Assembly: GCA_964435575.1 (NCBI GenBank)
Contig: CAYSZS010000005.1
Location: 1 to 50,446 of the forward strand
DNA: 50,446 nucleotides
Source of the DNA: an uncultured Gammaproteobacteria bacterium
GTDB taxonomy: Bacteria > Patescibacteriota > Microgenomatia > UBA8517
Reading direction: 5' to 3'
This document shows, one piece after another, positions 1 to 50,446 of the stretch (position 1 is the stretch's first letter; each line of letters begins with the position of its first letter). Both the position numbers and the translations under genes were made by a program. Below the pieces are notes generated by a model. The model ran no database searches and was not told where the DNA came from. It was given only the letters and a program-made list of their open reading frames with translations.

Positions 1-696
1 CCATTGCAATTATGGGTAACTGTGCCTGAAGGACTTAGGCGGGAAGAGATTGTCGGACGCTTTATAGAGGGTTTAGAAATGCAAGGGATACAGGCCGAAA
101 CCTTCGGTCAGGAATTTTTAGAGTCTTCAGAAGGCAAAGAAGGCTTCCTCTTCCCCGATACGTATCTTTTTCCCAGAAACGCAACCGCTTCCGCCGTTAT
201 CAAAGTAATGAACCAAACCTTTGAAAAAAAGATTGATGAAGACTTAAGAGGCGCCATTGCCAAAAGTGACTTTACACTTGAAGAAATAATAACACTGGCA
301 TCAATTATAGAGAGGGAGACGAAAACTTCGGAAGAAAGACCGATAGTAGCCGGAATTTTTATGAATAGGATTGATATTGGAATGGGGTTACAGGCCGATG
401 CGACGGTTCAATACGCAGTGGCTAGTGCCAAGTGCCTAATGCCTAGTGCCTGTAATAATTGGTGGCCGATTTTAACTAAAGAAGATTTACAAATTGATTC
501 TCCTTACAATACTTATAAATTTAAGGGTTTGCCTCCTCTTCCGATTGCAAATCCGGGACTTTCGTCTATAAAAGCGGCAATTTATCCGGAAGATTCAGAC
601 TATTTTTATTATCTTCATGATCCTGATGGAAAAATCCACTACGCAAAAACCCTTTCCGAACACAACGAGAATGTGAGGAAGTATTTAGGGAAATGA
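1..696 (+). CDS. mltG: Endolytic murein transglycosylase MltG/YceG family, 5'-truncated by window edge
   Basis: Frame open to window start. YceG-like motifs LASIIERE (catalytic Glu), NTYKFKGLPPLPIANPG, HYAKTLSEHN. TGA stop at 694-696. Confidence 0.85.
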   Translation, partial: PLQLWVTVPEGLRREEIVGRFIEGLEMQGIQAETFGQEFLESSEGKEGFLFPDTYLFPRNATASAVIKVMNQTFEKKIDEDLRGAIAKSDFTLEEIITLASIIERETKTSEERPIVAGIFMNRIDIGMGLQADATVQYAVASAKCLMPSACNNWWPILTKEDLQIDSPYNTYKFKGLPPLPIANPGLSSIKAAIYPEDSDYFYYLHDPDGKIHYAKTLSEHNENVRKYLGK

Positions 697-703
697 AAAG
701 AGT

Positions 704-733
704 TTGACAAATATCGTAGAAAGTTTATATAAT
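704..733 (+). promoter_or_regulatory. Sigma70-like promoter for the T-box leader
   Basis: TTGACA (704-709), 18-nt spacer, TATAAT (728-733). Confidence 0.55.
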
Positions 734-739
734 ACCAAC

Positions 740-1027
740 AATTGAAAAATTGAAAAGCGTTTGCACTGGAGTCGCGATCCAGGACCCTCCTTCGCTGAAG
801 ACTACGAAGGGGAACGCTGCAGGCAAAAATGCCTGACGGGAGCACCCGTAACAGTACTAGAGAGTGTCGGAAACGGAGCTCTTGAATAACGAGAGTTATT
901 TATTCAAGTTTCTCCCGACATTAGTCGGGATTTTTGATGGATAAATAACTAAAGAAGGGTGGTACGGCGTAATTAGAGACGCCCCTTCAGTTTCTGAAGA
1001 AATTCGGAGATTGGAGGGGCGTTTTTT
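740..1027 (+). promoter_or_regulatory. T-box riboswitch leader (tRNA-sensing transcription attenuator)
   Basis: AAGGGTGGTACGGCG (955-969) matches the T-box consensus GGGUGGUACCGCG with one substitution. Antiterminator: A1 AAGGG/CCCTT, 7-nt bulge UGGUACG, A2 GCGU/ACGC. A competing terminator stem is followed by T6. Stem III-like hairpin 913-930. AGTA (853-856) and AGAGAG (859-864) boxes. Confidence 0.7.
979..1027 (+). terminator. Intrinsic terminator of the T-box leader
   Basis: 10-bp stem 979-988/1013-1022 (ACGCCCCTTC/GGAGGGGCGT), then TTTTTT 1022-1027. The 5' arm overlaps the antiterminator 3' arm. Confidence 0.7.
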
Positions 1028-1035
1028 GTTGAGTA

Positions 1036-1111
1036 TGTGCTTGTAGCTCAATGGAGTTAGAGCGCGGGACCGCAGATCCCGAGGTTGGAGGTTCGACTCC
1101 TCCCAAGCCAC
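1036..1111 (+). tRNA. Non-canonical tRNA-like gene, anticodon position reads GCA (Cys-like)
   Basis: D arm GCTC/GAGC. Anticodon stem CGGGA/TCCCG with loop CCGCAGA (C33 instead of U33). T arm GGAGG-TTCGACT-CCTCC. The acceptor pairs for only 5 bp unless T1038 is bulged. No encoded CCA. Confidence 0.5.
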
Positions 1112-1131
1112 CGAGAAAGAAGATTACTATT

Positions 1132-2139
1132 ATGACACAAGAATCTGAAATATATATTGGTATATCAGAGAAAGAGCTTGCCGCTTCGAAAGCGGAATTT
1201 GAGCTTGAATTAGAAGGAGAGTTAACAGCGCCTTATACAGAAATGTATTTGGGGCAGCTGTATGCTGCCATTGGAGAGGTTAATTCACCCGCTGAATTTA
1301 TCAGAAAGGGGGAAGAACTTCACCACAAGATTGCTCATGATGTTTATGGGCCACTTATTTTAGGATGTGCTCAATTTATGGGTCAATACCTTTCTAGCGC
1401 GGGTATTGAGGGAAATGTGTACTACGCCCTAAGGGATGCAAAACCATTAATGACGGCAGCAGTACATGTTATGCCATCCTTCGGTTTAAATCCAGTTGGG
1501 ATATACATAAACAGACCACTATGCGGGATTGGAGATGAGATTAATCCAGAAGTAGTACCAAATGGAGACATGACGGCAATGACCAAAAAATATTTAGGTC
1601 AAAATGGCGCTTTAGGTCAGGAAAAAGTTGGTTGGGTAGATGCTGGGTGTTGGGGAACAGTCCCATTGGTTTTAAAAATGCATCATTTTCAGGCGAAGGA
1701 TTACTATCCAGTTTTTTTCTATTCTCATAACCCCGAAGTTCCTGACTACCTTCACCAGCTATCTGGGGGAACTGGAGTATCAGAAGAAGCTTTAAATTGT
1801 ATGAATGATTCGTTGGAATGTCTTTTCCCATCTCCTGTAAGAAGACCGCTCTTATTAGTTGAGCAATGCGGGCAAGTAGTACCTAAGCTTAAACCCTCAT
1901 CAGTTCTTTCGCAAAAATGGGGAGAAGCGGCTCTTGGAGGAATAGCACAGTATGCTCAGGAAAAATCTGGTCAAGGTATTACTTTTACCGAGCAGCAAGA
2001 TGCACTCGAGACTTTTCTTGCAAAAATCGAACAAAGTAAACAAGGTATTTGGTCTGGAACGTTATGGCAGTCTACTCCAATTTGGTCGCAAGGTGAAGAT
2101 TTTCTGGCAAAATATCCGAAAGGATTATTTGGAGTATAG
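1132..2139 (+). CDS. Hypothetical protein, possibly degenerate HAD-like (COG5610-like) fold
   Basis: 336-aa ORF from ATG 1132 (the track ORF start at 1051 lies inside the tRNA-like gene). Motifs YYALRDAKPL and WVDAGCWGT resemble RDG.../DxGxxG motifs of COG5610-type proteins. Assignment is weak. Confidence 0.65.
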   Translation: MTQESEIYIGISEKELAASKAEFELELEGELTAPYTEMYLGQLYAAIGEVNSPAEFIRKGEELHHKIAHDVYGPLILGCAQFMGQYLSSAGIEGNVYYALRDAKPLMTAAVHVMPSFGLNPVGIYINRPLCGIGDEINPEVVPNGDMTAMTKKYLGQNGALGQEKVGWVDAGCWGTVPLVLKMHHFQAKDYYPVFFYSHNPEVPDYLHQLSGGTGVSEEALNCMNDSLECLFPSPVRRPLLLVEQCGQVVPKLKPSSVLSQKWGEAALGGIAQYAQEKSGQGITFTEQQDALETFLAKIEQSKQGIWSGTLWQSTPIWSQGEDFLAKYPKGLFGV

Positions 2140-2141
2140 AT

Positions 2142-3065
2142 ATGTCTAAGGACTTTGAACCAATTCCATCAGAAATACTATTTTTAAAGGAGAAAATTTT
2201 TTCTTATGGATGCCACGTGTTTTTTGACATTGACGGAACAATCAAGGGTTCTTATACACCAGAAGCCCCTGCTGGATTCGATCCCAAACTACCCTATTTG
2301 TTAGCAACACTAAATGATATTCCTGGTATTTCAGTTGGGGTATGTACTTCCCAGTCGCCAAAAGAACTTCATTCATTTCTTTTAAGAATGGATTCTGTTA
2401 TTGATGGCAAACTTTTGAATGGACTTTCTGTTCTCGAAGACGGTCATATCCTCGTAGAAAGTGGATCGTATATGCTTACTGACTACATTAAACTTATTTC
2501 TCCAGAAGCTAAAAAACAGATAGATACTTTGAAAGCAGAGTTAAAAAGACTTTGGATTCCAGCCGATGACACTCAATTAGCTAAAGATGGTTGGGGATTT
2601 TTCCCAGGAGTAGTAACTCCTGTGGCCCTACCTGAGGGTAAATATCAAGGTGCGGTCACAATGAGTGTGTGGGAGAGGGGTCCCGATATTAATAATCCTA
2701 GCTATCAAGGACAGTATGAACCCGTAGCCGCTTTTGTATCTCAATTGGCGCAAAATTTAGGAACAGACTTAGTCGAATGTAAAGAGGCGGGTAACGGAAC
2801 TCTAAGAATTGTAGAGCAAGGAAAATCTAAAGAATCTGCACTTGCCACCTTGGCTAATCAAGGGATTATAGAACTTAAAAATACGGTTTATGTCGGTGAT
2901 GGATTAAATGATATTGCTCCTGCTCAACTTGTCACAAGCCACGGAGGAGGGTTGGTTGCAGTATCTAATGCTATTCCTGAACTGAAGGTAATGGCAACTT
3001 ATAATACTAAAAATCAGTTTAGTCATGGAGTTGTAGAAACGCTCAGTTTAATTTTATTAAGTTAA
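2142..3065 (+). CDS. HAD-superfamily phosphatase, subfamily IIB (Cof/sugar-phosphatase-like)
   Basis: Motif I FFDIDGTI, motif II VCTSQS, motif IV GDGLNDIAPA. Starts 3 nt after the upstream stop. Confidence 0.85.
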   Translation: MSKDFEPIPSEILFLKEKIFSYGCHVFFDIDGTIKGSYTPEAPAGFDPKLPYLLATLNDIPGISVGVCTSQSPKELHSFLLRMDSVIDGKLLNGLSVLEDGHILVESGSYMLTDYIKLISPEAKKQIDTLKAELKRLWIPADDTQLAKDGWGFFPGVVTPVALPEGKYQGAVTMSVWERGPDINNPSYQGQYEPVAAFVSQLAQNLGTDLVECKEAGNGTLRIVEQGKSKESALATLANQGIIELKNTVYVGDGLNDIAPAQLVTSHGGGLVAVSNAIPELKVMATYNTKNQFSHGVVETLSLILLS

Positions 3066-3069
3066 TACC

Positions 3070-4872
3070 ATGTTTACAGATATTTTCCCAAGAAAAAAAC
3101 CAATTATAGGAGTTGTTAGACTTTTACCTCTACTTGGTTATAAGGATTATCCAGGAATTGAGAAAATAACCGAGGCTGCACTTTCTGATATTCAAAAGCT
3201 TGAAAAAGCTAGCTTTGATGCTGCTTTAGTTGATAACCATACTCATCCACACGTGGTTAAATCGACTCTTGAAATGACAGCATCGTTTGCTGTGATTATG
3301 CATCAACTGGTAGAAAAGTCGAAAATTCCTATCGGAGTTCAGTTTTTAATTGACGATCCTGCAGCGTCATTGTCCATAGCCAAAGTAAGCGGGGCCTCCT
3401 TTATAAGAACAGATTTTTTTGTAGATAAAGTCAAGACTGAATATGGAGTTATGAAACCAGAAGCAAAACAGATAGTTTCTTATAGAGAGAAGATTTTTGC
3501 AGAAAATATTTTAATTCTTGCTGATGTACAGGTGAAACATGCTGAAATGTTGGATAAGAAAAAAAGCATATCAACTTCAGTCAATCAGGCTTTTTCAGCT
3601 GGAGCAGATGCAGTAATTGTAACAGGTTCGTGGACAGGTATTGCTCCAGAACTTGAAAAACTAACTAAAGCTAAAAAAGTGGCGGGAAAAAATCCTGTAT
3701 TAATTGGTAGTGGTCTTAATATAGAAAATTCAAAAGAGCTGTTAAAGATCTCTGATGGAGCTTTAGTTGGGACTGCAATTAGAAATGAATCTAGGATTAG
3801 TTTTCCTAAGGCAAAGAAACTAATAGAACAATTAAAAAAAAATTTAAAGGAGGAAAAAATGGCAAATAATGAACTAGAAGGTTTTAGGCTAATTGACCTT
3901 CAGTCATTCCTAGACTTTGAAGAAATGAAGAAGTTTTGGGAAGAAAAAGGTATTTCAGGTGTTCATTTTGGTATCTCTGGACACATGAATTTAACTTGGT
4001 ATGGCCAAAAAGATGGGGAGGAAGTGGTATGTCAGTTTGGACCGTCGCTCCAACCTTACCAAGGTTCGGACTTGCAAGGAAAGGAATCCTATGGTTATTT
4101 TCATCCTGAGAAATATGTTCGGGCTAAAGAAGTATGTAAGACGGCAAAGGGAGCGGGAATTCCTTGTCCAGATATAAATGAGGCTGGGTACGAGTCTTCT
4201 TTGACAAGAGCATGGTGTATTACCCAAAAGGCTAATGGGGAGAATCTAGATAATTATTGGGGTGAAATGGAAGAAGTTGGTAAACTAAAGGTATTACATG
4301 AGTTTGGAGGGTTTTTAGGAAAATTACACTCTATACCAACGAATGCTCACACTATACAACCAGCTGATTGGTATAAAACTAGGTTTGATCAAATTTCACA
4401 CAATTTGCAGATTTTGGGAATTTATCAACATGAAGAACTATCTGTAATAAAAGCAGTAGTTTTACCGCCTTTAATCAAAAACTGGTTGCCTTCAAAATTT
4501 ACATTAACTCACGGTGATCCGTTACAAAAAAATATTTTTATTGATACTGAAAAAGCGAAAATTACAGATGTTATCGATTGGGAGACAGCAGGAATTGGAA
4601 ATCCTTGGGCTGACGCAGTTTTGGGAGCATGGTGGATGTCGGGAGAGTGTGGCGGGAGCGAAAAAGAATATGAAGCCTTTATAAATGGTTATAACCATGG
4701 TTTATCTGATAAAATGTTATTACTTGATATAAATGCTGCAAAACGAATGAACCCGTATTTGGATGTCTTGTGGTACTTAAATATTCTTTGGGTGAGATCA
4801 CTTGTGGGTGATAACTCGCAAACTGAAAGAAGAAAGGGTATGGTCGAAAAGATATTAAATGAGTTAAATTAA
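3070..4872 (+). CDS. Fusion protein: BtpA/SgcQ-family TIM-barrel domain plus aminoglycoside/choline-kinase-like (APH) phosphotransferase domain
   Basis: The N-terminal ~260 aa match the BtpA pattern (IIGVVRLLPLLG, FIRTDFF, ADVQVKHA, VTGSWTG, IGSGL). The C-terminal part has APH motifs LTHGDPLQKNIFID and VIDWETAG. In-frame internal AAGGAGG (3847-3853) plus ATG 3859. Confidence 0.85.
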   Translation: MFTDIFPRKKPIIGVVRLLPLLGYKDYPGIEKITEAALSDIQKLEKASFDAALVDNHTHPHVVKSTLEMTASFAVIMHQLVEKSKIPIGVQFLIDDPAASLSIAKVSGASFIRTDFFVDKVKTEYGVMKPEAKQIVSYREKIFAENILILADVQVKHAEMLDKKKSISTSVNQAFSAGADAVIVTGSWTGIAPELEKLTKAKKVAGKNPVLIGSGLNIENSKELLKISDGALVGTAIRNESRISFPKAKKLIEQLKKNLKEEKMANNELEGFRLIDLQSFLDFEEMKKFWEEKGISGVHFGISGHMNLTWYGQKDGEEVVCQFGPSLQPYQGSDLQGKESYGYFHPEKYVRAKEVCKTAKGAGIPCPDINEAGYESSLTRAWCITQKANGENLDNYWGEMEEVGKLKVLHEFGGFLGKLHSIPTNAHTIQPADWYKTRFDQISHNLQILGIYQHEELSVIKAVVLPPLIKNWLPSKFTLTHGDPLQKNIFIDTEKAKITDVIDWETAGIGNPWADAVLGAWWMSGECGGSEKEYEAFINGYNHGLSDKMLLLDINAAKRMNPYLDVLWYLNILWVRSLVGDNSQTERRKGMVEKILNELN

Positions 4873-4877
4873 CTTTA

Positions 4878-5240
4878 ATGGATAATATAAAAGTGGCGCT
4901 AATCAAACCGACAATTAAATATTCCGATTTGGAAAAATAGGATATCAGGGTTGGAACTATTGAAGAAGTAATCGATATCGAAAAGTCGGATAAGTTGGTT
5001 AAGCTGATAGTCAATTTCGGCGATCACAAAAGGCAAATTATTGTCGGACTCAAAAAAGAACGGGAAAACTCCAAGGAGATTGAGGGTAAACAAGCTTTAT
5101 TTGTTGTTAATCTGGAACAAGGGGAAATAATGGGTGAAAAATCTGAAGGAATGCTTTTTGATATTGGTTATGCCGATCAAATCACACCCGTATTGGCAAT
5201 TCCCGAGAAATCTGTCCCCAACGGAGTACGAGCAGGTTAG
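4878..5240 (+). pseudogene. tRNA-binding domain protein (CsaA/Trbp111-like) interrupted by an in-frame TAG at codon 21
   Basis: MDNIKVALIKPTIKYSDLEK-TAG(4938-4940)-DIRVGTIEEV...SDKLVKL...RQIIVGL...SEGMLF matches the CsaA/EMAP OB-fold pattern across the stop. Confidence 0.7.
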
Positions 5241-5274
5241 AATTTAAGTTAAAAGATATCTTATGCGGGGCTTG

Positions 5275-5325
5275 ACCCCAGAATAACACTTACTTCCTCC
5301 CTGGGTTACCGTACGGTACCCGGCG
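5275..5325 (+). repeat. Structured ~50-nt repeat, copy 1 (palindromic core TACCGTACGGTA)
   Basis: ACCCCAGAATAACACTTACTTCCTCCCTGGGTTACCGTACGGTACCCGGCG is roughly 85 percent identical to 22622-22671. Hairpin CTGGG-T-TACC GTAC GGTA-CCCGG. Confidence 0.75.
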
Positions 5326-5412
5326 CCGCGCCTGCCAAAGTCTTGGATGGCGGGCAGGTCGGAAGAGCGTGTATTCGGGGTCTGCGCCACAATCAGTTTA
5401 CATGATTGTGGC

Positions 5413-5440
5413 TTGACATCTTGACTTGGTAGGTTATAAT
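5413..5440 (+). promoter_or_regulatory. Sigma70-like promoter upstream of rpoB
   Basis: TTGACA (5413-5418), 16-nt spacer, TATAAT (5435-5440). Confidence 0.5.
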
Positions 5441-5450
5441 CCACCATAGG

Positions 5451-5475
5451 CGTACAGAGTACGTTTGTTTTTTTT
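5451..5475 (+). terminator. Attenuator-like hairpin plus U-tract in the rpoB leader
   Basis: CGTAC-AGA-GTACG (5451-5463) followed by TTTGTTTTTTTT. The short 5-bp stem makes this weak. Confidence 0.3.
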
Positions 5476-5560
5476 CGTTCCCAACCTAAATTATATATCC
5501 AAAGTAGATTCTTTGGGTATATTTGGTTAATATCGCATTTAGCTGGATAAAAATCCTCAA

Positions 5561-8500
5561 ATGGTTGCTAAAAGAAGAAATTTTGGAAGAGAAGAAAAGA
5601 ATCTTCCTGAACTAGACTTATCACTCGTTCAGAAAGAGAGCTGGGAGTGGTTTTTGGAAGAGGGGATAAAAGACGAGCTTTCTGAAATAAATCCTATAGA
5701 CGATTTCACCGGTAAAAATTGGCAACTTGTCCTTGAAGATCCTGAGTTAGGATTAGCAAAGATAACCCCCAGAGTTTGTTCGGAAAAGGGCCTTACTTTT
5801 TCTGCACCTCTTAAAATAAAAGCAACATTAACAAGCAAAAGAACCGGCGAAAAAAGAACCCAAGAGGTATTTTTAGGTGATTTACCCCAAATGACATCAA
5901 GGGGAACTTTTATAATCAACGGGGTTGAAAGAGTGGTTATTAATCAAGTTGTCAGAAGTCCTGGGGTATACTTTTCGGGGGAACTTGATGCTTCAACCGG
6001 TCGTATGCTCCACTTTGCCGAAGTGCGTCCTATGCGTGGATCTTGGCTGGAATTCGAAGTTGATAGAAACGATATCATTTCAGCCCGCATTGACAGGAGA
6101 AGAAAAGTTGTCGCCACCGCACTCTTAAGGGCAATGGGCATTGAGTCTGACGGGGAGTTAGTTGATCTTTTTAAAGACCTGGACACGAACGAGCACCATA
6201 AGTATCTTGTCTCAACATTGGAAAAAGATCCTTCAAAGTCCAGTGAAGAAGCGCTTCTGGAAATCTACCGAAAGATGAGACCCGGAGAGCCCTCTCTATT
6301 AGAAAACGCAAAAACTCTCTTTGATGGACTTTTTTTTGATTCCAGGAGGTATGATTTGGGAAAAGTAGGACGTTTCAAGATAAATAAAAGGCTTGGTTTA
6401 AATCTTGTAAATGAAAAAACAAACTGGGTTTTAACCCGTCAAGATGTAGTAGCCACAATCTCTTATCTAATTGGCTTACAAAATGGTAAGGGGGCTGTTG
6501 ATGATATTGATCATTTGGCTAATAGACGCCTCAGACGCGTAGGCGAGCTTGTTTCGACAAATGCTTTTAGGGTCGGCCTGTTGAGGCTCGAGCGGTCGGT
6601 AAAAGAGAAAATGAGTTTAATTTCTCCTGATGATAAGCCACTTCCGGCAAACCTGATTAATGCCCGGCCTCTTATTGCGGCCCTAAACGAGTTCTTCCGT
6701 TCCAATCAATTATCGACAATTTTGGACGACACGAATCCGCTTGCTGAAATAGATAATTTGAGGCGCGTTTCTGTTCTTGGCCCCGGAGGGATAAATCGTG
6801 AGAGAGCCTCGTTTTCGATTCGTGATGTTAACTCATCCCAATATGGAAGAATTGATCCAGTAAGAACCCCCGAAGGACCCAATATTGGTCTTGTCACATA
6901 TCTTTCGCTCTACTGCCGGATTAACGAGTATGGTTTCATTGAGGCACCCCATAGAAAGGTCGAAAAGGTCAAGAGAAATGGCAAAGTTAGTGTAAAGATA
7001 AGTAACGAAATCGTTTATCTTTCCGCAGACGACGAGGAAAATTATTACATTACCCACTCCAACTTGAATATTGACGCACGAGGATATATAAAGGACAACA
7101 GGGTTCCATTTAGGCACAAAGGAACCGTTACAGAAGGACCGTTAGAACTTATTGACTTTGTTGATATCACGCCAAAGCAAGTTGTCGGCGCCTCTTCGTC
7201 CCTTATACCTTTTCTTTCGCATGACCACGGAAACCGTGCTCTTATGGGAGCAAATATGCAGTGCCAAGCAGTCCCCTTAATTTCTCCAGAATCGCCCTTG
7301 GTCGGAACCGGTATGGAGAAAGTTGTTGCGGAAGGTATGGGTAGGTTTGTAAAAGCGCTAACCGATGGAGAAATAACATATGTTGATTCTGAGAAAGTGG
7401 TGATGAGTGTGAGGAAGCCGATCGATTCACAAGAGATTCAAAACTCTGACGACATCGAGATTTCTGAGGGTGGGAAAAAGATTACTTATTATCTTACAAA
7501 ATTTAAAAGAACCGCAAACTCGACTTGCTATAACCAAATAGTTGCTGTTTCTCTGGGGCAGAAGGTCAAAAAAGGAGATCTTCTTGCAGATGGGCCTGCG
7601 GTTTATAAAGGTGAACTTGCTTTGGGCAGAAACCTTACCATAGCTTATTGCTCTTTTGAGGGTTATGGATTCGAAGACGCTATAGTAATTTCAGACAGAC
7701 TTATAAAAGAAGACCTTTTGTCTTCAATTCACATAGAAGAGTATGAGGCGGATGTTGTTGATACCAAATTAGGACAAGAGGAGCTGACCCGTGACATTCC
7801 AAATGTTGCCGAAACAGACCTTGCCAACTTAGCCGAAGACGGAATTGTTGTTAATGGGGCAGAGGTTGGTCCCAATGATATTTTAGTTGGCAAGATTGCT
7901 CCTAAGGGTGAAACCGAACTGACTGCAGAGGAACGCTTGCTTCGAGCCATATTTGGCGAGAAGGCTCGAGAGGTCAGAGATACGTCTTTGAGAGTCCCAC
8001 ACGGTGAGAGAGGGATAGTCGTCGATGTATCCATTTTGGATAGAGAAAAAGGAGACGAGTTGGGACCAGGCGTTCTTAAGAGGGTTATTGTTAAAGTTGC
8101 GCAAATGAGGAAAATTGCTGTTGGAGATAAAATAGCTGGTCGCCATGGTAATAAAGGAGTTATTGCAAAGATATTACCGGTTGCCGATATGCCTTACATG
8201 GCAGACGGAACTCCAGTCGATATCATAATTTCTCCATTATCGGTCCTTGCCCGAATGAATTTGGGTCAGCTTTTGGAGGCACATCTGGGTTGGGCTTTAT
8301 CGAAGACCGACCAAAAAGCAGCAGTTCCTGTTTTTGAGCGAGTTCCTGAAAGCTTAATTATTGAAGAACTGAGGAGTGCCGGACTTCCCTTAAACGGAAA
8401 AACGCGACTTATTGACGGGAAAACAGGTGAAGCTTTTAAAGAAGATACCGTAGTTGGGGTTGGTTATATCTTGAAGTTAAAGCATATGGTTGAGGACAAG

Positions 8501-8935
8501 ACCCATGCTCGCTCGACCGGCCCTTATTCTTTGGTGACACAACAACCTTTGGGTGGAAAAGCTCAAATGGGAGGTCAACGTCTTGGGGAGATGGAGGTTT
8601 GGGGACTGGAGGCACATCGCGCAGCCTATATTTTGCAAGAGATGTTGACCATAAAGTCAGATGACATTGTGGGAAGAGCAAGGGCATTTGAGGCTATAGT
8701 TAAGGGAGTCGATATTCCAGAAGCAACAATTCCCGAAAGTTTTAAAGTTTTGGTTAGAGAGCTTAATTCTTTGGGTCTTTTGATTATTGCTAAAGATGGT
8801 GTTTATAAAGATATCGAAGAAGAAGATGTGGGCAAAGCACAAGAGCTTGCGAAAATTGCTGGGGCCGAACTTGTCGCAACACGGGAGTTAGTCGCTGACC
8901 AAGGGCCGATGGAAGTAGAAGAAACAATAACTTAA
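5561..8935 (+). CDS. rpoB: DNA-directed RNA polymerase subunit beta
   Basis: 1124 aa. Conserved blocks GTFIINGVERVVINQ, NRRLRRVGEL, FGEKAREVRDTS, GRHGNKGVI, GEMEVWALE-like GEMEVWGLEAH. Confidence 0.97.
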   Translation: MVAKRRNFGREEKNLPELDLSLVQKESWEWFLEEGIKDELSEINPIDDFTGKNWQLVLEDPELGLAKITPRVCSEKGLTFSAPLKIKATLTSKRTGEKRTQEVFLGDLPQMTSRGTFIINGVERVVINQVVRSPGVYFSGELDASTGRMLHFAEVRPMRGSWLEFEVDRNDIISARIDRRRKVVATALLRAMGIESDGELVDLFKDLDTNEHHKYLVSTLEKDPSKSSEEALLEIYRKMRPGEPSLLENAKTLFDGLFFDSRRYDLGKVGRFKINKRLGLNLVNEKTNWVLTRQDVVATISYLIGLQNGKGAVDDIDHLANRRLRRVGELVSTNAFRVGLLRLERSVKEKMSLISPDDKPLPANLINARPLIAALNEFFRSNQLSTILDDTNPLAEIDNLRRVSVLGPGGINRERASFSIRDVNSSQYGRIDPVRTPEGPNIGLVTYLSLYCRINEYGFIEAPHRKVEKVKRNGKVSVKISNEIVYLSADDEENYYITHSNLNIDARGYIKDNRVPFRHKGTVTEGPLELIDFVDITPKQVVGASSSLIPFLSHDHGNRALMGANMQCQAVPLISPESPLVGTGMEKVVAEGMGRFVKALTDGEITYVDSEKVVMSVRKPIDSQEIQNSDDIEISEGGKKITYYLTKFKRTANSTCYNQIVAVSLGQKVKKGDLLADGPAVYKGELALGRNLTIAYCSFEGYGFEDAIVISDRLIKEDLLSSIHIEEYEADVVDTKLGQEELTRDIPNVAETDLANLAEDGIVVNGAEVGPNDILVGKIAPKGETELTAEERLLRAIFGEKAREVRDTSLRVPHGERGIVVDVSILDREKGDELGPGVLKRVIVKVAQMRKIAVGDKIAGRHGNKGVIAKILPVADMPYMADGTPVDIIISPLSVLARMNLGQLLEAHLGWALSKTDQKAAVPVFERVPESLIIEELRSAGLPLNGKTRLIDGKTGEAFKEDTVVGVGYILKLKHMVEDKTHARSTGPYSLVTQQPLGGKAQMGGQRLGEMEVWGLEAHRAAYILQEMLTIKSDDIVGRARAFEAIVKGVDIPEATIPESFKVLVRELNSLGLLIIAKDGVYKDIEEEDVGKAQELAKIAGAELVATRELVADQGPMEVEETIT

Positions 8936-9043
8936 TAGACAAATATTACAAATATTCAAATAAACAAATAATAAATATATATTCCCCTCAATTTGTTTAT
9001 TAGTTTATTTGTTTATTATTTTTTTATTTAAGCGAAGCGAATT

Positions 9044-12000
9044 ATGGAACCATTATCTGGATTAAAAAATTTAACCGATTTCAAAAGTCTGATTATTCGT
9101 CTGGCTTCACCTGAGGATATTCGTGAATGGTCAAGAGGCGAGATTACTAAGCCAGAAACAATAAATTACAGGACTTTGAAGCCCGAGAAAGACGGGCTTT
9201 TTGACGAAAGGATTTTCGGGCCTACAAAAGATTGGGAGTGTTATTGTGGAAAATATAAAAGGATTCGCTATAAAGGAGTAATATGCGATAAATGCGGAGT
9301 TGAGGTGACTCAATCACGAGTAAGGCGCGAGCGTATGGGACATATTAGTCTTGCGTCACCCGCGGTGCACGTTTGGTTTTTCAAAGGAGCACCTTCAAAG
9401 ATTTCTCTTCTTTTAGACGTTGCACCGAGAGCTTTGGAGCAAGTTATATATTTTGCGAGATATTTGATTCTCGAGGTCGATGAAAAAGGTAAAAAAAGTG
9501 CGATAACAAGACTTGAGGAAGCATTTAAAGGGAGAGAAAAGGAAATAAAACAGCTTTATGAGGAAAGAAGGAAGTTATTGAAGGCTAAGTTAGATGAAGA
9601 GAAGAAAAAAGTCAACAAAAAAGTCAAAGACAAGGAACAGCTGGCTCTCGTTCTCTCAGAGACAGATTTAGAGTTTCGTAAAAGAGAAACAGCTCAACAA
9701 GAGGAGGAAAAGCAAACTTTAGAAAGAACCAGGCAGCTTTTCGAAAATCTAATACTTTTGGTGAGAGGCTTAAAACGAATGGTCATACTTTCAGAGGAAG
9801 AATTCGATGAGTTGGCAAAATATAATGCAACAGATTTTTTTGAGGCGAAGATGGGTGCCGAGGCGGTTTCCTCTGCGATAGAAAAAATTAACCTTGAAGA
9901 ATTGGCGGTTAATCTGCGAAAAGAACTGGAGATTACAAAAGGAAACACTTCTCGTTATATAAAACTGACTAAACAGCTGAAAATAGTAGACGGTATGCGA
10001 AAGTCGAAAATCAATCCTTCCTGGGTAGTTATTAAAGTTCTTCCGGTACTTCCACCTGATTTGCGACCAATGGTTCAACTTTCCGGCGGACGTTTTGCGA
10101 CGAGTGACTTGAATGATCTTTATAGGCGCGTCATCAATAGAAATAACCGACTTAAACACCTTATTGAGTTGGGTGCGCCTGAGATAATCCTTAGAAATGA
10201 AAAAAGAATGCTACAGGAATCTGTTGATTCCTTGATCGATGCGTCGCAGCGAAAAGCTACGCGACGAGGTCGCGGAAGACAACCACTACGTTCTCTTTCG
10301 GATATGCTTAGAGGTAAGCAAGGTAGATTTAGACAAAACCTTCTGGGAAAAAGGGTTGATTATTCGGGGCGCTCTGTAATTATAGTCGGGCCGGACCTTA
10401 AACTTAATCAATGTGGGCTCCCTAAAGATATGGCGCTCGAGATGTTTAAGCCTTTCGTTCTCAGAGAAATGATTACCAAAGGCATTGCTCCGAATGTAAA
10501 ATCCGCAAAAAATATGCTTGACAAGCGCCCCCCGGAAGTATTTGACATCTTAGACGAAATTACGAAAGACCACCCGGTTCTTTTAAACAGGGCCCCGACT
10601 CTTCATAAACTAAGTATCCAAGCCTTCTATCCTATTTTGATTGAGGGATCTGCCATAAGGATTCACCCGGCGGTCTGTAGCGGATTCAACGCAGATTTTG
10701 ATGGCGATCAAATGGCAGTACACGTTCCTTTATCGATGAAGGCCATCGAAGAAGCCAAGAATTTGATGCTTCCCCAACACAATCTCTTAAGGCCTGCTGA
10801 CGGAAGTCCAATAACAACGCCGGCCAGCAAAGAAATGGCGCTTGGGGTTTATTATCTTACGAGTATAGACCCAGATATTAAAGAATCAGAGACTATCTTT
10901 TCTGATAGCGAAGAGGCACTTTTTTCTTATCAGGCGGGTAAGACTGCCTTAAGGCAAAAAATTACGGTGAGAGTAAACGGGAGTTTGCTAGTAACGAGCG
11001 TTGGGAGGATTCTTTTTAACGAAATATTGCCTACCGGTTTTGATTTTGTAAACGAGGCCGTAACTTCTTCAAAGATTAAAGAAGTTTTTACCAAAGCATA
11101 TACGAGTCTCGACAAAGAGGATGTAGTAAAGATGGTTGACGCAATAAAAGACCTTGGATTTTATGGGGGAACCATATCCGGACTTTCTTATGGAATCTTT
11201 GATTCAAAGATTCTTCCAGATAAGGAAAAACACCTTGAAAGGGCAGATAAGCTGGTTTCGGGGCATGAAAAGAATTTTAGTCAGGGGCTTATAACCAGCG
11301 AGGAGAAAAGAAGACTGAGTCAGCAGGTTTGGATCGAAATCACCGAAGAATTGGCGGATAAGACCTGGGATTTACTGGAGGAGACGAATCCGATAAAGGT
11401 CATCAGCAACGCAAAGGTTGGTCGTGTATCGCGAGATCAAGTAAAACAGCTTGCTGCAATACAGGGCTTGGTCGTAGATCCTTTGGGTAAAATTGTTGAA
11501 CTTCCGATTAAGGCTAATTTTAAGGAGGGGCTTTCGGTATTTGAGTATGTGACAAGCTCGCGTGGAGCCAGAAAAGGGCTGACCGATACGGCCTTAAAAA
11601 CCGCAGACGCGGGTTACCTTACCAGACGCCTTGTGGATGTTGCCCACGACGTTATTGTGAGAAAAGAGGATTGCGGGACAAGCGATGGGTTTATGATAAA
11701 GAGTGGGAATCGATCTCGCTCGTTTGCACTAAGAATTTACGGAAGATTTGCAGCAGAAGACGTCAAAGTAAAAGACGGAGGAAAGGAGAAAACCATTGTT
11801 GTTAAGGGAGATGTTATCGACGAGGAAAAAGCCGGTCAAATTGATGCATCACGGATTGAGCAAGTATTAGTCTATTCGCCGATAACCTGCGCATCTCGTT
11901 ATGGCATTTGTACCAAATGTTACGGATGGGATCTGGGCGACAAAAGTATCGTTGGGCTTGGGACTCCGGTTGGCGTAATTGCCGCGCAGTCCATAGGCGA

Positions 12001-12799
12001 ACCCGGAACTCAGTTAACCCTTCGAACAAAACACTCGGGAGGCGTTGTAGGAATTGACGTAACCCAAGGACTACCAAGAGTTGAAGAACTTATCGAAGCG
12101 CGTACTCCCAAAATCATGGCTCCTTTGGCAGAAATTTCGGGCAAAGTCAGAATTGGAGAGACTGAAGAGGGTTGGAAACTGATTATTACCTCAGGAAAGA
12201 CCAAACCCAAGGAGGAAAGAGAATATATAATTCCAAAAACGGTAAAGCTAACCGTAGCTGACAGAGAATTTCTTGAAGCAGGAACGCCACTTGCCGAAGG
12301 GTCGTTGGATATAAGAGAAATACTTTCAATTAAGGGACTAAGAGCCGCCCAGGAGTATCTTGTTCAGGAGATCCAGAAGGTTTATGAAAGTCAGGGAATC
12401 CCGATTCACGATAAACATTTTGAGGTAATAACCAGAAAAATGAGTGACGAGGTTAGAATCATAACTTCGGGTGATACCCCACTTCTTCCGGGAGAATTGG
12501 TAGAAAAAGCGACGTTCGAAGAGGAGAATGAGAAAGTTTTAGCAGCAGGAGGAGAACCGGCCAGTGCTCAGCAAGTAATCTTGGGAATAACAAGAAGAGC
12601 TTTGTTTACAGAAAGTTGGCTCTCCGCCGCCTCGTTCCAGATGACCACAGATATTCTTACAAATGCTGCGCTTTTGGGGAAAGAAGATAGGCTTTACGGT
12701 TTGAAGGAAAATGTGATTATAGGGCGTCTTATTCCGGTAACACCAGAAAGAGCAAGACTGAATATTGGAGATAAAATGCCCGAGCCGGAGGCGACTTAA
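9044..12799 (+). CDS. rpoC: DNA-directed RNA polymerase subunit beta'
   Basis: 1251 aa. Zn motif CYCGKYKRIRYKGVICDKCGVEV, catalytic NADFDGDQMAVH, LLNRAPTLHKLSIQAF. Confidence 0.97.
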   Translation: MEPLSGLKNLTDFKSLIIRLASPEDIREWSRGEITKPETINYRTLKPEKDGLFDERIFGPTKDWECYCGKYKRIRYKGVICDKCGVEVTQSRVRRERMGHISLASPAVHVWFFKGAPSKISLLLDVAPRALEQVIYFARYLILEVDEKGKKSAITRLEEAFKGREKEIKQLYEERRKLLKAKLDEEKKKVNKKVKDKEQLALVLSETDLEFRKRETAQQEEEKQTLERTRQLFENLILLVRGLKRMVILSEEEFDELAKYNATDFFEAKMGAEAVSSAIEKINLEELAVNLRKELEITKGNTSRYIKLTKQLKIVDGMRKSKINPSWVVIKVLPVLPPDLRPMVQLSGGRFATSDLNDLYRRVINRNNRLKHLIELGAPEIILRNEKRMLQESVDSLIDASQRKATRRGRGRQPLRSLSDMLRGKQGRFRQNLLGKRVDYSGRSVIIVGPDLKLNQCGLPKDMALEMFKPFVLREMITKGIAPNVKSAKNMLDKRPPEVFDILDEITKDHPVLLNRAPTLHKLSIQAFYPILIEGSAIRIHPAVCSGFNADFDGDQMAVHVPLSMKAIEEAKNLMLPQHNLLRPADGSPITTPASKEMALGVYYLTSIDPDIKESETIFSDSEEALFSYQAGKTALRQKITVRVNGSLLVTSVGRILFNEILPTGFDFVNEAVTSSKIKEVFTKAYTSLDKEDVVKMVDAIKDLGFYGGTISGLSYGIFDSKILPDKEKHLERADKLVSGHEKNFSQGLITSEEKRRLSQQVWIEITEELADKTWDLLEETNPIKVISNAKVGRVSRDQVKQLAAIQGLVVDPLGKIVELPIKANFKEGLSVFEYVTSSRGARKGLTDTALKTADAGYLTRRLVDVAHDVIVRKEDCGTSDGFMIKSGNRSRSFALRIYGRFAAEDVKVKDGGKEKTIVVKGDVIDEEKAGQIDASRIEQVLVYSPITCASRYGICTKCYGWDLGDKSIVGLGTPVGVIAAQSIGEPGTQLTLRTKHSGGVVGIDVTQGLPRVEELIEARTPKIMAPLAEISGKVRIGETEEGWKLIITSGKTKPKEEREYIIPKTVKLTVADREFLEAGTPLAEGSLDIREILSIKGLRAAQEYLVQEIQKVYESQGIPIHDKHFEVITRKMSDEVRIITSGDTPLLPGELVEKATFEEENEKVLAAGGEPASAQQVILGITRRALFTESWLSAASFQMTTDILTNAALLGKEDRLYGLKENVIIGRLIPVTPERARLNIGDKMPEPEAT

Positions 12800-12800
12800 G

Positions 12801-12829
12801 TTGCCCCAAACCTAAATTTTTTGTATAAT
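12801..12829 (+). promoter_or_regulatory. Sigma70-like promoter for rpsL (near-leaderless)
   Basis: TTGCCC (12801-12806), 17-nt spacer, TATAAT (12824-12829). The rpsL ATG at 12840 lies only 10 nt beyond the -10 box. Confidence 0.5.
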
Positions 12830-12839
12830 TTCCAAGATT

Positions 12840-13307
12840 ATGCCTACTGTTTCTCAACTTGTTCGTAAAGGAAGAAAAAGAATTGCCAAAAAAACCAAAA
12901 AGGCAGCTCTGCGGCGGTGGTTTAGTGCCAAAGACAGAAGATTTGGAGAGCACGCGTCTCCTTCCAAAAGGGGTGTTGTTCTACAAGTTAGAACAATGAC
13001 TCCAAGAAAGCCGAACTCGGCCTTGAGGAAGGTCGCAAGAGTCAGGCTTTCCAATAAGCAGGAAGTTACGGCTTATATCCCGGGTGAAGGACACGAGCTT
13101 AGCGAACACGCTATTATTCTAATTCGTGGCGGGACGGTTAAGGATTTGCCGGGGATTAAGTATAAAGTTATAAGAGCTAAGTATGATACAACTGGAGTTG
13201 TAGGAAGAAAAAGCTCCAGAAGTAAGTATGGGACGAAGAAAGAGGGAGTTCAACGAGTAGTAACTGCGGCGACAACTGAGGAAAAACCCGTTGCCACAAG
13301 TACTTAA
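12840..13307 (+). CDS. rpsL: 30S ribosomal protein S12 (with internal insert and C-terminal extension)
   Basis: [41 protein letters not shown]. Confidence 0.95.
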
Positions 13308-13321
13308 TCTTTATCAATTTC

Positions 13322-13364
13322 AGGACAAAATACTTGTCCTAAAGCGACTGAAAGGAGTCGAAGG
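13322..13364 (+). promoter_or_regulatory. Conserved leader motif abutting the start codon (copy 1 of 3, divergent)
   Basis: Hairpin AGGACAA/TTGTCCT (13322-13340), hairpin CGACT/AGTCG (13345-13360), then AAGG immediately before the ATG. Shares CTTGTCCT...GAGTCGAAGGATG with the tuf and rpmJ leaders. Confidence 0.6.
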
Positions 13365-13841
13365 ATGCCAAGAAGAGGACAGGCTAAAATCAGAGAAATG
13401 AAACCTGATCCAATCTATAAAAACAGATTGGTCACAAAATTTATAAATAGATCCATGAGAGATGGTAAGAAATCTGTTGCTCAAAGGCAGGTTTATGACG
13501 CTTTTGTAATCCTTAAGGAAAAGGGTGAGGATCCAATAAAAGTTTTCTCTCAGGCTCTTGAAAATGTAAAACCCTCGATGGAGGTTAGGCCACGAAGAGT
13601 CGGGGGAGCCGCTTATCAGATTCCGTTAACGGTTCGTGGTCCCCGACGCGAATCTCTTGCAATTCGCTGGATTATTTTTGCCGCAAGATCTCGTTCGAAC
13701 TCAGAATTTCATATATTTTCTGAAAAATTAGCTGCAGAACTAACTGACGCCGCCAAAGGGGAAGGTGGAGCAGTCAAAAAGAAACAGGAAATGGAAAGAG
13801 TAGCTGAAGCGAATCGTGCCTTCGCCCATTTTAGATGGTAG
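13365..13841 (+). CDS. rpsG: 30S ribosomal protein S7
   Basis: MPRRGQ...; ends AFAHFRW-TAG, the canonical S7 C-terminus. Confidence 0.95.
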   Translation: MPRRGQAKIREMKPDPIYKNRLVTKFINRSMRDGKKSVAQRQVYDAFVILKEKGEDPIKVFSQALENVKPSMEVRPRRVGGAAYQIPLTVRGPRRESLAIRWIIFAARSRSNSEFHIFSEKLAAELTDAAKGEGGAVKKKQEMERVAEANRAFAHFRW

Positions 13842-13845
13842 TTTT

Positions 13846-14058
13846 ATGGATGATCTCACGTCACTCCGTCAATCGTTGAGAAAGTTACCCGAGGAAAATC
13901 TTGAGGAAATGGTGGAAGCCGCAACTGAGGCACGAAAACTGGCAGAACATTTTTATGGAAGACACGGGGGAATTTCTGCACGCTTTGCTGAAGAAGTTTC
14001 AACAAAATGGTTATTAGGAACTGTGGCAAGAGCAGTTATGAGAAAAAGAGAAGCTTAA
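13846..14058 (+). CDS. Hypothetical small protein (70 aa) inserted between rpsG and fusA
   Basis: ATG 4 nt after the rpsG stop. No recognisable motif. Helical, charged composition. Confidence 0.4.
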   Translation: MDDLTSLRQSLRKLPEENLEEMVEAATEARKLAEHFYGRHGGISARFAEEVSTKWLLGTVARAVMRKREA

Positions 14059-14070
14059 TTTAGCTCAAAA

Positions 14071-14424
14071 TTATTCCTCCCAAATCGTATCGTTTCCTTC
14101 AGGAAGATTTATCTTAAAAACTACTAATTTAAAGTCTTTATTAGATCTATTCCAAAGATTGTGTTTATCCTCTGGATTACAAATGAATGCATCTCCTGGT
14201 TTTGCGATATACTCTTTTCCGTCTATAAATATTGAGCATTCACCTTGAAGTGTGTAAAAAACTTCTGTTTGTTTATTGTGTGAATGCACCCTTTGTTTTG
14301 TATTTGCTGGGATTGTAACTGTTTGGAGTAAATGTCCTTTCTGTTCAAAGTCGGCTGGAGAGAATATTATGGTTTTTGAATAATCTTTATGATGCGAAGT
14401 GTCACCTGAACCAGACTTGCGATA
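14071..14424 (-). CDS. Cupin-domain protein lacking a canonical start (possible pseudogene)
   Basis: Cupin motif 1 HSHNKQTEVFYTLQG and motif 2 GDAFICNPEDKHNLWN. The frame is open upstream to 14424. The only in-frame ATG (14430-14428) is followed directly by TAA. The track GTG start at 14289 falls inside motif 1. Confidence 0.6.
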   Translation of the reverse strand, partial: YRKSGSGDTSHHKDYSKTIIFSPADFEQKGHLLQTVTIPANTKQRVHSHNKQTEVFYTLQGECSIFIDGKEYIAKPGDAFICNPEDKHNLWNRSNKDFKLVVFKINLPEGNDTIWEE

Positions 14425-14515
14425 TTACATTATGAAATTATATATTCTTGCCAGAAAATTATCTATGTTTATAACTCATTGATTTAACTTACAAACGTTG
14501 GTACAATTCTTTATG

Positions 14516-14543
14516 CTGCTTCCTTCCGGAGGCAGTTTATTTT
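14516..14543 (+). terminator. Intrinsic terminator-like hairpin upstream of fusA
   Basis: CTGCTTCC-TTCC-GGAGGCAG (8 bp with one G-U) followed by TTTATTTT. Confidence 0.45.
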
Positions 14544-14617
14544 GTAAAGAGGTTAAATTAGTTCTAAACTTAATCACGTAAACTCTCAATATCTTTATAT
14601 CTTAATATCTTTTTAAA

Positions 14618-16786
14618 ATGGCAGGTCAAGTTGCAAAGAAAAAAGCGGCGATGGTCATGACGGTCACCAAAGACCGTGATGTTCCTTTGGAAAAAATCCG
14701 AAACATCGGGATTATTGCTCATATTGATGCCGGGAAAACAACTACTACCGAGCGAATTCTTTTTGAAACAGGTAAAACTTATCGACTTGGATCTGTTGAT
14801 GAGGGGACAACTGTTACCGACTGGATGGAGCAGGAAAGAGAAAGGGGAATTACCATTGTTTCCGCAGCAATTACTACGTTTTGGGATTTGCAAACCGGTT
14901 CGGTTATTCCCAACGGTCATTACAGAATAAATATCATTGACACTCCCGGACACATAGATTTTACTGCTGAAGTCGAGAGAAGTTTGAGGGTTTTGGACGG
15001 AGCGGTTATGGTATTTGACGGTCGTACTGGAGTTGAGAGTCAAAGCGAAACCGTATGGAGACAAGCCGATCGTTATCATGTTCCCCGGATTTGTATTTTA
15101 AATAAACTTAATCTTATTGGTGCCGATTTTGAGGGTTCTATAAAATCAATTCATGAGAGGCTGGGTGCAAATGCAGCTCCCGTTCAACTTCCAATAGGCC
15201 TTGAACACGCACTTCACGGAGTAGTTGATCTTGTCAAAATGAAAGCTTATACCTATTCAGAAATTGAAGACAATAAGCTGGTTGAAAATGAGATTCCGCA
15301 AGATTTAGCTTTGGAGGCAAAGAAATATCGGGAAGAATTAGTCGAAAAGGTGGCTGAATTTGACGACGAGGCCCTGGCAAAATATCTGGACGGGAAAGAC
15401 TTAGGTGAAGTTGATATTAAAAGGGCCATAAGAGCAGGAGTTGTTGCGGGGAAATTTTTTCCGATTTTAGGTGGAGATAATAGGACGGCTACAGTGCAGC
15501 TTCTGATGGACGCGGTCGTTGAATATCTCCCCTCGCCATTGGACGTTCCCCCCGTAGAAGGAGTAAATCCGATAACCGACGAAAAGGAAATAAGGGAGCC
15601 AAAAAATGACGCACCATTTTCTGCTTTAGCCTTTAAAGTTGTAACCGATCCTCATGTGGGAAGACTTGTTTATTTAAGAATCTACTCGGGAAAAATCAAA
15701 GCAGGTGAGGTAATCAAGAATGTTTCCAAACAAAAAGAGGAAAGGATTGGCAAACTGGTTCTTCTTCACGCAGACCAAAGAGAATTAATCGATGAAGCCT
15801 TTGCAGGAGAAATTGTCGCGGTCGTAGGGATTAGGGAGACGACAACCGGAAATACGCTGTCGGACCTTAATAATCCGATAGTTTTGGAATCAATTGTTTT
15901 TCCCGAACCAGTTATCTCACTTGCGATTGAGCCTGAAACGAAAAGCGATCAGGAAAAAATGGGGCTTGCTCTTCAAAAACTTTCAGACGAAGACCCGACA
16001 TTTAAGATCAAATCAAATCCCGAAACAGGCCAGACGATTATATCCGGAATGGGAGAACTCCAGCTTGAAGTTTTGGTTGACAGAATGAAGAGGGAGTTTA
16101 GTGTTGATGCAAAAACCGGCGCTCCCCAAGTTGCATATAAAGAGACCATAAAGAAGATTGCCCAGGGGGAAGGGAAGTATATTAGACAAACAGGAGGCCG
16201 CGGTCAGTATGGTCATTGTTTCTTGAGAGTTGAACCCAAAGGGCGGGGTGAGGGATATGAGTGGAAAAGTGAAATTAAAGGTGGAAGCATTCCTTCTGAA
16301 TTTGTTCCGGCTATAGAAAAAGGAGTAAGAGAGAAATTGGAAAACGGCATTTTGGCAGGTTTCCCCATGACCGATATGAAAGTTATCGTCTACGACGGAT
16401 CTTTCCATGAAGTTGATTCAAGTGAAATAGCCTTCAAAATTGCCGGTTCTTTGGCGGTTGAAGAAGCGGCAAAGCACGCCGATATGGTTCTTCTCGAACC
16501 AATAATGAAGATAGAAGTATCAACCCCAGATGAGTTTATGGGAGATGTTATTGGAGACTTGTCCAGTAAGCGGGCTCAAATTCAGGGGACAGAGAAAAGA
16601 GGAAATATGACTGTGATTTTAGGACTGGTTCCCCTTGCAGAGGTTCCCGGATACGCGACTAAACTTCGCTCAATTTCGCAGGGGAGAGCCAGTTTTTACA
16701 TGGAACCGAGTCACTATGAAGAGGTTCCAACAAATATTGCCGCAAGTTTAATAACCCAGCGAAGTGGGATAAATCGTAGAGTTTGA
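14618..16786 (+). CDS. fusA: Elongation factor G
   Basis: [29 protein letters not shown], domain IV/V blocks. 722 aa. Confidence 0.95.
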
Positions 16787-16796
16787 GGTTTAGGGC

Positions 16797-16826
16797 TTGA
16801 CAGCTTTGATTTAGCTTTGATAGAAT
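16797..16826 (+). promoter_or_regulatory. Sigma70-like promoter candidate in the fusA-tuf spacer
   Basis: TTGACA (16797-16802), 18-nt spacer, TAGAAT (16821-16826). Confidence 0.4.
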
Positions 16827-16836
16827 ACCAATCACT

Positions 16837-16860
16837 AAGGGCTATAATGCCCTTGTTTTT
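16837..16860 (+). terminator. Terminator/attenuator-like hairpin in the fusA-tuf spacer
   Basis: AAGGGC-TATAAT-GCCCTT followed by GTTTTT. Confidence 0.4.
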
Positions 16861-16935
16861 GTGAACCCCAAAATTATGTTATAATTTTGAGGACCCCGAA
16901 ATAAATTGGGGGGAGATTAAAAGCAAGCTTTTTCG

Positions 16936-16976
16936 GGATAAGAAACTTGTCCTGAGTGAGCGAAGCGAGTCGAAGG
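16936..16976 (+). promoter_or_regulatory. Conserved leader motif abutting the start codon (copy 2 of 3)
   Basis: Hairpin GGATAAG/CTTGTCC, then TGAGTGAGCGAAGCGAGTCGAAGG directly before the tuf ATG. Near-identical to 31789-31830. Confidence 0.65.
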
Positions 16977-18176
16977 ATGGCAGGAGATACAAAACAGAAA
17001 TTTGAAAGGACAAAACCTCATATTAATGTTGGTACTATTGGCCACGTTGATCACGGTAAAACAACCTTGACTTCCGCCATAACTAATGTTCTTTCAAAAC
17101 AATCAGGGAATAAAACAAAAGCTCTTAAGTTTGACGATATTGACAATGCTCCGGAAGAAAAAGAAAGAGGAGTTACCATTAATATTACCCACGTTGAATA
17201 CGAGACCGAAAAGCGCCACTACGCACACATTGATGCTCCCGGTCACGCAGACTACATCAAGAACATGATTACAGGTGCTGCTCAAATGGACGGGGCGATT
17301 TTGGTTATTTCAGCTCCAGATGGCCCGATGCCTCAAACCCGAGAACACGTTATTTTGGCCAGACAAGTAAACGTTCCTGCAATTGTTGTTGCACTCAATA
17401 AAGTCGATGCTGTTGATGATCCCGAGATAATTGAGCTGGTTGAGTCAGACGTGCGCGATCTTCTGAAAAAGTATGAATATCCGGGTGACGAAGTTCCAAT
17501 AATTAAAGTTTCCGCGCTTAAGGCATTGGACGGCGACGCCGAAGCTGAAAAGCAAATTTTGGAACTAATGAAGGCAGTCGATGACTATATCCCGGATCCT
17601 GTTAGAGATATTGATAAGCCATTTGTCATGCCCGTTGAAGACGTCTTCTCGATTAAAGGTCGCGGAACCGTTGCAACAGGTAGAGTAGAGAGGGGTAAGC
17701 TAAAAGTTAATGAGGAAGTTGAAATCGTTGGACTTCACGATACCAAAAAGACGGTTGTTACAGGACTTGAGATGTTCAGAAAGACTTTGGATGAAACTCA
17801 AGCAGGAGACAATGTTGGTGTACTACTTCGTGGAATTGAGAAAGACGAAGTTGAGAGGGGTCAGGTTCTCGCTAAGCCGGGTACAGTTACTCCCCATACA
17901 GAATTTGAAGCAGAAGTTTATATTCTAAGCAAAGAGGAAGGTGGTCGTCATACACCTTTTTTTACTGGTTACAAACCGCAGTTTTACATTCGAACCGCAG
18001 ACGTTACGGGCGAGGTTACCCTTCCTGAGGGAATTGAGATGGTCATGCCGGGAGATAATGCCAAAATGAAGGTTAAACTTATTCAACCGGTTGCAATGGA
18101 AGAGGGTTGGAGATTTGCGATACGAGAAGGCGGACAGACTGTTGGTGCCGGAGTTATTACTAAGATAATTGTTTAA
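16977..18176 (+). CDS. tuf: Elongation factor Tu
   Basis: [42 protein letters not shown]. Start set at ATG 16977 rather than the upstream alternative start of the track ORF. Confidence 0.96.
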
Positions 18177-18190
18177 CAGACTTACTTACT

Positions 18191-18217
18191 CCCCGAGTCA
18201 GGCTCGGGGATTTTTTT
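18191..18217 (+). terminator. Intrinsic terminator after tuf
   Basis: CCCCGAG-TCAGG-CTCGGGG followed by ATTTTTTT. Confidence 0.8.
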
Positions 18218-18230
18218 GCACCTTAAGGCT

Positions 18231-18545
18231 ATGGCAGGGCTTGGAAGACTAAGAGTCAAACTAAAAAGCTACGACCACCGAGTGATCGACGAGGCGGTTG
18301 TGAAGATTATTGATACGGCCATGGCAACCGGCGCGAAGATAAAAGGTCCAATCCCACTTCCCACCAAAAGGACTCTTATTCCGATTGTTCCTTCGACTTC
18401 CAGGGGAATAAAAAATGCGCAAGAACACTTTGAAGTTTTGGTTCATAAGAGGCTCGTTGATATTTTAGACCCCTCAAGCCGGACGATCGACTCTCTCTCT
18501 AATCTCGACCTTCCAGCAGGCGTATCTATCGAAATCAAAATGTAA
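18231..18545 (+). CDS. rpsJ: 30S ribosomal protein S10
   Basis: RLRVKLKSYDHRVIDEAV...KGPIPLPT...HKRLVDI. ATG 18231 preferred over the track start at 18216. Confidence 0.93.
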   Translation: MAGLGRLRVKLKSYDHRVIDEAVVKIIDTAMATGAKIKGPIPLPTKRTLIPIVPSTSRGIKNAQEHFEVLVHKRLVDILDPSSRTIDSLSNLDLPAGVSIEIKM

Positions 18546-18579
18546 CTTCGCAGGTCAAGTTGAATTGACTAGATTTTAG

Positions 18580-18792
18580 TTATACAGAGAGGATTTCTTG
18601 CTTAACCTTGCGAGGAAGGTTTTTGGAAGTTTCTTTAAGAAAACTTGAGGCCTCCAAAATTTCCATTAACACAGGCCTATTTTTTTTAGAAAAATGGACA
18701 ATTACTCCCCTTACTTGTTCAGCATAATCTACAGGTTCTTTTGAGAACCAAATCATTAAAACGTCGTCTTCCTTGTCATATCTATACTTCAT
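18580..18792 (-). CDS. DUF2283-family protein (putative antitoxin)
   Basis: YDKEDDVLMIWFS...VLMEILEAS pattern typical of DUF2283. 4-nt overlap with the upstream partner. Confidence 0.6.
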   Translation of the reverse strand: MKYRYDKEDDVLMIWFSKEPVDYAEQVRGVIVHFSKKNRPVLMEILEASSFLKETSKNLPRKVKQEILSV

Positions 18793-19046
18793 TTAAAATA
18801 CCTCCCTTCCTTTGCTGGATAGAAAGTAATGATGATAATTATATCATCCTCTTTCCTGTGGACAACTCGTAAAACATAGTTTTTACGTAACTTGCCGGAG
18901 GCTATTAAATTGGGATAATCTGTAATATCATCTAAATGAACTGGTTGTTTTAGTATTTTCCTGACGAGCCTCTTACCGACTTTAATACCTAGTTCCTCTA
19001 AATCATTGAATTTTTTAACAGCATGCTTTGTATATACAATCTTCAC
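18789..19046 (-). CDS. DUF4258-like putative toxin
   Basis: 85 aa. YTKHAVKKF...GI and IIIIITFY pattern. Paired with a DUF2283 gene in an overlapping two-gene cassette. Confidence 0.5.
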   Translation of the reverse strand: MKIVYTKHAVKKFNDLEELGIKVGKRLVRKILKQPVHLDDITDYPNLIASGKLRKNYVLRVVHRKEDDIIIIITFYPAKEGRYFK

Positions 19047-19100
19047 TATTTCATCTTATCAAAAAGTTGAAATATATGATTCAAGTTGAATTGAAAAGAT

Positions 19101-19451
19101 TTATTTGTTATTATACGTTGTTTCGTGGGGGTTGAGGACGAGCGGATATACGTCGTAAGCGATCTCTTCGTAAGGATGAACTTTATTGACGGCTGCCATG
19201 ATTTTTCTGAGATCTTTTTTGTAACAAACAGTCTCGATTCTTTCTTCGTTAACTTCCTCAAGCTATCCAATTTCACCGATTGTCGGATGCGCTCCTTCCA
19301 TCGGAATGTATTGTCCCACTCCCTTAATAGAAAAACTGCAATATTTATAATTTCCGACAACTCCGGCTCCGGCTTTTCCTATAGCTTCTCGAACTTGAGC
19401 GGTATGGGTTTCAGTTACAAATACTACGAGCTTAACGGTTTCTCCCATCAT
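19101..19451 (-). pseudogene. COG3323 / NIF3-insert-like (YqfO C-terminal domain) protein interrupted by an in-frame TAG
   Basis: MMGETVKLVVFVTETHTAQVREAIGKAGAGVVGNYKYCSF...PTIGEIG-TAG(19265-19263)-LEEVNEERIETV...KVHPYEEIAYDVYPL. Family pattern is continuous across the stop. Confidence 0.7.
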
Positions 19452-19482
19452 AAATGCATTATACCCCGTTTTGGGTTTGGTG

Positions 19483-19512
19483 TTGCACAGCCTAAGCCTA
19501 ATTTGTTATAAT
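19483..19512 (+). promoter_or_regulatory. Sigma70-like promoter for the rplC operon
   Basis: TTGCAC (19483-19488), 18-nt spacer, TATAAT (19507-19512). Confidence 0.5.
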
Positions 19513-19576
19513 TGCCCATAGTGGAGGTGGTTCGTCAGACATAGCCACATTTAATTTCCAAGAAGTGCCTAATATA

Positions 19577-19600
19577 AGGGCGCCTTGGGCGCTCTTTTTT
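19577..19600 (+). terminator. Leader attenuator/terminator upstream of rplC
   Basis: AGGGCGCC-TTG-GGCGCTCT (8 bp with one G-U) followed by TTTTTT, about 60-80 nt downstream of the predicted TSS. Confidence 0.5.
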
Positions 19601-19717
19601 GTTGCACAAATTTTATAATAAAAATAGCGCAACAACCCTCCAGCAAACGCTCCTTGAGCCGTGTACGAATAGTACTGAAAAGGTGAAAGGTAAGTTGCGG
19701 AGGGTGTGCGGCTTATT

Positions 19718-20500
19718 ATGTTAAATACCCTTTTAGGATCAAAAGTTAAAATGGGACAAACCTTTGTCGAAGGGACAAGGGTTCCTGTTACATGGATTAA
19801 AACAGGTCCTTGCGTCGTCACCAATATCAAGAATATGGACCGCGACGGTCACTGGGCAGTACAGCTCGGATTCGGAGAAAGAAACCTCAAGAATACTTCA
19901 AAACCACTTCAAGGACACCTCAAAAAAATAAATCAAAAATCAAATATCAAAGATCAAAAATTACCTCGTTATTTAAGAGAAGTTAAATTAGACAAAGAGC
20001 CCGAATTTAAAGTTGGAGATGTTATAAATATTTCCGATATTTTTAAAAAAGGTGACGTTGTTGCCGTCACGGGAACTTCAAAAGGTAAAGGCTTTGCAGG
20101 AGTGGTTAAGCGTTGGAAATTCAGAGGAGGTCCAAGGACTCATGGCCAAAGTGATAGGGAGCGTGCCCCGGGGTCAATCGGTCAAGGTACAACACCGGGA
20201 CGGGTATATAAGGGTAAACATATGGCGGGGAGAATGGGAGGGGGTACAGTTACCGTTAAAAACTTAATAGTTGTAGATATCGATTCTCAAAATAACGCGC
20301 TTGCTGTCTCTGGCCCCGTGCCGGGAATTCCGAAGAATTTGTTGATAATTAAAAAGATTGCGGAAGGAAGTTTAGAAGAATTGGTAGAGGAAGCGCCTCA
20401 GGTTGAGATACAGCAGGTAGAGGAGGAGGGTAAATCGGATGAGAAGCTTGCAAGCACAGAGAGCACTGAAAAAACTGAGACCACAGAGAAAGAAGAATAA
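19718..20500 (+). CDS. rplC: 50S ribosomal protein L3 (with internal insert and acidic C-terminal tail)
   Basis: MLNTLLGSKVKMGQTF, VTGTSKGKGFAGVVKRW, GPRTHGQSDRERAPGSIG. Confidence 0.93.
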   Translation: MLNTLLGSKVKMGQTFVEGTRVPVTWIKTGPCVVTNIKNMDRDGHWAVQLGFGERNLKNTSKPLQGHLKKINQKSNIKDQKLPRYLREVKLDKEPEFKVGDVINISDIFKKGDVVAVTGTSKGKGFAGVVKRWKFRGGPRTHGQSDRERAPGSIGQGTTPGRVYKGKHMAGRMGGGTVTVKNLIVVDIDSQNNALAVSGPVPGIPKNLLIIKKIAEGSLEELVEEAPQVEIQQVEEEGKSDEKLASTESTEKTETTEKEE

Positions 20501-20502
20501 TT

Positions 20503-21261
20503 ATGATTAAACTTACAATCTATTCGGCAAAAGGAACAAGAAAAGGCAGTACTAACTTGCCGAAGAGTTTCATTGAAAAAGAAAATCTGGCACTTTTATC
20601 GCAAGCCGTTCGTGTTTATGAAGACAGGAAACACCCCGGCTTGTCAAAAGTGAAGACGCGGGGTGAAGTTTCTGCTTCCACTCGTAAAATTTATAGACAA
20701 AAAGGAACCGGAGGTGCTCGTCACGGTGCAATTTCGGCGCCGATTTTTGTCGGAGGAGGGGTGGCTCACGGTCCCAAGGGGGTTAAGAGGAAATTATCTT
20801 TACCCAAAAAAATCAAAGAGAAGGCTTTGGGTGTAGCTTTGTCATTGAAGGCCAGTGAAGGTCAACTTTTAGTTGTGGATGGTCTCTCGAATCTTAAAAA
20901 GACTAAAGAAGTTAATAATTTGATTAATAAAATTGCTGAAAAAGAGGGTATAAAGGGAACTTTTAAGTTTATATTTGCTCTTTCAGACAAAAATAAGGAA
21001 GTTGAAAAGGTAGTTAGAAACATCGAGAAGATTAATGTATTGCCATTCAGGAATCTTAATGCCCACCAAGTCTACTTGGGTGGAATTTTGATTGTTGATA
21101 AAGAAGCATTGGAAGAAAAAGGGACCACAAGTATCAAAAGTAGCAAAGGTACCAAGAGTATCACAAGAATTAAGACAGCAAGAAAGGTCGTAGAAAGGAA
21201 GAGGAGTACTGGAAAAAACGCAAGGAAGGAGTCAGTGAAATCCGTAAAGAAACCCGTGTAA
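20503..21261 (+). CDS. rplD: 50S ribosomal protein L4 (Lys-rich C-terminal tail)
   Basis: YRQKGTGGARHGAISAPIFVGGGVAHGP. Confidence 0.93.
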   Translation: MIKLTIYSAKGTRKGSTNLPKSFIEKENLALLSQAVRVYEDRKHPGLSKVKTRGEVSASTRKIYRQKGTGGARHGAISAPIFVGGGVAHGPKGVKRKLSLPKKIKEKALGVALSLKASEGQLLVVDGLSNLKKTKEVNNLINKIAEKEGIKGTFKFIFALSDKNKEVEKVVRNIEKINVLPFRNLNAHQVYLGGILIVDKEALEEKGTTSIKSSKGTKSITRIKTARKVVERKRSTGKNARKESVKSVKKPV

Positions 21262-21271
21262 ATCTGTAGCT

Positions 21272-21553
21272 ATGAAACTCGAACCAGTTATTACTGAAAA
21301 AAGTACAAGATTGGCAGAAGAAGGAAAGTATACTTTTAGGGTCAATATTGGCTTGAATAAATTCAAAATAAAAAAGATCATTGAAGAAGTTTTCGGGGTT
21401 CATGTAACGAGTGTTAAAACGATTAAAGAACGCGGGGAAACCAAAAAAAATTTCCGGGGCAGGATTAGAGTTATCAAGCCTCAAAAGAAAGCCATAGTCA
21501 CACTTGGAGAAAAAGAGAAGATTGATTTGTTTGAGAGTAAAAAGACTAAATGA
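21272..21553 (+). CDS. rplW: 50S ribosomal protein L23
   Basis: Position between L4 and L2. PVITEKS...KYTFRV...KKAIVTL pattern. Confidence 0.9.
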   Translation: MKLEPVITEKSTRLAEEGKYTFRVNIGLNKFKIKKIIEEVFGVHVTSVKTIKERGETKKNFRGRIRVIKPQKKAIVTLGEKEKIDLFESKKTK

Positions 21554-22305
21554 GACAATTATTGACATTATTGCCAAAAAAATCGGGAAGAGACGTAAAA
21601 GGGCATGTATCAGTTCGTCACCAGGGAGGCCGTGCAAAAAGGTTTTTACGCGAAATCGATTTTAAACGTGACAAAAAGGAAGTTTTGGGGGTAGTTGAAT
21701 TGATAGAGTACGACCCAAATCGAAATGCCAGTATAGCAAAAATCATTTACGAGGACGGAGAAAGAAGGTTTATTTTAGCCCCACTTGGCTTAAGACAGGG
21801 GAGTAAAATAATTGCGTCGTTCACGGCTCCGCTTGAACCCGGGAATGCACTGCCTTTGACTAAAATTCCCGCCGGAACCCAGGTTCACAATATAGAAATT
21901 TCGCCGGGTAAAGGTGGACAGATAGTAAAGACTGCGGGAGGATCTGCGGTTGTCCAGGGTAAAGACGAAAATTGGGTTATAGTTAAACTTCCTTCTGGTG
22001 AGACGAGAAGGTTTAGGCCAGAGTGTTGGGCTACCCTTGGCCAGATAGGAAACGTTGAATTAAAAACGAGAAGACTTGGAAAAGCTGGTAGAAAAAGAAG
22101 GATGGGTATTAGACCAAGCGTCAGGGGAGTTGCAATGCATCCTGGGGCTCACCCCCACGGTGGAGGAGAAGGAAGAAGCGGGGTTGGTTTGAAATATCCA
22201 AAAACGCCCTGGGGAAAGCCTGCGGTTGGGAAGACCAGGAAGAGGAAGAAATATTCTAACTCGTTAATTATAAGTCCGAGAAAGAAAGGACCGCATGTAG
22301 GATAA
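21550..22305 (+). CDS. rplB: 50S ribosomal protein L2 (N-terminally short)
   Basis: VRHQGGRAKR, IDFKR, EYDPNRNASIA, MHPGAHPHGGGEGR. Start overlaps the rplW stop (ATGA). Confidence 0.93.
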   Translation: MRQLLTLLPKKSGRDVKGHVSVRHQGGRAKRFLREIDFKRDKKEVLGVVELIEYDPNRNASIAKIIYEDGERRFILAPLGLRQGSKIIASFTAPLEPGNALPLTKIPAGTQVHNIEISPGKGGQIVKTAGGSAVVQGKDENWVIVKLPSGETRRFRPECWATLGQIGNVELKTRRLGKAGRKRRMGIRPSVRGVAMHPGAHPHGGGEGRSGVGLKYPKTPWGKPAVGKTRKRKKYSNSLIISPRKKGPHVG

Positions 22306-22340
22306 TAAGTCGTATATGACATATATGACTTATAAAACTT

Positions 22341-22622
22341 ATGAGTAGAAGTTCAAAAAAAGGACCCTTTGTAGACAGCCGCCTTGTAAAAAAGGTTAAG
22401 GCTGGTATGGGAGATAAGGCAACTCCTATTACAACTTGGATAAGAAATAGTCAAATTCCGCCTGAGTTTGTCGGAAAATACTTTAAAGTGCATAACGGTA
22501 AAATCTTTATCGACGTATTTATAACCGAAGACATGGTGGGACATAATCTAGGCGAATTTGCTTTGACCAGAACTTTTCGTGGGCATGGACAGGTTGTCAA
22601 AAGGACATTGGAGAAGACCTAA
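22341..22622 (+). CDS. rpsS: 30S ribosomal protein S19
   Basis: [27 protein letters not shown]. Confidence 0.95.
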
Positions 22623-22678
22623 CCCCGAAGAACTCTTACCTCCTCCCCGGGTTACCGTACGGTACCCGGCGTCGGAGG
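22622..22678 (+). repeat. Structured ~50-nt repeat, copy 2, in the rpsS-rplV spacer
   Basis: ACCCCGAAGAACTCTTACCTCCTCCCCGGGTTACCGTACGGTACCCGGCG plus closing GGAGG. Extended hairpin 22642-22678 of about 14 bp. Confidence 0.75.
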
Positions 22679-22700
22679 GGCGAGTCAACGGGGCAAGCTT

Positions 22701-23111
22701 ATGGAAGTAAGAGCAATACAGAAATTTATTTTGATATCTCCCAGGAAACTTAGGGAAATTGTCCCTTTGGTTACAAACTTGATACCCAAAGACGCAGTCG
22801 AAAGACTGCCTTTTATAGGTAAACACGCGGCCGAGCCTTTAAGAAAGGTTATTATTGCCGCCTTAGCTAACGCAAAACAGAAAGGGATTGACGAGAAAAG
22901 CCTTGTTTTTAAAGAAATTCAGATTAATGAGGGTCCCCGTCTAAAGCGTTTTCGTGCAGGAGCCAGGGGTCGTGCCAAACCATATAAAAGAAGAATGAGC
23001 CATATCCGAGTTGTCTTGACAACTCGAAATGATCAAATTCCAAATCCTAAAACACAAACAAATTCGAATGTTCAAAATCCAAAATTTAAAGCAAAAAAGA
23101 AAAATGTTTAA
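22701..23111 (+). CDS. rplV: 50S ribosomal protein L22
   Basis: Position in operon. ISPRKLREI...ANAKQKG...INEGPRLKRFRAGARGRA. Confidence 0.92.
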   Translation: MEVRAIQKFILISPRKLREIVPLVTNLIPKDAVERLPFIGKHAAEPLRKVIIAALANAKQKGIDEKSLVFKEIQINEGPRLKRFRAGARGRAKPYKRRMSHIRVVLTTRNDQIPNPKTQTNSNVQNPKFKAKKKNV

Positions 23112-23176
23112 AAAATTTAAATATAAATATAAATATTTAATATTGTTTAGAATTTCGAATTTCGAATTTAAGTAAA

Positions 23177-23833
23177 ATGGGACAAAAAGTTAACCCGGTT
23201 GGTTTTAGAGTAGGGACATTTAATCCCTGGAAGTCTCGTTGGTTTGCCGATGGCCTCAAATATAAAGAATACCTTTTTGAGGATATAAAAATAAGAAAGG
23301 CAGTGATGAATAAGTTAAGGCTGGCCGGCGTAACCAGCGTTGAGATAGAGAGATTGCCCAAAAGTATGGTAATAATCATGACAGTATCACGTCCCGGAGT
23401 TGTAATAGGAAGAGGGGGAACGGGCCTCGAAGAATTAAAAAAATTTATTCTTGACGTGATAGAAAAAACCAAAAGTGATAATGTAAAAGATCTCAAGATC
23501 GATCTCAGAGTGAATGAGGTTAAAAATCCTGAGCTCTCGGCTTATCTCGTGGCTTCACGGATCGCATCTGAGTTGGAAAGAAGAATTCCCCATAGGAGAG
23601 TTGTCTCAAAGACTATCGAGCGAGTAATGCAGTCCGGGGCACTCGGTATAAAGGTTGTTCTTTCGGGAAGAATTGCCGGGGCAGAAATATCAAGAACAGA
23701 AAAGTATCATGACGGGTCTGTTCCATCCCAGACATTAAGGGAGAATATTGACTATGCACAGGTTCCAGCTTTACTGAAAAGAGGTTACGTTGGGGTTAAA
23801 GTTTATATTCATAAAAAACCCGAGGAGGAATAA
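23177..23833 (+). CDS. rpsC: 30S ribosomal protein S3
   Basis: MGQKVNPVGFR, RPGVVIGRGG (KH), GRIAGAEISR. Confidence 0.95.
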   Translation: MGQKVNPVGFRVGTFNPWKSRWFADGLKYKEYLFEDIKIRKAVMNKLRLAGVTSVEIERLPKSMVIIMTVSRPGVVIGRGGTGLEELKKFILDVIEKTKSDNVKDLKIDLRVNEVKNPELSAYLVASRIASELERRIPHRRVVSKTIERVMQSGALGIKVVLSGRIAGAEISRTEKYHDGSVPSQTLRENIDYAQVPALLKRGYVGVKVYIHKKPEEE

Positions 23834-23946
23834 CTTTTTTAAATTACAAATTTGCGTAGCAAATTTGAGAGGAGTTGCCGGCTAATAGCTGAAAGTCACG
23901 GTCAGTTTATATGAACGTGACGGAAGCGAAAGCCGAGCAAGGACGA

Positions 23947-24366
23947 ATGTTAGAACCAAAAAGAAGAAAGTTTAGAAAAGAGTTCAGGGGCCGAAGGAGA
24001 GGTAAAGCTATTCGTGGTTCAATGCTATCGTACGGCGAATACGGCCTAAAAGCGCAAGAGGCAGGTTGGTTGTCGGCACGCCAGATAGAGGCGGGGAGGC
24101 GTACAATTACTCACAGCCTTAAAAAAGGTGGTCGGGTTTGGATAAGAGTCTTTCCCGATAAACCAGTAACATCAAGAGCTGCAGGCCAACGCATGGGGGG
24201 AGGAAAGGGCGATATAGATAGGTATGTTGCAGTCGTAACGCCCGGAAGGATCATATATGAGGTGACTGGTGTGAATCCGGTTGTAGCCAAAGACGCGTTT
24301 GCAAAAGCAGCCACAAAAATGCCTTTTAGAACGAGGTTTATCAATAAGGAGGAAAGAAAAAAATGA
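23947..24366 (+). CDS. rplP: 50S ribosomal protein L16
   Basis: MLEPKRRKFRKEFRGR..., RMGGGKG. ATG 23947 preferred over the track start at 23911. Confidence 0.92.
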   Translation: MLEPKRRKFRKEFRGRRRGKAIRGSMLSYGEYGLKAQEAGWLSARQIEAGRRTITHSLKKGGRVWIRVFPDKPVTSRAAGQRMGGGKGDIDRYVAVVTPGRIIYEVTGVNPVVAKDAFAKAATKMPFRTRFINKEERKK

Positions 24367-24578
24367 AAAAGAAAGAGATACAGGATTTAAGAGGAAAAAC
24401 GCAGGCCGAGTTGAAGAAGAAGGCTGAAGATAAAAGATTGGAATTAAGTAAGATTGTTGTTAACCTAAAAGCCTCAAAGGAAAAGAATTTGAAAAAGGCA
24501 AAAAACTTACGTCGCGAATTGGCACAAATATTAACAGTTTTGAGAGAAAAGGAAATACTGGAGCGAGACGAACTATGA
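24363..24578 (+). CDS. rpmC: 50S ribosomal protein L29
   Basis: 71 aa, helical and Lys-rich, between L16 and S17 with ATGA overlaps on both sides. Confidence 0.88.
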   Translation: MKKKEIQDLRGKTQAELKKKAEDKRLELSKIVVNLKASKEKNLKKAKNLRRELAQILTVLREKEILERDEL

Positions 24579-24928
24579 AAATATTTACGGGCAAAGTCAT
24601 ATCAAAAAAGATGGAAAAAACCGCAACCGTCGTGGTTGAGAGAATAGTGGTCCACCCTATTTATAGAAAGAGGTTCAAAAGGCTAAAGAAATATCACGTT
24701 CATGATGAAATAGGGGTCACCCTGGGACAAACCGTGAAGTTTGTTGCCAGCAGGCCTTACAGTAAGCTCAAGAGATGGAAAGTAGTAGAAGTAGTAGAAA
24801 TAGTTGGGAAAGAATCGGATAAAAAGAGCTTACCCCTTCGCAGTAAAAAGCCCGCAACTACAGGTTCCGCAGATTTAAAAAGGAGTGCACGGATTAAATC
24901 AGTGAAATCTGTTAAGAAATCCGTGTAA
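24575..24928 (+). CDS. rpsQ: 30S ribosomal protein S17 (Lys-rich C-terminal tail)
   Basis: GKVISKKMEKTATVVVER...HPIYRK...YHVHDE. Confidence 0.92.
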   Translation: MKIFTGKVISKKMEKTATVVVERIVVHPIYRKRFKRLKKYHVHDEIGVTLGQTVKFVASRPYSKLKRWKVVEVVEIVGKESDKKSLPLRSKKPATTGSADLKRSARIKSVKSVKKSV

Positions 24929-24937
24929 TCAGTGGAT

Positions 24938-25303
24938 ATGATACAGCTAAGAACAATATTAAGTCCTGCCGATAATTCCGGAGCCAAAAGATTGATGGTT
25001 ATTGGAATTACCCAGAAGATTGGAAAGACCGCGAGCATAGGTCAGGTTGTACGCTGCGTTGTGGTTGGCGCAGATCCTAATGGAGTGGTTAGTGATCACG
25101 AAAAAGTAAAAGTGCTAATCGTCAGAACCAAAAAAGAAGTAAGAAGAGTTGACGGAAGTTACATCAGATTTGACGATAATGCCGGGGTGGTAATCGATAA
25201 ACAAGGACTGCCTCTTGGAACTAGAGTTTTAGGTCCAATAGCCAGAGAGATCAAAGAAAGGGGATATACAAAAATTGCATCTTTAGCAAGGGAGGTAGTT
25301 TAA
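24938..25303 (+). CDS. rplN: 50S ribosomal protein L14
   Basis: MIQLRTILSPADNSGAKRL...; ATG 24938. Confidence 0.94.
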   Translation: MIQLRTILSPADNSGAKRLMVIGITQKIGKTASIGQVVRCVVVGADPNGVVSDHEKVKVLIVRTKKEVRRVDGSYIRFDDNAGVVIDKQGLPLGTRVLGPIAREIKERGYTKIASLAREVV

Positions 25304-25618
25304 ATGTTAAAGTTTAAAGTCGGAGACAAAGTGAAAATTACATCAGGTAAAGATAGGGCTCGGGAAGGCCAGATTGAAAGAATCGTTGCAATGGGTACGC
25401 GCGCTTTGGTACCGGGAATAAATATTTACAAAAAACACGTTAAAGGTGTTCCCGGTCAAAAAGGAGGGATATACGAGATACCACGACCAGTAGCTTTTTC
25501 GAACCTTGCGGTCGTTTGTCCGAAGTGCTCAAAGCCAACAAGAGTCGGGTTTAAAGTTACGGACGGTGGAAAAGTGAGAATTTGTAGGAAGTGTGGACGA
25601 GAAATGGATAAAAAATAA
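25304..25618 (+). CDS. rplX: 50S ribosomal protein L24
   Basis: KOW motif KVGDKVKITSGKDRAREG. C-terminal CPKC...CRKC zinc ribbon. Confidence 0.92.
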   Translation: MLKFKVGDKVKITSGKDRAREGQIERIVAMGTRALVPGINIYKKHVKGVPGQKGGIYEIPRPVAFSNLAVVCPKCSKPTRVGFKVTDGGKVRICRKCGREMDKK

Positions 25619-25643
25619 GACTAATAGGACTAATACGACTTAA

Positions 25644-26216
25644 ATGAATAGACTTAAGGAGAAATACGAAAAAGAGACAATGCCGGTTCTTGCTAAAGAG
25701 TTTGGCATCGACAATAAAATGGCCTTGCCTAAAATATCCAAGATTGTTGTTAACATGGGAATTGGAGATACACTGAAAAATAAAGAATTAGTGGAGGCTT
25801 CAGCAAAGGATTTGGCGGCAATTACTGGTCAAAAACCACAAAAAAGACTGGCCAAAGTATCGGTTGCCAGTTTCGGAATAAGACGGGGCATGTTAGTTGG
25901 TTTAAAGGTTACGCTAAGAAAAGATAAAATGTATGCTTTTTTGGACAAACTATTTTCGGTAAATTTACCCCGACTCAGAGATTTCCGCGGACTTTCAGTA
26001 AATGGTTTTGATACTCACGGTAACTATACCCTGGGTATATCTGAAGACAGCGTGTTTCCCGAGATAGACACTGCCAAGAGTCAGGTGAGGGGACTTGAAG
26101 TAACCATTGTAACAAATACAAGTGATAAAGATATATCAAAAAGATTGTTAGAGCTAATGGGCATGCCGTTTGAGAAAATTAGTGCAGAGAACAGAAAGCA
26201 TAGCACAAAGGAATAA
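25644..26216 (+). CDS. rplE: 50S ribosomal protein L5
   Basis: KIVVNMGIGD, ITGQKP, FDTHGNYTLGI. Confidence 0.94.
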   Translation: MNRLKEKYEKETMPVLAKEFGIDNKMALPKISKIVVNMGIGDTLKNKELVEASAKDLAAITGQKPQKRLAKVSVASFGIRRGMLVGLKVTLRKDKMYAFLDKLFSVNLPRLRDFRGLSVNGFDTHGNYTLGISEDSVFPEIDTAKSQVRGLEVTIVTNTSDKDISKRLLELMGMPFEKISAENRKHSTKE

Positions 26217-26292
26217 AAAATAATCTATGTGCTTTGTACTTTGCAATATGTAATGCGACCTGCCTGACGGTAGGCAGGCTGAAAGGATCTTT

Positions 26293-26478
26293 ATGGCTAA
26301 AACGTCAAAAGTTGTTAGAGAAACGAAAAAGCTTAAATATAAAATCCGTTATAGGAATCGATGCCGCCTTTGTGGAAGATCAAGAGGTTACCTCAGGCGT
26401 TTTGGTCTTTGTAGACTTTGTTTTAGAGAGCTTGCTCATAGGGGAGAAATACCTGGAGTAAGAAAGGCAAGCTGGTAG
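26293..26478 (+). CDS. rpsZ: 30S ribosomal protein S14 type Z (zinc-binding)
   Basis: 61 aa. CRLCGRSRG...[25 protein letters not shown]. Confidence 0.94.
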
Positions 26479-26491
26479 AAAGGAATAAGAT

Positions 26492-26869
26492 ATGATTAAC
26501 TATCCAATTGGCGATTTTCTAACTCAAATAAAAAATGCGAGTCTTGCGGGCAAGAAGACCGTTGAAGTTCAAACCAGTAGTTTTATCAAGGCTACCGCAA
26601 GAGTACTTCAACAAGAAAATTATCTTGAAGACGTACGTGAGGAAGGCAAAAAACTAACACTTCGCATAAGTTATAGGAAAAAAGAGCCCATAATAACAGA
26701 CATCAGGCTAATTTCCAAGCCAGGATTAAGGATTTATATGGCAAGAGACGAAATTGAAAAAAGACACAGTCCGTCGATTTTGATAATATCTACGCCCAGG
26801 GGCGTGATGTCGTCTCGTGAAGCGATTAAAAAGGGGGTAGGGGGAGAAGTCATTGCAGAAATTCTCTAA
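26492..26869 (+). CDS. rpsH: 30S ribosomal protein S8
   Basis: PIGDFLTQIKNA, ISTPRGVMS. Confidence 0.93.
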   Translation: MINYPIGDFLTQIKNASLAGKKTVEVQTSSFIKATARVLQQENYLEDVREEGKKLTLRISYRKKEPIITDIRLISKPGLRIYMARDEIEKRHSPSILIISTPRGVMSSREAIKKGVGGEVIAEIL

Positions 26870-26875
26870 AAAAGT

Positions 26876-27427
26876 ATGAGTTTAATAGGAAAGTTACCAA
26901 TAAAAATTCCTGAAGGAGTTGGCGTCAATTTAGACAATAAGACTCTTATCGTAACAGGCTCAAAGGGTGAACTAAGAAAAGTAATACCAGAGAGGGTCCT
27001 TGTAGAAACAGACACAAAGGAGATTAAAGTTTCGGTTAAAGGTAAGAGTAAACAGGCTAAGGCGCTACACGGAACTATTCGGGCCTTAATCAACAATATG
27101 GTTAAGGGTGTTACGGATGGGTGGTCAAAGAATCTCGAGCTGGTCGGAACAGGATACCGGGCAGAAGTAACAGATAATACTTTGATCCTTTCGATAGGTT
27201 ATTCCCACCCCGTAAAAATAGAAGCACCAAGAGAAATTAGTTTCAGAGTAGAGAAGGGAGATATATTTATTGACGGCATAGATAAAGAGCTCGTTGGTCA
27301 AATTGCCGCAAAAATTCGAGCCATACGAGCTCCTGAACCTTATAAAGGAAAAGGAATTAAATATAAGGATGAAATTATAAGAAGGAAGGCAGGAAAAGCT
27401 GCAAAGACGGTCGGAGCACCGGCTTAG
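26876..27427 (+). CDS. rplF: 50S ribosomal protein L6
   Basis: [32 protein letters not shown]. Confidence 0.94.
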
Positions 27428-27434
27428 ATGTAAA

Positions 27435-27800
27435 ATGAGCATGGAAGATAAGAATAAAAAACGTTTACGTCGTAAAAAAAGCACAAGAGCTAGGGTTTTT
27501 GGTACAAAGGTTCGACCAAGGCTATCTGTATATCGTTCGTCAAAACATATATATGCACAGATTATTGATGATACGAAAGGTAAGACGGCTGTTTCGGCGA
27601 GTGATTTGAAGATGGCCAGTAAAAAACACAAAACCGCGGATTCTAAAATAGATCTGGCCTATCAGGTAGGAGAACTTTTGGCCAAAAGAGCAATAAAGGC
27701 AAAAATTAAGAGAGTGGTATTTGATCGCGGGAGTAATAAATATCACGGAAGAGTTAAAAAGCTGGCCGAAGGTGCACGGGAAGGAGGTTTGGTTTTTTAA
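27435..27800 (+). CDS. rplR: 50S ribosomal protein L18
   Basis: [44 protein letters not shown]. Confidence 0.93.
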
Positions 27801-28282
27801 TGACAGAGTTTGGAAATATAACCAAGGAATTTGCAGAGACCGTTATCGATATAAGGAGGATTTCCAAGAAAACCAAAGGAGGAAATACTATCCGATTCTC
27901 GGCTTTGGTTGTCGTGGGAGATAAAAAGGGAAAAGTTGGTGTGGGGCTTTCAAAAGCCACCGCCGTATCCGCTGCTATTAAAAAGGCCATTAGTTCGGCA
28001 AAAAGAAAGATGTTTAAAATCCCTCTGCGCGGGACAACCATCCCCTACTCCATTAACGAAAAATTTTCTGCTGCCAAAGTTCTTCTAAAACCAGCCCCGC
28101 CAGGTTCCGGAATAATAGCCGGTGGACCAATAAGGGTTGTACTGGAAGCTGCGGGTGTTAGAGACGCTGTTGGGAAGATTTTGGGAACATCCAATAAAAT
28201 TTCAAATGTTTATGCAACACTTGAGGCTCTTAAAAAAATTGCAAAAATCGATAAAAGAAAGGAAGCTCTAAAATCAAAATGA
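27800..28282 (+). CDS. rpsE: 30S ribosomal protein S5
   Basis: IRRISKKTKGGNTIRFSALVVVGDKKGKVGVG. TAATG overlap with rplR. Confidence 0.94.
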   Translation: MTEFGNITKEFAETVIDIRRISKKTKGGNTIRFSALVVVGDKKGKVGVGLSKATAVSAAIKKAISSAKRKMFKIPLRGTTIPYSINEKFSAAKVLLKPAPPGSGIIAGGPIRVVLEAAGVRDAVGKILGTSNKISNVYATLEALKKIAKIDKRKEALKSK

Positions 28283-28731
28283 AAAAATTACCCAAAGTGG
28301 TTTCAAAAGGCAAGAAAAGATTGGGTCGCGGTTATGGCAGTGGTCGTGGTGGGCACACCGTTGGTCGAGGCCAAAAAGGTCAGAAAGCGAGAAGTTCAAT
28401 AGGGATTCTTTTTGAGGGGGTTAAAATGAAAAAATCTCTGATTAAAAGATTGCCCCTCAGGCGCGGGAAAGGAAAATTTAAAGCTAAGGATAAACCGATA
28501 ATTGTCAAAACGGCTTATCTTGACATTTTACCCAGCGGTAGCACCGTTGACCTTGAGCTTCTTGTTAGCCACGGCATAGTTGACAGGAGAGCTGCTCAAG
28601 ATTATGGAGTTAAAATATTAGGCGACGGAGAAGTTAAGAAAAAGTTGACGATTGCGGTTCCGATTTCAAAGTCCGCCGCAAAGATGATTGAAAAAGCAGG
28701 AGGTAGGGTAGTTCCTGAAAAGAGTAATTAG
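28279..28731 (+). CDS. rplO: 50S ribosomal protein L15
   Basis: GRGYGSGRGGHTVGRGQKGQKARS. Overlaps the rpsE stop, so there is no room for rpmD. Confidence 0.93.
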   Translation: MKKLPKVVSKGKKRLGRGYGSGRGGHTVGRGQKGQKARSSIGILFEGVKMKKSLIKRLPLRRGKGKFKAKDKPIIVKTAYLDILPSGSTVDLELLVSHGIVDRRAAQDYGVKILGDGEVKKKLTIAVPISKSAAKMIEKAGGRVVPEKSN

Positions 28732-28804
28732 ATTTTTTATTTCCGCAACAAACTTGTTGAGCCTAAAAGGCGAGAATACTCTGGCCTTTAGGCCAGAGTA
28801 GTTT

Positions 28805-30085
28805 ATGTTTTTAAAGATATTTCAATTTTTTTCTAAAGCTTCAAAGTCTCCTGATTTAAGGAGAAAATTTTTTATTACGGCCACCCTTTTGGCAATTTTT
28901 AGACTTGCTGCCCATATTCCTGCGGCGGGAATTGACAGGGGTTCTCTTCAAGCCTTTTTTTTGGGTAGTCCGCTTCTTTCTCTTCTTGACGTTTTTTCAG
29001 GGGGAACTTTGGCCAATTTTTCCATAATGGCCTTAGGGCTTACGCCTTATATTAACGCATCCATTATTATGCAGCTTTTAACCTATGTGATTCCGAGTCT
29101 TGAAGAATTGTCCAAGGAAGGGGAATTTGGTCAGGAAAAGATTAATCAGTACACGAGGTTTTTGACCGTTCCTCTGGCGGCTTTACAGGGGTTTGGGATG
29201 TACACTCTCTTACGAAGTCAGGGGGTTATTCCCTCGCTTACTCCTATTTTCTTGATTGCTTTGGTAGTAACAATGACGGCAGGGAGTATGCTGTCAGTTT
29301 GGTTGGGAGAACTGATCAACGAGTACGGTGTTGGTAACGGCATATCCTTTTTGATATTTGCCGGCATAATTGCAAGGCTTCCTGTTGTCTTTGGGCAATC
29401 TCTAGCCGTTGTTAGTTCGGCAGACGCGCTGAAATTATTTATTTTCCTTGCTCTTTCGGTTGTGATTGTCGGTCTTATAGTTTTTATGAATGAAGCGACC
29501 CGCCAGGTTCCGGTAAGCTATGCAAGGCGTGTGGGAAGAGTCGGCTTGACCTCCTCATACATTCCCTTGAGAGTAAATCAGGCGGGAGTAATTCCAATAA
29601 TTTTCGCAGTATCTCTGGTGCTTTTACCATCACTTGCTACCCAATTCTTGGCAGGAATTGGGAATCCCAAAATTTCTCTCTTGGCCAGCCAAATTTCTAA
29701 TCTTTTTAATCCCACCTCGTTTCTTTACAACTTAGTTTATTTCCTATTGGTGGTCGGTTTTACCTACTTTTATACGTCGGTTGTTTTTAATCCGGAGAGG
29801 ATTTCGGAGAATTTGCAAAAGTCCGGAGGATTTATTCCGGGAATTCGGCCCGGTACTCAAACATCAAAATATCTGTCCTCTGTCTTGAATAGGATAACAC
29901 TTGTTGGGGCGGTTTTTTTGGGTCTTATTGCAATTTTACCTTCCTTTTTTCAGAACATAATAGGGGTTGCAAATTTAGCCATCGGAGGAACGGGAATCTT
30001 GATTGTCGTTTCGGTAGTTTTGGAAGTAACTCGGGACCTTGAATCTCAACTTGTTATGAAGCGTTACGAAACATTTTTAAGATAG
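28805..30085 (+). CDS. secY: Preprotein translocase subunit SecY
   Basis: 10-TM protein. [39 protein letters not shown]. Confidence 0.95.
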
Positions 30086-30087
30086 AT

Positions 30088-30741
30088 ATGAATATTGTGG
30101 TTTTGGGTGCACCAGCATCTGGAAAGGGTACTCAAGCACAACTGCTTTCCGAAAAGTTTAAATTATTTCATTTTCAAACGGGAGAATTGTCAAGAAGTTT
30201 GGCAAAAAAAGACCCGAGAATCAAGAAGATTGTTGATTCTGGAAAGTTAATTCCTGAAGAGGAGATGACGATGTATGCTCTTGATTATCTTAAGGAGAAT
30301 AAACCCGACTTAAAAAACATATTATTTGAAGGATTCCCGAGATTTATTTCTCAATATGAAGCACTGGAGAAATTCCTGGAACTGAAGGGAGACGGTATAG
30401 ATGCGGTTATATCTTTGGATATTAGTGAGAGAGAAGCAGTAAGAAGACTTTCGGCAAGGAGAATTTGTGAGAATTGTGGTGAGATTTATAACCTTATCAC
30501 TACTCCTCCACCGGAAGAAGGCAAATGCGGCAATTGCGGTGGTAAATTGGTCCAAAGAGCAGACGATAAACCAGAATCAATAAAGGTTAGGTTTAGTTAT
30601 TACAAAGATAATACAGAGAAGCTGATTGATTATTTAGACCGGAAAAAAAAGTTAATAAGGATTGACGGTGAAAGGCCGATTGAAGTTATTTTTAAGGATA
30701 TTTTGCAAAAATTGAAAGTTAAAGATGCGAGAAAACACTAA
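30088..30741 (+). CDS. adk: Adenylate kinase (zinc-lid type)
   Basis: P-loop GAPASGKGTQ. Lid CENCGEIY...CGNCGGKLVQRADD. Confidence 0.94.
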   Translation: MNIVVLGAPASGKGTQAQLLSEKFKLFHFQTGELSRSLAKKDPRIKKIVDSGKLIPEEEMTMYALDYLKENKPDLKNILFEGFPRFISQYEALEKFLELKGDGIDAVISLDISEREAVRRLSARRICENCGEIYNLITTPPPEEGKCGNCGGKLVQRADDKPESIKVRFSYYKDNTEKLIDYLDRKKKLIRIDGERPIEVIFKDILQKLKVKDARKH

Positions 30742-31486
30742 AATACCTATTAAAACGCCGGATGAAATTGAGGTAATGAGAGAGGGCGGAAGAAAGCTTG
30801 TAAAGGTTAAAAAAGAACTTTTAGAGGCTGTAAAAGAAGGCGTGAGAGCAAGTGAGATTGATAACTTAGCCGATAAATTAATAGAAAAAGAAGGTGGAGA
30901 GGCATCTTTCAAAATGGTTTCTGGCTACTCTTGGGCAACTTGTGTAAACATAAACGAAGGAGTCGTACACGGAATACCAAAAAAAGAAATTGTTTTTAAA
31001 AGGAACGACGTCGTGAGTGTTGATGTGGGAATGTTTTACAAAGGATTTCATACAGATACGTCGTTTACTAAGGCTATAGGATCAAATCCCAATCTTGAGA
31101 GATTTTTGGGGTCAGGTAGGAGTGCTTTAGAAAAAGCAATTCAGGAGGCAAGAATTGGAAATCGAATCTACGATATATCCCAAGCTATTGAATCAACGAT
31201 GAGAAAAAATGGCTACTCCCCTATCCGAGCTCTCGTTGGTCATGGTGTTGGTCGAGCTTTACATGAGGAACCTCAAGTTCCCTGTTTTACAAATGGAAAT
31301 AGAGAAGAAAGTCCAGAAATTCCTCTGGGCGCAGTCTTTGCTGTCGAGGTAATGTACGCGATGGGGAGTCCTGATGTAAAGATTGCGTCAGATGGGTGGA
31401 CAATCTCAACCTCGGATGGTACAATATCAGGACTTTTTGAAGATACGGTAGTAGTTAGCCCAAAAGGTCCACTTGTAATAACTTAA
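30725..31486 (+). CDS. map: Type I methionine aminopeptidase
   Basis: VVHGIP, DVGMFYKGFHTD, GHGVGRALHEEP, TAVFAVE-like AVFAVE, EDTVVV. Confidence 0.93.
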   Translation: MRENTKIPIKTPDEIEVMREGGRKLVKVKKELLEAVKEGVRASEIDNLADKLIEKEGGEASFKMVSGYSWATCVNINEGVVHGIPKKEIVFKRNDVVSVDVGMFYKGFHTDTSFTKAIGSNPNLERFLGSGRSALEKAIQEARIGNRIYDISQAIESTMRKNGYSPIRALVGHGVGRALHEEPQVPCFTNGNREESPEIPLGAVFAVEVMYAMGSPDVKIASDGWTISTSDGTISGLFEDTVVVSPKGPLVIT

Positions 31487-31501
31487 TAAGAGTGAATAAG
31501 A

Positions 31502-31530
31502 AAGCTAATGGATTCATTAGCTTGTTTTTT
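31502..31530 (+). terminator. Intrinsic terminator after map
   Basis: AAGCTAATG-GATT-CATTAGCTT (9 bp perfect) followed by GTTTTTT. Confidence 0.75.
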
Positions 31531-31540
31531 GGTTCAAAGT

Positions 31541-31762
31541 ATGCAAAACAAGGATAGTTTGAAAATTGAGGGGGTAGTGACCGAATCTCTTCCAAATACA
31601 ATGTTTAGAGTTGAGCTTGATGACGGAAGAGTTATACTGGTTACCTTGAAAGGAACATTACGCAGGAGATACATAAGAATTTTTCCCGGAGATAAAGTTT
31701 TGGTTGAAATGACTAAATATGATAAGGAGAGAGGAAGGATTATTCAAAAATACAGGAAATAA
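31541..31762 (+). CDS. infA: Translation initiation factor IF-1
   Basis: MQNKDSLKIEGVVTESLPNTMFRVELDDG...; ATG 31541 preferred over the track start at 31508, which overlaps the terminator. Confidence 0.9.
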   Translation: MQNKDSLKIEGVVTESLPNTMFRVELDDGRVILVTLKGTLRRRYIRIFPGDKVLVEMTKYDKERGRIIQKYRK

Positions 31763-31788
31763 AATTGTTTTAAAGGCTTAAGCCGTGT

Positions 31789-31830
31789 AGGATAGAAAAC
31801 CTGTCCTGAGCGAGCGAAGCGAGTCGAAGG
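31789..31830 (+). promoter_or_regulatory. Conserved leader motif abutting the start codon (copy 3 of 3)
   Basis: Hairpin AGGATAG/CTGTCCT, then GAGCGAGCGAAGCGAGTCGAAGG directly before the rpmJ ATG. Confidence 0.65.
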
Positions 31831-31944
31831 ATGAAAGTTCAGTCGTCAGTCAAAAAAAGGTGCCGAGATTGCAAAATAGTAAAGCGTAAAGGCGTTTTAT
31901 ACGTGATTTGTAAAAATCCAAGGCACAAACAAAGACAGGGTTAA
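31831..31944 (+). CDS. rpmJ: 50S ribosomal protein L36
   Basis: Own translation: [40 protein letters not shown] (37 aa). Absent from the ORF track because of its size. Confidence 0.92.
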
Positions 31945-31978
31945 CATATAAGTCGCATAGGACTTATAAGAATTATAT

Positions 31979-32383
31979 ATGGCAAGAATTGCTGGAGTTG
32001 AATTACAAGACAATTGGAAAGTCGGCTTTGCCCTTACAAAAATAAAGGGCATAGGTTGGCCGTTATCCAAAAAGACACTTACTAACCTTAAATTGGACGA
32101 TGGGAAGAGGGTTTCCGAGTTGACGTCTGACGAGATTTCGAAATTAGCAAGCGAGGTTGAAAAGTATCCTATTGAGGGAGAACTAATAAGACAAGTAAAG
32201 GGTAATGTTCAAAGGCTAAAAACGATTGGTTCTTACCGCGGCGTAAGGCACGTAAGGGGTTTACCAGTACGTGGGCAAAGGACAAGAAGTAACGCCCGTA
32301 CCAAAAGAGGAAAAAGAAAAACTGTTGGAGCATTCAAGAAAGAGGCTTTATCTAAATTAGACCAGAAAACTTCCGAGAAGTAA
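31979..32383 (+). CDS. rpsM: 30S ribosomal protein S13
   Basis: MARIAGVEL, YRGVRHVRGLPVRGQRTRSNART. Confidence 0.94.
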   Translation: MARIAGVELQDNWKVGFALTKIKGIGWPLSKKTLTNLKLDDGKRVSELTSDEISKLASEVEKYPIEGELIRQVKGNVQRLKTIGSYRGVRHVRGLPVRGQRTRSNARTKRGKRKTVGAFKKEALSKLDQKTSEK

Positions 32384-32390
32384 AAGTGAA

Positions 32391-32789
32391 ATGGTGGATC
32401 AAAAGAAAACAAAAAAGAGGGTAATCACACCGGTAGAAGACAAGGGCAGGGGTAGGATTTATGTTTCTGCCTCGTTCAATAACACCCTAGTCACCATGAC
32501 CGATGAGTATGGGAATACTTTAGTTTGGGGTTCTTCTGGAAATGTTGGTTTCAAAGGAACGAGAAAGTCAACTCCTTTTGCGGCAACGATGGTGATCGAT
32601 AAGGTTATAAAAAAAGCGAAAGAAGAACACAAAATTCAGGAAGTAGAAATTTATGTCAAAGGACCGGGATCGGGAAGAGACGCGGCTCTTCGGGCAATCA
32701 GGGCCGCGGGACTAAAAATTGCCATGATTGCCGACGTAACACCGATTCCTCACAACGGTCCAAGACCGAAGAAAAAAAGAAGAACATAG
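32391..32789 (+). CDS. rpsK: 30S ribosomal protein S11
   Basis: IYVSASFNNTLVTMTD, GFKGTRKSTPFAA, DVTPIPHNGPRPKKKRR. Confidence 0.94.
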   Translation: MVDQKKTKKRVITPVEDKGRGRIYVSASFNNTLVTMTDEYGNTLVWGSSGNVGFKGTRKSTPFAATMVIDKVIKKAKEEHKIQEVEIYVKGPGSGRDAALRAIRAAGLKIAMIADVTPIPHNGPRPKKKRRT

Positions 32790-32794
32790 GAAAT

Positions 32795-33391
32795 ATGGCT
32801 AGATATACTGGACCAAAAGATAGACTGTCAAGACGAGAAGGTTATGACCTTTTTGGAAAGGGATCTAAATTAACTAGAGTAAATATACCCCCGGGCGTTC
32901 ATGGCCCTAAAGGCACGAGAGTGGGTTCTCAATATGGACGCCAGTTGAGAGAAAAACAAAAGGTTAAAAGAATGTACGGAATAATGGAGAGACAGTTCAA
33001 AAGATACGTTACAAAAGCTCTAAAATCCAGAGGAAATACAGGAGAAATGCTCCTTAGCCTTTTGGAAAGAAGACTGGATAACGCAATTTTCAGACTGGGT
33101 TTTGCGCCTACTAGAGCCGCAGCAAGGCAACTTGTTTCTCATAGGCACGTATTCATCGACGGCAAGAGGGTTAACATTCCTTCTTTTGAGATAAAACAAG
33201 GTAATGCAATTTCCCTATCGCCTGCCGCCATAAAAATTCCGTCCATAAAAAAGCAACTCGAGGAAGATCATAAGCTTCCCTCATGGCTTAAAAGGAAAGC
33301 GGCTGTAGGCAAAGTTACCGGTCTACCTAAAAGAGAAGATATTATGGAACCTATTTCGGAACAAGATATAGTAGAGTTTTACTCTCGTTGA
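32795..33391 (+). CDS. rpsD: 30S ribosomal protein S4
   Basis: MARYTGPK, YGRQLREKQK, RLDNAIFRLGFA, S4 domain QLVSHRHV. Confidence 0.94.
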   Translation: MARYTGPKDRLSRREGYDLFGKGSKLTRVNIPPGVHGPKGTRVGSQYGRQLREKQKVKRMYGIMERQFKRYVTKALKSRGNTGEMLLSLLERRLDNAIFRLGFAPTRAAARQLVSHRHVFIDGKRVNIPSFEIKQGNAISLSPAAIKIPSIKKQLEEDHKLPSWLKRKAAVGKVTGLPKREDIMEPISEQDIVEFYSR

Positions 33392-33591
33392 GAGAAAAAC
33401 AAATTCGAAATTCTAATATCGAAATCCTAAACATTAAATAAAATGGCAATTTTTTTAAAGTTCAAACAAGTAGGTAGTAAGTAATAGTTTGGTAATTGGG
33501 ATTTAAATTTTTGAATTTGTTTAGAATTTAGAATTTAGGATTTAGTGCTTAGGATTTCTCAAGCAAGGCTTGAATGAGGGAGGTGATTTAA

Positions 33592-34503
33592 ATGATTAAT
33601 GAACCAATTTTTGAAGTGAAAGAAGAAAAAAAAGAGGGTAATTATGCCAGATTTGTCATTTCGCCCTTGGAACAGGGATACGGCCATACCCTTGGGAATT
33701 CATTGAGAAGAGTTCTTTTAACTTCGTTACCCGGGGCAGTAATAGTAAGCGTAAAAATTCAGGGAGTTAAACACCAGTTCACGACCCTTAAGGGTGTGAA
33801 AGAGGATGTTGTTGAGTTTTTACTAAACCTTAAGAAAGTTCGCTTTAAGACAACTAGTGAAAAGCCGACTAAAGCCTCTATTTCTGTAAGCGGGCCTGGC
33901 GATGTTAAAGCATCTGACATAAAAACCGATGCGGAAATTACGGTAGCAAACCCAGATCTTTTCTTGGCGTCTCTAAGCAAAGGAACGAAATTAGAAGCTA
34001 AATTGGAAATTGAGGTAGGAACAGGGTATTTGCCGAGTGAGGAAAGGATAACAGAGGAGATTGGTTTAATTCCACTCGATGCGTCGTTTTCGCCTATTGT
34101 TAGGGTAAATTACAGGATCGAAGAAACTCGTGTGGGTAGACTTACAAATTACGATAAACTTATTTTAGAAGTCTGGTCTGACGGAACTATTGATCCGAAA
34201 GAGGCACTACTGACCTCTGCGAAAATATTGGTCGGCTACTTTAATCAACTCGTTTCACCAAAGAAAATTGAGAAGAAGGAAGAGTCGAAGAAAGATGAGT
34301 TGGGTGCTATCGGAAAACTTTCTGTTGAGGAGATAGGTCTTCCAACAAGAGTTGCAAACGCTTTGGTTAAAGCCGGTTACGAATCTGTCGAGGATTTGGT
34401 TAACGCGAAACGAGACGAGCTGGTCAAAGTTAGAAACCTTGGTGAAAAGTCGGTGAAGATTATTGAAGCGGCTCTTGGAGAAAAAGGGCTATTACTTAAA
34501 TAG
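33592..34503 (+). CDS. rpoA: DNA-directed RNA polymerase subunit alpha
   Basis: PLEQGYGHTLGNSLRRVLLTSLPG. C-terminal domain LSVEEIGLPTRVANALVKAGYESVEDL. Confidence 0.94.
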   Translation: MINEPIFEVKEEKKEGNYARFVISPLEQGYGHTLGNSLRRVLLTSLPGAVIVSVKIQGVKHQFTTLKGVKEDVVEFLLNLKKVRFKTTSEKPTKASISVSGPGDVKASDIKTDAEITVANPDLFLASLSKGTKLEAKLEIEVGTGYLPSEERITEEIGLIPLDASFSPIVRVNYRIEETRVGRLTNYDKLILEVWSDGTIDPKEALLTSAKILVGYFNQLVSPKKIEKKEESKKDELGAIGKLSVEEIGLPTRVANALVKAGYESVEDLVNAKRDELVKVRNLGEKSVKIIEAALGEKGLLLK

Positions 34504-34510
34504 CAAAAAC

Positions 34511-34993
34511 ATGAAGAAGAAAGTATTTGGACGCAAACTCTCGAGAGACAGGGGTTCTAGGGAAGCGCTTTTTAGATCGTTAATAAAAGCGCTTATTTTA
34601 CATGGTTCAATTAATACTACAAAAGCAAAAGCAAAGGCTATTCAATCCGACGTTGATAAACTTGTTACCTTAGCAAAAAAGGGCGATATGAGTGCAAGAA
34701 GGAGGGTGTATGCGATTTTGGCTAATGATAAAGCGAGTATCAAGAAACTCTTTGGAGAGATTTCGGAAGCTTTTATTAATAAAATTGGCGGTTTTACCAG
34801 AATAATTAATTTACCAAGAAGGCGTGGGGATTTGGCAGAAGTTGCTAGATTGGAATGGAGTAGGAAAATAGTGATAAGTGACAAGCAAAAAGTGACAAGT
34901 AAGAAAGGAAAAATAGATGAAAAAAGAAGTTTAAAAGAAAATGTTCAGAGTAGAGAAAAATCTAAAATTAAAAGAGAGAAAACTGTAATTTAG
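34511..34993 (+). CDS. rplQ: 50S ribosomal protein L17 (Lys-rich C-terminal tail)
   Basis: GRKLSRDRGSREALFRSLIKALILHGSINTTKAKAK. ATG 34511 preferred over the track start, which overlaps rpoA. Confidence 0.9.
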   Translation: MKKKVFGRKLSRDRGSREALFRSLIKALILHGSINTTKAKAKAIQSDVDKLVTLAKKGDMSARRRVYAILANDKASIKKLFGEISEAFINKIGGFTRIINLPRRRGDLAEVARLEWSRKIVISDKQKVTSKKGKIDEKRSLKENVQSREKSKIKREKTVI

Positions 34994-35040
34994 AAGCCCA
35001 AATAACTTATTACTTATTTCTTATTACCTATCGCTTGATT

Positions 35041-35463
35041 ATGAAGACTTATCAACCAAAAGCCAAAGATGTTAAGCGAGGATGGCATCTTGTTGATGCT
35101 AAAGATGCTGTTTTAGGAAGATTGTCAACACAAGTTGCCATTTTTTTAATGGGAAAGCATAAGCCGACCTATTCAAATCACATGGATATGGGAGATTATG
35201 TTGTTGTGATAAACGCTTCTCGGATTGAACTTACTGGGAAGAAACCCAAGCAAAAAGTTTATAGGAGTCATTCAGGTTACCCCGGAGGTTTTAAGGAGGT
35301 AAAGTTTGAAAAAATGATTAAAGAGCAACCGGAAAAAGTTATAGAGCACGCCGTTTCCGGAATGCTGCCCGATAATAGGCTAAAATCAGACCGAATTAGG
35401 AGACTGAAGATATTTGCAGGTGGAGAACATCCATACGTTGAAAAAATCAAAGATCAAAAATGA
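35041..35463 (+). CDS. rplM: 50S ribosomal protein L13
   Basis: MKTYQPKAKDVKRGWHLVDA, LGRLSTQVA, YRSHSGYPGG. Confidence 0.93.
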   Translation: MKTYQPKAKDVKRGWHLVDAKDAVLGRLSTQVAIFLMGKHKPTYSNHMDMGDYVVVINASRIELTGKKPKQKVYRSHSGYPGGFKEVKFEKMIKEQPEKVIEHAVSGMLPDNRLKSDRIRRLKIFAGGEHPYVEKIKDQK

Positions 35464-35523
35464 AAGATCAAGTTTGCAAACTAAAGATTCAAAATATTTA
35501 ATTTTTGATTTAATAAGTAAATT

Positions 35524-35934
35524 ATGCCGAAGAACAATAAACCAAATTATACATACGCCGTAGGGAAACGCAGGTCTGCTATTGCCAGAGTGCGTATTTT
35601 CAAAGGTAAAGGAGAAAATACGGTTAACAGTAAGCCAATAGAGGATTATTTCCCCGGAGCCGTTAATAAAGAAATCTGGTCGAAGCCTTTTAAGGCAGTA
35701 GAGGGAAGTGATAAATATTTCGTAAGCGTCAAGGTGACGGGTGGTGGACTAAAAGGACAATTAGATGCAGCTACCCACGCGGTTGCCAAAGCACTGGCTA
35801 AGGAGAATAGGGAGGCTTTTCGGACTCCGCTTAAAAAACTGGGTCTTTTGACCCGTGACTCCCGTATCCGTGAACGCCGAAAAGTCGGCATGGGCGGGAA
35901 AGCAAGGAGGAAAAAACAGTCGCCTAAGCGATGA
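35524..35934 (+). CDS. rpsI: 30S ribosomal protein S9
   Basis: GKRRSAIARV, GGGLKGQLDA, TRDSRIRERRKVG. Confidence 0.94.
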   Translation: MPKNNKPNYTYAVGKRRSAIARVRIFKGKGENTVNSKPIEDYFPGAVNKEIWSKPFKAVEGSDKYFVSVKVTGGGLKGQLDAATHAVAKALAKENREAFRTPLKKLGLLTRDSRIRERRKVGMGGKARRKKQSPKR

Positions 35935-36105
35935 TTTTTCCGACGAAGTCCCTCACCAATCGCAGCACGAAGCGTGTTCGAATAGAACCCAAAAGCGAAG
36001 TGCTAAGATGGTGTGGGGACAAGGCGCAAGTAACAATCTCCAAAGAGATAGTTTACTGAAGTCGACTTCACTGGATTTTGCAAAAATTCCTACTAGAATT
36101 GTTGT

Positions 36106-36804
36106 ATGGCAATTGAAAATGAAATGCACCCAATCCAAGTAAACATACTTTTGGTTTTGCTTTTTAGAACCAAAGCACGCTTTTCTGAGTTAAATACCTT
36201 AAAAGTACCAAGTGACCAGTTTAACTTTCATCTGAAAAAGCTAGTAGAAGCTGCTTTAATAGAAAAAAGTGGTAATTTATACCGTTTAATGCCAAAAGGA
36301 AAAGAGTTTGCCAATAGATTTGATACTCAAAATTTAGTACCAGAACGTCAAGCAAAAGTAGCAGTGTTGATTTGTTGTGTAAAAAAGGAAAAAACTGTAA
36401 ATAAATACCTGGTTCAAAAACGGTTAAAACAACCCTATTATGGCTATTACGGATTTTTTGGAGGAAAAATTAGATGGGGTGAAACGGTTTTCGAAACCGC
36501 TAATCGAGAACTTAAAGAGGAAACCGGATTAAGTGGAAAATTAAAGCTTGTAGGCATTAAGCACAAGATGGATTACTCAAAAGATTTGAAGCTGCTTGAG
36601 GACAAGTTCTTTTTCACTTTCAAGGTAACTAACTTAACGGGAAAATTAATTGAAAAGTTTGAGGGCGGGGAAAATGTCTGGTTAACCGAAGAAGAAATTT
36701 ATAATCTTCCTAATTTATTTGATGGAGTTAACACAACTTTGGAGATGGTAAAAGGAGTAGGTCTAAGTTTTATTGAAAGAAAGTACAAGGTTAAAAGATA
36801 TTAA
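36106..36804 (+). CDS. Winged-HTH plus Nudix hydrolase domain protein
   Basis: N-terminal wHTH-like segment (ILLVLLFRTKARFSELN...FHLKKLVEAALIEK). Nudix box GGKIRWGETVFETANRELKEETGL. Confidence 0.8.
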   Translation: MAIENEMHPIQVNILLVLLFRTKARFSELNTLKVPSDQFNFHLKKLVEAALIEKSGNLYRLMPKGKEFANRFDTQNLVPERQAKVAVLICCVKKEKTVNKYLVQKRLKQPYYGYYGFFGGKIRWGETVFETANRELKEETGLSGKLKLVGIKHKMDYSKDLKLLEDKFFFTFKVTNLTGKLIEKFEGGENVWLTEEEIYNLPNLFDGVNTTLEMVKGVGLSFIERKYKVKRY

Positions 36805-36821
36805 TATCACCTTTTATATAT

Positions 36822-36847
36822 GTTACAGTGTACTGTTACACTGTAAC
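36822..36847. terminator. Perfect hairpin between convergent genes (bidirectional terminator candidate)
   Basis: GTTACAGTGTA-CTGT-TACACTGTAAC (11 bp), between the Nudix stop (36804) and the sigma stop (36854). Confidence 0.5.
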
Positions 36848-36853
36848 ACCACT

Positions 36854-37423
36854 TCATGGTTGAATTTTACTTTTCTTTGTGTATTCCGGTATAACTTCAG
36901 GATGTTCGACCGAAATTATTTCATCGAGCGTTTTTCGCGCCCTATAAAGCTTACCTTCGACAGCCCGTTCAGAAAGTCTAAGTTGTTTAGAAATCTCCCG
37001 TATAGTCATTTCTTTCCAATATCGAAGGAAAAGTAATTGCTTTTTGTCTTCGGGAAGCAATTTTATACAGGCCCTGACAGAGGCTCTTAATTCATCAAGT
37101 GCCAGTCTTTCGGTTGGTGAAAGCTCGGTGAAACTTGCCCCGGCTATTTCTTCCAAAAGCGGCGCAATGAATACGGATTCTTTGTGGATTTCTTCACGAT
37201 AATAATCTGCGATTTTATTTAAAGCAATTCTACAAACCCAAGTAAAGAAACTACTTTTATGTTCAAACGCATTCCACCCCTCCCAGGCGGCAGAAACAGT
37301 TCTTGCGAAAACTTCTTCAGCCATATCTTGGTTTCCCCCAACCCTTTTAACAATAAATTTCATCAGAGGAAGTGCAAAACTTCGATATAGGATGACGAAT
37401 GATTTATGTGGGGTTTTAGGCAT
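36854..37423 (-). CDS. Sigma-70 family (ECF-type) RNA polymerase sigma factor
   Basis: Region 2 FTWVCRIALNKIADYYR. Region 4 HTH MTIREISKQLRLSERAVEGKLYRARKTL. Confidence 0.85.
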   Translation of the reverse strand: MPKTPHKSFVILYRSFALPLMKFIVKRVGGNQDMAEEVFARTVSAAWEGWNAFEHKSSFFTWVCRIALNKIADYYREEIHKESVFIAPLLEEIAGASFTELSPTERLALDELRASVRACIKLLPEDKKQLLFLRYWKEMTIREISKQLRLSERAVEGKLYRARKTLDEIISVEHPEVIPEYTKKSKIQP

Positions 37424-37479
37424 GGGAGTGACTAACAGTATATCACCCCCGCAAAGTATTTTGAAGGTAAGGCAGGATT

Positions 37480-37749
37480 ATGTCCTTGAAAAGTATTAAC
37501 GGATTTTTCGAGTACCCTGATGTCCCCGAATTGGGTATTAGAGGAAGTAACAAGCACAATTGGGTTCCTGCAGATTTTATAAATGTAAAACTGAATGGAT
37601 TAATAGAGGCGGGTGTATGTGGTTATCAAAGTTTGCGGAATACCGTTGAAAGGATTACGACTCAGGTACGAGAATTTAGATCTGGATATGTTAACTTAGA
37701 AGGTCAATCAAAGGGGGACGTTTACCAAAGTTCGGTGCCTGGCGATTGA
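37480..37749 (+). CDS. Hypothetical small protein (89 aa)
   Basis: ORF with upstream AAGG...GG purine tract. No recognisable motif. Confidence 0.4.
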   Translation: MSLKSINGFFEYPDVPELGIRGSNKHNWVPADFINVKLNGLIEAGVCGYQSLRNTVERITTQVREFRSGYVNLEGQSKGDVYQSSVPGD

Positions 37750-37796
37750 TGCTTCAATTACCCCTGAAGTAAAATATAGTAGAATTTAACCTTAAG

Positions 37797-38801
37797 ATGG
37801 CTTCTAGTTATAAAAAAATATACAAAGCAACGGCAGTGTCTCCCGCGAACATAGCTTTTATTAAATTTTGGGGGAAGAAAAATCCTAAACGAAATATTCC
37901 CTTTAATGACTCAATTTCAATGAATTTGAGTAACTGCATTACAACAACTACTGTTGAATTTAATCCGCGTTTCAGAAGCGACAGAGTTATTCTCGACGGT
38001 AGAGAACTAAAAGACGAGAAAAAATTTAGGGTGTTAAAAATGATTGATCTCGTAAGAGAAAAATCAAATATACCATGGGGGGTAAAAGTAGAATCGAAAA
38101 ATAATTTTCCTTCAGATGCAGGAATTGCATCGTCTGCATCCGGGTTTTCAGCTTTAGCACTATCAGCAAGTGTTGCTGCGGGATTAAATCTATCTCTCAA
38201 GGAACTTTCCATCCTCGCTCGCTTTGGCTCTGGTTCAGCATCACGCTCTGTAATAGATGGTTTTGCCCAATGGAACAAAGGAAAGAATAGCAATTCCTCT
38301 TACGCGATTCAAATCGCACCCCCAGAACATTGGGACGTCAGAGATATTGTAGTAGTTGTTGAAGCCGAGAAGAAAAAGAAAAGTTCTACTGAAGGACATA
38401 CGGTTGCTCCAAAAAATCCATTTTTTACAGTCCGACAAAAACTTCTCTCTAAAAGAATTCGAAATATAAAAAATGCACTTCTTAAAAAAAACTTTAAAAA
38501 ATTTGGAGAACTTTTGGAGGAGGAGGCAATTGAACTTCATATAATTGCAATGACTTCTAAACCACCTATCTTTTATTGGAATAAAGGAACTATTGAGGTA
38601 ATAAATAAAGTAAGGGAAATTAGAGAAAAGGGAATTTTAGCGTATTTTACTATGGATGCAGGCCCTAATGTTCATGTAATTTGTATTGCAAAGGATGCAA
38701 AAATATTAAATAGGAAATTGAGAAGAATTCCAGAAATTTTATTTACTATTATTAATAAACCCTCAGTCGGGACTCACTTGTTAAAGAAGCACCTTTTCTA
38801 A
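37797..38801 (+). CDS. Mevalonate (di)phosphate decarboxylase family, GHMP kinase fold
   Basis: NIAFIKFWGKK, GIASSASGFSALA, RFGSGSASRS, YFTMDAGPNV. Confidence 0.85.
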   Translation: MASSYKKIYKATAVSPANIAFIKFWGKKNPKRNIPFNDSISMNLSNCITTTTVEFNPRFRSDRVILDGRELKDEKKFRVLKMIDLVREKSNIPWGVKVESKNNFPSDAGIASSASGFSALALSASVAAGLNLSLKELSILARFGSGSASRSVIDGFAQWNKGKNSNSSYAIQIAPPEHWDVRDIVVVVEAEKKKKSSTEGHTVAPKNPFFTVRQKLLSKRIRNIKNALLKKNFKKFGELLEEEAIELHIIAMTSKPPIFYWNKGTIEVINKVREIREKGILAYFTMDAGPNVHVICIAKDAKILNRKLRRIPEILFTIINKPSVGTHLLKKHLF

Positions 38802-38802
38802 T

Positions 38803-39594
38803 ATGAAGGAACTTATTTTGATTAAATTAGGAGGAAGTCTGATAACCGATAAGTCGAAACCTTATTCAGCAAGGAATTCTGTTATCAATAGATTAGCAAA
38901 AGAAGTAAAAAGCGCATTAAAGACTAAAAAGGCGAGAATTATAATTGCCAACGGAAGCGGATCTTTTGGCCATAGTGCTGCTTCAATATATAAAACTCAG
39001 GAAGGAATAATAAATAAAAACAGTTTAAAAGGTTTTTCGGTTGTTGCCGATGCAGCAATACAAATAAATAGAATTGTAATAAACGAGTTTCTAAAGTTTG
39101 GTTTACCGGTAGTTTCATTTTCTCCATTGAGTTTTATAATTGCTTCAGAGAAAAATCCTAGGAAATTATTCATCGAACCGTTAATAAACGCGCTAAATTT
39201 GGGTTTGATTCCTGTTATTTATGGCGATGTGGTTATTGACTATAAGAGAGGTTTTTGTATTCTCTCGGGAGAAAAAACTTTAACTATTTTAGCCAAAAAA
39301 TTAAAAAGCGATTATACCAAAATAAGAATAATTTATTGTGGAGACACCGACGGGGTGCTAGATAAGTACGGTAAAACAATTCCGTTAATAAATGATTCAG
39401 TATTTAATAAAATTAGAAAAGATATAAAAGGTTCGAAAGCAATCGATGTAACAGGAGGCATGCTTCACAAAGTTCAAGAGAGTTTAATTTCTGCAAAAAT
39501 CGGAACAAAGATTTTGATAATAAACGGCATGAGGATTAATGAGCTGGAAAAAGCAATTTTAGAAAAAGGTTATAAAGGGACTCTGGTTAAATAA
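38803..39594 (+). CDS. Isopentenyl phosphate kinase (amino-acid-kinase fold)
   Basis: ILIKLGGSLITDK, ANGSGSFGHS, DVTGGM. Confidence 0.8.
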   Translation: MKELILIKLGGSLITDKSKPYSARNSVINRLAKEVKSALKTKKARIIIANGSGSFGHSAASIYKTQEGIINKNSLKGFSVVADAAIQINRIVINEFLKFGLPVVSFSPLSFIIASEKNPRKLFIEPLINALNLGLIPVIYGDVVIDYKRGFCILSGEKTLTILAKKLKSDYTKIRIIYCGDTDGVLDKYGKTIPLINDSVFNKIRKDIKGSKAIDVTGGMLHKVQESLISAKIGTKILIINGMRINELEKAILEKGYKGTLVK

Positions 39595-40112
39595 TGAAAG
39601 GAAAAATTAATAAACCAGAAGTAGTATTGGTCGATAAAAACGATAACGTTGTCGGATATAAAGAGAAATTTGCCGCTCATAAAAACCCCGTTCCTTTACA
39701 TCGAGCTATTTCTGTTGTGATTTTTTCACCAGACAGGAAAAGCATGCTTCTTCAAAAAAGATCTACCAAAAAGCCGACTTGGCATCTCTTCTGGTCAAAT
39801 ACGGTTTGTAGCCATCCTTTTAAAGACGAAAGCTATGCCGATGCAGCCACTCGCAGATTGAAAGAAGAAATGGGTTTTTCGACTCCATTAAAAGAAATCT
39901 TCAAGTTTATGTATAAAGCTGAAATGGACGAAATTTGGGGAGAACATGAATTCGATACTGTCTTTGAAGGAGTATATGACGGACCTGTATATCCCAATCC
40001 TGACGAAGTAGTGGATCATAAGTGGATGACAATTGATAAACTGAAGAAAGATATGAAAGAAAATTCCAAAATCTATACTCCTTGGTTTAAAATAATTCTG
40101 AAAAGGTATTAG
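39594..40112 (+). CDS. idi: Isopentenyl-diphosphate delta-isomerase, type 1 (Nudix fold)
   Basis: LHRAISVVIF, LLQKRSTKKPTWHLFWSNTVCSHP, RRLKEEMG, EHEFD, YTPWFK. Confidence 0.85.
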   Translation: MKGKINKPEVVLVDKNDNVVGYKEKFAAHKNPVPLHRAISVVIFSPDRKSMLLQKRSTKKPTWHLFWSNTVCSHPFKDESYADAATRRLKEEMGFSTPLKEIFKFMYKAEMDEIWGEHEFDTVFEGVYDGPVYPNPDEVVDHKWMTIDKLKKDMKENSKIYTPWFKIILKRY

Positions 40113-40126
40113 AATGAATCAGGCTT

Positions 40127-40690
40127 ATGGTAAAAATTATTATAGATCCTGTTAAGCTGGGGAATTTGGAGGTTGGTTGGTGGAGAGCTCACCACGAGGG
40201 CGATAAAGGCAAGTTGTTGGAACTTCTGGTAGAATACAACGTAAATTTTTATGGTTTTTCTCAAGATGAAGCCAAAGATGCAATTGGCGATTTGATTCAA
40301 GGAGTTAAATATCACGACACAAGAGAATGGGCTAAGGCAATAGATTCGGTTTCAAAATTCTACTTACGAGTAAAAGAAAAAACTGAACTAAGTTTTGATC
40401 CAGAAGAAATTGCAGGTTTAGAGGTTGGTTGGTGGAAGTTGCATGACGATCTGGAAAATAATCCTGATAAATCTAAACTTGGGGAAGCTTTTGCAAAGCT
40501 CTATGCCGTCCAGTTCGGGGTGGAGGAAGAAAAGTTGACTAAAGCGGGCAGGCTTAAGGCAGAAGCAACGAGGCAACACGATATAGCTGAGGAACCCTCA
40601 ACGCCTACAAGAGAAATTGAGAAGCACTGGAAAAAAGCGAATCAGCTCTTAGTTAATTTTCATTCAGAACTGAAAAGGGTCTTATCTTAA
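40127..40690 (+). CDS. Hypothetical protein with two LEVGWW helical repeats, paralogous to the UppS C-terminal extension
   Basis: LEVGWWRAHHE (aa 14-24) and LEVGWWKLHDD (aa 98-108). Each repeat ends in W..A......F(Y/H)..LK. Confidence 0.7.
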   Translation: MVKIIIDPVKLGNLEVGWWRAHHEGDKGKLLELLVEYNVNFYGFSQDEAKDAIGDLIQGVKYHDTREWAKAIDSVSKFYLRVKEKTELSFDPEEIAGLEVGWWKLHDDLENNPDKSKLGEAFAKLYAVQFGVEEEKLTKAGRLKAEATRQHDIAEEPSTPTREIEKHWKKANQLLVNFHSELKRVLS

Positions 40691-40724
40691 GTTTAATTTT
40701 GGGGTTTATGTTATAATTTCCGCT

Positions 40725-42005
40725 ATGGCTGAAAGTAAAACAATATCTCTTCCAAAGGGTACTCAAGTTCCGGATCATGTTGCGATTATTCTTGACGGTA
40801 ATCGCAGATGGGCAAGGGCAAGAGGTTTACATACTTTGGAAGGACACAAGGCGGGGTTCGAAGCTGCAAGGAAGGTTGCTAAATCTGCGCGAGCTTTGGG
40901 CATTCACACACTTACGGTCTGGGGATTTTCTACTGAGAATTGGGATCGTTCAAAAGAAGAAATAGACTACCTAATGGGATTGTATTGGCAATTTGTTAAG
41001 GATGTAAGAAAAGATGCAAAAAAAGATGGAGTGAGGTTCGTACATTTGGGCAGAAAAGATCGATTCCCAAGAGATTTAATCCGCTTTATGTCTAAAGTTG
41101 AAGAAGAAACGAAAAATAACACAAAACACGTTTTTAATGCCGCGCTTGATTATGGTGGTAGGGATGAAATTATTAGAGCTGTTAAAAAAATTGTGAGCGA
41201 TAAAGTACCAGTGGAGAAAATTGATGAGAAATTACTCGCTTCATATTTAGATACCGCGGATCAACCTTACCCTTATGTTGATCTCTTAATACGAACCTCG
41301 GGAGAACAGAGGACAAGCGGGTTATTACCATGGCAGATGGCTTATGCTGAGTACTATTGGGAACTTGATCACCTTCCTGATTTTACTGCAGAAAAATTAA
41401 GAAATATTTTAATAGACTATTCTAGAAGGAGAAGGCGGTTTGGAGGGAATGATGTTCAGGAGCATCTTAAATTTAAACCGGAAGTTTCTGCAAAGTTGGA
41501 ACTTAATTGGTGGAGGTTGAGGAAAATTCCGGAAGGGACAAGATTTAGAGATTACGCAATACAGCATCTTAAAGAACAGTACGGGTTGTCAAAAGAGTTG
41601 GCAATTGAAGCGGCAAAGCTCATGACTCAGGCAGTTGTGAGTGGAGAAGAGAAGAGATGGGAACAGGCAAAGAGGCCTCTGAAAAAGTTTTATCGACTAA
41701 TTAAAGACGAACTGAAACTTGCTTTTGAACCGTCATTGGCAACATCCCTGGAAATCAAATTGTGGCAGGACTTGAGCGACAAGGAATCGATTGAACAGGC
41801 TTACGATATCGAGGATGTGGCAAGACAGCTTTATGCCGAGGTTTACAGAATCTCTCTTTTTCAGGCGGCAAAACTAGCCCATTTAAGAGTTCTAGCTGGA
41901 GTTGAGAGAAATTTAGCCGAGCGCGGAATGGGTGAACACCACTGGGCACGCGCCGAAGACTATCTTCAAAAATTTTATAGCGCACTTAAAGAGAGAGTTG
42001 CTTAG
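40725..42005 (+). CDS. uppS: Undecaprenyl/isoprenyl diphosphate synthase (cis-prenyltransferase) with ~180-aa C-terminal repeat extension
   Basis: HVAIILDGNRRWA, TVWGFSTENW, IRTSGEQRTSGLLPWQ, YSRRRRRFGG. Extension aa 248-426 carries LELNWWRL and LEIKLWQDL repeats. Confidence 0.88.
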   Translation: MAESKTISLPKGTQVPDHVAIILDGNRRWARARGLHTLEGHKAGFEAARKVAKSARALGIHTLTVWGFSTENWDRSKEEIDYLMGLYWQFVKDVRKDAKKDGVRFVHLGRKDRFPRDLIRFMSKVEEETKNNTKHVFNAALDYGGRDEIIRAVKKIVSDKVPVEKIDEKLLASYLDTADQPYPYVDLLIRTSGEQRTSGLLPWQMAYAEYYWELDHLPDFTAEKLRNILIDYSRRRRRFGGNDVQEHLKFKPEVSAKLELNWWRLRKIPEGTRFRDYAIQHLKEQYGLSKELAIEAAKLMTQAVVSGEEKRWEQAKRPLKKFYRLIKDELKLAFEPSLATSLEIKLWQDLSDKESIEQAYDIEDVARQLYAEVYRISLFQAAKLAHLRVLAGVERNLAERGMGEHHWARAEDYLQKFYSALKERVA

Positions 42006-43825
42006 ATCTTCTTTAATTTTATTGCAAGTTTTTCGGTTTCGGAAAGTAAGTCTTCGACTTCACTCAGACCTTTTTCCCAGAAAGTTTTATCGGTTATATC
42101 AATCCCCAATTTATTAAATATATTTTTAGGCGAATCCGATGTTCCTGCTGATAGAAATTCTTTGACCTTTACGATAAATTTAGAATCTTTTTTGACCGAT
42201 GACTGTAGCGACTTAGAAATCAAAAGACCGCTTGCATATGAGTAAACGTAGAAAAAATATCTGAAATGTTGGACATGGATCCACCAATTTTGGCTTCCTT
42301 CAGATTGTTCAACAAAGGGGCCCATATATGAAGCCATATGTTTTTGAAAAAGTTCTCCTATCTCGGCTTTACTTAAATAACCCTTTTCCCGTAATTTTTT
42401 ATGAAGTTCCCATTCAAAATTGTAAAAAGCCACTTGTCTGAATATTGTTGAAATTTCTTCGTCCAATTTCATAATTAAAAGAGTAAGTTTAAGCTCTTCA
42501 TCGGCCGTTTCTAGAAGGTGCTCGAGAACAAAATCTTCCATAAAAGTAGACGCAACTTCGGTTGAAGCAGTACTTGTTCCGAAATTCACTGAATTTTGGG
42601 CTTTTTTTACAAATTCAAAGTTAATTCCGTGTCCCATTTCATGGGCAAAAGTCAAAACGTCATTAAGCTTATCCGTCCAATTCAAAAGAGAATAGGTCGG
42701 GTGAATTATCAAGCCATATGTGCAAAAGGCCCCGGAATATTTTCCCTTTTTTGGGTAAACATCTATTCTTCCTTCATTCACAAATTTTGTAAATATTTCT
42801 GCAAATTCCGGATCAAGATTTCCAAAAACTTTAGTTAATATGTCAACACTTTCCTCATAGTTATACTTTTTGTCTATTTCTCCGTACTCTACATTTCGCT
42901 CGTGGTAGGCTAACTTGGGAACCTTAAGAAGTTTTGCTTTAAGTTTGTAGTATCTTTTGGGGATATCAAAGTGTTTAGTTACGGTTTTTGTCAACGCATC
43001 CACAACTTCGGTTTCAATGTCGTCCCCGATATGCCTTGATTTATCCGGCCTGTCAAACCCCCGAAGTTCGTCATTAATTTTTTTATTTAGAAAAACTGAA
43101 TTTAGCTCATGCTCGGAGACGTCTGAATGCTTATAGAGTATTGTATTAAAAGCTTCAGCTGCTTTATCTCTCGCCTTTTTGTTACGACTTCTCATAAGAC
43201 CTGTTAAATCCGTAAAGTTTTTAACCGTCTTTTTGCCCTCCTCGTCTAAAACATTTGCCTCTTCTTTTGTCAGAAATCCTTGAGTCATTTTTACCCAATT
43301 TGCGTGTGAAGTTATCCCTTTCAGGTTCAATATTTTTTCCTCCGGCTCGGAAAGTAAATACTTTGATTTAATAAAGAGGTGTTCCAAAAAGTGTTTGTAA
43401 GGAGCAATTGGTTTATAAGTTAAAAATTTTTTCTGAAGTTTTGGCTTAATTTTTGCTATTCTTAACTTGAAAAATTCCATATCGTTTTCTATTTTTTTCG
43501 AAAACTCGGTTGCTTTATTTTCGTGTGCTTTAAGATTTGGGTCGTTTTGGTCTTGGGAAGTTCTTAAATGAAAATAATAATCTTCTTGGGAATTAAATCC
43601 ATAAAACCTCAACCAGTTTTCATAGTCGTCTAAAGCTTTTTTAAGAATAACAGGACTTAATAAGTAATCGCCACGGCTTTTCCATTTTTTAACGAAACTA
43701 TTTGTTGCAGTCAAAACCCTTTTTCTTTGTTTTTCTATTTTCGGATCATTATCCGACTTAAAAAGAGGCGATAAATCCCAAGTAATTTTCATCTTGTTCA
43801 TTTTATCTTCCTGAGATTGTATCAT
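42002..43825 (-). CDS. pepF: Oligoendopeptidase F (M3B metallopeptidase)
   Basis: HEMGHGINF zinc motif, about 600 aa, PepF-like N-terminus (W.L..LF). The true start may be an internal Met (MNKMK). Confidence 0.85.
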   Translation of the reverse strand: MIQSQEDKMNKMKITWDLSPLFKSDNDPKIEKQRKRVLTATNSFVKKWKSRGDYLLSPVILKKALDDYENWLRFYGFNSQEDYYFHLRTSQDQNDPNLKAHENKATEFSKKIENDMEFFKLRIAKIKPKLQKKFLTYKPIAPYKHFLEHLFIKSKYLLSEPEEKILNLKGITSHANWVKMTQGFLTKEEANVLDEEGKKTVKNFTDLTGLMRSRNKKARDKAAEAFNTILYKHSDVSEHELNSVFLNKKINDELRGFDRPDKSRHIGDDIETEVVDALTKTVTKHFDIPKRYYKLKAKLLKVPKLAYHERNVEYGEIDKKYNYEESVDILTKVFGNLDPEFAEIFTKFVNEGRIDVYPKKGKYSGAFCTYGLIIHPTYSLLNWTDKLNDVLTFAHEMGHGINFEFVKKAQNSVNFGTSTASTEVASTFMEDFVLEHLLETADEELKLTLLIMKLDEEISTIFRQVAFYNFEWELHKKLREKGYLSKAEIGELFQKHMASYMGPFVEQSEGSQNWWIHVQHFRYFFYVYSYASGLLISKSLQSSVKKDSKFIVKVKEFLSAGTSDSPKNIFNKLGIDITDKTFWEKGLSEVEDLLSETEKLAIKLKKI

Positions 43826-43841
43826 ATGTAATATATAGAAT

Positions 43842-44615
43842 ATGGGTTCAATAAGTCTTTTATTAATCTATTCATTTATTGGTAGTGTTGCAGGATTAAT
43901 TGGTGGAGTAATCCTGCTTTTTAAAAAGGACTGGGCGAAGGCGCTTGCATCTGTCTCTGTTCCTCTGGCTGCCGGAATACTTTTAGCACTCTCTCTTCTT
44001 GATCTTTTGCCTGAAGCGGTTGAGGAAGTGGGAGAAACCGCTTTTAGTGTAATCTTAGTTGTTTTTGTAGTACTTTTCCTGATTGAGAGGTTTTTCTTTT
44101 ATCTTCACCATCACCAGGAAACCGGCGAGAAACATGCGGGACACAGTCATGTTCAAGGCGAGGAAATTGTGCCTTTAATTATTTTCGGAGACACTATACA
44201 TAACTTTCTCGATGGAGTAGTAATAGGCGCAACCTTTTTGGTTAACCCCACGCTTGCTATGGTTGTTTCCTTTTCAACTTTCTTGCACGAAACTCCCCAT
44301 GAAATTGCTGATTTCGGAATTCTTCTTTCGAAGGGTTGGAGTAGAAAAAAGGCATTTTGGGCTAACTTTTTTTCATCGCTGGCAACTTTTCCCGGAGCAA
44401 TACTTACTTATTTTTACGCCGAGAGAATTGAGGCGGGCGTTGGAATACTTTTGGCATTGGCAACAGGCTTTTTTCTTTATGTTGCGACAACGGATTTTTT
44501 GCCCGAAGCTACTCACGCTCCAAGAAAGTTTTTAGGCCAGCAGGCGATTTTTTTGATAATAGGAATTTTGGCAATTGTTGGAATTAGAATTCTTTTCCCC
44601 GAAATCGGTCACTAG
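43842..44615 (+). CDS. ZIP-family divalent metal (zinc) transporter
   Basis: His-rich loop HHHQETGEKHAGHSH, HNFLDGVVIG, HETPHEIADFG. Multi-TM. Confidence 0.85.
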   Translation: MGSISLLLIYSFIGSVAGLIGGVILLFKKDWAKALASVSVPLAAGILLALSLLDLLPEAVEEVGETAFSVILVVFVVLFLIERFFFYLHHHQETGEKHAGHSHVQGEEIVPLIIFGDTIHNFLDGVVIGATFLVNPTLAMVVSFSTFLHETPHEIADFGILLSKGWSRKKAFWANFFSSLATFPGAILTYFYAERIEAGVGILLALATGFFLYVATTDFLPEATHAPRKFLGQQAIFLIIGILAIVGIRILFPEIGH

Positions 44616-44619
44616 AGTT

Positions 44620-45339
44620 TTAAGGAAAAATAGCTAGTTTTAGACCTGCAGTAAAGAGAAAAAGTGCGATTATTTTTCTGAACTTATTTTTAGAAATATC
44701 ATCTATAAAATTTTTGGCCAATTTTGATCCTACAAAAGAAATTGGAACGAAAAGAAAAAGTCCCCAAAGTAGATTGCCGGTAAGTCTGGTTCCACCAAAA
44801 AAATATGTGACTAGGCGTGCAGGATCTATGAAAATTGCAATTGCACCCGAGGTAAAAAGATAGGTTTCTTTAGGTAGATTAAAGGCGGATAAAAACATAG
44901 CCCTTACAGGCCCGCCTATTCCGAAAGTCCCCGCAATAAGTCCTGATAAAGTGCCGCCTAAACCAGCACTTATCCGTGTTTGGGGGATCTTAAATTTAGG
45001 CTTGGCGGTGATTAGAAAAACGTAAAAAAGCAAAAGCACGCCCAATAATCGTATAAGAATTGTCTGTGGCTCTGAAACTGCAAGTTTCGCTCCGAGTGAA
45101 CTTGCTATTACGCCCGGAACTCCGAAAGATAAAAGTAGTTTCCAGTTGACCCCTTGTCTAAAAAGAATTATTTCCCAAAGGTCGTCGAAAAAATGGATTA
45201 TTCCGATAAATAGAAGTGCGATAGGGTAAGGGATAAAAAAGAGCATGATGGGAAGCATAATTGTCGAAGAACCAAATCCTGCCATAGTTCCGACAAAGCT
45301 TGCGAAAAGAGTAAGAAGGCTAATTAATATTATTTCCAC
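44620..45339 (-). CDS. TauE/SafE (DUF81) family membrane anion exporter
   Basis: About 8 TM segments with duplicated G-rich motifs (GFGSST, GIGGPV). Confidence 0.75.
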   Translation of the reverse strand: MEIILISLLTLFASFVGTMAGFGSSTIMLPIMLFFIPYPIALLFIGIIHFFDDLWEIILFRQGVNWKLLLSFGVPGVIASSLGAKLAVSEPQTILIRLLGVLLLFYVFLITAKPKFKIPQTRISAGLGGTLSGLIAGTFGIGGPVRAMFLSAFNLPKETYLFTSGAIAIFIDPARLVTYFFGGTRLTGNLLWGLFLFVPISFVGSKLAKNFIDDISKNKFRKIIALFLFTAGLKLAIFP

Positions 45340-45378
45340 CCTTTAAGGATAACACAATAGAATTCTGAAGAAGACGCG

Positions 45379-45696
45379 TTATTTAAAGGTAAATTTAAAT
45401 TCCTTACCCACTGCATCGGCAATTTTGTAGAGTGTGGCAATTGTTACATTTTGTTCTCCAGACTCAATTCTTGAAATGAATTCTCTTTTAACATCCATTT
45501 TCTTAGCAAGTGCCTGTTGAGAAAGTCTTGCTTTCTGTCTTAGCTTTCGTAACTCCCAAGCAGCCATTAAGTATCTTGCTCTTTCCTTTATTCTTTTCTG
45601 TCTTTCATTGGGATAACTTGCAAAAAGATCATCATAATCAATCAATTTTCCAGTTCTCAATCCCTCCTTGATTTTTTTATAACTAATTTTGCTCAT
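45379..45696 (-). CDS. XRE-family HTH antitoxin (HigA-like)
   Basis: LSQQALAKKMDVKREFISRIESGEQNVTIATLYKIADAVG. Confidence 0.8.
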   Translation of the reverse strand: MSKISYKKIKEGLRTGKLIDYDDLFASYPNERQKRIKERARYLMAAWELRKLRQKARLSQQALAKKMDVKREFISRIESGEQNVTIATLYKIADAVGKEFKFTFK

Positions 45697-46015
45697 ATTG
45701 TTTTAACCTCCTTTGTGCATTCTTAATTTTTTTAACAGGTGTCTTTTGAGTTTTTTTCCTGAAAAAATGTAAGACTAAAATATTTGTTTTCCCAAAATAG
45801 GTAAATAAACCTCGATATTCACCTTTAATTTTTACTCTAACTTCAAAAATATCTTTAGAAATCTTTTTACCTTCGGGAGATTCAAGCCTTCCTTTTTTCC
45901 TAAGCGTATCTAGAGATGCTTGAAATTCATCCTGTACTTCTAAAGAAAATTCCTTAAGTTCTTTCCCTGCATTTTCGTCAATTACAATTTTCTTTTCCAG
46001 ATAGTAACTTAAAAG
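45683..46015 (-). CDS. Gp49/HigB-like (RelE-fold) toxin, no canonical start codon in the open frame
   Basis: Own translation: ...IVIDENAGKELKEFSLEVQDEF...IFEVRVKIKGEYRGLFTYFGKTNILVLHFFRKKTQKTPVKKIKNAQRRLKQYEQN-TAG. KKTQKTP motif is typical of DUF891/Gp49. Overlaps the antitoxin start by 14 nt. Confidence 0.6.
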   Translation of the reverse strand, partial: LLSYYLEKKIVIDENAGKELKEFSLEVQDEFQASLDTLRKKGRLESPEGKKISKDIFEVRVKIKGEYRGLFTYFGKTNILVLHFFRKKTQKTPVKKIKNAQRRLKQYEQN

Positions 46016-46025
46016 TTACATTCTG

Positions 46026-46700
46026 TCAAGAGGTTTCGATTTCGAAATTGCGTAGGTTTTCTATCAACGGACGAACTTTTTCTTCGGTAATATCTTCTGG
46101 TTTGATTTTGCAATGAGCGAAAATTTGTTTTTCTATACTTTTCCAAGCAGATGCTAGTTTATCAAATTCAGCCTCCGATCGTTTTTTTCGTTTATAACCA
46201 TATCTTTTCTTAAGTTCCGATAATCTGTTTTTTAACGTATCAACCCTATAAGGAGCTATCCTCATATCAGAATACTTTATGATTTTTCTTTCGAATCTTT
46301 TAGAGTCTGCTATTTCCAGAGTATAAGAGAACTCAAGATTGTGAAGGATGTCTGTGATGTTTTGGTCTAAACCAATTTCGTTAATAATATTTATGGTGGC
46401 GGTGTGATCGTTACTTCCATATTTTTCGATAAATTCGTTTTGTACTCTCAACCAATAGCCTAAGTCTTTCTCTTTAGTAATTTCAGGCGGCCATTTGTTG
46501 AAATCTGACTTTACGATATTACCAATGTCGTGTAAAAGACATGCTGGTATTATTAAATTTTTATCTACTGGTTTTTGAAAGTTATCGGAAATCATTGATG
46601 CAACTGCAGCAACCCTCAACATATGATCTTGAAGTCGGGGCATGATTTTGTATTTTTTGTAGATTTCAGAGACTTTCATAAAAATAGTAGTTAGTAGCAA
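46026..46700 (-). CDS. HD-domain phosphohydrolase-like protein
   Basis: H...LLHDIGN...D pattern (RVAAVASM, CLLHDIGNIV). Confidence 0.7.
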   Translation of the reverse strand: MLLTTIFMKVSEIYKKYKIMPRLQDHMLRVAAVASMISDNFQKPVDKNLIIPACLLHDIGNIVKSDFNKWPPEITKEKDLGYWLRVQNEFIEKYGSNDHTATINIINEIGLDQNITDILHNLEFSYTLEIADSKRFERKIIKYSDMRIAPYRVDTLKNRLSELKKRYGYKRKKRSEAEFDKLASAWKSIEKQIFAHCKIKPEDITEEKVRPLIENLRNFEIETS

Positions 46701-46718
46701 GTAGTATGTAGCATGGGA

Positions 46719-47081
46719 TTATCTGGATTTAATACTTTTTATTAGACCTGTAATTAGCTTGTGAACAATAACTGTTTGTTCCCAAACATCATGAAACTCA
46801 TTTTCAGGCAGGTATCTGATATCCTTTGATATTATCAGTTGATTTTGTAATTCTGTCAATGAAGCTTGTGCTAAATAATAAAACTGGATTTTTTCTTTAT
46901 CGCCATGTCTTCCAAATCCTTCTGCAATGTTGCTAGTTATAGAAATGACAGCTCGAAGCATTTGCGAAACTAAAATAAATGTTTCCTGCCTTGGATAGTT
47001 CTCAACTATTCTGTAAATTGTTAACACTAAATTGTGAGCTTCCTTCCAAGTGTTCAGTTCAGTAAAAGATTTAATTCCCAT
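46719..47081 (-). CDS. Four-helix-bundle protein (23S rRNA intervening-sequence protein family)
   Basis: 120 aa. QMLRAVISITSNIAEGFGR and Y.LAQASL.ELQ.Q pattern typical of TIGR02436-type proteins. Confidence 0.75.
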   Translation of the reverse strand: MGIKSFTELNTWKEAHNLVLTIYRIVENYPRQETFILVSQMLRAVISITSNIAEGFGRHGDKEKIQFYYLAQASLTELQNQLIISKDIRYLPENEFHDVWEQTVIVHKLITGLIKSIKSR

Positions 47082-47155
47082 ACTACTTTCTACATTCTAC
47101 ATGCTGCAAATAATATATTGTTGTCTTTTTTCAAAAGTGCTAAGATTAATTTGAA

Positions 47156-47905
47156 ATGGAAGGATTTTTGTTAGTTTTATTAGGTATAGGTTTTCTTCTA
47201 GTTTTATCTAGCCTTAAGGTTATAGATCAGTACGAGCGGGGAATTGTTCTGACATTGGGTTCATACTCTTATACACTTCAGCCGGGTTTGAGAATTATTA
47301 TTCCGATTATTCAGCGGGTAATAAAAGTTGATATTCGTATTACAACCTCGGATATTCCTCAACAGGAAGTAATCACAAAAGATAATGTTCCTGTCGGGAT
47401 TAATGCCGTTGTCTATTTTCAGGTTACAAAACCCGAGGATGCGGTTTTGAAAATTCAGGATTATGCATATGCCGTAACCCAATATGCTCAAACTGCTCTA
47501 AGGGATGTCATTGGCGGAGTTGAGCTTGATACTCTTTTAACTGAGCGCCAAAAAATTGCTGATGAGATTAAGGCTATTGTTGATAAAGAAACTATAAACT
47601 GGGGAATTGATGTTACCGCAATTAAGATTCAAGATATTGAACTTCCAGCGGACATGAAGCGTGCAATGGCAAAACAAGCTGAAGCGGAAAGAGAAAGAAG
47701 AGCCACGATTATCCGCTCCCAGGGAGAGCTGTCAGCATCGGAGAATTTGCAAAAGGCAATGGAGAAAATGGCCGGCTCTGGTGCAATTTCTCTTCGCACG
47801 CTTCAAACGATTGAGGCGACAACCGCCAACCCTTCAAATACTGTTGTCTTCGCGCTTCCCACAGAGGTTCTCCAGGGACTAAAAAACTTGGTGGGGCACA
47901 AATAG
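47156..47905 (+). CDS. SPFH/band-7 (stomatin-like) membrane protein
   Basis: N-terminal TM, then VIDQYERGIVLTLG, TKDNVPV, LRDVIG, AEAERERRA. Confidence 0.88.
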   Translation: MEGFLLVLLGIGFLLVLSSLKVIDQYERGIVLTLGSYSYTLQPGLRIIIPIIQRVIKVDIRITTSDIPQQEVITKDNVPVGINAVVYFQVTKPEDAVLKIQDYAYAVTQYAQTALRDVIGGVELDTLLTERQKIADEIKAIVDKETINWGIDVTAIKIQDIELPADMKRAMAKQAEAERERRATIIRSQGELSASENLQKAMEKMAGSGAISLRTLQTIEATTANPSNTVVFALPTEVLQGLKNLVGHK

Positions 47906-47937
47906 AGATCCTTCGACCTTGCTCAGGATGATCAAGA

Positions 47938-48603
47938 CTACTTGATCACCTTCAAAAATTCTTCTGCGATTTGGGAAGTTTGGGCTGAGGGTTGGTAGAA
48001 TTCTTTCCAGACAACGACAATATTAGCGTCGTTAAATATCGCTCTTTGAACTTCACGGATAGTGTCCCCTCCTGCAATGGCAATTAAAACGTCATAACTT
48101 GCCCGAACTTTATTTATTTGGATGTAGGGGATTGGTTTATCACGATTGTATGTTTCCTCATCGACCCCTCTATGTAAAACTACAACATGAGGTTGTTTTT
48201 TGAGCTTTCGTAAAATTTTTATCGGATGCTCAACGTTCATCATATCCAGCATGCTGTCAAGACCAAATTCGTGACAGGACTCAACGAAAATATTAATTGT
48301 TTCAATAGGCGCTTGACCGAGTGCTATTGCACCAGATGCTCCCGCTATGTGGGCAAGTTCTACTTCCGTCTCACCCCTGTCCATTGTTTTTAAATCGGCG
48401 ACAACATAAGCTTCCGGTCTTGAATTTTTTAAAAACCTGATTGCGTCAATTCCGTAGTGTTTGATGAGAGGAGTTCCTGCTTCAAGCAGGATTCTGTCGC
48501 TTTGGGGTAAAGTTCTTATAATTGCGGCGGCTTCAGAAAGTGTACTATTTAACGCAACCTGAAGATATTTTTTCCGTCTGTCCAATGTGGGAACGTCAAT
48601 CAT
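47938..48603 (-). CDS. 3-hexulose-6-phosphate synthase / OMP-decarboxylase superfamily protein
   Basis: LQVALN, EAGTPLIK, VADLKTMDRGE, LHRGVDE, AIAGGD. Confidence 0.7.
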   Translation of the reverse strand: MIDVPTLDRRKKYLQVALNSTLSEAAAIIRTLPQSDRILLEAGTPLIKHYGIDAIRFLKNSRPEAYVVADLKTMDRGETEVELAHIAGASGAIALGQAPIETINIFVESCHEFGLDSMLDMMNVEHPIKILRKLKKQPHVVVLHRGVDEETYNRDKPIPYIQINKVRASYDVLIAIAGGDTIREVQRAIFNDANIVVVWKEFYQPSAQTSQIAEEFLKVIK

Positions 48604-48656
48604 ATTTCAGCTTCAATTTAATCACGATGAGTGTTAAAATACAATTGTGTCAAATA

Positions 48657-48729
48657 CGGGGTGTGGCGTAGTTGGTAGCGCACTCGGATGGGGTCCGAGA
48701 GGCCGCCGGTTCGAGCCCGGCCACCCCGA
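48657..48729 (+). tRNA. tRNA-Pro (anticodon GGG), CCA not encoded
   Basis: Acceptor CGGGGTG/CACCCCG (C1-G72 and A73, typical of bacterial tRNA-Pro). Anticodon stem CTCGG/CCGAG with loop ATGGGGT. T arm GCCGG-TTCGAGC-CCGGC. Confidence 0.9.
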
Positions 48730-48739
48730 CTTATATTTT

Positions 48740-49204
48740 ATGTTTAATCATGATCCCAAAAACTATCGATGTCCGTTATGTGCCATAAGGGATGGAATTG
48801 AAGGCGACTTTCCTTATTCAAAACAGGCAGATATATTTTTCAAAGATGAGTTTACAACTGCAATTATAGCATCGCATTGGTGGCCGACAAATAAGGGCCA
48901 CGTACTTATATTTCCAAACGAGCACGTAGAAAATATTTATGATATTAGTGACGAATTACTGTCAAGAGTACATTCTTTTGCTAAAAAAGTCGCCATTGCG
49001 ATGAAAGAGTTATATAGATGTGGGGGGATTACTGTCAGACAAAACAATGAGCAGCCTGGTGACCAAGACGTATGGCATTTCCACTTACATGTTTTCCCAA
49101 GATATACAGGAGATAGTATCGATCAAACCTCCGGATTAAGACAATTAAGTGAGCCAGAAAAGCGCGTTCCTTACTCAGAAAAATTAAAACGCTATTTCAG
49201 TTAA
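48740..49204 (+). CDS. HIT-family nucleotide hydrolase/transferase
   Basis: Histidine triad HFHLHVFPR. N-terminal CPLC. Start set at ATG 48740 just after tRNA-Pro. Confidence 0.85.
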   Translation: MFNHDPKNYRCPLCAIRDGIEGDFPYSKQADIFFKDEFTTAIIASHWWPTNKGHVLIFPNEHVENIYDISDELLSRVHSFAKKVAIAMKELYRCGGITVRQNNEQPGDQDVWHFHLHVFPRYTGDSIDQTSGLRQLSEPEKRVPYSEKLKRYFS

Positions 49205-49233
49205 TTTCTTATCAACTTGACCATAAAAAACCT

Positions 49234-49707
49234 ATGAAGTCAGACGATTACTCCAGTTTTCTTGACTCCTGGTTTTCAAATATTGAAAAATCGGGAATAG
49301 ATATTTCAGGTTTTCCTTTGGACCACTTAGGATATAGTGTTGGTTCTAGTGAAGAGTACGAGGAAACTAAAAAAGAATTTTTTAAAAAAAAGGATAAGTT
49401 AGCAAGTGAGATAATTTTTTCAGGCAGAAGGGTTGCCGTTATCCAACTTTTAAAACCTTTGGAGTATAGAGATTATCATATCTCTGCGATAGAACTATTG
49501 GAACCTAAGAAGGGTGAAAAAACATTCACGGGATTTGAACATGCGGAGTTTATAATTAGTGAGCCATTCGAGGACATGGTCAAAAAATATCCAAAACTCC
49601 CTTGGGACACAAACAACATTAATAAGCCTGATTTCCCAAGACTAAAACTCGTGTTTGATAACGAAATGGAATTAAAGTTCCGCCACACTCCTATCCTCAA
49701 GTCCTAA
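49234..49707 (+). CDS. YecM-like VOC-superfamily protein
   Basis: LDHLGYSV, ELLEPK...FTGFEHAEFII pattern resembles YecM (COG3102). Confidence 0.6.
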   Translation: MKSDDYSSFLDSWFSNIEKSGIDISGFPLDHLGYSVGSSEEYEETKKEFFKKKDKLASEIIFSGRRVAVIQLLKPLEYRDYHISAIELLEPKKGEKTFTGFEHAEFIISEPFEDMVKKYPKLPWDTNNINKPDFPRLKLVFDNEMELKFRHTPILKS

Positions 49708-49746
49708 TTCAATATCCTATTCCTGGTACCCCGACATTGCAGGACA

Positions 49747-50127
49747 TTAAACCTCAAAAAATTTTATTTCTTGGATGGTTTTGAAGTGTTTTTTGTTTAA
49801 TGTCCAAAACTCTACATTTTCTGTGGTAGCCGAAGCGGCTATAAAAGAGTCTGCAATATTGAATTTTGCATTTAGGCCATATTTAAGTAGTAACTGATAG
49901 GCACGGAAAGATATTTCCTCACGAATATCTAAGATATCAAAATATTCTAAGAAATCTTTGTTGATGTTTTTTTCTCGCTTGTTCCTTGAACCATAAATGA
50001 ATTCACAAGCTGAGATTCTTGAAATAAATACCTTTTCCTTTATTTCATTGAATATTTTGAGCGTGCTTTGGTGATTTTTCTGGAGATTGATTAATACGGA
50101 GGTATCTAACAGAATTCTACTTCCCAT
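49747..50127 (-). CDS. vapC: PIN-domain toxin (VapC-like)
   Basis: ILLDTSVLI (first acidic residue), ...DSFIAASA. 126 aa. Overlaps the upstream antitoxin gene by 11 nt. Confidence 0.8.
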   Translation of the reverse strand: MGSRILLDTSVLINLQKNHQSTLKIFNEIKEKVFISRISACEFIYGSRNKREKNINKDFLEYFDILDIREEISFRAYQLLLKYGLNAKFNIADSFIAASATTENVEFWTLNKKHFKTIQEIKFFEV

Positions 50128-50413
50128 ACCAGGCTTTATTTCTTAATTCTTCAGCTATTTTTGCGGCCGATTTGTTTTTCCAATCCTTTCTATTTTTGTG
50201 TAATCCAATGAAAGGATGAGACATAATATTGTCCAGCGATCTCTTTTTTGGCCTTGTCTTAACTATCTTGTATTTGTCTGGATTTGCGATAATAGCAGTA
50301 TCTTTGCCATTTTTTGTTACTAATAGAGGTTTTACTTTGGCTAGCTCGAGATAGTCAGACAATTTGTGTTGCAGTTCCCTAACAGAAACTTTTGTATGAT
50401 CGCTCATATACAA
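50117..50413 (-). CDS. Phd/YefM-type antitoxin
   Basis: VSVRELQHKLSDYLELAKVKPLLVTKNGKDTAIIANPDKY. Confidence 0.75.
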   Translation of the reverse strand: MYMSDHTKVSVRELQHKLSDYLELAKVKPLLVTKNGKDTAIIANPDKYKIVKTRPKKRSLDNIMSHPFIGLHKNRKDWKNKSAAKIAEELRNKAWYGK

Positions 50414-50446
50414 AGTCTAACATTTGTTAGACAATTGTCAAGTATA

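Follow-up and report, generated by a model that had tools for sequence, protein, structure and literature searches.

The leader near the start of the window (the whole stretch of 50,446 nucleotides analysed here) is, with a probability that we put at roughly 85%, an arginine-specific T-box transcription switch whose structural class occurs mainly in CPR/Patescibacteria. The class is described neither in Rfam nor in the literature searched, and it is widespread in CPR bacteria; the window leader is a T-box structural variant that combines a transcriptional read-out with an ultrashort Stem I. An earlier reading from the letters alone (the sequence-only reading) had called a T-box leader whose antiterminator and terminator form a canonical switch, and this call was borne out by the folds, by alignment to the Rfam T-box model RF00230 and by conservation across the family; the features it listed all occur at or close to the positions it gave, and its placement of the organism within the CPR was right as well. 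All features described below lie on the forward strand.

Parts and alternative folds of the leader

The leader is preceded by a sigma-70-type promoter (704–733; TTGACA and TATAAT separated by 18 nt) that matches the consensus at 12 of 12 positions, in agreement with its earlier description as strong. The short Stem I (756–818) folds as a three-way junction, in which a 6-bp base helix between AGCGTT (756–761) and AACGCT (813–818) encloses a specifier hairpin (766–782) and an inserted hairpin (785–812). The atypical Stem I and the two strands closing a pair of hairpins had thus been recognised correctly, with only the coordinates adjusted here. The specifier hairpin consists of five base pairs and a 7-nt loop, GUCGCGA (771–777), in which CGC (773–775), read as an arginine specifier from the match between loop triplet and downstream gene in 77 leaders, is followed by the purines G776 and A777. 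The same CUGGA-GUCGCGA-UCCAG hairpin is shared with loci L002 and L003, and specifier hairpins with covarying stems were found across the 77 leaders. The inserted hairpin is absent from most family members, and comparable ones were seen in L028, L038 and L082. No long Stem I with an internal specifier loop was recognisable in the window, and no distal T-loop platform was found in the specifier hairpin, which at 17 nt leaves no room for an elbow platform. Inspection of the window by eye revealed no clear K-turn.

Stem II (820–835) has five base pairs closed by an A-rich loop (AAAAAU), and an S-turn is not recognisable in it. Across 36 sequences, 97.9% of its cells were paired and all four tested pairs showed compensatory changes; the covariation score observed for Stem II and the extra hairpin described below was reached by none of 500 shuffles. 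The following stretch (837–857), which Rfam aligns to Stem IIA/F-box positions, comprises an invariant Stem IIA (CGG at 837–839 with CCG at 846–848), an F-box-like CCGUAA (846–851) and pseudoknot IIB, in which loop 842–845 pairs with 854–857. The pseudoknot has one C·A mismatch in the window and covaries in the family (GUAC:GUAC, GUGC:GCAC, GUGA:UCAC, GCAU:AUGC and GUUG:CAAC), with a mean helix length of 3.39 bp versus 2.60 bp in shuffles. As a single MAFFT alignment was structurally inconsistent between subclasses for the Stem I hairpin and the pseudoknot, both were parsed directly and not pair-counted; RNAfold and regular-expression parsing of Stem I erred for several leaders, and the final tallies were corrected by eye.

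An extra hairpin (860–883) is built from a covarying closing stem, a UGU/GAG internal motif, a 2-bp stem and a GNAA tetraloop (GAAA, 870–873), with compensatory changes in all five closing pairs and an invariant inner part. To our knowledge, it has no counterpart in canonical T-boxes. The AGTA and AGAGAG boxes noted previously at 853–864 are present, and covariation shows that they are not Stem I boxes but the pseudoknot partner and the 5' strand of this hairpin. Next comes a purine-rich linker, GAAUAACGAG (884–893), on the 5' side of Stem III, which is GAAUAA-like in L003 and L004. Conserved purines in the same place touch the antiterminator in canonical T-boxes (PMC7583486), and by analogy the linker is probably their equivalent. 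The GAA at 884–886, once considered as a specifier candidate, falls in this linker, the specifier being CGC in Stem I; a UAA specifier after this GAA was likewise excluded, since the corresponding positions of L002 read UGAUGA and the stretch has the character of a purine linker.

Stem III (894–950) is two-tiered, with an outer helix (894–905/939–950) and an apical G+C hairpin (913–930) followed by U5 (931–935). This apical tier is the hairpin that had been described as Stem III-like; it was flagged as terminator-like, and together with U5 it resembles a terminator or a pause signal. Of 73 distinct leaders, 69 show the enclosing-helix layout of Stem III; the mean z-score is −4.3. A GUCGG/CCGAC pairing between the Stem III apex and the extra hairpin is present in the window and was dropped as not conserved.

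The T-box sequence AAGGGTGGTACGGCG (955–969), which Rfam aligns to the T-box discriminator, opens the antiterminator (955–987); over the same positions, AAGGGUGGUACGGCG is a T-box sequence with a 7-nt bulge that starts with UGGN. The antiterminator consists of A1 (5 bp, 955–959/983–987), the bulge UGGUACG (960–966) and A2 (4 bp, 967–970/979–982), as proposed before, and it is the minimum-energy structure of a transcript ending before the 3' arm of the terminator. The family bulge is UGGUACC, and the variant in the window was observed in one of 74 leaders. The intrinsic terminator (977–1027) is formed by a hairpin (977–1024) with a stem of at least 20 bp and U6 at 1022–1027; the sequence-only reading had the run of six and the mutual exclusivity right, and had given a shorter, 10-bp stem starting at 979. 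The predicted energies are −37.6 and −8.2 kcal/mol for the terminator and antiterminator, respectively, and the two structures share 977–987, so they are mutually exclusive.

A leader family in CPR genomes

A search pattern built on the central part of the leader, including the extra hairpin and leaving out the T-box sequence, retrieved 75 further loci, mostly from CPR/Patescibacteria genomes, against about 1.5 chance matches expected by our own estimate. With this T-box-free pattern, a T-box motif was found downstream in 74 of 78 leaders. Among these 74, the antiterminator layout of the window was parsed in 68 and an overlapping terminator in at least 58. The near-universal layout of the family comprises the short Stem I hairpin, a covarying Stem II and the Stem IIA/B pseudoknot with its CCGUAA F-box, followed by the extra GNAA-capped hairpin, a two-tier Stem III and the T-box antiterminator with an overlapping terminator. 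Leaders of orthologous operons (L002, L003, L004 and L096) keep the architecture of the window.

In a local search, RF00230 matched the window end to end (751–989, model positions 1–219, E = 4e-6) with 34.6 bits, which is below the gathering score of 93. Scores were 26.5–42.6 bits for the 20 other leaders of the class that were scanned and 48.1 bits for the more canonical leader of L005; none of these 22 leaders was detected at the gathering threshold. The E value, the z-score of −7.75 with which the whole region (740–1030) folds and the frequency of downstream T-box motifs together place the leader element beyond chance. The sequence-only reading had named two observations that would jointly speak against a T-box, namely a missing RF00230 match at the gathering score and a missing conservation of the alternative pairing in orthologous loci. 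The former was indeed seen, but the antiterminator/terminator alternative proved strongly conserved in both orthologous and family loci. Literature searches combining T-box with CPR or Patescibacteria names returned no paper covering both.

The tRNA gene and operon behind the terminator

The sequence-only reading held that the controlled unit was unlike the usual aminoacyl-tRNA synthetase or amino-acid genes. This view was not upheld: the tRNA gene derives from a tRNA-Arg(GCG), and the ORF335/BtpA genes are linked to arginine elsewhere. ORF335 (1132–2139) belongs to a rare family that matches nothing in Pfam or NCBIfam; it matches its 15-member family over the full length and keeps the invariant residues. 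Although no sequence-level match was found among PDB chains, a Foldseek search with the AlphaFold2 model (pLDDT 90.7) hit 8a0m/8a0c (E = 3e-5) and 7shg (E = 9e-4) with TM scores of about 0.5 and a probability of 1.0, so that the predicted fold resembles PRPP-dependent polysaccharide ribofuranosyltransferase domains. It is followed by a Cof-type HAD-IIB phosphatase (2142–3065; Pfam Hydrolase_3, NCBIfam Cof subfamily below cut-off), which shares homology with the C-terminal half of a 620-aa family also located behind Arg T-boxes; that this Arg-regulated family is an ORF335-HAD fusion was excluded, as only the HAD half is homologous. The next gene encodes a fusion of a BtpA/SgcQ-family TIM barrel and an APH-type kinase (3070–4872; TIGR00259, 181 bits, cut-off 153). 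The last is a tRNA-binding-domain gene of the Trbp111/CsaA type (4878–5240), in which an in-frame TAG (4938–4940), shared by an NCBI assembly and a JGI contig, leaves open only an 81-aa TTG-started ORF (4995–5240). In L064, the gene that comes first behind an Arg T-box is an intact homolog of 118 aa. In other lineages, the ORF335/BtpA core adjoins OTCase and ArgRS (ORF335-BtpA-OTCase-ArgRS in L006), ArgR (L009) and an ArgE-like gene (Arg T-box, GNAT, ArgE/DapE-like deacylase, ORF335 and BtpA in L004), which links the operon to amino-acid metabolism, specifically that of arginine.

Directly behind the terminator, the non-canonical tRNA gene noted before was confirmed at 1037–1112 (Rfam 52.5 bits; ARAGORN anticodon GCA). 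Its anticodon loop, CCGCAGA, has C32, C33, the anticodon GCA and A36, and its 3' acceptor strand contains an extra C and a C in place of the ortholog's A73. The ortholog in L001, whose ORF335 is 80% identical, has a GCG anticodon, a perfect 7-bp acceptor stem and A73. An elongator tRNA-Arg has a 7-bp acceptor stem, U33, the identity bases C35 and G36 or U36, and A or G at position 73; the window copy departs from this in C33, A36, the extra acceptor C and the C for A73. Because A36 faces C773 of the specifier and A73 is lost, this tRNA cannot be the ligand of its own leader, and it is probably a decaying or repurposed copy. Sensing of the adjacent tRNA through its own codon (anticodon GCA, codon UGC) was excluded, as the loop contains no UGC.

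The arrangement of a T-box followed by a cognate tRNA is recurrent. Nine loci have a cognate tRNA gene directly after the terminator, and between them they represent two T-box architectures and specificities for two amino acids. Four intact tRNA-Arg(GCG) genes were seen, each with C32-C33, and the other tRNA-Arg genes seen have U33. An Arg T-box precedes the three whose upstream sequence is known (L022, L043 and L054); the fourth, in L001, is located at the end of its contig. Remnants of tRNA-Arg follow Arg T-boxes in L064 and L069, and the relatives L002, L003 and L096 keep the leader and operon without a tRNA. Of two metagenome scans for further tRNA-Arg(GCG) orthologs, one gave no match and the other a single contig, which repeats the L054 sequence. 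When the literature was searched for C33 tRNA-Arg, none of the ten titles listed dealt with a bacterial tRNA-Arg, and a search for T-boxes upstream of tRNA genes found only T-boxes upstream of tRNA-ligase genes.

This recurrence, together with the C32-C33 feature behind Arg T-boxes and the 52.5 bits that the window copy still scores as a tRNA, raises the question of whether the tRNA-like gene is functional, either as a dedicated non-translating sensor or ligand tRNA of the C33 tRNA-Arg(GCG) type with T-box feedback, or as a signal for RNase P/Z processing by which the leader is released from the mRNA. The tufB operon of E. coli, in which tRNAs are co-transcribed with an mRNA and excised, offers a precedent. 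We nevertheless consider such a function unlikely, as the window copy mispairs with the CGC specifier and has lost A73, relatives without any tRNA exist, and the tRNA sample is small and drawn from individual loci. A conserved additional pair between the base after the specifier (G in the window) and C33 of the tRNA-Arg was also excluded, because the specifier is followed by A at the three loci where the C33 tRNA is intact.

The opposite interpretation is that the whole window copy is a decaying relic, with a leader that acts as a constitutive or a leaky terminator and an operon in the course of being lost. The loss of the GCG anticodon, the clean acceptor stem and A73 by the tRNA would fit decay, as would the in-frame TAG in the tRNA-binding-domain gene, the unique bulge variant and the pseudoknot mismatch in the leader, and the tRNA-Arg remnants behind other Arg T-boxes (L064 and L069). 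This is improbable, however, given the perfect promoter and the intact leader helices, the full-length ORF335, HAD and BtpA-APH genes with the invariant residues of ORF335 retained, and the tRNA-less relatives that preserve leader and operon. Moreover, positions 700–1135, comprising leader and tRNA, are identical in 10 independently assembled JGI contigs. The population occurs in groundwater samples (JGI 3300025xxx), and NCBI assembly GCA_000992365.1 also contains the locus.

Amino-acid specificity and relation to known systems

Across the family, loop triplets match the regulated genes. Approximately 43 CGC loops precede argH (13 cases; TIGR00838 above cut-off), argH-argG, an operon ending in argS or tRNA-Arg(GCG), about 22 CCY loops precede proB-like genes (10), ornithine cyclodeaminase (5) or P5CR (proC), and about 10 UGG loops precede trpE, trpS or tRNA-Trp; two AGC-loop cases also belong to the class. 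No cross-over between the CGC, CCY and UGG groups was seen among the annotated first genes. The loop GUCGCGA of the window occurs upstream of the ArgRS-ending operon in L042, and CGC tetraloops occur upstream of argH-argG. These matches identify CGC as the specifier of the window. At the other contact site, the UGGU of the bulge complements A73 of tRNA-Arg(GCG) in L022, L043 and L054 and of tRNA-Trp in L037, and the bulge and discriminator base form a U·G wobble in L005 and a mismatch in L078. The window bulge also has UGGU, and its ortholog tRNA in L001 carries A73; a cognate tRNA-Arg for the window leader was not seen within the 50 kb.

That the switch is real but senses tRNA-Ala, through GCG (774–776) followed by A777, is very improbable: the 7-nt proline loops (UUUCCCG and CAUCCUA) have their specifier at positions 4–6 and a purine at 7, a register that would read GCG-A in GUCGCGA, and bacterial tRNA-Ala also carries A73, but longer loops of the same subclass (AGUCGCGC or AGUCGCGCC) put C after GCG while CGC is always followed by G, the CGCA tetraloop subclass regulates the same gene families and is read as CGC by analogy with CCUA before proB, and control falls on argH, argG, argS, OTCase-linked modules and tRNA-Arg(GCG), with no alanine-related gene among the annotated first genes.

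For the arginine switch, we infer tRNA binding and actual switching by the leader along the following lines. Transcription would start at the consensus promoter, and the nascent RNA would form the short Stem I, whose anticodon-loop-like GUCGCGA would offer CGC to tRNA-Arg (GCG, or possibly ICG). Stem II, the IIA/B pseudoknot, the GNAA-capped hairpin and the long two-tier Stem III would organise the complex; the extra hairpin may provide a tertiary contact, and the Stem III apex may cause a pause, buying time for tRNA capture without an elbow platform. If the tRNA-Arg is uncharged, its 3' NCCA (with A73) would pair with UGGU (960–963) and stabilise the weak antiterminator, and if it is charged, the far more stable terminator would form. 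Read-through would then extend into the tRNA-Arg-derived gene and the genes for ORF335, the HAD phosphatase, the BtpA-kinase and the tRNA-binding-domain protein. Observations that sit less well with this reading are the low RF00230 score, the missing platform, the unusual bulge, the pseudoknot mismatch and an adjacent tRNA that no longer matches the specifier.

A broader proposition, for which we see the odds as about even, is that CPR/Patescibacteria have a T-box architecture of their own, in which an anticodon-loop-like specifier hairpin replaces Stem I and is combined with a GNRA-capped extra hairpin and with a long Stem III whose apex resembles a terminator or pause signal. Such switches would act co-transcriptionally without a tRNA-elbow platform and would repeatedly control the gene of their own ligand tRNA, including the C32-C33 tRNA-Arg(GCG) type seen only there, and their arginine regulon would hint at several unknown enzyme families, including the ORF335/BtpA module. 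If this is true, the switch feeds back on the synthesis of the molecule that it senses, and the ORF335/BtpA module and other families may form an undescribed route to arginyl-tRNA supply. The approximately 80 CPR leaders with terminators and terminal-loop Arg, Pro and Trp specifiers challenge two statements of current models, because these hold that transcriptional T-boxes need a long platform Stem I for sufficiently rapid capture of the tRNA, and that the ultrashort terminal-loop form is translational and peculiar to actinobacterial ileS. The class also provides compact natural modules that structural studies and engineering could use. In addition, the leaders serve as sequence-encoded amino-acid labels that assign many proteins of unknown function to Arg, Pro or Trp supply in bacteria usually regarded as incapable of amino-acid synthesis, with the ORF335/HAD/BtpA-kinase operon as an example.

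Among known systems, the predicted fold of ORF335 is similar to the PRPP-dependent ribofuranosyltransferases of Bcs3 from Haemophilus influenzae (8a0m/8a0c) and of Thermobacillus composti (7shg), modules in which, as here, an HAD phosphatase takes part. The identity is 8–12% at a TM score of about 0.5, and the context is arginine metabolism, in contrast to capsule synthesis. With regard to gene order, the thrU-tyrU-glyT-thrT-tufB operon of E. coli also combines tRNA genes with a protein gene in one transcript. Both arrangements have tRNA between the promoter or leader and the protein operon, presumably excised by RNase P and 3' processing, whereas here the tRNA lies behind a riboswitch that would sense the charging state of the same tRNA species. 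We know of no described case of a T-box switch controlling the gene of its own ligand tRNA, and none was found in the literature searched.

Canonical class I transcriptional T-boxes (RF00230; tyrS and glyQS of Bacillus subtilis) share with the window class the T-box sequence, the antiterminator with a 7-nt UGGN bulge opposed to an intrinsic terminator, the Stem IIA/B pseudoknot, the F-box (CCGUAA here, CCGUUA in the Rfam consensus), Stem III, and a specifier triplet that is followed by a purine and matches the amino acid of the regulated genes. In contrast, Stem I is here reduced to a hairpin of about 17 nt that carries the specifier in the terminal loop and shows no internal specifier loop, no distal double T-loop platform for the tRNA elbow and no clear K-turn; Stem II of the window has no recognisable S-turn, the extra GNAA-capped hairpin is added, Stem III is long and two-tiered with a terminator-like apex, and the class is hosted by CPR bacteria. 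In published work, the elbow platform is generally required for transcriptional T-boxes (PMC7583486). The closest relatives in the design of Stem I are the ultrashort (US) T-boxes of actinobacterial ileS (Sherwood, Grundy and Henkin 2015), which are described as translational, as working through a sequestrator/antisequestrator and as confined to ileS and tRNA-Ile (bioRxiv 10.1101/2023.02.28.530422; PMC7583486). They have in common with the window class a much shortened Stem I with a terminal-loop specifier, no elbow platform, and a retained Stem II domain and IIA/B pseudoknot. No AUC (tRNA-Ile) loop was seen among the listed loops of the class. Compared with the US ileS leaders as so described, the CPR class ends in intrinsic terminators, carries Arg, Pro and Trp specifiers besides the two AGC cases, possesses the extra hairpin, and regulates biosynthetic, aminoacyl-tRNA synthetase and tRNA genes.

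The leader and the family it belongs to

The window leader (~740-1027) is very probably a real arginine-specific T-box attenuator; it is followed by an altered tRNA-Arg gene and by an operon linked to arginine. The features listed in a sequence-only reading were all found in the window sequence. The promoter at 704-733 (TTGACA-18-TATAAT) is a 12-of-12 match to the consensus, and the T-box sequence AAGGGTGGTACGGCG (955-969) lies in an antiterminator composed of A1 (955-959/983-987), a 7-nt bulge UGGUACG (960-966), and A2 (967-970/979-982). This antiterminator is the minimum-energy fold when the transcript ends before the terminator 3' arm, and in the full 951-1030 RNA a 24-bp terminator forms (-37.6 kcal/mol vs. 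-8.2 kcal/mol for the antiterminator). The two structures are mutually exclusive and share 977-987, and U6 follows the terminator stem. Folding of the leader as a whole is much stronger than that of shuffled controls (z-score -7.75).

At the Rfam gathering thresholds, no T-box was found in the window. In a permissive search of 650-1150, the T-box model RF00230 aligned end to end (model positions 1-219) with 751-989 at 34.6 bits (E = 4e-6), below its gathering score of 93. The alignment was good in the discriminator, Stem IIA/F-box, and Stem II, and it required two large insertions and a Stem I shrunk from ~90 to 54 nt. Taken alone, this match would be suggestive, but insufficient as proof. The scores of 16 family leaders ranged from 26 to 43 bits, all far under the gathering score.

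The sequence-only reading had pointed to orthologous loci as a test. ORF335, the first protein gene of the operon, comes from a rare family, with only 15 clusters found in a search of 5.8 billion proteins, and contigs with homologs retain the ORF335, HAD, and BtpA-APH cluster. T-box-like leaders built in this unusual way are also present on four of these contigs (L002, L003, L004, and L096), with RF00230 scores of 34.6 and 38.1 bits in L002 and L004, respectively, and, as read by eye, a CUGGA-GUCGCGA-UCCAG hairpin in L003 identical to that of the window. Thus, although the gathering score was missed, the antiterminator/terminator alternative is conserved in orthologous loci, contrary to the refuting outcome named in the sequence-only reading.

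The family was searched for with a mid-leader pattern, ACGGN{4,10}CCGTAAN{8,20}TGTCGGNAACGGAG, which covers Stem IIA, CCGTAA, a spacer, and those positions of an extra hairpin that do not vary, and leaves out the T-box sequence; by our own estimate, ~1.5 chance matches are expected in 596 Gb. In GTDB species genomes, 75 loci matched, with named hosts including Levy-, Davies-, Gottesman-, Ames-, Blackburn-, and Woykebacteria, Microgenomates, Saccharimonadales, and 'Patescibacteria group'. Approximately 40 of the matched records (L010, L014-L017, L020, L022, and others) have TPA titles reading 'uncultured Gammaproteobacteria' or 'Pseudomonadales' and contigs of CPR-like size, e.g., a single one of 785 kb; these labels may be wrong. 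Although absent from the search pattern, a T-box motif was found within 200 nt downstream in 74 of 78 leaders; A1, the 7-nt bulge, and A2 could be parsed in 68 of these 74, and an overlapping terminator was present in at least 58. A covariance model built for the 5' domain matched the window exactly once (756-886, 75.9 bits), the window having been part of the seed alignment.

Covariation was assessed in a 36-sequence alignment with 500 shuffles and a slid-partner control. Compensatory changes occurred at all four tested pairs of Stem II, where 97.9% of cells were paired, and at five of five pairs in the stem that closes the extra hairpin; none of the 500 shuffles reached the observed covariation, and pairing was lost when partners were slid. 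No variation was seen in Stem IIA (CGG/CCG) or in the interior of the extra hairpin (UGU, a C-G and a G-C pair under a GNAA tetraloop, GAG). The Stem IIA loop is complementary to the spacer behind CCGUAA through short, richly covarying helices of 3-6 bp (e.g., GUAC:GUAC, GUGC:GCAC, GUGA:UCAC, GCAU:AUGC, GCAA:UUGC, GUUG:CAAC, and GUC:GAC), with a mean of 3.39 bp vs. 2.60 bp in shuffled spacers. This helix corresponds to the Stem IIA/B pseudoknot known from T-boxes, and it has one C.A mismatch in the window. A two-tier Stem III, consisting of an outer helix around an apical G+C hairpin, was found in 69 of 73 distinct leaders, and U5-8 always lies directly 3' of the apical hairpin (L002-L084 leaders). 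The apex in the window (913-930, U-run 931-935) was also flagged in a terminator scan. Lying upstream of the T-box sequence, it resembles an intrinsic terminator or pause and could serve as a programmed pause or second checkpoint.

Specifier and regulated genes

In Stem I, a short base helix carries a short hairpin whose stem covaries freely (e.g., CUGGA/UCCAG, CCGGA/UCCGG, CUUCC/GGAAG, GUCUAU/AUAGAC, GCUUAC/GUAAGC, CCCGC/GCGGG, GUUUGG/CCAAAC, CCGAU/AUCGG, and GAGGG/CCCUC). The terminal loop of this hairpin takes only a few forms, which correspond to the first gene downstream; loops were tallied over distinct leaders and corrected by eye. A CGC loop (GU-CGC-GA or the tetraloop CGC-A) was found in ~43 leaders, with the following genes downstream: argH (13; TIGR00838 331 bits, over the cut-off), argH-argG (L075), tRNA-Arg(GCG), GNATs, several unknown families, and, in L042, an unknown-HAD-ArgRS operon whose GUCGCGA loop is the same as that of the window. 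CCC/CCU loops (~22 leaders) precede a proB-like kinase (10), ornithine cyclodeaminase (5), P5C reductase, and an ArgZ-like C-terminal domain, and UGG loops (~10 leaders) precede trpE (2), trpS, and tRNA-Trp(CCA). Among the annotated first genes, no cross-over among the CGC, CCY, and UGG groups was seen.

The triplet occupies the 3' portion of the loop, with a purine directly after it, a layout shared with canonical specifier loops. Because CCUA tetraloops precede proB, the register is fixed with CCU as proline (CUA would be leucine), and CGCA is therefore read as CGC. The predicted specifier of the window is CGC (773-775) within the loop GUCGCGA (771-777). On our own reading, this loop would be laid out as N-U-NNN-R-N like an anticodon loop, with CGC at the 'anticodon' position. 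The alternative frame, GCG-A, which would specify alanine, is contradicted by the longer loops of the CGC subclass (AGUCGCGC), where C follows GCG, and by a regulon that is entirely arginine-related.

Two leaders carry AGCA tetraloops (AGC being a serine codon; L011 ~5605-5716 and L044 ~7794-7909, minus strand) and yet stand in arginine-type settings: they precede a GNAT and an argH-like lyase, from families whose other members follow CGC leaders. Several first-gene families behind Arg T-boxes (~273, 458, and 275 aa) had no Pfam/NCBIfam match, nor had the N-terminal part (360 aa) of a HAD fusion of 620 aa; these genes (L022 5134-5952; L042 4827-6200, minus strand; L047 1241-2077, minus strand; L039 2114-3973) are candidates for arginine-related functions in CPR. 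The ArgRS behind the Arg T-box in L042 (2024-4333, minus strand) has 770 aa, with an N-terminal B3_4 domain of the PheRS-beta type preceding the class I catalytic and DALR domains.

tRNA genes and the operon behind the leaders

At nine loci including the window, cognate tRNA genes lie directly 3' of the terminator. They encode tRNA-Arg(GCG) behind Arg T-box terminators (L022 5042-5116; L043 2794-2868; L054 1832-1907, whose sequence is repeated in L098), tRNA-Trp(CCA) (L037, L078, and L030, the last without the discriminator domain), and tRNA-Arg(UCU) with tRNA-Arg(UCG) (L005). In L030, the class 5' domain with its UGG loop (~157-600) is followed by no T-box sequence or antiterminator; two hairpin-plus-U-run elements, tRNA-Trp(CCA), and trpS come after it in this order. 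In a set of seven operons closely related to that of the window, tRNA-Arg genes stand between leader and ORF in four and are absent in three. In L001, tRNA-Arg(UCU) and tRNA-Arg(GCG) (64-139) precede an ORF335 80% identical to that of the window, the upstream region being lost at the contig end. The UGGU bulge is complementary to A73 of the tRNA-Arg(GCG) genes. U33 is near-universal in tRNAs and is present in the other tRNA-Arg genes seen at these loci (UCU, UCG, and CCG); all four intact tRNA-Arg(GCG) genes seen (L001, L022, L043, and L054) have C32-C33.

The tRNA-like gene placed at 1036-1111 by the sequence-only reading was indeed called as a tRNA, at 1037-1112 (Rfam 52.5 bits; ARAGORN anticodon GCA). 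Compared with its L001 ortholog, it carries A instead of G at position 36, one additional C on the 3' side of the acceptor stem, and C in the place of A73. The change at position 36 explains the GCA anticodon and hence the Cys call by ARAGORN, and with A36 and C at the A73 site, this tRNA therefore cannot match a CGC specifier or pair with UGGU. Since 700-1135 is identical across ten independent JGI contigs, the changes are not assembly errors. Just past the Arg T-box terminators of L064 (minus strand) and L069, only the 5' half of tRNA-Arg(GCG) remains, up to CAGGCCG in the anticodon loop, followed by unrelated sequence and an intact tRNA-binding-domain gene; thus, decay of such a tRNA copy occurred elsewhere too. 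The T-box of L005 (965-1389) differs in being more canonical (48 bits; by eye, a K-turn-like GAUGA and GAA/AGUA Stem II), so the leader type was swapped while the order of T-box, tRNA-Arg, and ORF335 (75% identical to that of the window) stayed. Its specifier is likely CGA, which would match the downstream tRNA-Arg(UCG).

The operon had been taken as uncharacterised and as standing in place of an aminoacyl-tRNA synthetase or amino-acid gene, which its neighbours elsewhere contradict. The conserved core, ORF335 and BtpA, is accompanied by OTCase and ArgRS in L006, is divergent from ArgR in L009, and lies behind an Arg T-box with a GNAT and an ArgE/DapE-family deacylase in L004; the window operon is therefore arginine-linked. 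ORF335 (1132-2139, 335 aa) had no Pfam/NCBIfam match. Its confident AlphaFold2 model (pLDDT 90.7, pTM 0.89) is closest to ribofuranosyltransferase domains in Bcs3, a capsule multienzyme, and in a T. composti enzyme (E = 3e-5 to 9e-4, TM ~0.5). Those enzymes use PRPP and are partnered with a HAD phosphatase; ORF335 is followed by a Cof-type HAD gene, and HAD phosphatases also occur behind Arg T-boxes in L042 and the 620-aa family. Our best guess, held with low confidence, is a sugar-phosphate-dependent step feeding arginine or arginyl-tRNA supply.

At the position of Leu in the L064 homolog (LEK-L-DIRVG), the last gene of the operon, encoding a tRNA-binding domain (4878-5240), has an in-frame TAG (4938-4940). 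A JGI contig and the NCBI assembly GCA_000992365.1 contain it as well. As ORF335 ends in TAG, this codon is a normal stop in this genome, and the gene is therefore truncated or a pseudogene. Farther downstream, a second perfect promoter (TTGACA-16-TATAAT, 5413-5440) is directly followed by a hairpin and long U-run (5446-5475), with rpoB at 5561.

Comparison with known T-boxes

In the searched literature, whose coverage was incomplete so that novelty is not proven, no mention of T-boxes with CPR, Patescibacteria, or their sub-phyla and no description of a T-box upstream of a tRNA gene was found. TBDB uses a class II model from Actinobacteria only and RF00230 otherwise (PMC7778990). The window leader fails two tests of the T-box family, the Rfam threshold and a canonical Stem I; judged by its sequence, it appears to pass those that define how a T-box works. 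According to one preprint (bioRxiv 10.1101/2023.02.28.530422), the known ultrashort class has a terminal-loop specifier, is translational, and is confined to ileS/tRNA-Ile; a longer Stem III is reported there to give ~six-fold tighter tRNA binding, an effect that may be relevant to the long Stem III of the window class. The window class appears to be a new T-box structural variant, widespread in CPR bacteria, distinguished by transcriptional control, a specifier in the terminal loop of an ultrashort Stem I, an additional GNRA hairpin, and a Stem III whose apex resembles a terminator.

Follow-up and report, generated by a model that had tools for sequence, protein, structure and literature searches.

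Correia elements (CREE/NEMIS) of Neisseria span ~100–150 bp, carry inverted repeats at their termini, duplicate a TA target and supply promoters and RNase III sites. Like the unit described here, they are small, gene-adjacent repeats that are co-transcribed, form hairpins in the mRNA and alter the expression of a neighboring gene; they are not known to give a Shine-Dalgarno sequence at a fixed distance from an ATG. The closest published description that we found for the hairpin family to which the unit belongs is that of the CGTC/TGTC-tagged REP superfamily, which includes RPE-4 and RPE-6 of Rickettsia and dRS3 of Neisseria, a group without a known transposase (Di Nocera, De Gregorio & Rocco 2013, PMC3733652). 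Its hallmark is a palindrome that carries, at one end, a tag (CGTC, TGTC or CCTC) left unpaired, and its members have a stem of 8–9 bp that starts with A-T, a loop of 4–5 nt and a CCA-like tail of 3 nt (PMC3733652). A further point of reference is the d(GCGNAGC) mini-hairpin of Hirao and colleagues: a GNA loop closed by C-G is the rule for this very stable DNA structure and not for stable RNA loops, and the review covers the isolated 7-mer and a few replication or transcription origins rather than genome-wide repeats or translation starts (PMC13037366). Hairpin repeats fused to start codons were not found described in the literature searched.

We analyzed a window of 50,446 nucleotides, the whole stretch of DNA taken from contig CAYSZS010000005.1 of a CPR bacterial genome (G000; 1.12 Mb, 58 contigs, 38% G+C). 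The original prediction, that the same element of ~40 nt precedes the ATGs of rpsG, tuf and rpmJ, is borne out at the positions given for it: the window contains three full copies of a two-hairpin unit (37–46 nt in length), recognized by a covariance model made from 28 related copies with 48.7–62.0 bits and E-values of 1e-16 to 1e-12. The tuf copy (16935..16976, +, 60.7 bits) consists of hairpin 1, formed by GGGATAAG (16935–16942), the loop AAA and CTTGTCCT (16946–16953), and of the hairpin 2 core CCTGAG...CGAAGG (16951–16976) with its apex GCGAAGC at 16960–16966, and it directly abuts the tuf ATG (16977..16979, +). In the rpmJ copy (31789..31830, +, 62.0 bits), AGGATAG (31789–31795) pairs with CTGTCCT (31801–31807), the core occupies 31805–31830 and the ATG of rpmJ, encoding L36, follows at 31831..31833 (+). 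The rpsG copy (13322..13364, +, 48.7 bits) pairs AGGACAA (13322–13328) with TTGTCCT (13334–13340), has a core at 13338–13364 with a 1-nt insertion (CCTaAAG), and carries at its apex the candidate Shine-Dalgarno sequence GAAAGGAG (13350–13357) ahead of the ATG of rpsG, encoding S7 (13365..13367, +; MPRRGQAKIRE...). All three ATGs are true starts, since the proteins of relatives begin at the same residues. The GTG-started ORF 16956–18176 accounts for the spurious N-terminal extension MSEASRRM of EF-Tu, as had been anticipated; for annotation, the unit gives false N-terminal extensions of this kind and alters the C-terminal tails of upstream genes.

The 31-mer GTCCTGAGYGAGCGAAGCGAGTCGAAGGATG is found at 16949–16979 and at 31803–31833 and in 0 of 100 shuffles; from GTCCTGAG through the ATG (31 nt), the tuf and rpmJ sites have the same letters except at one Y position, and the final 13 nt, GAGTCGAAGGATG, are common to all three window sites. 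The leader sequence that precedes the unit has no second occurrence in the genome and lies outside the repeat. With the same covariance model, a fourth full copy was found elsewhere in the genome (C3:49133–49170(-)), ending at the ATG of a family-4 glycosyltransferase gene, and all four full copies terminate with ...GUCGAAGG directly against the AUG. A short, generic hairpin of the wider family (ATCCTGAGCAAGGTCGAAGGAT, 47908..47929, -, 16.4 bits) is also present in the window, between two convergent genes and away from start codons. The degenerate GAAGCGA boxes proposed to precede rpoC and rplP did not hold up, with no model match at E<=10; the 7-mer GCGAAGC alone has 88 occurrences in the genome.

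Hairpin 1 (AGGAYAR.../...YTGTCCT) folds in 3/3 window copies. The compensatory change claimed for it, A-T against G-C at one pair, exists as described but represents a single event, and by the criterion used hairpin 1 is clear in 12 of the 28 fused copies. Hairpin 2 was said to be kept as a hairpin despite sequence differences; its apical pairs do covary, but it is better drawn as a single rod with tandem G.A pairs. The rod follows the formula CCUGAG-CGA-NN-GNA-NN-GAG-UCGAAGG, in which CCU, a tandem G.A, GC, another tandem G.A and two variable pairs lead up to a GNA triloop. Numbered 1–26 from CCUGAG to CGAAGG, it has closing pairs C1-G26, C2-G25 and U3-A24, tandem G.A pairs at 4/23 and 5/22 and at 8/18 and 9/17, a middle part of G6-C21 and C7-G19 with U20 bulged, and a tip of variable pairs 10/16 and 11/15 followed by the 3-nt loop.

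Covariation, suggested at the outset as a check, is observed directly and beyond shuffles in both samples examined. Among 84 distinct cores from the class and the order, pair 10/16 is G-C in 42, C-G in 18 and A-T in 12, pair 11/15 is C-G in 56, T-A in 18 and T-G in 8, and pair 7/19 covaries too (C-G, T-G, T-A); both apical pairs are formed in 88% of these cores versus 44% (maximum 57%) with shuffled partners. In the 28 start-codon-fused copies, 96% of cells are paired, with 20 double changes versus 6.8 in shuffles, and sliding the partners lowers pairing to 37–60%. The loop is GNA in 60/84 cores (GAA > GGA > GTA > GCA), and the loop-closing pair is C-G in 56/84. In tuf and rpmJ, the tip GCGAAGC resembles the d(GCGNAGC) mini-hairpin and has, by sequence, its C-G-closed GNA triloop on a G-C pair. 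The loop preference hints that the wider family may have been shaped by a single-strand DNA form; to judge from the DNA-type GCGNAGC tip, selection probably acted on the hairpin in single-stranded DNA. Strong conservation is seen in the flanks CCUGAGCGA and GAGUCGAAGG of the fused copies. As for the alternative pairing proposed between TCCT of hairpin 1 and the AGGA next to the ATG, a short fragment folded alone does form it (UGUCCU with AGGAUG), but in full context hairpin 1 wins, also over the CCU/AGG stem that closes hairpin 2, so that AGGAUG stays single-stranded.

Several known motifs were considered for the unit. The Rfam scan that had been recommended returned no motif match at the gathering threshold over the whole window or at E<=10 over 13200–17000, and in these same scopes the r-protein leader, riboswitch and thermometer models likewise gave no match over the motif. 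A hammerhead core reads CUGANGA - stem II - GAA, and a kink-turn has a 3-nt bulge beside tandem G.A pairs. The hammerhead was rejected by inspection, as the core CUGAGCGA has one extra base, GAG rather than GAA and a 2-bp stem II, with no Rfam match; the kink-turn, as the tandem G.A pairs are without an adjoining 3-nt bulge; and a resemblance to group II domain V, on inspection of the core. A promoter reading (TTGTCC-N17-TCGAAG) was also rejected by inspection, with a −35-like box and no usable −10.

The core of hairpin 2 belongs to a family that spans many phyla. Among the matches listed, the exact 26-mer CCTGAGYGAGCRAAGCGAGTCGAAGG is present in >120 contigs, from phyla and classes including Acidobacteriota, Clostridia, Coriobacteriia, Gammaproteobacteria, Planctomycetota, Bacteroidota and several CPR groups. 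In the sample of matches listed, these copies mostly read TGTCAT-core-ATC, nesting is common, and ATG comes next in only 3/89; ..TCAT, mostly as TGTCAT, precedes 40/89, and GTCAT precedes 20/120 copies in the class sample. The gene-proximal orientation of the cross-phylum copies is uninformative, as the TGTCAT tag reads ATGACA on the opposite strand, and long chance ORFs in high-GC genomes also blur the orientation test. In the genome studied here, shorter relatives (CCTGAGC..TCGAAGG, closed by stems that vary) number ~28 and occur inside and between genes and in both orientations.

This hairpin family resembles REP elements and Rickettsia palindromic elements. Shared with the CGTC/TGTC-tagged superfamily are the short hairpin repeats in many phyla, inside and between genes and with no dedicated transposase found. 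A possible TGTC/CGTC tag just 5′ of the stem and a stem starting with A-T, both seen in the widespread form (TGTC-AT-CCTGAG...CGAAGG-AT), resemble the superfamily as well. However, the stem, loop and tail of the hairpin core differ from those of the superfamily: a G.A rod with a 3-nt GNA loop takes the place of a Watson-Crick stem with a 4–5-nt loop, ATC or ATG stands where a CCA tail would be, and no head-to-head dimers were seen. The window subfamily is further set apart by the lack of the 5′ AT and by its fusion to start codons, a feature not reported for those families; in its copies TGTC overlaps the stem (TTGTCCTGAG) and hence is not an unpaired tag. Neither does the unit contain the GTAG tag of GTAG-tagged REPs and REPINs. 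Regarding RAYT proteins, the 2 Y1_Tnp matches in the genome have no CCTGAG..CGAAGG hairpin within 700 nt, and 4 small GIY-YIG ORFs, which adjoin tRNA genes, have no family hairpin within 260 nt.

Beyond this genome, the pattern TGTCCTGAG-N10-GAGTCGAAGG (<=1 mismatch) was found in 25/139 genomes of the order, with abutting copies in 14 of the 139, and in 19 of the 33 order copies examined the ATG of a real gene follows directly (binomial p ~2e-22). With further copies from the class, 29 start-codon-fused copies are known. They abut genes for ribosomal proteins S7 (twice), L36, L33, S5, L20 (twice), L35, L24, L27, L10 and S4, for EF-Tu, DnaK, HU, NusA, RpoD, LexA (3 times) and YidC (3 times), five glycosyltransferase genes and one gene of no known kind. 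Pfam confirmed the downstream genes of L33, S5, L20, L35, L24, L27, L10, S4, LexA, sigma-70, NusA, HU, YidC and the glycosyltransferases, with the profiles of the fused-copy genes aligning from residue 1–3. Ribosomal proteins account for 12/29 of the abutted genes versus ~5% of all genes (p ~6e-9); the view that the unit is hosted by highly expressed translation genes extends to many genomes. The S4 gene starts with GTG, and there the pairing base of the unit is C rather than T. Fused members occur in only 8/120 of the class sample, and none was detected outside the class in ~375 genomes of the phylum; to judge from these genomes, the fused subfamily is found only in this class of CPR bacteria. 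The idea of a lineage-specific signal stands for the fused form, detected only in the class, but not for the core, which is part of a generic cross-phylum repeat. In the same manner, the concern that the motif might be a generic repeat is justified for the core, which is also found inside genes and on either strand, but not for the fused subfamily, which is tied to ATGs.

Copies within one genome resemble each other more than they resemble copies elsewhere, which points to copying within genomes; the two copies of genome G038 have a rare GAGCCGAAGG variant and an AGCTTGT flank in common, and genome G034 carries a tandem pair. Nearly all fused copies lie at offset 0 from the ATG. Were spacing the only thing under selection, shifts by a few nucleotides would be tolerated, and the constant offset therefore points to precise placement: either a precise placement mechanism would exist, or the unit may spread from start to start with the ATG as its boundary. 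No target motif is common to the abutted sites beyond the ATG itself. An AGGAT target-site duplication was considered and rejected, as the distance of the 5′ AGGA varies and its sequence can pair with CUUGUCCU, for which reasons it is taken as the 5′ arm of hairpin 1. The 5′ AGGA was also rejected as an original Shine-Dalgarno sequence, the spacings without the unit being inconsistent (2–11 nt).

Comparison with relatives reveals a patchy distribution. Upstream of tuf, the unit is absent in 29 relatives, the same-genus species G001 included, in which the leaders are A/T-rich or made of a "TAATCAC" repeat, without a Shine-Dalgarno sequence; several have TATAAT just 6–10 nt before the tuf ATG, as does rpsL in the genome studied here. 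Only G034, from another family, has a related but different hairpin, ending ...GTCGAACC directly before the tuf ATG. Before rpmJ, the unit is present in G000 only among the relatives examined and is absent in G001, and before rpsG, only G000 and G001 have it, the latter with a canonical CCTGAG. The rpsL–rpsG spacer is ~93% identical between these two genomes and the flanking coding DNA is, by eye, clearly more diverged (S7 protein identity, 78%); a leader more conserved than the adjoining coding DNA points to constraint. For the glycosyltransferase gene, the unit or a decayed form occurs in 5 of ~25 orthologues, and the copy in G000 fills the gap from TGA to ATG, where a relative has TGAttATG. 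In genus g27, the L18/S5 junction is a TAATG overlap in G031, an 80-nt TAATCAC tract in G027 and, in G036, a 37-nt unit placed exactly between TAA and ATG, and the L27 leaders of g27 species have the promoter in common and nothing downstream of it. The tuf and rpmJ copies are missing in a same-genus species; the unit is not an old gene-specific leader, and the distribution as a whole indicates that it is a copied repeat with a cross-phylum core rather than a conserved ancestral leader of tuf, rpmJ and rpsG.

The original prediction dwelt on the AAGGA beside the ATG as too close for a Shine-Dalgarno sequence and missed the better candidate, the hairpin tip, which in the rpsG copy is GAAAGGAG, ~7 nt upstream of the start. 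The 16S rRNA of this genome ends in the 3′ tail GAUCACCUCCUUUCU; GAAAGGAG is complementary to it and, as in a canonical Shine-Dalgarno region, precedes a verified start by ~7 nt. On its 3′ side, the tip has GAAAGGAG, GAAGGGAG or a similar sequence in 21 of 29 fused copies (rpsG counted). In these, the tip pairs with the 16S tail at ~−12 kcal/mol and leaves a 6-nt unpaired spacer (~7 nt by aligned spacing from GGAG to the ATG), inside the 5–9 nt range expected of a Shine-Dalgarno-led initiation region; by comparison, 42 ordinary genes of the window have a median of −3.9 kcal/mol. GGAG-type tips are present in 21/29 fused versus 16/125 other copies (Fisher p = 5e-10). The apical positions admit any Watson-Crick pair, so that CU/AG or CC/GG suits the hairpin and the Shine-Dalgarno sequence alike; the latter is partly base-paired within the folded hairpin. 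Unlike a canonical Shine-Dalgarno region, this one is embedded in a 38-nt unit that is near-identical between unrelated genes and genomes, and some copies, tuf and rpmJ included, match imperfectly. A tip of the weak type is carried by 8/29 fused copies. The tuf and rpmJ tips, GCGAAGC, correspond to the cross-phylum consensus and offer an imperfect Shine-Dalgarno sequence, GAAGCGAG (−5.5 kcal/mol), and the glycosyltransferase copy has the variant GCAAAGC; all three weak-tip copies of this genome (−4.9 to −5.5 kcal/mol) lie exactly at the ATG, so that placement there does not depend on a strong Shine-Dalgarno tip. The ribosome-binding reading is weakest for tuf and rpmJ, the copies originally flagged. 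We note that one of these three copies sits at tuf, the most highly expressed gene of a bacterium.

In our view, the unit is best explained as a REP-like hairpin repeat that may have been reused as a portable translation-initiation region, a reading to which we assign a probability of about one half. A subfamily of the form (A)CTTGT-core-AT has probably been copied within genomes so as to end exactly at start codons, and in places it takes up everything from the preceding stop codon to the ATG. In the mRNA, the unit would serve as the translation-initiation region of the downstream gene: the 3′ side of the hairpin tip would act as a Shine-Dalgarno sequence ~7 nt before the AUG, and hairpin 1 would tie up CUUGUCCU, otherwise able to pair with AGGAUG, keeping the start codon open. 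AAGGA beside the ATG would then simply be spacer and closing stem. Membership in the repeat family, placement at start codons, covariation in the hairpin, complementarity to the genome's own 16S tail and the patchy distribution are observed directly; the use of the unit by ribosomes, the role of hairpin 1 as an anti-sequestor and the mode of copying we infer. The translation signal first envisaged survives in part: a role in initiation is the best reading of the sequences, but the unit is no conserved ancestral leader, being patchy within the genus. More generally, the initial observation is confirmed and can be generalized, and its first interpretation is partly right and partly wrong.

Other readings of the unit have to be weighed against reuse as an initiation region. 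A selfish mobile hairpin that prefers position −1 or the stop/start junction, tolerated but unused, with Shine-Dalgarno-like tips arising as secondary repairs, is an unlikely alternative. It would account for the patchy distribution even inside one genus, for a core nearly letter-identical across many phyla with generic copies within genes in both orientations, for the offset of 0 in nearly all copies, and for the youngest-looking copies (tuf, rpmJ and glycosyltransferase), which have the consensus tip and no strong Shine-Dalgarno sequence, yet are already at the ATG. It fits poorly with abutted sites that have no target motif in common except the ATG, and no nuclease or transposase is linked to the unit, the GIY-YIG and Y1 genes of the genome being unflanked by it. 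Furthermore, strong initiation has to persist after any insertion that displaces the EF-Tu leader, the rpsG leader is better conserved than the coding sequence, and the Shine-Dalgarno tip is enriched among abutting copies. Far less credible is an ancient, vertically inherited cis-regulatory leader RNA of rpsG, tuf and rpmJ, of the riboswitch or r-protein autoregulation type. The two hairpins, with a UCCU that could alternatively pair with two AGGA boxes, and the retention of the rpsG leader within the genus would suit such a leader; nevertheless, the distribution among relatives already contradicts it, given the absence at tuf in 29 relatives (save the one different hairpin in G034) and at rpmJ in all relatives examined, the restriction at rpsG to two genomes, the lack of an Rfam match and the occurrence of the same unit before unrelated genes in other genomes.

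The unit might alternatively be an mRNA recognition site for a trans-acting factor, either an RNA-binding regulator that co-ordinates ribosome and translation genes or an endonuclease whose cut at the base of hairpin 2 would turn internal cistrons into leaderless mRNAs starting at AUG; we regard this as quite improbable. Conservation of the flanks CCUGAGCGA and GAGUCGAAGG far exceeds the needs of a Shine-Dalgarno sequence, the gene set resembles a growth regulon, the unit ends exactly at the A of the AUG, and leaderless-looking genes, with TATAAT near the ATG, are common in the clade. Yet recent copying explains the strong conservation equally well, the glycosyltransferase, LexA and YidC genes carry the unit too, and neither an Rfam family nor a candidate protein was found. 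Similarly doubtful is a bolder extension, in which the unit would be a self-propagating portable ribosome-binding site with its own precise landing mechanism that doubles as a tag on ribosome-biogenesis mRNAs. Such an element would land at the stop/start junction or at −1, bringing its Shine-Dalgarno sequence and perhaps the A of the ATG, and the tag would be read by a trans-acting protein or nuclease, in analogy to the eukaryotic 5′TOP or, alternatively, to the mitochondrial "punctuation" that yields leaderless mRNAs.

GA-clamped mini-hairpin repeats of the cross-phylum type are common in metagenomes, where they give rise to many spurious small ORFs with "...LSEAKRVEG..."-type products, and the fused unit offers a concrete, testable case for them. 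If our preferred reading of the unit as a reused initiation region is true, a selfish-looking hairpin repeat would have become the initiation region of EF-Tu and of a dozen ribosomal protein genes, and this change would have arisen in a lineage whose native leaders are mostly without a Shine-Dalgarno sequence.

At the glycosyltransferase gene, the two-hairpin unit has remodelled the coding sequence on its 5' side. In relatives without the unit, this gene and the one upstream of it share an ATGA overlap. In two related genomes with the unit (L252 of G038 and L268 of G048), the upstream gene runs into the inserted copy and stops at a TGA within the hairpin tip (CUGAAAGG), and it therefore has a new C-terminal tail, ending in ...LVLSD or ...LALSE. 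At rpsD of another relative (L284, G156) the start codon that the unit adjoins is GTG, and the predicted pairing partner of this codon's first base is C in place of T, which is a single compensatory change.

Copies of the family hairpin can be nested, one lying inside the loop or stem of another, as at C33:1527-1571 (minus strand) of the source genome and at several cross-phylum loci (e.g., L095 and L103); one such copy reads CCTGAG-[ TGGTGAGCAAAGTCGAACCA ]-TCGAAGG. As for nuclease and transposase genes, the source genome has four small free-standing GIY-YIG ORFs, each immediately next to a tRNA gene (C47:1716-1931, C23:14429-14641, C26:5606-5815, and C16:6534-6737, the last with duplicated tRNA fragments). 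A match to a Y1 (IS200-type) transposase at C30:4683-5015 (minus strand), interrupted by one in-frame TGA and one in-frame TAG, is probably a decayed gene; C2:19403-19681 gives another Y1 match, of lower strength.

In the window, rpsG and fusA, which are normally adjacent, are separated by about 776 nt (13842-14617). Upstream of tuf (about 16820-16866), a TTGACA-N17-TATAAT promoter is followed some 10 nt on by a conserved hairpin, AAGGGC-N5-GCCCTT, with a T-tract, and then by a second -10 box and tuf itself. The same arrangement precedes tuf in at least 10 related genera (L002-L027); the hairpin could be the fusA terminator, a promoter-proximal attenuator, or a tiny RNA. Besides the two-hairpin unit, a second recurrent type of leader in the clade consists of G-poor TAATCAC(T)-like repeat tracts, devoid of a Shine-Dalgarno sequence, which reach the ATG of highly expressed genes, e.g., tuf (L003 of G001, from the same genus, and L004 of G023), rpsE (L287 of G027), and rpsG (L047 of G024). 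At rpsL (12801-12842), TATAAT ends about 10 nt before the ATG and there is no Shine-Dalgarno sequence; the gene looks leaderless or nearly so, and tuf has the same geometry in several relatives.
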